Sequence record: NC_001338.1 | DNA: 15,465 nt | Direction: 5' to 3' (one strand) | Shown: positions 1 to 15,465 of the stretch, piece by piece | How the letters are laid out: each line of letters begins with the position of its first letter | Position numbering within the stretch: position 1 is the first letter of the stretch | Made by a program: the position numbers and the translations under genes | Notes under the pieces: model-generated | The model's database searches: none | Told to the model about the DNA's origin: nothing | Seen by the model: only the letters and a program-made list of their open reading frames with translations

Positions 1-222
1 TTCGCCCGCTTACCGACGTACTTCGGTGAGGAACCGGTAACGGAGTTAGCGGAATACGCCCATAAGTTGAAACATTATCTCGTTTCGAAAGGAGGAAGAG
101 GAAGGAGGGATATACTGAGAGTCCTACGCGTTAGTTCAGGTCAGACAAGAGAGAACGTAAACAAATCAATTCTGAAACAATTATTTGACCATGGTAAGGA
201 ACATGAAGATGAAGAAGAGTAA
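1..222 (+). CDS. a154: 3' part of A154 (joins 15223..15465 across the circular junction); conserved fusellovirus protein, partner of B251
   Basis: Hand translation FARLPTYFGEEP...HEDEEE*, TAA at 220-222; 81 + 73 codons = 154 aa. Confidence 0.93.
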   Translation, partial: FARLPTYFGEEPVTELAEYAHKLKHYLVSKGGRGRRDILRVLRVSSGQTRENVNKSILKQLFDHGKEHEDEEE

Positions 223-946
223 TGAATGGTTATGGTTAGGGACTAAAATTATAAACGCCCATAAGACTAACGGCTTTGAAAGTGCGATTATTTTCGGGAA
301 ACAAGGTACGGGAAAGACTACTTACGCCCTTAAGGTGGCAAAAGAAGTTTACCAGAGATTAGGACATGAACCGGACAAGGCATGGGAACTGGCCCTTGAC
401 TCTTTATTCTTTGAGCTTAAAGATGCATTGAGGATAATGAAAATATTCAGGCAAAATGATAGGACAATACCAATAATAATTTTCGACGATGCTGGGATAT
501 GGCTTCAAAAATATTTATGGTATAAGGAAGAGATGATAAAGTTTTACCGTATATATAACATTATTAGGAATATAGTAAGCGGGGTGATCTTCACTACCCC
601 TTCCCCTAACGATATAGCGTTTTATGTGAGGGAAAAGGGGTGGAAGCTGATAATGATAACGAGAAACGGAAGACAACCTGACGGTACGCCAAAGGCAGTA
701 GCTAAAATAGCGGTGAATAAGATAACGATTATAAAAGGAAAAATAACAAATAAGATGAAATGGAGGACAGTAGACGATTATACGGTCAAGCTTCCGGATT
801 GGGTATATAAAGAATATGTGGAAAGAAGAAAGGTTTATGAGGAAAAATTGTTGGAGGAGTTGGATGAGGTTTTAGATAGTGATAACAAAACGGAAAACCC
901 GTCAAACCCATCACTACTAACGAAAATTGACGACGTAACAAGATAG
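191..946 (+). CDS. b251: B251 P-loop ATPase (described as DnaA-like or as a candidate packaging ATPase)
   Basis: Walker A GKQGTGKT, Walker B IIIFDD. ATG at 191 gives 251 aa (track's 185 start is TTG); ATG at 203, after ggtaagga, is an alternative start. Confidence 0.93.
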   Translation: MVRNMKMKKSNEWLWLGTKIINAHKTNGFESAIIFGKQGTGKTTYALKVAKEVYQRLGHEPDKAWELALDSLFFELKDALRIMKIFRQNDRTIPIIIFDDAGIWLQKYLWYKEEMIKFYRIYNIIRNIVSGVIFTTPSPNDIAFYVREKGWKLIMITRNGRQPDGTPKAVAKIAVNKITIIKGKITNKMKWRTVDDYTVKLPDWVYKEYVERRKVYEEKLLEELDEVLDSDNKTENPSNPSLLTKIDDVTR

Positions 947-960
947 TGATACGGGTAATG

Positions 961-1968
<1,008 letters not shown>

Positions 1969-1982
1969 TTCGCCTCACAGTA

Positions 1983-2147
1983 TTATGGTTGCCAAAACGG
2001 GCTTATAAGCATTGGCAACCCGTTAATTTTTGCCGTTAAAACACGTTGAATTGAAAGAAGACGGCAAAGAATCCACACAGGTAATACTAAAAAAGTAGTA
2101 TTACTTACATTAGAAGGACTCATTTGTCCACCTTGTATTCTAGCCAT
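1983..2147 (-). CDS. e54: E54, small ORF of doubtful coding status (46 aa if started at 2123)
   Basis: Hand translation MARIQGGQMSPSNVSN...SPFWQP*; overlaps f92 and spans a hairpin/T-run and a palindrome. Confidence 0.3.
   Translation of the reverse strand: MARIQGGQMSPSNVSNTTFLVLPVWILCRLLSIQRVLTAKINGLPMLISPFWQP
1987..2020 (-). promoter_or_regulatory. Inverted repeat enclosing a TATA-like palindrome upstream of int
   Basis: ggttgccaa (1987-1995) / ttggcaacc (2012-2020) around gcttataagc (2001-2010); gtgagg SD-like motif before the int ATG. Confidence 0.5.
2081..2104 (-). terminator. Probable terminator of the minus-strand early (T5) transcript
   Basis: gtaatacta / tagtattac 9-bp arms; T6 run on the minus strand (aaaaaa at 2089-2094), ~25 nt after the f92 stop. 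Confidence 0.55.
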
Positions 2148-2398
2148 GCTATCTCTGCCTTCAGCTCATCTAGCTTCCCCTTTATGTCTGTCAGGTCAAG
2201 GGGAACTCCTCTCATTAACCTGAGTTCGTTTTCGATTTTTTCAAGCTCCTTTTCCAACTCCTCTAGTTTCTCTAATTCCTTTAGTCGTTCTTCCAATTTC
2301 TTTTCCAATTTCCCCTTTGCGTCATTTATAATTATGCTTACTACCCAAACAATTCCTAAATCAGAAATAATTATTAACTCCTCTGAGTTGAATATCAT
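2120..2398 (-). CDS. f92: F92, N-terminal hydrophobic segment plus K/E/L coiled coil
   Basis: Hydrophobic LIIISDLGIVWVVSIII then KLEKKLEERLKELEKLEELEKELEK heptads; ATGA overlap with d244 stop. Confidence 0.85.
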   Translation of the reverse strand: MIFNSEELIIISDLGIVWVVSIIINDAKGKLEKKLEERLKELEKLEELEKELEKIENELRLMRGVPLDLTDIKGKLDELKAEIAWLEYKVDK

Positions 2399-3129
2399 TT
2401 TCCGCCCCTCGCTAAATACTCCTTAAAGCTCTGATAGAACCCCTTCAGACTAACCCGTAAGTCTGTTAGGTTCTTCCAGTATTGTAATGGGATTAAGTAA
2501 TAGTAGCTTACTGCATCTCTCTCAAATTTGTCCTTCTTAATCTTTCCTTGCTTTTCTAAGTTGAGTATTTGCAGTGCTGAGATACATTTTAACTTGTCCT
2601 CAGCATCTGAATAGTGTATAAACCAAACCCTCCCCATAACCTCATTCTGCTTTGCAACTTCTACTTTAGTGCTTAATATTGCGTAAACGCTTTCGCCGTA
2701 TCTTTCTTTGCTCTGTTCTTCAGTCCATGAACTTCCCGTAATATCTATCCAAATTAAAGGATAATATTCTGTCTTAGCCTTAACGTATAAAGTCAAATCG
2801 TATTTATCTTGCAGACCGCTATAGTATTGCTCATTTATTACATTAGTTAAAGTCCCCACGCCAGTTGGGCGGATATAAACATCAAAGTCTAACAAACCCT
2901 TAGCCCGCCACTTTGATAAAGAGATTAAGAGCTTTCCAAAAACTAGGTATTCTCGCCCTAAATAAGTTGAAGGGAGGATATAATCCTCAGCTTGATTACC
3001 CCAATACTTTAGCTTAAAATTAGTTTCAGCCATCTCACTCACCATATTGAAACGTGGGCTAGTATGTGAATCAGTACTGATGCTATTGCAAATAACACAC
3101 TTGCAGTAGCAATTCCTATTACAATCCAT
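2395..3129 (-). CDS. d244: D244, PD-(D/E)xK-fold nuclease-like protein; likely true start 3033 (212 aa)
   Basis: Recognised SSV1 ORF; recalled homolog SSV-RH D212 has a resolvase-like nuclease fold. Met33 (3033) follows GGTGA overlapping the e178 stop. Confidence 0.85.
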   Translation of the reverse strand: MDCNRNCYCKCVICNSISTDSHTSPRFNMVSEMAETNFKLKYWGNQAEDYILPSTYLGREYLVFGKLLISLSKWRAKGLLDFDVYIRPTGVGTLTNVINEQYYSGLQDKYDLTLYVKAKTEYYPLIWIDITGSSWTEEQSKERYGESVYAILSTKVEVAKQNEVMGRVWFIHYSDAEDKLKCISALQILNLEKQGKIKKDKFERDAVSYYYLIPLQYWKNLTDLRVSLKGFYQSFKEYLARGGK

Positions 3130-3575
3130 TTACCATAATCCACCTTAGTTTGTTGGTCAATATACTCGTTGATGATCTTTAGTATTTCTGGCTTTAGTTC
3201 TGATAATGAAAGGAAGACAGAGGCATAAAGTACTAAGGAGGATGTGAACAGATTATCCGCCTTTTCTGAAAGTTTATAAAGCTCATATCTTGCTCTCTCA
3301 TAATCTTCATAATTAATAATTTCATCAAACTTTTCTACTTGCTCTTCATATTCTTTCTTCAGAGAGTAAGGAGTTGTCTTTTCAATTACTCCTAATTTTA
3401 TTAACTTCTTAACAGCTTCCTTAAATCCTTGTTTATTGCTAGCATACGCTAAAGGGTCTTTTCCTTCTTGAGAAGCTCTATAGATAACTATAGCACCATA
3501 AACAATATTTACAATATCGTATGGTAAGGAATACGCACCGATTTGGGCAATATCTTCAACTCTTCTTTGATCCAT
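3039..3575 (-). CDS. e178: E178, helical protein with C-terminal transmembrane helix
   Basis: GGTGA SD at the f93 stop; C-terminal WIVIGIATASVLFAIASVLIHIL. Confidence 0.85.
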   Translation of the reverse strand: MDQRRVEDIAQIGAYSLPYDIVNIVYGAIVIYRASQEGKDPLAYASNKQGFKEAVKKLIKLGVIEKTTPYSLKKEYEEQVEKFDEIINYEDYERARYELYKLSEKADNLFTSSLVLYASVFLSLSELKPEILKIINEYIDQQTKVDYGKWIVIGIATASVLFAIASVLIHILAHVSIW

Positions 3576-3580
3576 CTAGT

Positions 3581-3862
3581 TCACCTCTTTTTGATTTGTT
3601 TGTAGGTTTCTATCGCAGTTTTCAGCGATATCGCAAATAGCTTCCCCTTTTCCGTTAGGTATAGCCTCTTTTCGCCTCTTTCTTGACGCTCTTTCACGAA
3701 GCCCTCTTGTATTAGGAACTTTTTTGCATCATAAAAGGTGGCAGTGGACATGGGAAATTCTGCGTTTACTTTCTTGTATAGGTCATATGTTGCTATTCCT
3801 TCATTATCATATAGATAAGCCAATACTATGGCTTCGGGGTAGAAGAATGGTGTACTTTTCAT
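3581..3862 (-). CDS. f93: F93 winged-helix DNA-binding protein (MarR/PadR-like)
   Basis: STATFYDAKKFLIQEGFVKERQERGEKRLYLTEKG wHTH signature; gaggagga SD. Confidence 0.93.
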   Translation of the reverse strand: MKSTPFFYPEAIVLAYLYDNEGIATYDLYKKVNAEFPMSTATFYDAKKFLIQEGFVKERQERGEKRLYLTEKGKLFAISLKTAIETYKQIKKR

Positions 3863-3869
3863 ATCCTCC

Positions 3870-4025
3870 TCACTCCTCAGCCTCTAATAGCTTAACTGCC
3901 TCCTCTATCAACTGTCCCATTGTCTTTCCAGTCTTTGCCTTAAGCCTCTGCAGAGTCTCATATGTTTCCTCACTTATTGAAATGTTAAGCCTTTTGACTA
4001 TCCTATCTTTCCTCTTCTCTATCAT
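3870..4025 (-). CDS. e51: E51 ribbon-helix-helix (CopG-like) protein; not in the ORF track
   Basis: Hand translation MIEKRKDRIVKRLNISISEETYETLQRLKAKTGKTMGQLIEEAVKLLEAEE*; starts directly after the e96 stop. Confidence 0.9.
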   Translation of the reverse strand: MIEKRKDRIVKRLNISISEETYETLQRLKAKTGKTMGQLIEEAVKLLEAEE

Positions 4026-4316
4026 TTAGGTCACCTTGTTTATTGTTATTTGAAATACGTATCCGTCTTCGTCACATCGAAGTATAATTTTGTATCCATT
4101 ATTAGCATATTCTACGTCAAAGTTCCCACAACAATAATTCGGGTCTTCGGACTCGTTATAGACTTTGCTCCAACCATCTTTTTGTAGTGCCTCTTCTAAG
4201 TAGTCTACTCTGATGAAGCCTTCATCATATTCGTTCAGTACCCTAAAGCTTATACTATCAATGCCTAATACGTCTAATAGCTTCAACAGATCGAATATAG
4301 GAACTTGCACCATCAT
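4026..4316 (-). CDS. e96: E96, unknown function
   Basis: 96-aa ORF packed between d63 and e51. Confidence 0.85.
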   Translation of the reverse strand: MMVQVPIFDLLKLLDVLGIDSISFRVLNEYDEGFIRVDYLEEALQKDGWSKVYNESEDPNYCCGNFDVEYANNGYKIILRCDEDGYVFQITINKVT

Positions 4317-4317
4317 T

Positions 4318-4509
4318 TCAGCTCACCTTAATGAGCTGATATAATTCCGCTTCTATCTTTTGAACTTGGAAGTATGCCTTGCCTAGCTTTTGCTTATCCA
4401 TATTGCCCGTTATTCTATCAATCTTAATCTCGTGGATTAATGATAATAGCTCTCTGACATCCTCATCAAGCATTTCAAATAATTCTTTCTCTAAGACTTC
4501 TTTACTCAT
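4318..4509 (-). CDS. d63: D63 helix-turn-helix hairpin (Rop-like four-helix-bundle dimer)
   Basis: Two amphipathic helices; GGTGA SD 6 nt upstream; fold recalled from the SSV1 structural literature. Confidence 0.9.
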
Positions 4510-4615
4510 TGTTTTTCACCTTAGCAAACTCATCTAACGTTGTTTGTCTCAGTTCTCTTTTCTTTATCAAATAAAATTCCGAATGTCCCTTCTTATTGTT
4601 ATTACTGTACTTCAT
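4502..4615 (-). CDS. 37-aa micro-ORF with PIP-box-like motif (QTTLDEFA); not among the SSV1 ORF names I recall
   Basis: [37 protein letters not shown]; fills the f112-d63 gap, AGTGA SD-like motif 6 nt upstream, 8-nt overlap with the d63 start. Confidence 0.5.
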
Positions 4616-4621
4616 GTCAGT

Positions 4622-4960
4622 TCACTGCTTTGCCTTTATAAATCCTTGATCCGTTTGCTCAAAATTTGCGGGCTGGGCATCAAATATCTTAGCTATATTG
4701 TCTTGTGTTTGCTCTTGTTTTTGTTCTTCTTTCTGCTCTTGCTTAATCCATTTGAACGTTGTCTTTCTGTTTTTGTATTGTACTTCACACTCGTCTGGAT
4801 GTCTTTCGCAAATAGCTTTCAATGCTCTCTGTATGTTATACGCACTCGGGACTGAAATCTCAAATTGAGCTAGTATATCCTCTAACGTTAATTCACCTTT
4901 CTTTTCAAGAATTTTATACATTATTTCCGCCATCTTGTATGAATTTAGAGTTTGTGCCAT
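4622..4960 (-). CDS. f112: F112 winged-helix protein with C-x6-C pair and Q/E-rich tail
   Basis: LTLEDILAQFEISVPSAYNIQRAL HTH; CERHPDEC; first gene after the T5 promoter. Confidence 0.92.
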   Translation of the reverse strand: MAQTLNSYKMAEIMYKILEKKGELTLEDILAQFEISVPSAYNIQRALKAICERHPDECEVQYKNRKTTFKWIKQEQKEEQKQEQTQDNIAKIFDAQPANFEQTDQGFIKAKQ

Positions 4961-4971
4961 ATTCCCATCCC

Positions 4972-5034
4972 ACTCTATCTATACTCTATGTATAAATTAG
5001 TATTTAAGTCTTACTCTATCTATACTCTATCTAT
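4972..5034 (-). promoter_or_regulatory. T5 promoter: TATA box between two tandem 11-bp operator pairs (F55 sites)
   Basis: actctatctat 4972-4982, actctatgtat 4983-4993, minus-strand cttaaata 5001-5008, actctatctat x2 5013-5034. Confidence 0.92.
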
Positions 5035-5072
5035 CTCTCTATATACACAGTGTTTGGGTAACTGGCAAAATT

Positions 5073-5167
5073 CTGTCTGACTGCTGTCTGACAAGAGTTT
5101 ACTCTATCTCTCTATATCTATATACACAAACAGAGTTAGTCGACTCTGTGTATCTTATGTATCTTAT
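5073..5167 (+). promoter_or_regulatory. Upstream region of the UV-inducible transcript (Tind): several short repeats, no canonical TATA box
   Basis: ctgtctgac x2 (5073, 5084), acagagt/actctgt inverted pair (5130-5149), gtatcttat x2 (5150-5167). Confidence 0.65.
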
Positions 5168-5176
5168 ACAAAAAAT

Positions 5177-5326
5177 ATGGGATGTGCAAAATCTGAGCTA
5201 CTAATACTGCTTGAATATATAGATAGAGAGTGTAAGGACTACGAGAGTTGTAAAAGAATAATAGTAGAGCTAGAAGAGAGAGTGAAGAAAATAGCTTTCG
5301 TAGAAGCAATAAATGATTTGTTCTAA
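5177..5326 (+). CDS. b49: B49, product of the UV-inducible immediate-early transcript; not in the ORF track
   Basis: Hand translation MGCAKSELLILLEYIDRECKDYESCKRIIVELEERVKKIAFVEAINDLF*. Confidence 0.88.
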   Translation: MGCAKSELLILLEYIDRECKDYESCKRIIVELEERVKKIAFVEAINDLF

Positions 5327-5330
5327 ACTA

Positions 5331-5340
5331 CTTTTTTCTC
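5331..5340 (+). terminator. Oligo-T terminator of Tind
   Basis: cttttttctc 5 nt after the b49 stop. Confidence 0.7.
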
Positions 5341-5489
5341 TCTATCTCTATATCTATATATATACATAACTAAAACTAAAAGAATAAACAAAAAACTAAC
5401 AAAATCAACTCACCATTATACAAACTCAGAAAAACTATTTTTTTGTTATACTCTTACCCCATATATATATAGATATATAGATAGAGAGA
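5337..5489. repeat. 28-bp inverted repeat (1 mismatch) around a 97-bp AT-rich spacer; candidate replication origin
   Basis: Arms 5337-5364 and 5462-5489; spacer has 3 G on the plus strand. Confidence 0.7.
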
Positions 5490-5509
5490 GATAGAGTATA
5501 GTAGGGCAT

Positions 5510-5677
5510 TTAAGATTTTAGAAGTTCTTCAATGCGTCTTCTGATTGCATCTGCAACAAACTCTTGTCTGCTTATATATCCGCCCTTGCCTGACGCTATT
5601 AGTTCATCTATTTGTTTTGCTAATTCGATTGGAATCGAAACGGTCACATATTCTTTTTTGACTGATTTCCTCGGCAT
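5510..5677 (-). CDS. f55: F55 ribbon-helix-helix repressor of the carrier state; not in the ORF track
   Basis: Hand translation MPRKSVKKEYVTVSIPIELAKQIDELIASGKGGYISRQEFVADAIRRRIEELLKS*; CopG/NikR-type RHH pattern. Confidence 0.95.
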   Translation of the reverse strand: MPRKSVKKEYVTVSIPIELAKQIDELIASGKGGYISRQEFVADAIRRRIEELLKS

Positions 5678-5712
5678 ACGCTATCTATACTATATTAATA
5701 TGATAATATTAA
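5678..5712 (-). promoter_or_regulatory. f55 (Tlys) promoter with autoregulatory operator at the start site
   Basis: Minus-strand ATAGATAGCGT abuts the ATG (5678-5688); AT-rich TATA-like sequence ~5703-5712. Confidence 0.75.
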
Positions 5713-5726
5713 ATGATTCACGATAT

Positions 5727-5787
5727 ATAGATAGAGTATAGATAGAGTAAAGTTTAAATACTTATATAGATAGAGTATAGATAGAGG
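5727..5787 (+). promoter_or_regulatory. T6 promoter: TATA box between two tandem ATAGATAGAGT pairs
   Basis: Repeats 5727-5748 and 5766-5787; tttaaata 5753-5760. Confidence 0.92.
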
Positions 5788-5796
5788 GTTCAAAAA

Positions 5797-6099
5797 ATGG
5801 TTTCACCCCAAACCCGAAAAGAAGAAGAGTTATTAGAAAAACAAAATTCAGTTTTTTATTTGTTAACTTTAGGAAGGAAACCGTATGGTTCATATTTGCA
5901 TATAAAAATTGAACTAGACGAAGATGAAAAATTAGAGAAGGAAATCTATGCGGATAACATTAAGCTAGAGAATGAATTAAGACAACTGAAGAGGTTGTAT
6001 GAAGTATATCAGAGCGTAGAGATTGACGATGCTCAGAAAGCAATACAGAAGGAAGCATTACTGACGATAGCGAAAATACTAAGTGTTTTTGACTTCTGA
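5797..6099 (+). CDS. a100: A100, unknown function
   Basis: First ORF after the T6 promoter; charged helical protein. Confidence 0.88.
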
Positions 6100-6100
6100 G

Positions 6101-6518
6101 GAGGCTGAGGGGCAATGAAGGCTGAGGAAACAATCGTGGAACAGATTCAGGACATAATTCAAAAACTTCGCTATTATACAGGAAGATCAAATAGACATTT
6201 CAAGATGATTAGAAACTATTATGAGGAGTGTATAATAATAGTAGACGCTGAGGAGTTTATACAAGAAAATAACACTCTAAGCATTACTGTATATTCTGAG
6301 GATCTTATATATTATACTGTTGATATCCCGCTGAATTTCATTAAACATGTATTCGTATCCGCTTCGATTGATCAGCTCAATGATCAGCTTCAGCTAAAAT
6401 ATAATGAGGGTCTGATTAGAGTTTCTCTTACTTTGAACGATGACTTATGTGAGAAACTGAGAAGCTCATACTGCGGTGATATTACATTCTTTAATGAGGC
6501 TGAGGGGCAATGAAGGCT
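6101..6518 (+). repeat. 23-bp perfect direct repeat (gaggctgaggggcaatgaaggct) at 6101-6123 and 6496-6518
   Basis: Read directly; each copy holds an SD-like motif and the codons M-K-A. Confidence 0.95.
6115..6513 (+). CDS. a132: A132, unknown function
   Basis: SD-like gaggggc; ATGA overlap with c80. Confidence 0.85.
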
Positions 6519-6752
6519 AGGGTTGAATACATCAAATTACCTAGATGTTACACAAAAACTTATAGAAAAATCGAAGCGAAAAAGAACAACGACGGTACAA
6601 TAGAATTAACGTTAGAGGAAACAATGCAAGTAATATCCTTTAAACTACCCCCGGCGTTAAATGCAAAACTAGAACAAATTGCGATCAAAGAAAAGAAAAG
6701 CAAGAGTGAAATTATTCGAATAGCGTTAGCGAGGTATGTAGAAAATGTTTAG
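6510..6752 (+). CDS. c80: C80, C-terminal ribbon-helix-helix protein
   Basis: [33 protein letters not shown]. Confidence 0.92.
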
Positions 6753-6984
6753 ATGCCCCATCTGCGGGTTCAAAACGCTGAGATTGTTCGCGCTTAAACA
6801 ACATACTCGAAGGGAGCATGTGTTGGTCAAATGTCCCATATGCGGGTTCACGGGGAAGCATTTATCTCAACATTTCTATAGTAGGTATGATATTGACCAT
6901 CTCATATACTGCTACCTATTCTCTTCTTTCAGATTGCCTAAGAATGTTAGGTTAGCAATAAAGAGAAAATTAGAGGTTGAGTGA
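6745..6984 (+). CDS. a79: A79, two C2H2-type zinc fingers
   Basis: CPIC-x12-H-x4-H and a second, shorter CPIC...H unit. Confidence 0.9.
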   Translation: MFRCPICGFKTLRLFALKQHTRREHVLVKCPICGFTGKHLSQHFYSRYDIDHLIYCYLFSSFRLPKNVRLAIKRKLEVE

Positions 6985-6987
6985 ATA

Positions 6988-7125
6988 ATGTATCAATGTC
7001 TACGTTGTGGTGGTATATTTAATAAAAGAAGAGAAGTGGTTGAGCATTTGCTTGTAGGGCATAAGCACAAGGATAGACTAACACTGGACTTTTATTATAT
7101 CTACTTCAGGGTGAGAGGACAATGA
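6988..7125 (+). CDS. a45: A45, single C2H2 zinc finger; not in the ORF track
   Basis: Hand translation MYQCLRCGGIFNKRREVVEHLLVGHKHKDRLTLDFYYIYFRVRGQ*. Confidence 0.88.
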   Translation: MYQCLRCGGIFNKRREVVEHLLVGHKHKDRLTLDFYYIYFRVRGQ

Positions 7126-7430
7126 ACCTAATTGATATCATCTTATTTTACGGCTTTCAATTCAACGATTATTGGACAACTGTCTTAGGGTTGAGAGTGG
7201 GTGCGGAAGAGAAGAATCCCATAGCGGGTCTGTTCATTTCATCACCGTATCGTTTAGCGTTGTTTAAGTTTGGCCTTATCACCATTGGTATGTTTATATT
7301 AATTTATGTTGTTAGATTCAAGACATGGACAGAGATCGTATTGACTGTAACAGACGTTGTCGAATGCCTTGTCACGCTGAATAATACCCTTACGATTAGG
7401 AGGTACAAAAGGAGGGGCGTTAGAGGATGA
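7122..7430 (+). CDS. c102b: 102-aa membrane protein, DUF5658-like (a/b suffix recalled, not certain)
   Basis: D-x-x-TT...G..E.NP motif followed by hydrophobic helices. Confidence 0.8.
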   Translation: MNLIDIILFYGFQFNDYWTTVLGLRVGAEEKNPIAGLFISSPYRLALFKFGLITIGMFILIYVVRFKTWTEIVLTVTDVVECLVTLNNTLTIRRYKRRGVRG

Positions 7431-7816
7431 CGGAGTCAGACGTTGACTCAGGTAGTAAAAAATACCTGAGTAACCATAAGGGGATTTTTATTCATGTCAC
7501 ACTGGAAGAGTTAAAGCGTTACCACCAACTTACGCCGGAACAGAAGAGGTTGATAAGGGCAATCGTCAAAACGCTTATTCATAACCCGCAACTGTTGGAT
7601 GAAAGCAGTTATCTTTACAGATTGCTCGCGAGTAAAGCGATTTCACAGTTTGTCTGCCCGCTTTGTCTAATGCCCTTCAGCTCTTCCGTATCACTAAAGC
7701 AACACATCCGTTATACTGAACACACAAAGGTTTGCCCGGTGTGTAAAAAGGAGTTTACCTCAACCGATTCAGCCCTAGACCATGTTTGCAAAAAGCATAA
7801 TATCTGCGTTAGTTAG
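7427..7816 (+). CDS. b129: B129, helical N-terminus plus two C2H2 zinc fingers
   Basis: CPLC-x12-H-x5-H and CPVC-x12-H-x4-H. Confidence 0.92.
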   Translation: MTESDVDSGSKKYLSNHKGIFIHVTLEELKRYHQLTPEQKRLIRAIVKTLIHNPQLLDESSYLYRLLASKAISQFVCPLCLMPFSSSVSLKQHIRYTEHTKVCPVCKKEFTSTDSALDHVCKKHNICVS

Positions 7817-7817
7817 G

Positions 7818-7851
7818 CTCTTTTTAAAGTCTACCTTCTTTTTCGCTTACA
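7818..7851 (+). promoter_or_regulatory. T3 promoter (leaderless a291) overlapping the upstream terminator
   Basis: tttttaaa 7821-7828, ~25 nt before ATG 7852; T-run ~7839-7843. Confidence 0.85.
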
Positions 7852-8727
7852 ATGAGGAAGTCCCTTCTAGCCCTACTAACCCTATCCCTAGCGTTACTAT
7901 CGTTTTTAATAACACCATCGATGGCATTGAATTCTGGCGGTTCACCGATACCGATATATTATAACTATTATAACTACTATAGCCTTAACGCAGAAGGGTT
8001 TGGATTCAGTTTCAATAATAGCAATAATTGGGTTGAAACGAACTTTATCTCAATAACCATAAACTTACCTAGTTCATTACCAAATAACTATCAAATCAAT
8101 AATGCCTATTCTATCGTAGTAGGATTATCACCATATCCGGTTAGCAATATAAACATTTTTAATAGCCCATTAGAAGCATATGTTGAACTATTCTCAAACC
8201 CACCGAATACATATCCAAATGAAATAGGATTTGTAGTTAGTTACGGCTCAACTGTATTTTATAGTTATACCACACTGTATAGCAGTTTTGCGGGCACACA
8301 ACTAACAATAACTATATCATATACCGGAAATGGGTTTGGTGTGCAATTCTCTGACAGTAACGGGTTCTCTCACTCAGTTTCGGTAAGTTCGGTAAACTTT
8401 GTACCATATGGTGCTCTAATACTCGGATCACTAATCCCGAACGGGAACTATTACTACTACCCAGTAGGTAACATGTTACCGAATGCATCGGTGAACTTCT
8501 CATATACGATCTCAAGTTTCACAATAGAAGGAAACCCGGCCACATCCGTCGATATTACCACACTTGGATTAGAAGGAAACACTGCAATATATACTTCAAG
8601 TAGCAATTGGTTCAAATGGGTATCCGGTAGTGTGGTTATCACAAATGCCGTTGCCTATACCTATACCGATTTGGCTAGAATAGGAGGAAGTGCACAAATA
8701 AACTATACTGCATCGCAGCTATATTAA
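7852..8727 (+). CDS. a291: A291, predicted secreted glycoprotein
   Basis: Signal-peptide-like MRKSLLALLTLSLALLSFLITPSMA; N/S/T/Y-rich; sequons NNS, NAS, NFS, NYT; no C-terminal anchor. Confidence 0.92.
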   Translation: MRKSLLALLTLSLALLSFLITPSMALNSGGSPIPIYYNYYNYYSLNAEGFGFSFNNSNNWVETNFISITINLPSSLPNNYQINNAYSIVVGLSPYPVSNINIFNSPLEAYVELFSNPPNTYPNEIGFVVSYGSTVFYSYTTLYSSFAGTQLTITISYTGNGFGVQFSDSNGFSHSVSVSSVNFVPYGALILGSLIPNGNYYYYPVGNMLPNASVNFSYTISSFTIEGNPATSVDITTLGLEGNTAIYTSSSNWFKWVSGSVVITNAVAYTYTDLARIGGSAQINYTASQLY

Positions 8728-8734
8728 GCAAAAT

Positions 8735-8752
8735 CTTTTTTTACCTCTTTTT
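8735..8752 (+). terminator. Oligo-T terminator after a291
   Basis: ctttttttacctcttttt. Confidence 0.75.
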
Positions 8753-8765
8753 AAATCTGTCTTAT

Positions 8766-9140
8766 ATGAAAAAACTGTTTACAGTTGTAGGTTCTATTTT
8801 CTCTGGTTTGGGGATTTGGCTTAAGTCAATAGACCAGTCATTTTATTTAACGAAAGTATTGTATAACGGAAAAGTAATTGAAATAGTTCTAACGCCCGAG
8901 ACAAATGAAGTCGTGAAATCTTCCAACGGTGTTATGAACGCAAGTGTAACTTCTCTACCTTCCACAATTCTATACCAAGCACAATCCGTGCCTTCAATAA
9001 ATGGAGGAACTCTTAGTGTAATAAATACCACAGTTCAACCGCCATGGTATGCTAACTTATGGCCTGAAGTCTTAACAATAGGTATAGTGATGTTGGGAAT
9101 TGCAATATTCAGCTGGATTAAACTTAAATTTAGAAGATAG
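8766..9140 (+). CDS. c124: C124, small membrane-anchored protein
   Basis: Hydrophobic N-terminus, sequons NAS and NTT, C-terminal helix followed by KLKFRR. Confidence 0.9.
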   Translation: MKKLFTVVGSIFSGLGIWLKSIDQSFYLTKVLYNGKVIEIVLTPETNEVVKSSNGVMNASVTSLPSTILYQAQSVPSINGGTLSVINTTVQPPWYANLWPEVLTIGIVMLGIAIFSWIKLKFRR

Positions 9141-9173
9141 CCCTTTTTAAAGCCATAAATTTTTTATCGCTTA
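9141..9173 (+). promoter_or_regulatory. Promoter of the c792 operon (leaderless)
   Basis: tttttaaa 9144-9151, ~25 nt before ATG 9174; T-run 9160-9165. Confidence 0.85.
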
Positions 9174-11552
9174 ATGAAGTGGGGACTATTATTCTTAATA
9201 ATGTTTATATCCATTTTTTCCCTCAACTCTTTAGCCCTATTAATCGGCGGAGGAGGGCCCAACAATAATGGTGCGGGAGTTTACACTCAGACTATAACAG
9301 TTAACGGAGGAACCGTACGAACTACTCTTAACGGTTCAACGCTTTCTACCGCACCATGGCTCAACCCCTCTTACGTAAGCGTCTACAACACATACTACCT
9401 TCAGGTTTTGCCGAACCAAGAGTATATTGACAACAACGTTTCGTTATCCCTAAATACGGCTAACATTGCGTTAAACGTCACTTGGTTATTGGCGTCCTCA
9501 AGCAATACGGGATCCTACGGTGCAATCGCCATAGGCTACGGAGTGAACTTTCCCGCGGGGTTTGTCAATAACTACGGTCCTTCCGCACCTTACACGCCGG
9601 ACGGAATCGTAATATATCTCATGAAAGGAGGCATGCCGACCTATCGTTTATTCGTATACTTCAATGGAGTTGAGCAGTTAAACGTTTCAGTCGGGTCAAT
9701 CAGTGTGGGACAAAAAATAGGTTTAGGGTTCTTTTATCTACAGAACACACTTTACGTTTACTACTATAACGGTACTTTAAAGACTTGGTCATTAACGCCC
9801 GGTACGCTGATTACTATAAATAGTAATTACGTTATAGACGCACAGAATATAGGGCCGGGCTACGGCTACGGTCAATGGGTAATAGTTAATTATCAATATG
9901 CGATGCCGGTTACTGCACAACTGACGGTTAGTTATTTCGCATTAGGGTACAATGTATATCATTTCTTAATGGCTTATGCGGGTGCTGGAAACCCGGTAAA
10001 CATAACTGCGAATAACGGGGCTTCTTACAGTATAACGGGTATAGTTGCAGAGAAGAACTTTACGATAACGGGAATTCAGCAAGGCCTAGCCTATGCTTTC
10101 AGCTTGTTAGGGAAACCGAATGGCTTATACTTATTATATATGGGGCCAATTGAGGGCAGCCCACCAACGTGGTATGTAAACGTAACCGTAGGGCTTCAGA
10201 TCGTTACACCCCAGAAAACGATAAACTACAACTTAACAATACCAGTAATCGTTGAGGGCTATGCGTTATACCCTTCTGTTAACGTACCTTCCGGAACTTA
10301 CCTAAGCGGACAGACTATTAGCTTTACCCTCTCATCGTTCTTGGGATACCCTTCAGGCTTAGGCTATTACACCGCAGTAAATCTAATCGCAAACGTAACA
10401 ATAAACGGTGTGAGTCATGCTATCCCCTATAGTTTCACCCCGATAGTGCAAACCCCGATAACTTATTACTACACTGTTATAGTGGATGAAGGACAATTTG
10501 CATTAATAGATTATCAAGGGAGTTTCACAGTCCTACCCGCACAGAGTCAGCCCGTGATATTCATTACTTCTTATCCTAGAATTGGGCTATTAGGACAAAC
10601 GATAACTGTGACTTTCCAGTTCACTTATAATAGTCCCGTAGCGAATGTAACTCAATCAGCGTTTACGCAATCATCTAATATTCTCGCTTTTGCCTATGCG
10701 AAAATGGTAACAACAAACGCTATAGTTCAGTTCAAGGCGTATTGGCTAAGTGCTAATGACGGGTTGGTGATTATAACTCAAACGAATAACTATCTAATTC
10801 CGTTTAATAGCAGTATAACGGGCTTAAACTTCGCAAACAATAGTGTTAATACGTTAACGTTTCAGATTGTAACGGGTAACTATGTACAAATAACTAGCTC
10901 AGCGGGAGGCGTGCTTACCCTAAGCAATACTAGTCCGATTATAGGAATAGGGTTCTATTACGGTTCCGGTGTCCTACACCTGAACTGGTTCTTCGTTAGC
11001 GGTATCATTTTGCAGTCTGCAACGGCAAATCAGGCTTACGTTATTTTGACGGGGACTAACCCAAATACGCTTTCACAGTATACGACGGGCTATACTAACG
11101 CTTCGGGGTTCGGTACTGTAACGCTGAAGTTGAGTTACACTCCTTACGAACTTGTGGATGTAGACTGGTACGGCGTTACATACGCTTTGTTAAACATTAG
11201 CGTTTCAAACACTACTACAGTAAGCAGTACTACGACCGTGAACACAACAACGCTTAACTATAACTACACTAAGCCTTTCAGCAATAACATAGCACCTAAC
11301 AGTCAGCTTTATGACTTCTCAGCGTATCAGCCGTGGGCGGAAATTATCGGGATTGTGGTCGTGGTCGTCATAGCTCTGCTGGGCTGGAAGTTCGGCGGGT
11401 CTGCGGGAGCTTCGGGTGGTGCGGTTATGGGGTTAATCGCAGTCAGCTACTTAGGTTTACTGCCTTGGTACCTATTCTACATCTTCGTATTCGGTATCGC
11501 TCTATTACTTGCTAAAGTATTTGTAGACCGTTTCATGGGGAGGGAGGAATGA
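9174..11552 (+). CDS. vp4 (c792): C792 / VP4, tail (adsorption) glycoprotein
   Basis: Signal peptide; beta-rich T/N/G/Y ectodomain with ~19 N-x-S/T sequons by my count; Thr-rich stalk; three C-terminal hydrophobic helices. Confidence 0.95.
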
Positions 11553-11785
11553 CGGACGCAATCAGTTTAGCCTTGCAAACGGGCTTAGGGCCGGTGGTAG
11601 GGGTAATTATCATACTGGCAATGATGGGGCTAACGTATAAGATAGCGGGAAAGATCCCGGCAATCATAACGGGAATAGCCTCGGCTTTCGTCCTAATGTT
11701 TATGGATTTTTTACCGTTATTTTGGGGTATCGCAATAATCTTCGGGTTAATCGCGGGTATGGTGGTGACAAGGGATGGGGACTAA
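11549..11785 (+). CDS. b78: B78, three-helix membrane protein
   Basis: ATGA-coupled to vp4; almost entirely hydrophobic. Confidence 0.9.
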
Positions 11786-12275
11786 GTTAGTCGTTTACGT
11801 CTTATTGTTTGACGTCTTCCTATCGTTAGTGGTAGGTGCCTACTCGGGTATAGCACCGCCAAGTATTCCACCGGTACCTACATATGCTTCAGCCCAACTC
11901 ACGGCAAGTCTAATCACATGGACAGTGGGATGGCCTCCTATTACATTATGGCCTCAGATAACGCTTATTCCGCCGTTTTCGATTTTGGGTGCAAACTTCC
12001 CCGGCTTAACCATTCCTAGCTTAACGATACCCGGTGTAACGCTCTTCTCAATAAGCTTCAGCTGGTTAGCCCCAATTATTTATATTGCAAATTGGATCAT
12101 TTGGGTCTTTCAGACTGTTGCTAGTGTGCTATCTTATTTACTTAATATCTTTACGGGTTCGGTAGGTCTATTGAGTAGTGTACCCGTCTTAGGGCCATTT
12201 TTGACCGCCTTCGTGTTGATAGTTAACTTCGTGTTAGTGTGGGAATTAATCAAGTTAATTAGGGGGTCGGAATGA
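11775..12275 (+). CDS. c166: C166, Pro-rich membrane protein, probable minor virion protein
   Basis: N- and C-terminal hydrophobic helices around a Pro/Ile/Thr-rich repeat segment. Confidence 0.9.
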   Translation: MGTKLVVYVLLFDVFLSLVVGAYSGIAPPSIPPVPTYASAQLTASLITWTVGWPPITLWPQITLIPPFSILGANFPGLTIPSLTIPGVTLFSISFSWLAPIIYIANWIIWVFQTVASVLSYLLNIFTGSVGLLSSVPVLGPFLTAFVLIVNFVLVWELIKLIRGSE

Positions 12276-12619
12276 CGGAGTATAACGCAAACAGTATAAG
12301 GGCTAAGATACTGAGGCGTAAAATCCTTCAACTGATTGCGGAAAACTACGTTTTGTCAGCGTCGTTAATCTCTCACACACTCTTACTCTCATACGCCACA
12401 GTGCTTAGGCACTTGCGTATCCTTAACGATGAGGGCTATATCGAATTGTATAAGCAAGGTAGGACGCTATACGCAAAAATCCGCGATAATGCGAAACAAA
12501 TTCAGATTCTGAATTCAGAACTGGAGGGGTTTAAAAACGTAAGCGGGAAGCCGATATTGACCAAGGATGAGACTCCTAAGGAGTTTGGCAAGAAAGATAG
12601 CCTCACTCAAAGAGGCTAA
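12272..12619 (+). CDS. b115: B115, ArsR-like winged-helix regulator
   Basis: [37 protein letters not shown]. Confidence 0.92.
12507..12560 (+). promoter_or_regulatory. Capsid-gene (T1/T2) promoter inside b115
   Basis: tttaaaaa 12530-12537; upstream 14-bp palindrome ttctgaattcagaa 12507-12520. Confidence 0.75.
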
Positions 12620-13001
12620 GGTTGCACTAAAAGTAGCAAGCGACCCCAGAAAGTACTTCAACGAAGAACAGATGACTGAGGCTTACAGGATATTCTGGCA
12701 GACATGGGACGGGGACATAATTAGAAGTGCTAGAAGGTTCGTGGAAGTAGCAAAGGCAAACCCCAAGCTCACAAAAGGTGAAGCAACCAACATAGGCGTA
12801 TTGTTGGGCTTATTCATCTTCATACTAATAGGTATAGTACTATTGCCCGTAATCGTTAGCCAAGTCAACAACCTCACAAGCGGTACTTCACCCCAAGTAA
12901 CCGGTACTAACGCCACACTCCTGAACTTAGTGCCGTTATTCTATATCCTAGTCCTCATAATAGTCCCCGCAGTCGTGGCGTATAAGATATACAAAGACTG
13001 A
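12567..13001 (+). CDS. vp1: VP1 major capsid protein precursor; mature 73-aa form starts at EATNIG
   Basis: Two hydrophobic helices with sequons NLT and NAT; Glu72 to the end is 73 aa, matching the recalled mature length. TTG at 12585 (138 aa) is an alternative start. Confidence 0.96.
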
Positions 13002-13272
13002 GGTGTGAGGGATGGAAATCAGTTTAAAGCCAATCATTTTTTTGGTCGTTTTTATCATCGTAGGGATAGCACTATTCGGCCCTATAAACAGTGTTGTAAA
13101 TAACGTTACCACATCGGGAACCTACACTACTATAGTTTCCGGTACTGTTACTACGTCTTCATTTGTGTCAAATCCGCAATACGTAGGTAGCAATAACGCT
13201 ACTATCGTAGCCTTAGTGCCGTTATTCTATATCCTAGTCCTCATAATAGTCCCCGCAGTCGTGGCGTATAAG
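12926..13272 (+). repeat. 61-bp perfect direct repeat shared by vp1 (12926-12986) and vp3 (13212-13272)
   Basis: Both copies encode [20 protein letters not shown] with no synonymous change. Confidence 0.97.
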
Positions 13273-13290
13273 TTGTATAAGGAGGAGTGA
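13012..13290 (+). CDS. vp3: VP3 minor capsid protein, paralog of VP1
   Basis: Two hydrophobic helices; C-terminal helix identical to VP1. Confidence 0.96.
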
Positions 13291-13291
13291 T

Positions 13292-13516
13292 ATGAAGTGG
13301 GTGCAAAAGGCGATAAAGAGACCCGGGAGGGTACATCGCTACCTTATGAGGCTCTACGGCAAACGGGCGTTTACAAAAGACGGTGACATAAAGGCAAGTT
13401 ATCTCGATAAGGCGATAAAGCACGTTAAAAAAGCTAAGATCCCGAAAGAGAAGAAACGTAGTTTACTGTCAGCCCTACTGTTAGCGAAAAGGCTTAAGCG
13501 GATGCACCGCAAGTAG
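13292..13516 (+). CDS. vp2: VP2 basic DNA-binding virion protein
   Basis: Very K/R-rich 74 aa; ggaggagtga SD. Confidence 0.94.
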   Translation: MKWVQKAIKRPGRVHRYLMRLYGKRAFTKDGDIKASYLDKAIKHVKKAKIPKEKKRSLLSALLLAKRLKRMHRK

Positions 13517-13551
13517 GCCCTTTATAAAGTCATATTCTTTTTCTTTCCCTG
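13517..13551 (+). promoter_or_regulatory. T9 promoter (leaderless a82) overlapping the capsid-operon terminator
   Basis: tttataaa 13521-13528; T-rich tract 13535-13546; ATG 13552. Confidence 0.85.
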
Positions 13552-13800
13552 ATGAGTGCGTTAGGGGATGTAATCTACATCTTGGGTTTTCTCTTTCCGG
13601 CTTTAGGGCTAATCAGCCGAAACTATCTTGTTAACTTAATGGCATTCATAATAGGAACAGTCGCCTTTTTGGTCTTCGTCCAAGGCTATACCGATATAGC
13701 GTTCAGCAGTTCGACGTTTTACTTAGGAGTACTGCCTCTACTACTTGGTCTCGTCAACTTAGGCTATTTCTTCAATTGGTTGAGGGAGGAAAGGATATGA
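13552..13800 (+). CDS. a82: A82, small multi-pass membrane protein
   Basis: Three hydrophobic segments; basic/acidic C-terminus. Confidence 0.9.
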   Translation: MSALGDVIYILGFLFPALGLISRNYLVNLMAFIIGTVAFLVFVQGYTDIAFSSSTFYLGVLPLLLGLVNLGYFFNWLREERI

Positions 13801-14051
13801 GGTGGGGTAGAAGAGATGATAGGGATACCGGCAAAATACTTCGAAATAGGAGTCGTAATAGATTCAACATTTATCATTATGTCTCTACTGTTAAGAAAGT
13901 CAAAGAGACAGAGAGAGAACTCCTTCGACTTACGCAAACATGGAAGGCTATTAGGCTTATATCTTATAATAGCGTCGGCATCAGCATTAATCGTCTCACA
14001 TCTCGCCTTATACACAAACTACATGAACTACTTAACGGGCTTATCTCTTAA
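13797..14051 (+). CDS. c84: C84, basic ORF overlapping a92 in another frame; coding status uncertain
   Basis: ATG 13797 overlaps the a82 stop (ATGA) with gagggagga upstream; 84 aa. Confidence 0.4.
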   Translation: MRWGRRDDRDTGKILRNRSRNRFNIYHYVSTVKKVKETERELLRLTQTWKAIRLISYNSVGISINRLTSRLIHKLHELLNGLIS

Positions 14052-14094
14052 TGCGTTTCTGTTTTATCTTGGGTTGAGGTGTTTGCATGTCTGA
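13816..14094 (+). CDS. a92: A92, membrane protein
   Basis: Three hydrophobic segments; gaggtgggg SD; 8-nt overlap with b277. Confidence 0.75.
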   Translation: MIGIPAKYFEIGVVIDSTFIIMSLLLRKSKRQRENSFDLRKHGRLLGLYLIIASASALIVSHLALYTNYMNYLTGLSLNAFLFYLGLRCLHV

Positions 14095-14920
14095 TGGGAA
14101 ACTCCTTTCTGCTTTCGAGGAGGAATTAAGAAAAGCCCAAAGCCTAGAGGAATTAAAGCAAAAGTATGAGGAAGCCCAAAAACAAATAGCTGACGGCAAA
14201 GTACTAAAGAGGCTATACAAGGTTTATGAGAAAAGGCAAACAGAATTAATGCTTCAGCAATATAGGCAGATAAAGGCTGAACTGGAAAAGAGGAAAAAGG
14301 TAAAGAAAAAGGATAAAGCCGACATAAGGGTTAGAGTAGTAAAGAAGTGGATAAATTCACGCTTATTCAGTGCTGAGCATTACGTCGCATTACTGCAAGA
14401 AAATCAAGACGGCTTATCGATACTATTTCTAAGAAGAGCAAAACTTATAGAAAATCAAGGCTATCTAATGCTAGAAGTGAAGAAGTTAAGGAAGGCATGG
14501 GTTTTAACGGCTGAACCTATACTCCTTGAAAGGTTAAAATTCCCATTCGGCAAAAAGTTTGTAGCCGTGCATTTCGTTTTACCCAATTATCCTTACACAC
14601 TTCAGCTTAAACCGGATGAAAAACTGAAAGAGTTAGCAGTTAAGGCGATAAACGGGCCTCAAATAATGAGCGCAATGATACGTACAAAGTTCTTCGAAGC
14701 GTTAGCTAGGGTAGGAAGCGGGCCTGATCTGATGATGCTCATAATCGGCGTTGTCATGGGGATTGGCATAGGCGTAGCGATAGGTTTCGGTATAGCTAAC
14801 GCAAACTTAACGCATTTGCTATCTCAACACGTTACGAACACTACAGTGACACATACTACGACCACAACGACTTCACCCTCATTCACGATTCCCTCAAACT
14901 CCTCAAAAGGGGTGAGCTAA
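14087..14920 (+). CDS. b277: B277, basic cytoplasmic domain, Gly-rich transmembrane helix, Thr-rich tail
   Basis: N-terminal coiled-coil-like region; IIGVVMGIGIGVAIGFGIA; VTNTTVTHTTTTTTSPS. Confidence 0.9.
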   Translation: MSDGKLLSAFEEELRKAQSLEELKQKYEEAQKQIADGKVLKRLYKVYEKRQTELMLQQYRQIKAELEKRKKVKKKDKADIRVRVVKKWINSRLFSAEHYVALLQENQDGLSILFLRRAKLIENQGYLMLEVKKLRKAWVLTAEPILLERLKFPFGKKFVAVHFVLPNYPYTLQLKPDEKLKELAVKAINGPQIMSAMIRTKFFEALARVGSGPDLMMLIIGVVMGIGIGVAIGFGIANANLTHLLSQHVTNTTVTHTTTTTTSPSFTIPSNSSKGVS

Positions 14921-14921
14921 A

Positions 14922-15230
14922 ATGGTCTCAGTAACAGAAATAATAACATATGGACGAGAAGCAATAGAAAGAATAATATGCAAATATTTTAAAGATTCGA
15001 AAATAGAAAAGATATTATTCTTGCCGAGTGAGGAAGACGTAAAGGCAAAATATATCATTGGACGGGTAGGGTTTATAAGGATTAGTAATACGTGGTCTGG
15101 AATTGTCGTAGTTGACGGGGTACAAATACCTTTCGTTGCTGAAGTCCACCTTAATGGCAAGATTGATATTTACCTTTATCCTCAAAAGGACTTCTACTTA
15201 GCACATTTGGTGGGTGAGCTGAATGGCTAA
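14922..15230 (+). CDS. c102a: 102-aa protein of unknown function (a/b suffix recalled, not certain)
   Basis: GGGTGAG SD at the b277 end; 8-nt overlap with a154. Confidence 0.85.
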   Translation: MVSVTEIITYGREAIERIICKYFKDSKIEKILFLPSEEDVKAKYIIGRVGFIRISNTWSGIVVVDGVQIPFVAEVHLNGKIDIYLYPQKDFYLAHLVGELNG

Positions 15231-15465
15231 AAAGAACGGCTTAACAGAACTAGAGCAATTAAAGAAAGAGAACGAAGAGTTGAGAAAGAAGTTAGAAGAG
15301 TTAGAGGCGTTGATCAATAACGATAGCGATGACGACGAAGAGTTGCAGGAAATCGAAAACCCGTACACCGTTACAAACCGTGCAATAGATGAATTAGTAA
15401 GCCCAAAGGACACAATGTTCTATTTGTCGGGAAACCAGATATCGTTAATCTTAAGTGCTTTTGAA
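15223..15465 (+). CDS. a154: 5' part of A154 (coiled coil plus acidic linker), continues at base 1
   Basis: MAKKNGLTELEQLKKENEELRKKLEELEALINNDSDDDEEL...SAFE; GGTGAG SD upstream; open to the window end. Confidence 0.93.
   Translation, partial: MAKKNGLTELEQLKKENEELRKKLEELEALINNDSDDDEELQEIENPYTVTNRAIDELVSPKDTMFYLSGNQISLILSAFE

Follow-up and report, generated by a model that had tools for sequence, protein, structure and literature searches.

A very probable 37-codon gene between F-112 and D-63 of the archaeal virus SSV1, with a conserved PIP-like motif

The gap between the F-112 and D-63 genes of virus SSV1 contains an unannotated open reading frame of 37 aa (positions 4502–4615, minus strand), with an ATG at 4615–4613 and a TAA stop codon at 4504–4502. 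Comparison of nucleotide and peptide sequences between viruses indicates that this is very probably a real, translated gene. The peptide is likely to act in trans through a conserved motif. PCNA is a candidate partner, held at somewhat less than even confidence. The best hypothesis, a tentative one drawn from motif similarity, is that the peptide acts in trans by docking on the PCNA of the host, probably on the PCNA1 subunit. The window, i.e., the whole stretch of DNA analyzed, is the SSV1 genome of 15465 bp and is identical to X07234 / NC_001338. SSV1 is the founding model of archaeal virology and its gene list, which comprises 35 proteins in a 2022 review (PMC9608457), had been treated as complete.

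The upstream neighbor, F-112 (positions 4622–4960, minus strand), encodes a winged-helix protein (PF09645) and is the first gene of early transcript T5, with the transcription start site at 4976. D-63 (positions 4318–4509, minus strand) is the downstream neighbor. Nothing is annotated between the two in either SSV1 GenBank record, and the record of SSeV likewise has no annotation of the small gene. As this case shows, ORFs of 28–40 codons are systematically missing from archaeal virus annotations. The interval 4502–4624 given in the original prediction does contain the ORF, but it also takes in the F-112 stop codon and two spacer codons. Other features that had been described are present. The ORF is in frame with F-112, the minus strand reading ...AAG CAG TGA ACT GAC ATG with the TGA and two codons in between. 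An SD-like AGTGA (positions 4622–4626, minus strand) precedes the ATG with a 6-nt spacer and overlaps the F-112 stop codon TGA (4624–4622). The spacing is the same as in the other T5 genes D-63, E-96, E-51 and E-178, which have AGGTGA at 5–6 nt. At the 3' end, the D-63 start codon overlaps the stop codon of the small ORF in an 8-nt segment, ATGAGTAA (positions 4502–4509, minus strand), a geometry of translational coupling. The SD of D-63, AGGTGA (positions 4516–4521, minus strand), is embedded in codons K32-V33-K34 of the small ORF.

The SSV1 ORF taken alone is not significant, since 8% of the shuffled gap sequences retain a fully open frame; 39 sense codons have a probability of 0.077 at this composition. 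Significance comes only from the comparison with other viruses.

Stand-alone homologs of 28–37 aa are found in SSeV, SPV1 (gp20), SPV2 (gp20) and SPV3, plus two metagenomic variants. The SSV1 peptide is linked by tblastn to SSeV and SPV3. Two profile searches give E values of 5e-17 and 2e-18 for SSV1, 1.7e-12 and 1.8e-11 for SPV1, and 7.6e-9 and 9e-10 for SPV2. SPV1 gp20 (YP_009497867, 34 aa) and SPV2 gp20 (YP_010084270, 30 aa), annotated as hypothetical proteins in the Portogloboviridae, are true homologs with significant similarity over the whole peptide. Members of the family have an invariant ELRQTxLDEF, a basic run before it (KKR, KKKK(EI), RRKKK, RRKKKK or RKR) and a stop codon 2–8 residues after it. 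Each member also has an SD at 6–7 nt; those of the homologs are GGTGA in SSeV, AGGAGGT in SPV1 and SPV2, and GAGGTG in SPV3. The peptides of SSV1 and SSeV both start with MKYS. The SSV1 peptide and the two gp20 proteins have the basic patch, motif core, small size and an SD of their own in common, but the gp20 proteins belong to another virus family and virion type, have a TTG start and differ in the N-terminal half (KKQTYDYYML). SPV1 gp20 follows a phrog_11638 gene and, as in SSV1, overlaps the next gene by 8 nt, whereas in SPV2 gp20 just two residues follow FA, and no gene is coupled downstream. The literature searched contains no published function for SPV1 or SPV2 gp20, no transcript-, ribosome- or peptide-level evidence for the small ORF, no mention of it, and no report linking SSV1, SPV1 or portogloboviruses to PCNA.

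The pattern of substitutions is that of a protein-coding sequence. The ELRQTxLDEF core is invariant in the alignments, and in the ten codons of the core the synonymous sites are saturated (pS 0.6–1.4) vs. a pN of 0–0.14, with Sd of 4–7.5 vs. Nd of 0–3.5. There are seven synonymous and no non-synonymous differences between the cores of SSV1 and SPV1, and four and none, respectively, between those of SPV1 and SPV2. All indels across the family (27 nt, 3 nt and 3 nt) are in frame. A micropeptide was one of the options first offered for this ORF, and it is this option that gains from the near absence of non-synonymous change, the in-frame indels, and the stand-alone homologs with their own SDs in four other viruses.

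The distribution of the gene is patchy. Neither a small ORF nor the motif is present near the D-63 homologs of 16 other fuselloviruses and bicaudavirus-like viruses; in most of these neighborhoods a phrog_11638-type gene abuts D-63 at the same GGTGAACTGA-ATG junction. The small gene is missing from most fuselloviruses (SSV2-6, SSV10, SSV19/20 and the Kamchatka isolates) and is thus accessory. The tblastn comparison proposed at the outset for other fuselloviruses yields SSeV. At the DNA level, similarity to the region is confined to SSV1, SSeV and two Kamchatka SSVs and is mostly over D-63. In the favored reading, the small gene behaves as a mobile cassette that is exchanged between Fuselloviridae and Portogloboviridae and is inserted exactly at the conserved SD-ATG junction ahead of D-63.

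The motif is directly preceded by the basic patch K18-K19-R20 (positions 4556–4564, minus strand), where all members have a basic run. The PIP-like core E21-L-R-Q-T-T-L-D-E-F30 (positions 4526–4555, minus strand) consists of columns that are invariant in three family alignments, and A31 (positions 4523–4525, minus strand) is at PIP position 8. QTTLDEFA thus represents residues 24–31, following the basic patch as originally described. In the canonical PIP box, Q-x-x-[L/I/M]-x-x-[F/Y/W]-[F/Y/W], positions 1, 4 and 7 correspond to Q24, L27 and F30, all three of which are invariant. Position 8 is not aromatic, being Ala in SSV1, SSeV, SPV1 and SPV2 and Val in SPV3, so the motif is a degenerate, PIP-like one rather than a canonical box. 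The set of invariant residues coincides with the motif plus its flanks, E-L-R-Q-T-x-L-D-E-F; E21, L22 and E29 are invariant yet unaccounted for by the PIP consensus. A relaxed PIP pattern is expected at about 8e-4 per residue, and the pattern [KR]-Q-[ST]-x-L-[DE]-x-[FWY] at about 5e-7 per position with SSV1 amino acid frequencies. Among the other SSV1 ORFs of at least 45 aa, none has a relaxed PIP near a terminus. A segment in the N-terminal half, EFYLIKK, was considered as an APIM-type motif and rejected; the leading basic residue is absent and the segment is deleted in SSeV.

The closest known motif is the PIP of Saccharolobus solfataricus FEN1 (PDB 2IZO), 339-QTGLDRWF-COOH, which follows Arg338 and in which Thr340, Leu342 and Asp343 contact PCNA1. 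The viral motif shares R, Q, T, L, D and the first aromatic with this PIP and with the archaeal consensus PIP peptide KTTQSTLDSFFK (QSTLDSFF, PDB 1RXM), i.e., R-Q-T-x-L-D-x-aromatic in the same register. Both the FEN1 PIP and the viral motif are preceded by a basic residue and lie in an unstructured C-terminal tail, at its end or close to it. However, F346 of FEN1 fills its own hydrophobic pocket in PCNA1, where the viral peptides have Ala or Val, and the viral motif is followed by 2–8 residues and is attached to no enzyme. Comparison with these known PIPs strengthens the match first proposed, but not at the second aromatic, which is absent in every member. This aromatic is also absent in the PIP of A. 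fulgidus RNase HII, where the preceding Arg compensates, and haloarchaeal polymerases are a further archaeal precedent. In the FEN1 and Lig1 PIPs of S. solfataricus, mutation of aromatic residues abolishes PCNA binding; therefore the affinity of the viral motif for PCNA could be low.

In the AF2 model most of the peptide is disordered; the exceptions are ELRQTT, which is extended, and residues 27–34, which form a helix, and pLDDT is highest at residues 21–30. PIP peptides have this geometry, in which the segment containing the Gln is extended and leads into a short 3-10 helix. The motif is in an exposed, unstructured terminal setting in this model and ends 7 residues from the C-terminus.

Similar motifs occur in marine viruses. 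An IMG/VR scan for RQTxLDEF[AV] reveals a family of about 100–113 aa in which the longest invariant block is RQTTL[D/F]EF, and a separate 76-aa ORF with RQTKLDEFA. Both are within PolB / PD-(D/E)XK / XPF(ERCC4) replication modules on marine viral contigs, one of which also has a clamp-loader-like gene. The AF2 model of the marine family places the motif across a strand end and a one-turn helix, at the start of a flexible loop between strands 2 and 3, with pLDDT below 50 from residue 52. Foldseek with the model of the 102-aa marine protein shows no significant match. The marine parallel is circumstantial; it was found via the motif itself, and the replication context is an a posteriori observation. 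The non-family matches in two motif scans come from about six unrelated families, and a rough estimate is several chance matches per scan.

Other searches return the family and little else. A strict motif scan of metagenome and genome collections gives one SPV3-like contig (L020) as the only real match; the 16 genome matches to the strict motif are all bacterial or other chance matches, with none from Sulfolobales. Searches of a plasmid collection by tblastn reveal nothing, and the peptide family has no meaningful match in sequence searches of Pfam, PHROG and PDB. A profile search of 1.84 billion cluster representatives yields only the family itself and one low-complexity match. No longer protein containing the segment is detectable among these representatives, in a search where a 10–14-residue motif alone would miss significance and fusions could therefore escape notice.

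The strongest alternative, possible but unlikely, is that the ORF encodes a real trans-acting micropeptide with a partner other than PCNA, e.g., a host replication, repair, transcription or cell-cycle factor or a defence protein, and that the resemblance to a PIP is coincidental. Purifying selection and disorder show a constrained short linear motif and not its partner; with neither a Pfam or PHROG assignment nor relatives among the 1.84 billion representatives, nothing can be transferred by homology. The missing second aromatic and the invariance of E21, L22 and E29 outside PIP positions are consistent with this alternative. Against it, the match with the FEN1 and consensus PIPs includes R, Q, T, L, D and the aromatic, all in the correct register, the stricter pattern is rarely expected by chance, and the basic flank and near-C-terminal position are typical of archaeal PIPs. 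A near-identical motif also recurs in replication modules of unrelated viruses. A shared host target is likelier than a viral one because the five viruses have few genes in common. If the motif does bind another partner, the peptide is still a bait for a host factor targeted by two virus families.

The small ORF is very probably an early gene that belongs to the polycistronic T5 mRNA, has its own ATG and weak SD for translation and is coupled to D-63 via the 8-nt overlap. The product, modelled as intrinsically disordered, would be a micropeptide whose sole conserved feature is one short linear motif near the C-terminus. In the PCNA hypothesis, Q24, L27 and F30 are predicted to insert into the client-binding pocket of PCNA, the host sliding clamp. 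The PCNA1 subunit would be the most probable target, since it is the FEN1 PIP that the motif most resembles, and R23 may act in the role of the Arg338 'polar cap' of FEN1. Given that there is no second conserved domain, the simplest consequence would be competitive occupation of the pocket, as with the p21 peptide or TIP, and host clients, e.g., FEN1 and Dpo4, would be displaced or time-shared in the early UV-induced phase. Alternatively, the peptide might have a recruiting role on PCNA via its basic, DNA-friendly N-terminal half. SSV1 encodes no polymerase, primase or clamp; fusellovirus genome replication relies on cellular machinery (PMC9608457). Points against the hypothesis are the absence of the gene from most fuselloviruses and the general tolerance of T5 genes to disruption (PMC6080066). 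The small gene provides a testable lead on how the polymerase-less SSV1 recruits the host replisome. A more specific proposal, doubtful in this full form, is a stand-alone viral 'PIP plug', a FEN1-tail mimic of 28–37 residues that would be encoded by a mobile early gene, swapped between the unrelated families Fuselloviridae and Portogloboviridae, and is predicted to seize or block one specific subunit, PCNA1, of the heterotrimeric host clamp. If this reading is true, the marine RQTTL[D/F]EF motif, whose viruses have replisomes of archaeal type, would turn it into a general viral signature of clamp hijacking.

Three known systems are relevant to such a role. The motif of p21(Cip1) is short, disordered and basic-flanked, of the Q-T-S-[M/L]-x-x-F type, and acts purely via occupation of the PIP pocket. 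The p21(Cip1) peptide competes with FEN1 for PCNA in eukaryotes. The p21 peptide differs from the viral one in its complete FY pair, its long IDCL-binding tail and its place within a larger cellular regulator. TIP is a 64-aa PCNA inhibitor of Thermococcales that blocks the stimulation of PolB and FEN1 and is non-essential (Li et al. 2014; PMC4929162). TIP is likewise small and comes from archaea; it binds PCNA, as is predicted for the viral peptide, and has a possible N-terminal PIP. TIP differs in having a folded PH-like half, in being twice as long and in its restriction to Euryarchaeota with homotrimeric PCNA. Among the 1.84 billion representatives the profile search gives no TIP match, and the viral peptide has no folded half, so its likeness to TIP would be functional and is hypothetical only. 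In SIRV2, a crenarchaeal virus without a polymerase, viral proteins reportedly recruit host PCNA, contacting subunits of the heterotrimeric Sulfolobus PCNA. These proteins are larger and folded, have no recognised canonical PIP and show no homology to the SSV1 peptide.

Less probable by far than a trans-acting product is a cis-acting leader or translational-coupling device, which would deliver ribosomes to the downstream gene or regulate that delivery by a nascent-peptide effect in the exit tunnel. The 8-nt start/stop overlap is kept in four of the five viruses, ATGAGTAA of SSV1 being replaced by ATGACTGA in SSeV, ATGAGTGA in SPV1 and ATGGCTAG in SPV3. In these three viruses, as in SSV1, the SD of the downstream gene (AGGTGA or AGGTTGAG) is located inside the peptide tail, which explains a part of the tail conservation. 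The conserved block is 8–17 residues before the stop codon, where it would occupy the exit tunnel at termination. However, the genes downstream are unrelated: SSV1 and SSeV have D-63 in this place, SPV1 a gene for an 84-aa protein and SPV3 one for an 87-aa protein. SPV2 has lost its downstream gene, and the overlap is absent, yet the motif is intact, with only synonymous differences from SPV1 and a peptide end of ...LDEFAKK; this argues for a function independent of the neighboring gene. In most SSVs, D-63 homologs are expressed straight from the same SD-ATG junction without a leader ORF.

It is very unlikely that the peptide is a decayed remnant of a helix-turn-helix (XRE-like) regulator. A 17-residue stretch resembles the first helices, and there is a weak match (E = 0.17) to a 69-aa ENA protein (P0005) of XRE-like appearance. 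However, Pfam HTH models match no member even at E ≤ 1, and all five viral members stop 2–8 residues past the motif, too early for a second HTH helix. Nor would a remnant show saturated synonymous and zero non-synonymous change across two virus families.

Two further origins had been suggested for the ORF, readthrough from F-112 by TGA suppression or the splitting of an ancestral F-112-type gene of which it would be the C-terminal half, and either is now highly improbable. In SSV1 only TGA ACT GAC separates the small ORF from F-112 in the same frame, but such a placement has a prior of one in three. The upstream genes and frames differ elsewhere. In SSeV, SPV1 and SPV2 the upstream gene is of the phrog_11638 type, with the peptide in the +1 frame in SSeV and in the -1 frame in SPV1 and SPV2, and in SPV3 the peptide gene is the first in the operon with no upstream gene on that strand. 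The MKYS start is kept between SSV1 and SSeV, each with an SD. Longer C-termini, suggested at the outset as a feature to look for in F-112 homologs, are not present in SSV19, SSV20 and ATV viruses, whose homologs align only to residues 2–70 and have no such tail.

Equally remote is the possibility that there is no gene and that the frame is open by chance, the conservation being that of a non-coding element, e.g., an RNA structure, internal promoter or recombination site. The frequency of open frames among the gap shuffles, the lack of the ORF in the SSV1 reference annotations and a TATA-like TTTATAAA 19 nt upstream of the ATG are compatible with this; a scan of the region for bacterial-type promoters and terminators, a method not applicable to archaea, reveals nothing. 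An RNA element is rejected, as the folding z-score is 0.52, no covariation is found, and the only Rfam match is a sub-threshold snoRNA outside the ORF. Read in the frame of the ORF, nearly every substitution in the core is synonymous, and the lengths of the family indels are divisible by three. The SPV1 and SPV2 homologs are annotated genes, and gene finders call the ORF independently in several assemblies, including the chromosome of the host S. shibatae B12 (CP077717) and assemblies from Logan.

The window matches SSV1 exactly (X07234 / NC_001338, 15,465 bp). The small ORF of SSV1 has 37 codons and is on the minus strand (ATG at positions 4615–4613, TAA at 4504–4502). It lies between F-112 (4960..4622, minus strand) and D-63 (4509..4318, minus strand), both of which belong to early transcript T5 (mapped start 4976 in the SSV1 annotation). 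The SSV1 reference records have no annotated feature in this gap. A check of the sequence confirms the ORF as originally described, with an AGTGA Shine-Dalgarno-like motif 6 nt upstream of the ATG, a stop that overlaps the D-63 start (within ATGAGTAA) and the same frame as F-112, from which it is separated by one TGA and two codons (AAG CAG TGA ACT GAC ATG on the minus strand). Other T5 genes have AGGTGA 5–6 nt ahead of the ATG, thus AGTGA is one mismatch from the operon norm, and its spacing is normal. A run of 39 sense codons has a probability of 0.077 at the base composition of the gap, at least one frame is open throughout in 8% of shuffled versions of the 112-nt gap, and chance would give a relaxed PCNA-interacting peptide (PIP) pattern roughly every 1200 residues; considered alone, the small ORF means little.

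With the peptide as tblastn query, three further viruses were matched. The fusellovirus SSeV (MN539721) has a 28-codon ORF ahead of its D-63 homolog (positions 1501–1587 of locus L001), with an 8-nt overlap as in SSV1 and GGTGA at 6 nt; it is also without annotation in the GenBank record. As this 28-aa homolog is too short for protein collections, archaeal virus genomes may contain further members that have escaped notice. Sulfolobus polyhedral virus 3 (SPV3) has a 37-codon ORF ending in ...RKRELRQTSLDEFVGEKNG. SPV1 gp20 (34 aa) and SPV2 gp20 (30 aa), annotated only as hypothetical proteins, came from an IMG/VR scan with the back-translated motif and from a profile search over a collection of 5.8 billion proteins, as did SPV3-like variants from Logan and JGI. 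The residues E-L-R-Q-T-x-L-D-E-F are invariant in all members, with a Lys/Arg run before them and just 2–8 residues after. Neither the SSV1 records nor a 2022 review that lists 35 proteins (PMC9608457) includes the gene, and its homologs are nameless hypothetical proteins. NCBI nr and UniRef do contain the exact peptide, because gene callers predict it in the provirus-carrying S. shibatae B12 chromosome (CP077717). The term "overlooked" in the original prediction thus holds for the SSV1 reference records and literature, but not for all databases.

Comparison of the 10-codon core between pairs of members shows 4–7.5 synonymous differences (pS 0.6–1.4, saturated) versus 0–3.5 non-synonymous (pN 0–0.14), and the x position is the sole amino acid change. 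SSV1 and SPV1 differ by seven synonymous and no non-synonymous changes; by arithmetic from codon counts, the chance that all seven are silent is about 2e-5 (random placement, ~22% synonymous sites). All indel lengths are divisible by three, with a 27-nt difference for SSV1 versus SSeV and 3-nt differences for SPV1 versus SPV2 and for SPV3 versus the SPV3-like contig L020. Every member has a Shine-Dalgarno sequence at 6–7 nt, i.e., AGTGA, GGTGA, AGGAGGT (with a TTG start) or GAGGTG. These comparisons indicate that the small ORF is a gene, and its distribution indicates one that moves between virus families.

The viral core is R-Q-T-[T/M/S]-L-D-E-F-[A/V]. The published PIP consensus is Q-x-x-(M/L/I)-x-x-F-(Y/F); PIP peptides form a beta-zipper with the PCNA C-terminus from the segment before the Gln, and a 3-10 turn from L..FF. 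The S. solfataricus (Sso) FEN1 PIP, 339-QTGLDRWF-COOH, binds PCNA1 with Arg338 as a polar cap, Thr340 and Leu342 lining aromatic pockets, and Asp343 in a salt bridge to PCNA1 Lys44. The viral core matches it in register at R, Q, T, L, D and the first aromatic. It also matches the archaeal consensus peptide crystallised on A. fulgidus PCNA, KTTQSTLDSFFK, at Q, T, L, D and the first F, and four of five viral members have the trailing K. However, the viral core lacks the second aromatic, which defines the canonical box, and it is therefore not classed as a canonical PIP box. The PIP of A. fulgidus RNase HII has no second aromatic and relies on a preceding Arg, and haloarchaeal polymerases have a smaller hydrophobic residue in its place. 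PCNA binding is lost, on the other hand, when aromatic residues in the PIPs of Sso FEN1 and Lig1 are mutated (PMC3321178). At SSV1 amino acid frequencies, about 5e-7 matches to [KR]-Q-[ST]-x-L-[DE]-x-[FWY] are expected per position. A relaxed PIP near an end is absent from all other SSV1 ORFs of at least 45 aa, and the only other relaxed matches in SSV1 are four that are internal to C-792. All four, two of them with a double aromatic, are most likely compositional chance in this Tyr-rich protein (C-792/VP4, plus strand).

No relatives of the peptide were found in Pfam, PHROG or PDB, and a complete HMMER search of 1.84 billion cluster representatives returned just the family and one low-complexity match. 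No fold emerges from AlphaFold2 modeling on the family alignment (pTM 0.26). In the model ELRQTT is extended, a single short helix is at residues 27–34, and confidence is highest over residues 21–30 (block mean 83). As modeled, the peptide is disordered and bears one short linear motif.

The small ORF thus combines a place in the early T5 operon, its own initiation signals, strong selection on one motif and predicted disorder. Acting in trans, the motif would dock in the pocket of host PCNA that receives PIPs, and the most likely target subunit would be PCNA1, which serves FEN1, Dpo4 and XPF. Because nothing but a basic flank is conserved beyond the motif, the simplest effect would be competitive occupation of the PIP pocket, similar to that by the p21 peptide and TIP, a PCNA inhibitor of Thermococcales (PMC4929162). 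The effect would be timed after UV induction, when SSV1 must replicate on host machinery (PMC9608457). The whole chain, a trans-acting peptide that docks on host PCNA, probably PCNA1, by competitive pocket occupation, is proposed tentatively from sequence and falls slightly short of an even chance. A tethering role via the basic N-terminal half is equally compatible. The leading rival, the same kind of peptide with a partner other than PCNA, is rather unlikely. Docking on PCNA, if true, would mean a virus peptide consisting solely of a clamp-type motif, where the known kind is PIP-mediated clamp clients and inhibitors; no paper in the literature searched ties SSV1, SSeV or SPV viruses to PCNA. 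The gene is accessory, since most fuselloviruses lack it and disruption of T5 genes is generally tolerated (PMC6080066). The value of the proposal is its testability with existing reagents, i.e., the three PCNA subunits, pocket mutants and a reconstituted Okazaki maturation assay (PMC3321178).

An IMG/VR scan relaxed to RQTxLDEF[A/V], for which we estimate, without a tool figure, several chance matches per scan, found SSV1, SPV1 and about six unrelated families. One is a marine family of ~100–113 aa on at least 12 viral contigs (~10–85 kb), whose longest invariant block is RQTTLDEF (RQTTLFEF in a third subfamily). A separate 76-aa marine ORF has RQTKLDEFA and is directly 3' of PolB. Marine loci with the motif are at 3094–3402 (minus) in contig L061, 8102–8416 (plus) in L071, and 4171–4512 and 5917–6147 (both minus) in L060, with related loci in L062–L068 and L074–L077. 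Both small proteins are within a conserved replication module of a family-B DNA polymerase, a PD-(D/E)XK nuclease, the small protein, a ~361–364-aa protein without assigned function and an ERCC4/XPF-HhH nuclease; one contig has a clamp-loader-like AAA+ gene. From gene content, these appear to be viruses of marine archaea. The AlphaFold2 model of a 102-aa member is alpha-beta-beta-loop-beta-alpha (pTM 0.71), and Foldseek gave no significant match to it. The motif takes in the last part of strand 2 and a one-turn helix (residues 51–54); at residues 52–56 pLDDT falls below 50, and a disordered loop comes next. The best-conserved residues thus extend from where a strand finishes into the beginning of the least ordered region of the model, a hallmark of binding motifs. 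The block is put forward as a candidate clamp-binding motif, located internally in a so far uncharacterised accessory protein of the replisome. The parallel, found by motif search, is circumstantial, a context where a clamp-binding peptide would be expected.

The small ORF is unlikely to be a pure coupling leader for the downstream gene: downstream genes are unrelated among the viruses, and SPV2, which has deleted its own, retains the motif and differs there from SPV1 by silent changes only. The suggestion that the ORF is a readthrough extension of F-112 or part of a split ancestral gene is not borne out. The upstream gene in SSeV, SPV1 and SPV2 is not F-112; it encodes a PHROG 11638 protein of 168–208 aa, a family that includes SSV10 D152. 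Counted from that gene, the peptide frame is +1 in SSeV and -1 in SPV1, and the SPV3 peptide gene is first in its own operon. F-112 homologs of SSV19, SSV20 and two-tailed viruses align only to residues 2–70. An RNA element finds no support, with a folding z-score of 0.52, zero covarying pairs and no Rfam match above threshold.

In most fuselloviruses the junction is ...TTGGTGAACTGA[G/C]ATG, and the ATG directly starts the D-63 homolog. The ATG of the same string, GTGAACTGA[C/G]ATG, is instead the small-ORF start in SSV1 and SSeV, where the small-ORF tail supplies a second Shine-Dalgarno sequence (AAGGTGAAAAA) for D-63. This arrangement suggests that the small ORF is a cassette, gained in these viruses or lost in others precisely at the SD-ATG junction. 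The string is common to the 3' end of SSV1 F-112 (4613–4624), that of the SSeV gp22-type gene (L001 1489–1503) and the junctions of other fusellovirus loci (L004–L009, L051); its first TGA is the F-112 stop codon.

A perfect TATA-like archaeal octamer, TTTATAAA, is in the last F-112 codons (4635–4642, minus strand), 19 nt 5' of the small-ORF ATG. A transcription start ~23–25 nt 3' of it would yield an internal transcript from the small ORF, leaderless or nearly so. The octamer is not conserved in SSeV and so may be chance in AT-rich DNA. F-112 residues 71–112 (4622–4750) form a Q/E/K-rich 42-residue C-terminal tail without counterpart in the homologs; as their matches end at about residue 70, it seems SSV1-specific. 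The PHROG 11638 family (150–208 aa, ending in ...KLVN/RLLN) is common to fuselloviruses and the portogloboviruses SPV1 and SPV2, with genes at L001 993–1499 (SSeV), L010 1356–1982 (SPV1), L048 3390–4004 (SPV2) and L004 737–1195. Its gene is immediately 5' of the small ORF in SSeV, SPV1 and SPV2, the place held by F-112 in SSV1. D152 is essential in SSV10 (PMC6080066). A comparison of SPV2 (L048 4094–4227) with SPV1 (L010 2076–2330) shows that SPV2 has lost an 84-aa gene 3' of the small ORF, which leaves a gap of ~130 nt and shortens the peptide tail to ...LDEFAKK. In SPV3 and L020 the operon headed by the small ORF is rightward, and a run of ATC/ATT triplet repeats is directly 5' of the ORF (L002 1–112; L020 1–70), near the end of the partial linear genome.

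Follow-up and report, generated by a model that had tools for sequence, protein, structure and literature searches.

A conserved element between the b49 and f55 genes of the virus SSV1 combines a two-way terminator, F55-type boxes and the host origin motif ucm, and is a candidate replication origin

The region between the convergent genes b49 and f55 of SSV1 carries, in the centre of an AT-rich spacer, an exact copy of ucm, a motif of the host replication origins. The spacer is flanked by inverted arrays of F55-type boxes and terminates the transcripts of both genes. These features are best explained as a composite cis module of SSV1-type fuselloviruses, and the best reading of the module is a replication origin gated by the repressor F55, to which we assign a probability of about 0.5. 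The window analysed here (15465 bp) is the complete SSV1 genome, identical to X07234 and NC_001338, and its coordinates are those of these records. In forty years of work on SSV1, no origin of a fusellovirus has been mapped. Reviews describe fusellovirus origins as uncharacterised and repeat an old proposal, also mentioned in the initial annotation of this sequence, that the SSV1 origin lies in the Tind–Tlys region. A recent preprint calls the centre of this region a two-way terminator and notes that it is rich in palindromes and was earlier proposed to hold the origin (10.64898/2026.06.17.732947). The exact host ucm turns 'somewhere near Tind' into a precise and directly testable candidate start site. 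The features of the element and its two neighbouring genes are as follows.

5177–5326, plus strand: b49, open reading frame; the Tind transcript starts at 5177 and is leaderless
5337–5364: left arm, array of F55-type boxes in minus orientation, with boxes at 5340 and 5348
5365–5461: spacer of 97 bp, AT-rich and G-poor; two-way terminator and candidate unwinding region
5415–5425, plus strand: copy of ucm, ATTATACAAAC, exact at 11/11 positions; presumed binding site of the host protein UBP
5462–5497 (arm 5462–5489): right arm with outer box, F55-type boxes in plus orientation, a perfect one at 5476–5486 and a second at 5486–5496
5510–5677, minus strand: f55, gene of a ribbon–helix–helix repressor (PF01402); Tlys starts at 5686

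The two genes converge on the element from either side. The arms are 28 nt each and 96 per cent complementary, with a sole mismatch at 5348, and the spacer (A48 T25 C21 G3 on the plus strand; 25% G + C) is as poor in G as the initial annotation had stated; its description of 28-bp arms with one difference around a 97-bp spacer with 3 G, between convergent genes, is reproduced in full. The element is the sole inverted repeat of the genome whose arms are 18 nt or longer, with no more than one mismatch and a loop of up to 300 nt. Every 97-nt window with at most 3 G on the plus strand begins within 5307–5383. The least stable 150-bp duplex of the whole genome is 5333–5482, at −158.7 kcal/mol against a mean of −192.9 kcal/mol (s.d. 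9.9; about 3.4 s.d.). In a fold of the single-stranded DNA the arms pair with each other (z = −4.67), and none of 200 shuffled sequences folds equally well. A scan with Rfam returned nothing but sub-threshold noise from plant miRNA families. The cumulative GC skew has its minimum at 5201–5600, that is, at the element; we give this little weight because the skew is not separable from the divergent orientation of the T5 and T6 genes.

The exact copy of ucm at the centre of the spacer is established. The motif was taken from the oligonucleotides of PMC12141716, which include the affinity oligonucleotide ATTATACAAACT and a control altering exactly the ucm bases. SSV1 is identical to the published Sulfolobus acidocaldarius oriC1 oligonucleotide at 14/14 positions (5415–5428). 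The motif lies 50 and 36 nt from the two arms and is the only copy in SSV1 at 0 or 1 mismatch; by chance, 0.022 copies would be expected per genome, and 0.0006 in a sequence with the composition of the spacer. The 11-mer is generally rare, with 0–13 exact copies per genome across 401 Thermoproteota genomes, similar to a reversed control, and it is absent from the six other fuselloviruses scanned (SSVK1, SSV2, SSV13, SSV5, SSV7 and SSV6). The core of oriC1 is 130 bp long, and within its AT-rich region ucm is situated halfway between ORB2 and ORB3, which are inverted; mutation of ucm abolishes firing of this origin, and the motif is also present in oriC2 and oriC3 (PMC12141716). It is bound by UBP, an abundant protein that also binds MCM, at its N-terminal part; on its own, UBP gives rise to salt-stable MCM on DNA, and it protects duplex DNA from melting (PMC12141716). 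The chromosome has 329 UBP sites, enriched between genes, of which at most three are origins (PMC12141716), so ucm alone does not mark an origin. A literature search, with most subscription journals outside its coverage, found no paper linking ucm to SSV1 or to fuselloviruses.

The spacer has also been established as a two-way terminator, which serves both convergent transcripts of the switch, Tind (b49) and Tlys (f55). The GenBank annotation gives two termination sites for Tind, at 5346–5348 and 5451–5458. At base resolution, the starts of the region are at 4976 (T5, minus strand), 5177 (Tind, plus), 5686 (Tlys, minus) and 5784 (T6, plus), and the 3′ ends are at 5349 and 5459 on the plus strand and at 5428 and 5388 on the minus strand; that at 5349, named tTindB, was obtained by ONT-cappable-seq (10.64898/2026.06.17.732947). 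An oligo-T run precedes each of these four 3′ ends on its own strand:

T6 run 5332–5337, plus strand: proximal Tind terminator; 3′ ends at 5346–5349, inside the left arm
T7 run 5438–5444, plus strand: distal Tind terminator; 3′ ends at 5451–5459, just before the right arm
T5 run 5430–5434, minus strand: proximal Tlys terminator; 3′ end at 5428, 3 nt before ucm
T6 run 5390–5395, minus strand: distal Tlys terminator; 3′ end at 5388

The terminator of b49 abuts the left arm and the f55 transcript, which runs from 5686 to 5428 or 5388, passes through the right arm, both as the initial annotation had it. Its comparison of the spacer with a duplex-unwinding element holds for stability, the element lying in the least stable 150 bp. 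The A-rich-then-T-rich make-up is fully explained by the four terminators, two sets facing each other. As in the spacer, archaeal two-way oligo(dT) terminators have T-runs on both strands with mapped 3′ ends, and consecutive terminators give alternative 3′ ends. Such terminators, however, require neither flanking inverted arrays of boxes nor a conserved central 11-mer.

Several further details of the transcripts were observed. The long form of Tind shares a 3′ overlap of 72 nt with Tlys (5388–5459); over this stretch the switch RNAs are complementary to each other and might therefore pair. Both mRNAs carry the identical 28-nt pyrimidine-rich arm sequence soon after the stop codon. An RNA contig from the run X10 starts at 5783, right after a template-switch oligonucleotide, in independent agreement with the T6 start at 5783/5784. 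A separate palindrome (ACAGAG … CTCTGT, 5130–5149) and a tandem 9-mer, GTATCTTAT, in two copies (5149–5166), are situated just upstream of the Tind start; both are unrelated to the F55 box.

The sequence of the arms is not unique. The box TATAGATAGAG, searched with at most one mismatch, has 14 copies in the genome, all of them inside 4973–5786, for an expected 0.6, and this family agrees with the published F55 consensus, a tandem ATAGATAGAGT. The arms belong to this family, and the inverted repeat is thus two mirrored arrays of boxes. Box scores were calculated with a matrix derived from the eight boxes of the T5 and T6 promoters, which are arranged as follows:

4973–5035, minus strand: operator boxes of the T5 promoter, two tandem pairs around the TATA box; mirror of the T6 boxes
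5724–5786, plus strand: operator boxes of the T6 promoter, two copies, annotated as 'direct repeat 1'

Each arm has two boxes, which score 12–19 of 19 bits. Over 25 nt, the region of the right arm (5474–5498) repeats the array upstream of Tind (5100–5124) in inverted orientation with a single mismatch, and the left arm is an 89 per cent direct copy of the same array (5098–5124). On sequence grounds we regard it as established that the arms consist, in mirror image, of boxes of the type to which F55 binds, and not of ORBs. The box sequence is the same in the arms as in the F55 operators at the T5, T6, Tind and Tlys promoters of SSV1; F55 may bind the arms as well. The arrangement differs in two respects: the F55 operators sit at promoters, whereas the arms sit at the 3′ ends of genes, with no start site mapped there, and the boxes are spaced by 8 or 10 bp in the arms, against 11 bp in the operators. 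Within the b49 frame, one further perfect F55 box (5218–5228) follows the Tind start at a distance of 41 nt; no other box to the left of the element is in plus orientation.

No ORB could be recognised in the arms, in agreement with the initial annotation. A scan with TTCCAGTGGAAAC as the ORB core, at up to three mismatches, gave a single match (5624–5636, inside f55) where 3.9 are expected, and thus nothing above chance. Neither inverted ORBs nor mini-ORBs, which are expected at an oriC of Sulfolobales, nor any other ORB-like sequence was found in or near the arms, and no initiator gene (orc1/cdc6 or whiP) is adjacent. Two other properties of such origins are present, namely an easily melted AT-rich region between the boxes, here the spacer, and a ucm near its centre. 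The only AAA+ candidate of the genome is b251 (185–946), a weak AAA match about 4.4 kb from the element.

Protein-binding arms in inverted orientation, the duplex of lowest stability and a ucm at the centre together amount, in our analysis, to the architecture of oriC1. In both, inverted protein-binding elements flank an AT-rich stretch with ucm near its midpoint (ORB3, AT-rich region, ORB2 in oriC1); the ucm sequence is identical, and the cores measure 130 bp in oriC1 and 153 bp in SSV1. In contrast, the flanking boxes are ORBs in oriC1 and of F55 type in SSV1, the SSV1 element is adjoined by b49 and f55 instead of orc1/cdc6 or whiP, and, unlike oriC1, it also serves as a two-way terminator between convergent genes, its origin role being predicted. 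The likeness to an archaeal oriC proposed in the initial annotation is therefore strengthened in layout, which is conserved in relatives (see below), and limited in the identity of the boxes. A comparable geometry is known from another crenarchaeal virus with circular dsDNA, Aeropyrum globular virus 1: its putative origin, predicted from GC skew, is an inverted repeat of 23–26 bp around 93 bp, which is nearly the arm and spacer geometry of SSV1. According to its authors it is without ORB or ucm, and its sequence is unrelated to the SSV1 element.

The cassette was searched for in other genomes. At the DNA level, the region 4900–5900 matched only SSV1 itself among deposited phage and archaeal virus genomes, and SSV2, SSV5 and SSV6 have no such cassette, their first T5 and T6 genes being about 110 bp apart. 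A search with the F55 protein found the gene, at 86–94% amino acid identity, in an 18.3-kb IMG/VR provirus and in eight hot-spring metagenome contigs. An exact look-up added f55 in about 30 further contigs, among them the chromosome record CP001403.1 (L139), where the f55/b49 pair forms part of a provirus within a 2.7-Mb archaeal chromosome. Wherever the sequence extends far enough (loci L012–L019 and L139–L167), a homologue of b49 (74–84% amino acid identity) converges on f55. A review of 2022 describes both genes as unique to SSV1; contrary to it, F55 and B49 are not singletons. A degenerate pattern around ucm gave more than 100 unrelated chance matches in viral contigs, and the loci from L020 onward that came from this search were left out.

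These records comprise 14 distinct f55/b49 intergenic sequences of 144–391 nt, with spacers of 76–97 nt. In all 14, arrays of boxes adjoin both stop codons, in minus orientation on the f55 side and in plus orientation on the b49 side, and the arms likewise consist of two boxes with a spacing other than 11 bp. The exact ucm is present in 12 of the 14, roughly central, 25–50 nt away from either arm (25–45 nt from one arm and 29–40 nt from the other in the relatives). The two exceptions, the L008 (3169–3559) and L014 (3169–3328) types, have instead a fully palindromic spacer, in which the 10-bp palindrome GTGTTAACAC stands in two tandem copies between an A-run and a T-run; in L008, box arrays with C16 and G16 tracts form a second mirrored layer on the outside. 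The spacer is more conserved than synonymous sites: between SSV1 and L016 its identity is 83 per cent, against 48 per cent at the third positions of b49.

The comparison also revealed that the homologous spacer occurs in either orientation between arms of fixed polarity, and that ucm is retained through the inversion. The spacers of L013 and L012 are 96 per cent identical (73/76), solely as reverse complements, against 76 per cent at third positions (f55 is 88 per cent and b49 86 per cent identical in this pair). SSV1 shares its orientation with the L013 type; the L012, L016, L018, L019 and L140 types have the opposite one. After normalization of the orientation, one block of the spacer is invariant, and it contains ATTATACAAAC. 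The orientation is fixed inside each F55 lineage (30 loci), and four independent SSV1 assemblies (2019–2025) are identical to the reference through the element, in the same orientation as the sequence of 1991; since contigs drop rare variants, this result is compatible with rare flipping. On account of the single orientation in each lineage and in the SSV1 assemblies we reject a fast phase-variable switch and read the inversion as rare recombination between the arms. Independently of the function of the element, the comparison adds three observations: the presence of f55 and b49 beyond SSV1, the conservation of the element and the inversion of its core between fixed arms.

The origin reading can be formulated as follows. 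The module, laid out like oriC1 of Sulfolobus with protein-binding boxes in inverted orientation around an unwinding region that has ucm at its centre, would be recognized by host UBP, which would bind ucm and recruit the MCM helicase. As long as the virus is in the carrier state, F55 bound to the arms would prevent the region from opening. UV irradiation would release F55; transcription of Tind would then run through the left arm and across ucm, and the 150 bp of lowest stability would open for loading of the helicase. Tind is the first transcript to appear after UV, before replication. A spacer of this kind is proposed to work either way round, which would explain its flips in evolution by recombination between the arms.

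Several points stand against an origin. ORBs are absent and no initiator gene is adjacent; F55 is a repressor and not a known helicase loader; the L008 and L014 lineages replace ucm, and the module is missing from the six other fuselloviruses, which replicate without it; and base composition and the four 3′ ends are fully accounted for by termination. In addition, deletion of b49 or f55 leaves the virus infectious. As the module is confined to the lineage with f55 and b49, it may be an origin of the UV burst and not a general fusellovirus origin. The contrary points would be reconciled if the cassette were an accessory origin for UV-induced amplification that F55 holds shut, as it may be; this would fit the strong UV induction, which is special to SSV1. 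If the origin holds, the lysogeny repressor would be linked directly to the control of replication, and the virus would have copied the architecture of a host origin with its own boxes in place of the initiator boxes. A more specific version, which we put forward only tentatively, is that f55, box arm, ucm core, box arm and b49 together form a portable origin cassette under repressor control, which would use host UBP and MCM without ORBs or Orc1, would be shut by F55 and would fire after UV. If true, it would explain the strong UV-inducible replication special to this lineage and would provide a living example of origin modules common to extrachromosomal elements and archaeal chromosomes.

Of the alternatives to an F55-gated origin, the main one, to which we attach a lesser though substantial weight, is that the element is a terminator and insulator that stops the convergent transcripts and has no role in replication. 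The arms would then be extra F55 operators, acting as roadblocks or as loop anchors of a repressor complex, and ucm would recruit UBP for a chromatin role, such as stabilizing the AT-rich duplex at 80°C or blocking read-through. The oligo-T run before each of the four mapped 3′ ends is in favour of it, and the preprint authors take the region to be a two-way terminator; the arms fit the F55 box consensus, the TlysB end lies 3 nt before ucm, UBP has many sites, with an enrichment between genes, and guards duplex DNA against melting, and the module travels with f55 and b49 and is missing from other fuselloviruses. Termination in Sulfolobales, however, requires T-runs only. It leaves unexplained why an exact and central ucm is invariant through the inversion and why the spacer is conserved well above synonymous sites, and the geometry is that of oriC1. 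Because neither pure termination nor chance explains the exact, centred and conserved ucm, we place the origin reading well above the level at which the initial annotation left it. Chance itself, by which the element, without a function of its own, would have arisen from low-complexity operator repeats, is the least probable of the explanations considered. The box family does saturate 4973–5786 in both directions and forms many imperfect inverted pairs there, but comparative data already contradict this explanation, the layout being retained in 14 distinct sequences of several lineages whose flanking synonymous sites are near saturation, around a ucm that is exact and central.

Two explanations invoke recombination. 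The palindrome could be a site of recombination, resolution or packaging, extruded as a cruciform and cut or bound for the resolution of multimers or for packaging. The strong stem potential, the fully palindromic L008 and L014 versions with the nested outer layer of L008, and a 449-nt closed cycle that ends inside the spacer in one sequencing run (see below) speak for such a site; we nevertheless judge it improbable, as extrusion is unlikely with a loop of 97 nt and ucm has no tie to these functions. A packaging signal is in particular unlikely, since pSSVx is packaged with either SSV1 or SSV2 as helper and SSV2 is without the element. Still less probable is a programmed invertible switch, in which the arms would be recombination sites and a flip would alter the 3′ ends of Tind and Tlys and so set the carrier or the induced state. 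The opposite orientations of the homologous spacer between fixed-polarity arms in related viruses, above all the L013/L012 pair, speak for such a switch. Against it, the contigs that span the element in the four SSV1 assemblies and the sequence of 1991 have a single orientation, which is constant per F55 lineage as well, no invertase or recombinase gene adjoins the element, and T-runs face both transcripts whichever way the spacer lies.

The closed cycle was observed in the run X12, as a contig of 479 nt whose first and last 30 nt are the same (5296–5325). The resulting 449 nt correspond to 4986–5434 joined end to start, comprising the T5 operator, the Tind promoter, b49, the left arm and ucm; the part 5331–5434 is deduced from the length only. 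The contig has a depth of 51.5, where neighbouring SSV1 contigs have about 3.9; a small circle, a tandem amplification and an artefact are all conceivable. In SSV-K1, whose genome is without exact ucm, a 650-bp gap free of genes (L002:631–927; 8241–8537 of the record) contains four copies of a 22–24-bp repeat in alternating orientation and is another candidate cis element.

Follow-up and report, generated by a model that had tools for sequence, protein, structure and literature searches.

Gene a132 of SSV1 lies between two identical copies of a short sequence that contains an SD-like motif and a start codon. This arrangement raises the question of whether a132 can be removed from its operon in a single precise step and, if so, whether such junctions serve as a general route of gene gain and loss in fuselloviruses. 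The window analysed here is the complete SSV1 genome (X07234; record NC_001338.1, 15,465 nt). The repeat, GAGGCTGAGGGGCAATGAAGGCT, is an exact 23-bp direct repeat with copies at 6101–6123 and 6496–6518, which are identical at 23 of 23 positions, have the same orientation and are spaced by 395 nt from start to start. Its left edge is set by a G/T mismatch (6100 versus 6495) and its right edge by a G/A mismatch (6124 versus 6519). About 4×10−6 exact 23-mer pairs are expected by chance in 15.5 kb, and the longest exact repeat in 300 first-order Markov simulated genomes was 12–18 nt and never reached 23. The preliminary description had noticed this repeat with its SD and start codon on both sides of a132, and the analysis confirmed that it is exact and much longer than chance would produce. 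GenBank had already recorded it: in X07234 both copies have carried the label 'direct repeat 2' (as repeat_region) since the original record, which also marks repeat 1, within the T6 promoter, and repeat 3, within vp1/vp3.

Upstream of a132 lies a100 (5797–6099, plus strand), which opens the rightward early transcript and is a soft-core fusellovirus gene of the DUF5517 family (Pfam PF17639, E=5e-66). Its TGA stop is located 1 nt ahead of the upstream repeat copy (6101–6123, plus strand), in which an SD-like GAGG/TGAGG, a 4-nt spacer and ATG-AAG-GCT form the start of a132. The gene a132 (6115–6513, plus strand) encodes 132 aa and is an orphan known only from SSV1. The downstream copy (6496–6518, plus strand) contains the native SD and start of c80 and, in another frame, the end of a132. 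The c80 gene (6510–6752, plus strand) is also soft-core and encodes a ribbon-helix-helix (CopG-like) regulator (RHH_1, E=2e-9; PHROG 7325). As had been proposed, A132 and C80 start alike, both with M-K-A and with the ATG at offset 14 of their repeat copies. Residues 1–3 of A132 are encoded by the upstream copy, residues 128–132 (EAEGQ) and the stop by the downstream copy, and the a132 TGA overlaps the c80 ATG (ATGA). The DNA specific to a132 (6124–6495, plus strand) comprises 372 nt, exactly 124 codons, without a start or stop codon of its own and with a GC content of 0.33, as in a100 and c80. What is unusual is that the repeat is a translation-initiation region, so that the orphan owes its start as well as its stop to the neighbouring c80.

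Seven aligned C80 homologues all begin with MKA(R/K)VEYI, and the invariant MKA argues that the repeat is c80's own initiation region. Repeat 2 is therefore the native a100–c80 junction (SD, spacer and codons 1–3 of c80), and the junction would be present twice because a132 sits inside it. Alternatively, two strong ribosome-binding sites could have been kept alike by selection or have come to resemble each other by chance. Each copy acts as an initiation region, most internal SSV1 genes have GAGG/GGTGA motifs ahead of them, and a 10-nt version of the repeat is found at e51/f93, all of which would fit such convergence. However, the identity covers 23 of 23 positions, including the spacer and synonymous sites that vary among c80 homologues (AAG/AAA, GCT/GCA), and the other start contexts have no more than 13 nt in common, a length of 23 being absent from the simulations as well. 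When the start-codon contexts of SSV1 were compared pairwise (528 pairs), the longest common word was mostly 4–7 nt, and the values next to 23 were 13 and 11. We regard convergence or chance as extremely improbable; the statistics effectively refute it.

The 10-mer GAGGCTGAGG has three copies in the genome versus 0.01 expected. The copy outside repeat 2 is the one that had been pointed out as a shorter version at the e51/f93 junction, and it is indeed there on the minus strand (3884–3875), within the last codons of e51 (…EAEE*) and upstream of the SD and ATG of f93, 12 nt ahead of the latter. This partial copy is most likely a common purine-rich motif of the SD type and not a recombination partner. 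Within the a132 region, the 9-mer AGGCTGAGG occurs three times (6102–6110, 6119–6127 and 6497–6505), and codons 2–5 of a132 (AAG GCT GAG GAA), 17 nt further on, echo the repeat's 5' part. At its left edge the insert thus resembles an incomplete third copy, which may have been left behind when the junction was duplicated.

We next compared the interval between the a100 and c80 homologues in other fuselloviruses. The slot is empty in SSV9/K1, MK054210 and UViG_643692045 (IMG/VR), where the c80 homologue follows 12 nt after the a100 homologue; besides SSV9/K1, the set comprises two Kamchatka viruses. The empty junction reads TGAGGTTGAGGAGGAATGAAGGC(T/A)AGGGTTGAG, also GAGGTTGAGGAGGAATGAAGGC(T/A), and is present as a single copy only, which matches the SSV1 repeat at 20 of 23 positions in MK054210 and at 19 of 23 in SSV9/K1. 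The expected empty site with one junction copy in relatives without a132 was thus found in three of them. Elsewhere the slot is occupied by a gene of the ORF49 family (SSV4, SSV5, SSV7 and MK054219), a gene of the 88a family (SSV2), the three genes C48, B87 and B92 (SSV6), C117 and C59 (SSV10) or an ORF of 67 aa (one IMG/VR record). Its content therefore ranges from none to three genes, from at least five unrelated families, and none of the slot genes of the other fuselloviruses is related to A132.

The idea that different genes would be found between the same repeat did not hold in these relatives, whose boundaries are different short motifs: the slot genes elsewhere are bounded by short stop/SD/start motifs (GGTGA, 5–7 nt, ATG). 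Start-registered exact repeats of at least 10 bp were absent from the early regions of ten other fuselloviruses. SSV1 has two of them, repeat 2 itself and a word of 11 bp shared by the starts of b78 and b115. Searches of IMG/VR and JGI metagenome contigs with the 23-mer gave no match, and neither did host genome contigs searched with C80 and with the integrase. Among these genomes, the a100–c80 slot is a hot spot, yet its long junction duplication is a peculiarity of SSV1.

Further repeats were also seen. The 11-bp start-registered repeat GGAATGACGGA (11546–11556 and 12269–12279) lies at the starts of b78 and b115, which both begin with M-T-E/D, and it brackets the core genes b78 and c166; their deletion would probably be lethal. 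SSV9/K1 carries a 40-bp exact direct repeat (1606–1645 and 1815–1854, 209 bp apart) upstream of its early genes and, besides it, a 24-bp repeat.

The main new result concerns SSV1 itself. The preliminary description had predicted that a single crossover would take out 395 bp, with c80 staying intact after a100 and keeping the same initiation signal. Logan contigs were retrieved by exact look-up of the C80 and A100 proteins, and 13 contigs encoded both. The gene a132 was present in eight of the 13 and absent from five, and a third state at a100–c80 was not seen among them. The five contigs without a132 come from at least three runs and are 99.8–100% identical to SSV1; those examined include SRR33004431_9 (10,324 bp), SRR33004427_274260 and SRR32197633_253. 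Exactly 395 bp are missing and one repeat copy remains, so that the contigs read ...TTGACTTCTGAGGAGGCTGAGGGGCAATGAAGGCTAGGGTTGAA... with the junction a100-TGAGGAGGCTGAGGGGCAATGAAGGCTAGGGTTGAA-c80; the predicted product is present as the exact sequence in all five. An identical C80 of 80 aa is encoded, and the SD, spacing and start of c80 are unchanged; c80 now begins at the distance from the a100 stop, 15 nt, that a132 had. The a132-bearing contigs from 2019 runs are 100% identical to X07234. In another a132-bearing contig, ERR15077694_320, 27 nt are inserted at the 3' end of f112 (4624), giving a product of 121 aa versus 112. What is new here is that public data contain exactly the product expected of the deletion.

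Collapse of the repeat during assembly was considered as a source of these contigs and rejected. The contigs are unbranched across the junction, and their ends lie 30 nt into the 61-bp repeat 3, which fits an assembly word of 31. A repeat of 23 bp is shorter than this deduced word and should not be collapsible by the assembler.

The contigs without a132 carry further changes, which bear on their origin. A second deletion of 383 bp (7827–8209) with a 2-nt microhomology (TA) takes part of T3 box A (7823–7828), the T3 start (7851) and the first ~119 codons of a291. The length lost from the a291 region is not a multiple of 3. This loss is clearly a derived deletion, by which the first third of the a291 toxin gene and its promoter are gone. 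In c792 (vp4), the 12-nt unit GTGGTATGTAAA (10157–10168), single in the reference, has one or two extra copies in the variants; these gains are in-frame and give a VP4 of 796 aa (one) or 800 aa (two), by which the lineage is split in two sub-lineages. The variant VP4, a tail/attachment protein, also carries V371M plus S678L or S547R. There is an extra T at 8736, in the T-run 8730–8736 of the terminator region downstream of a291. Compared with the reference, the lineage shows about eight substitutions per 10 kb, mostly non-synonymous, and its specific markers are the extra T at 8736, G9413A, V371M and the 12-nt duplication. The e178 gene is intact in the contigs without a132. Antisense RNAs have been described opposite a132 (T6E, 6115–6513) and opposite a291 (T3E, 7852–8727) (bioRxiv 10.64898/2026.06.17.732947). 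They face the two genes deleted in the variant lineage, which may be a coincidence.

These additional changes also bear on whether the contigs could derive from an engineered SSV1 mutant from which the a132 ORF was precisely removed. Deletions of SSV1 ORFs by long inverse PCR are routine (PMC13431529; PMC9608457), and an ATG-to-ATG deletion of a132 would leave an identical junction. The a291 deletion, however, is not ORF-precise (383 bp, 2-nt microhomology, loss of the T3 promoter), unlike the published a291 deletions, which are in-frame (PMC13431529). Extra substitutions and variation in repeat number between runs likewise speak against a construct. Finally, the intact e178 is at odds with the shuttle backbones of the pMJ03 type or EAI283, which have insertions there. 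We therefore judge a laboratory construct very unlikely.

A more serious alternative is that the contigs represent a sister SSV1 lineage that never had a132, in which case the repeat would be a scar left by a recent insertion and not a site of ongoing excision. Such a footprint could arise, for example, by integration of a small circle through crossover in the junction or by a template switch. An a100 that adjoins c80 in distant relatives is the likely ancestral state; the contigs have substitutions of their own and are not simply the reference minus 395 bp; and copies that are 100% identical fit a recent event. On the other hand, a second clear deletion is present in the same lineage, SSV1 is known to lose DNA between repeats, the insert has a GC content like that of its neighbours, and the 23-mer was not found in IMG/VR or JGI metagenome contigs. 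A donor of A132 was absent from 5.8 billion clustered and 1.84 billion representative proteins. We consider this alternative rather unlikely.

The searches behind the last point returned A132 itself and no relative, whether by tblastn against 50,697 phage records, by a word search of 5.8 billion clusters or by a full phmmer scan of 1.84 billion representative proteins. Matches in Pfam and PHROGs were sub-threshold, the ESM Atlas held no kin, and A132 had no similarity to the other slot proteins or to the six frames of SSV1. This agrees with a 2022 minireview that places A132 among seven SSV1 singletons (PMC9608457). The single-sequence AlphaFold2 model of A132 is moderately confident (pLDDT 67, pTM 0.66); it shows one helix at each terminus and a beta sheet, and its repeat-encoded tail is disordered. 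Against the PDB, the model gave nothing better than E=0.1, with only weak rows of the HSP20/CS-like beta-sandwich type. Judging from the model, A132 is probably a real folded protein. It would provide a concrete example of an orphan gene expressed within an operon by means of a duplicated copy of its neighbour's initiation signals.

We return to loss by recombination, which is the most economical and most likely reading of the genomes without a132. The upstream copy supplies the SD and M-K-A of a132, and the downstream copy its last five codons and TGA. With two identical copies that point the same way, recombination would remove a132 together with one of them, and it could proceed as homologous recombination, single-strand annealing or replication slippage. 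The product would be a100–junction–c80, an arrangement like that of SSV9 in which the translation signals of c80 are unchanged. Recombination between direct repeats is already an established mechanism in SSV1. At the 61-bp repeat of vp1/vp3, 286 bp are deleted in ~10–20% of long reads, as confirmed by PCR on genomic DNA (bioRxiv 10.64898/2026.06.17.732947), and transposon insertions in SSV1 vp3 are excised in the same way (PMC6080066). In the long-read transcriptome preprint, gaps were seen at vp1/vp3 only (bioRxiv 10.64898/2026.06.17.732947), so the loss of a132 was probably rare in that stock. We infer that the genomes without a132 arose by deletion between the repeats and that the event is spontaneous and recurrent. 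As to its arrival, the single copy in SSV9-like viruses suggests that a132 would first have entered by an insertion that duplicated the junction. Taken as a whole, it seems likely to us that repeat 2 is a doubled a100–c80 junction around a132 and that a132 can be lost by recombination between the copies.

The occurrence of near-identical genomes without a132 in circulation suggests that the gene is dispensable. SSV1 without a132 and with a disabled a291 would also offer a ready-made natural a291-null mutant. SSV1 is the model archaeal virus, and stocks merit a check at repeat 2 in addition to repeat 3.

Whether the junction stands for something more general is a separate matter. The preliminary description had seen in it a way of gaining or losing genes through shared initiation sequences. 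The variable slot and the exact loss product partly support this for the site itself, but a general route of gene shuffling was not supported. A stronger version would hold that junction duplication is a recurrent way for fuselloviruses to plug into, or remove from, an operon DNA that has neither start nor stop, with a132 captured or created as a gene that would use the SD/start of c80 and ATGA. We find this distinctly unlikely. If it were true, homology at the junction would let co-infecting viruses swap accessory genes without polar effects.

Among known systems, one that compares is the mosaicism of tailed phages. The modular-exchange model of Susskind and Botstein and comparisons of lambdoid phages reportedly describe short conserved boundary sequences between mosaic genes. 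In both cases, homology at a junction would allow the gain or loss of non-homologous genes with the operon undisturbed, the slot genes differ from relative to relative, and at a100–c80 a variable slot was found between conserved flanking genes. The fuselloviruses differ in that no common long boundary sequence surrounds the alternative slot genes: the same boundary around different genes was not found in SSV2, 4, 5, 6 or 7, in MK054219 or in one IMG/VR record.

The a132 arrangement also resembles a target-site duplication or an integron cassette, in that a promoterless gene lies between direct repeats and precise loss is possible, although 23 bp would be long for a target-site duplication. A transposon was rejected as an explanation, as A132 matches no transposase family and the insert lacks terminal inverted repeats, the longest inverted match of its ends being 4 nt. 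An integron-type or integrase-driven cassette was likewise rejected, the repeat having a self-complementarity of no more than 2 nt and no dyad symmetry; with the 44-bp SSV1 att site (1735–1778), it has no more than 5 nt in common.

The closest counterpart is repeat 3 of the same genome. Both are exact direct repeats a few hundred base pairs apart around a dispensable gene, and in both, one copy is left after the deletion and the reading frame stays intact. They differ in that repeat 3 consists of 61 bp within two paralogous coding sequences, whereas repeat 2 is a 23-bp initiation region. The deletion at repeat 3 is seen by PCR on DNA and in ~10–20% of long reads, and that at repeat 2 so far only as fixed variants in public assemblies. 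Of the features expected of deletion between direct repeats, identical flanking repeats and genomes that show the exact loss and one remaining copy were found for a132. We conclude that SSV1 has, besides vp3, another gene of this kind, a132, which is bounded by repeats and can be lost; the case is real but ordinary.

Follow-up and report, generated by a model that had tools for sequence, protein, structure and literature searches.

The SSV1 gene a291 probably encodes a secreted, halo-forming suppressor and is transcribed apart from the adjacent small membrane-protein gene c124

Two genes, a291 and c124, lie side by side ahead of the end-filament gene of the archaeal virus SSV1, and the locus raises the question of whether they form a secreted toxin with its membrane-bound immunity partner, as a preliminary description of this DNA had proposed. 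The window analysed here, a stretch of 15,465 nucleotides, is SSV1 itself (record NC_001338.1). Taken as a whole, the proposal is partly supported. Its toxin half is supported and already published, the need of a291 for halos being known since 2026, whereas its immunity half is not supported so far by the existing experiments. It is likely that a291 encodes a secreted halo-forming suppressor, alone on the transcript T3, and that c124 is a separate gene dispensable for toxin production. The features of the locus are as follows.

7817..7851, plus strand: T3 promoter and start (record annotation; pT3 in the cappable-seq tables of 10.64898/2026.06.17.732947)
7852..8727, plus strand: a291 coding sequence, a 291-aa secreted pre-protein published as a putative toxin (ORF call)
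7852..7926, plus strand: signal peptide of A291, codons 1-25 (hydrophobicity, family alignment, published cleavage mutant)
7851..8132, minus strand: T3E antisense RNA, 282 nt (10.64898/2026.06.17.732947; primer extension)
8728..8765, plus strand: a291-c124 intergenic region with T3 terminator and Tx promoter (annotation 8747-8757; cappable-seq tables)
8766..9140, plus strand: c124 coding sequence, a 124-aa small membrane protein, PHROG 9637 (ORF call)
9039..9137, plus strand: C124 juxtamembrane motif, transmembrane anchor and basic tail, residues 92-124 (family alignment)
9141..9173, plus strand: Tx terminator (9172) and T4/7/8 promoter with box A at 9146-9151 and start at 9173 (annotation, cappable-seq tables)
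9174..11552, plus strand: vp4 (c792), the end-filament gene and right boundary of the locus (annotation)

Both open reading frames lie exactly where they had been placed. The T3 promoter carries a box A, TTTAAA, at 7823-7828, and T3 starts at 7851, so that the mRNA is leaderless with the a291 ATG at 7852. It is terminated at a T-run, with its end near 8752. The gene c124 has a monocistronic leaderless transcript of its own, Tx, and the published cappable-seq transcript ends are 7851-8752 for T3 and 8766-9172 for Tx (10.64898/2026.06.17.732947). The motif [CT][CT]TTTTAAA[GTC] occurs at just three places in the genome, namely 7820, 8747, and 9143. The promoter and terminators ascribed to the pair are thus real, but they belong to two transcription units rather than one, and the co-transcription expected of a toxin/immunity pair is absent. 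At the DNA level, comparison of SSV1 with other SSVs reveals a variable interior between conserved flanks. The left flank (3' end of b129 and 5' end of a291) is 81–88% identical to other SSVs and the right flank (C124 anchor region, T4 promoter, and 5' end of vp4) 74–85% identical, whereas the body of a291 is not conserved. The two genes would travel together as a single variable cassette within these flanks.

The A291 pre-protein begins with MRK and a Leu-rich core followed by PSMA/LN, with cleavage predicted after Ala25, and residues 1-25 are almost invariant in an alignment of five family members. On the Kyte-Doolittle scale its hydrophobic stretch is confined to residues 1-27, and no second hydrophobic segment was found over the full protein. 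The signal peptide, sequons, and lack of an anchor described earlier are therefore all present, the sequons being N55, N211, N215, and N284. They are not enriched, because composition shuffles predict 7.0 +/- 2.2 against the four observed, and sequon enrichment was rejected. The mature part contains 12 charged residues out of 266, and the 10 acidic residues of A291 are at positions 48, 62, 108, 112, 124, 168, 226, 234, 241, and 273. The G+C counts offered earlier as a cue (15 in 8041-8100 and 32 in 9481-9540) are exact but reflect no real compositional anomaly: in the genome-wide distribution of 60-bp windows (mean 23.8, sd 4.3) the first belongs to the bottom 3.0% and the second to the top 2.9%. 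The first of them consists of codons for an Asn/Ile/Tyr/Ser-rich sequence. Overall GC is 37.9% in a291, 36.0% in c124, and 39.7% in the genome, with several early genes lower; the whole-gene value of a291 being ordinary, a compositional anomaly or foreign origin of the gene was rejected. Neither AT-richness nor sequons carry any weight as supporting cues.

The toxin function of A291 is supported foremost by published genetics. In the a291::Tn5, delta-a291, and A25L/L26A signal-cleavage mutants, halos were lost and replication and virions were retained (PMC13431529, Abshier 2026). A mutant with both a291 and c124 deleted was also made, a291 mutant virus was passaged three times, and the authors, who describe their replication and virion assays as end-point and not quantitative, explicitly reinterpreted the halos as due to toxin rather than infection (PMC13431529). 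The suggestion that A291 is released and that halos report toxin is supported by these halo-less yet replicating mutants. Moreover, SSV9 B310, encoded at the same gene position as a291, is a secreted toxin that kills by itself, SSV11 p29 is likewise enough to kill without virus, and a toxin role for a291 had been predicted from gene position (PMC8628083, DeWerff 2021). The statement that killing by SSV9 carriers had been traced to a viral secreted protein was correct, B310 being that protein. Homology between A291 and B310, raised at the same time, is not detectable by sequence (hhalign probability 0.06%), and the link between them therefore rests on synteny, the common signal peptide, and published predicted folds.

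Compared with the fusellovirus T3 toxins SSV9 B310 and SSV11 p29, A291 occupies the same slot, with a291 between b129 and a small Tx gene plus vp4 and on its own T3 transcript. It shares with them a conserved Sec signal peptide, a length of about 300 aa without an anchor, high expression in carriers, one or two small membrane-protein genes following, and a requirement for halos. However, the evidence is of sufficiency for B310 and p29 and of necessity for A291, and the outcome with SSV1 is growth inhibition, not clearing.

The mature part of A291 models as a concanavalin-like two-sheet jelly roll, and this fold model, which lacks the GH16 motif, is new here. The AF2 model is all-beta (pLDDT 77.6, pTM 0.78). 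A Foldseek search of the PDB returned GH16 glucanases, a fungal lectin-like protein, legume lectins, and galectins with E down to 1e-6, at low TM-scores (0.35–0.50) and about 10% identity. The best TM-score (0.50/0.64) was to the Ustilago lectin-like protein 9h9s. The GH16 matches 1mve, 3hr9, and 3axd (E 1e-6 to 3e-5) aligned poorly, with TM 0.33–0.43 and rmsd of about 13 A, although the model does have the beta-jelly-roll fold of that family. The predicted two-sheet jelly roll is common to the concanavalin A-like lectin/glucanase superfamily, from which A291 differs in its low identity and in having no Pfam or PDB sequence match. The catalytic E-x-D-x-x-E of the GH16 glucanases is absent from A291, in which neither E-[ILV]-D-[IVAF]-[VILMF](0,1)-E nor the loose pattern E.D.{1,3}E was matched. 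Given the absence of this motif and lectin matches that are at least as good, A291 should not be named a hydrolase without caution.

None of Pfam, NCBIfam, PADLOC, and PHROGs had a match to A291, no PDB sequence was retrieved by a profile search even at E 10, and an exhaustive profile search of 1.84 billion representatives retrieved 11 family members only, several of them truncated. A thermopsin or glutamic peptidase identity, the UniRef label on the relatives P0002 and P0004, was rejected, with no match to any Pfam or NCBIfam model and no such peptidase among the top 50 fold matches; comparison with the C-terminal 431 residues of a thermopsin-family protein in locus L019 gave an hhalign probability of 0.1%. 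Relatives of A291 have common FLQAG and IIGE motifs, where A291 itself has Glu108 and Ser193. Gln165 and Asp168 are conserved. Homology to the toxin candidates of the SSV2 type is marginal (hhalign 57.7%, E 1e-4).

In the mechanism proposed here, a291 is transcribed alone from its own strong promoter into the leaderless T3, which is abundant in the carrier state. The protein would be exported via the host Sec pathway, cleaved after Ala25, and released as a soluble, almost uncharged, Asn/Ser/Thr/Tyr-rich protein of about 266 residues with a predicted concanavalin-like beta-sandwich. Extracellular A291 would suppress the growth of uninfected Saccharolobus and so give rise to SSV1 halos, and is dispensable for genome replication and virion formation. 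It may act at the cell surface, by binding glycans or the S-layer or through a catalytic site unlike that of GH16. Such lectin-like or non-GH16 action is suggested because the fold is common to lectins as much as to glucanases and the GH16 motif is missing. The second, independent, and constitutive leaderless transcript, that of c124, encodes a small membrane protein whose two hydrophobic helices are conserved and whose variable middle is putatively extracellular; this protein is not required for toxin production.

C124 had been described as small and surface-facing with a C-terminal anchor. The anchor is confirmed, as a hydrophobic window at residues 96-122 followed by the basic tail KLKFRR, but an N-terminal hydrophobic helix at residues 2-22, missed earlier, is also present. 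The protein thus comprises the N-terminal helix, a variable middle of about 70 aa that is probably the ectodomain, the motif PPWYANLWPE, the transmembrane helix, and the basic tail. It has two sequons. In the family alignment the helices are conserved and the middle is variable, and residues 92-124 are nearly invariant. C124 belongs to PHROG 9637 (phrog_9637, E 5.6e-28), a family of unknown function; Pfam, NCBIfam, and PADLOC scans gave nothing for it, and its structure model is of low confidence (pLDDT 62). Its homologues include P0005-P0010 and, by HMM, SSV9 C108, whose close relative in L015 matched at E 2.4e-11. About 45 nt 5' of the start codon, comprising the Tx promoter, are nearly identical in 6/6 C124-type copies encoding proteins 47–94% identical, and conservation of this promoter is also supported by PMC6080066.

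If C124 were the cognate membrane-anchored immunity protein, it would neutralise A291 at the producer surface or mask its target. The arrangement of the genes is consistent with such a partnership. In each fusellovirus locus that was read gene by gene and carries a toxin-like gene, except L013, this gene and a small gene are adjacent before vp4, and the alleles of the two are linked, as also in figure 3 of PMC8628083: A291-type toxins accompany C124-type genes in 6/6 units from viruses and host loci, and the 302-aa toxin type of L008 accompanies a 72-aa small-gene type in 5/5. In addition, expression of c124 is constitutive in carriers, and the ectodomain of its product varies between conserved anchors. 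Four chromosome loci of cultured strains contain 20 intact small-gene ORFs with conserved promoters beside 15 toxin segments, one of full length, a layout that recalls bacterial orphan-immunity arrays.

However, the published experiments speak, if indirectly, against an immunity role. Transposon insertion in c124 with a291 intact left halo formation the same and the virus functional (PMC13431529). In SSV9, C108 expressed alone left lawns unprotected, B310 alone protected them, and adding C108 to B310 changed nothing; nor was any effect seen for the second gene of either SSV11 or SSV13 (PMC8628083). The transcripts of the two genes are separate, and physical linkage alone could explain their pairing. 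Moreover, within the A291/C124 type (six units only), variants of the toxin C-terminus are not cleanly matched with ectodomain subtypes. The ectodomain has a dN/dS of about 2 in two pairs, but this non-synonymous excess is not significant (P about 0.2) and positive selection was rejected. The immunity role ascribed to C124 is accordingly doubtful. SSV9 producers, at least, seem to owe their protection to expression of the toxin itself, a result that belongs to SSV9 and not SSV1. In killer-yeast preprotoxins and halocin C8, the models cited by PMC8628083, the precursor likewise gives self-immunity; unlike these, SSV9 B310 was active at its full predicted mass (PMC8628083).

It is somewhat harder to credit that C124 is unrelated to the toxin, being instead a membrane protein that acts together with VP4 in virus entry, egress, or superinfection exclusion, with host copies blocking SSV infection. 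In every fusellovirus the gene immediately precedes vp4, a virion-context role was proposed by DeWerff et al. (PMC8628083), and the SSV10 Tx gene was annotated as assembly/egress by Goodman and Stedman (PMC6080066). Two host units even retain the first vp4 codons downstream; against this, tblastn of VP4 versus the host loci gave one chance-level match (E 0.32), and in the host units the type of small gene tracks the type of toxin. The C124 anchor resembles the first C-terminal transmembrane helix of VP4 weakly (P = 0.04 versus shuffles), at the level expected for any two transmembrane helices. Furthermore, c124 is dispensable for functional virus (PMC13431529). These observations together make an entry, egress, or exclusion role unlikely.

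It is highly improbable that A291 is a secreted or surface spread factor for adsorption, egress, or S-layer remodelling, whose loss would abolish halos through poorer spread. The evidence for A291 is of necessity only; end-point PCR was the measure of replication in the a291 mutants, and electron microscopy that of virions (PMC13431529); a291 insertions were scored as non-functional by Iverson 2017; and jelly rolls are also found among viral tail and fibre proteins, one of them a fusellovirus protein of 806 aa. Nevertheless, the same-position proteins of SSV9 and SSV11 kill in the absence of any virus (PMC8628083), the mutant virus went through three passages (PMC13431529), and a search for similarity between A291 and VP4 found none. 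An intact, 81%-identical copy of a291 under purifying selection (dN/dS 0.26) also resides in a chromosome of S. islandicus with no virion genes nearby.

The antisense RNA T3E runs from pT3E at 8132 on the minus strand, with an AT-rich TATA-like sequence 5' of it, to tT3E at 7851, and covers the 5' third of a291, including the AT-rich 8041-8100 (10.64898/2026.06.17.732947). It was seen under every condition, with confirmation from primer extension, and the preprint authors raised the idea of an antidote (10.64898/2026.06.17.732947), but that it damps A291 synthesis in carriers in the manner of a type I toxin-antitoxin system is equally hard to believe, as the T3E/T3 ratio is constant on induction (10.64898/2026.06.17.732947), an RNA that reduces synthesis is no defence against toxin from outside, and protection in SSV9 came from the toxin ORF on a plasmid (PMC8628083).

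At the four chromosome loci of cultured strains, C124-family genes are intact, and nearly all of the toxin genes beside them are truncated. This finding is new here, and a metagenome contig carries a similar toxin/small-gene unit. In species-representative genomes neither a protein pattern nor a 22-nt junction pattern gave a match, and the one contig from a metagenome scan was AT-rich and rejected as spurious. Intact small genes with conserved promoters beside truncated toxin genes suggest that a C124-family gene has a selectable function of its own, useful by itself. Given the same juxtaposition, C124 may still have a protective role.

Comparable arrangements exist in bacteria, where polymorphic toxin/immunity cassettes with orphan arrays include CDI cdiA-CT/cdiI, Rhs, and the Bacteroidales acquired interbacterial defence islands. 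These cassettes, like a291/c124, combine a conserved secretion handle, a variable toxin body, and a variable small downstream gene, within conserved flanks that would allow cassette exchange. In their orphan arrays, as in the host loci, every truncated piece of a toxin precedes a small gene that is intact. On the other hand, the SSV downstream gene gave no protection in SSV9, the one virus tried, the SSV pair is transcribed separately, archaeal, and virus-borne, and the toxin truncation points at the host loci do not coincide with a single conserved motif but are scattered. As a tentative suggestion, C124-family proteins might be resistance determinants against fusellovirus toxins or viruses that Sulfolobales have captured into chromosomal arrays. 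Just as tentatively, hosts would keep the small gene with its Tx promoter while the adjoining toxin gene is cut down.

Read as a toxin, A291 accounts for plaque formation by a virus that does not lyse its host, and for the benefit that chronic infection can bring to the host through harm to its competitors; both points are now in the literature for SSV1. The host arrays, in turn, provide a concrete handle on the role of the small downstream gene. Were they indeed arrays of captured resistance determinants, they would form an archaeal equivalent of bacterial orphan-immunity or acquired-defence islands, and would explain how uninfected, CRISPR-immune cells escape virus-mediated killing. If the chromosomal copies protect, Sulfolobales would possess, besides CRISPR, a second defence aimed at the viral weapon and not at the virus.

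The a291/c124 pair is a variable cassette between conserved flanks. According to the record annotation, it lies between the zinc-finger gene b129 and the end-filament gene vp4/c792, and both open reading frames (ORFs) and their translations match the placement in the preliminary description. The features annotated in the record are the following:

7852-8727, + strand, A-291 (a291) ORF
8766-9140, + strand, C-124 (c124) ORF
7823-7828, T3 box A
7851, T3 start (leaderless)
8747-8757, terminator separating a291 from c124
9146-9151, T4 box A
9173, T4 start

In DNA comparisons with other SSVs, one match covers the b129 3' end, the T3 promoter and the signal peptide (81–88%), and another covers the c124 anchor, the T4 promoter and the vp4 5' end (74–85%), while the DNA between these flanks has no match in other SSVs. 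When the viral loci were read gene by gene, a signal-peptide protein of about 250–310 aa was found to precede vp4, the exception being a divergent locus (L014) whose counterpart has 213 aa and membrane segments. This protein is followed by one or two small anchored proteins at all loci except L013. The nearest viral relatives of A291, at 33% identity, are in five Kamchatka SSVs, where the next gene encodes a 72-aa, remotely C124-like protein. Ten other SSVs have weak C124-like matches (31%, E 0.08), and the one examined for gene layout, MK054212, is SSV9-like.

A promoter shared by the two genes had been proposed, but they are separate transcription units. T3 (7851-8752) carries a291 alone, and the leaderless Tx (8766-9172) carries c124 alone, being seen in the carrier state and at every time point post-UV (cappable-seq preprint of 2026, 10.64898/2026.06.17.732947). 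The same preprint reports T3E, a 282-nt antisense RNA running from 8132 to 7851 on the minus strand against the 5' third of a291. The Tx promoter is kept in nearly all fuselloviruses (Goodman and Stedman, PMC6080066). The motif [CT][CT]TTTTAAA[GTC] has only three sites in the whole genome, at 7820, 8747 and 9143, which bracket a291 and c124. The copy at 8747 overlaps the T3 terminator and is kept in most C124-type host copies; lying 16 nt ahead of the Tx start, it is too close to be the Tx TATA box.

The toxin role proposed for A291 is correct and already published, as is the warning that halo assays may report toxin. In SSV9, B310 occupies the same slot, has a signal peptide and is highly expressed in carriers; plasmid-expressed B310 alone yields supernatants inhibiting lawns, and A291 was named as a further toxin candidate (DeWerff et al., PMC8628083). 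In SSV1, halos are lost in a291::Tn5, delta-a291, delta-a291-c124 and the A25L/L26A cleavage-site mutant, all four of which still test positive in viral PCR and shed normal virions into the supernatant, and halos have been reinterpreted as toxin action (Abshier et al., PMC13431529, July 2026). In the SSV9 record (5925-6683), the first start codon past the upstream stop gives a 252-aa toxin ORF, as in the erroneous annotation that DeWerff et al. replaced by B310; in this copy, standard start codons do not give the 310-aa form.

The signal peptide described for A291 was confirmed: its sole hydrophobic stretch is residues 1-27, a typical Sec signal N-terminus ending PSMA/LN, and it has no anchor. 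Two accompanying cues carry no weight. The four N-x-S/T sequons exist but are not enriched (composition shuffles, 7.0 ± 2.2) and lend no support. The counts of 15 and 32 G+C per 60 bp are exact but rank only in the bottom 3.0% and top 2.9% of all 60-bp windows. As a whole, a291 has 37.9% GC and the genome 39.7%, and since several early genes are lower still, AT-richness fails as support; the AT-rich piece, which falls within T3E, merely encodes Asn/Ile/Tyr-rich sequence. Mature A291 is remarkably poor in charged residues (12 of 266) and rich in Asn, Ser, Thr and Tyr.

Family scans gave no match for A291. Three relatives, at 81%, 34% and 36% identity, came out of a word-indexed search through 5.8 billion proteins, and each is from Saccharolobus islandicus. 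A full profile search covering 1.84 billion representatives put the family at 11 members, six of them of 101–241 aa. The signal peptide is nearly invariant, and the body is 27–41% identical beyond the closest relative. Profile comparison detected marginal similarity to SSV2-type toxin candidates through the ALSP...LQAG region (57.7%, E 1e-4) and none to the B310 type or the L010/L013 type of fusellovirus toxin. The more distant relatives have FLQAG and IIGE motifs in common, at which A291 carries Glu108 and Ser193:

8173-8175, A291 residue 108
8428-8430, A291 residue 193

At these sites the closest relative keeps Gln, but has Ser as in A291. If the motif residues are functional, the SSV1 subtype may work differently.

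The AlphaFold2 model of A291 (14 sequences) is all-beta (pLDDT 77.6, pTM 0.78) and matches the concanavalin-like lectin/glucanase superfamily in Foldseek searches of the PDB, reproducing the published top fold match. The lowest E-values (1e-6) belong to circularly permuted GH16 1,3-1,4-beta-glucanases, at TM 0.35–0.41 and rmsd of about 13 A. The best geometric match is the fungal lectin-like 9h9s (TM 0.50/0.64, rmsd 4.9 A), followed by legume lectins and galectins. The GH16 catalytic motif was not found in A291, which has only ten acidic residues and none so arranged, and this weakens the label of hydrolase. A291 would probably act on the surface of cells, either by binding glycan or the S-layer or by way of a catalytic site of unrecognised type. 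Two relatives, P0002 and P0004, bear the UniRef label 'Thermopsin'; this peptidase identity is without Pfam, NCBIfam, fold or profile support.

The C-terminal anchor predicted for C124 was found (hydrophobic window 96-122, then KLKFRR), together with a second, N-terminal hydrophobic helix (residues 2-22) absent from the preliminary description. C124 falls in one PHROG of unknown function (E 5.6e-28), and its AF2 model is weak (helix, small sheet, helix; pLDDT 62). In the family alignment, the N-terminal helix is conserved and ends W/Y-L-x-S-I-D. Some 70 variable residues come next and lead to the PPxYANLWPE motif, which hardly varies, and then to a transmembrane helix with a basic tail. The C-terminal motif is common to C124, SSV9 C108 and other fusellovirus equivalents. 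Since basic residues stand at both ends, the likeliest topology is a hairpin that exposes the variable part on the outside.

Immunity through c124 had been raised before, and the tests to date, which are indirect, have gone against it. A c124 insertion with a291 intact leaves halos unchanged, and the antitoxin is still to be determined (PMC13431529). SSV9 C108, downstream of B310, adds no inhibition and gives no protection when alone, while B310-only expression protects cells (PMC8628083). No close C124 homologue was found in S. solfataricus, so a host copy does not explain the viability of c124 mutants.

The six close relatives of C124 (47–94% identity) are all from cellular genomes, and the cellular homologues lie outside complete proviruses. 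Searches by tblastn and HMM detected arrays of units, each a piece of toxin gene with an intact small gene behind it, in these regions:

L018 ~4000-7500, array in S. shibatae B12 (CP077717, ~1.50 Mb), adjoining a RAMP gene
syntenic site, array in a second S. shibatae strain (CP077713)
array in Sulfurisphaera ohwakuensis (AP031374)
L015 ~4800-9500, array in S. islandicus (AHJQ01000001)
L021 ~4500-11400 and L019 ~2000-10400, coordinates of the two arrays just named, in the second S. shibatae strain and Sulfurisphaera ohwakuensis
L022 767-2300, hot-spring metagenome contig, a single similar unit of 5'-truncated toxin and small membrane gene beside cellular genes

The four chromosomal loci together contain 15 toxin segments, only one of them full length, and 20 small-gene ORFs that are intact (E < 0.01), a C-terminal hydrophobic segment being predicted for most. 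Each of the remaining toxin segments is a 3' fragment with its start anywhere in residues 102-285, an N-terminal stub, a frameshifted copy, or a gene with an internal deletion in which the T3 promoter and start codon survive. Searches of these loci for VP1, integrase, B78 and C166 gave no match, and the single VP4 match (E 0.32) is at chance level. The loci also contain short ends of b129 and a further small membrane gene, one that some SSVs carry ahead of the toxin. Pairing by type is without exception, A291-type with C124-type in 6/6 units and 302-aa type with 72-aa type in 5/5; it follows from physical linkage and is thus no proof of immunity. Upstream of the C124-type genes, a 45-nt stretch is almost the same in all six, against 47–94% identity of the proteins.

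At L015 6001-7241, the S. islandicus chromosome carries the full-length A291 relative P0002 (81% identity, dN/dS 0.26 versus SSV1) beside a C124 relative (47%). The surrounding genes are cellular, with vp4, capsid and integrase genes all absent for 6 kb around, and the pair may be a host-kept toxin locus. The S. shibatae B12 array is a few kb from a RAMP-domain (CRISPR type III) gene and a PaREP1 gene (L018 821-1579), and may sit in a defence or variable region.

Array units are rare, as none of the species-representative genomes has the C124 motif or the junction sequence; no description of such arrays was found in the searchable literature. Pairwise dN/dS of the small genes is 0.3–0.6, which may reflect selection in viruses before capture, and is 0.60 for the syntenic pair of the two S. 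shibatae strains. In the ectodomain, two pairs show a non-synonymous excess of about 2, which does not reach significance. On these counts too, the arrays fall short of proving immunity. The host small-gene arrays resemble bacterial orphan-immunity arrays.

The toxin half was known already, and the host arrays go beyond the preliminary description. Immunity through c124 stays a hypothesis: the indirect tests of it are negative, and the comparative evidence that is new is suggestive; the small-gene arrays fit a protective role and do not prove immunity. At the four host loci, small genes persist intact with their promoters where the toxin genes have been cut down, which argues for a function of their own.
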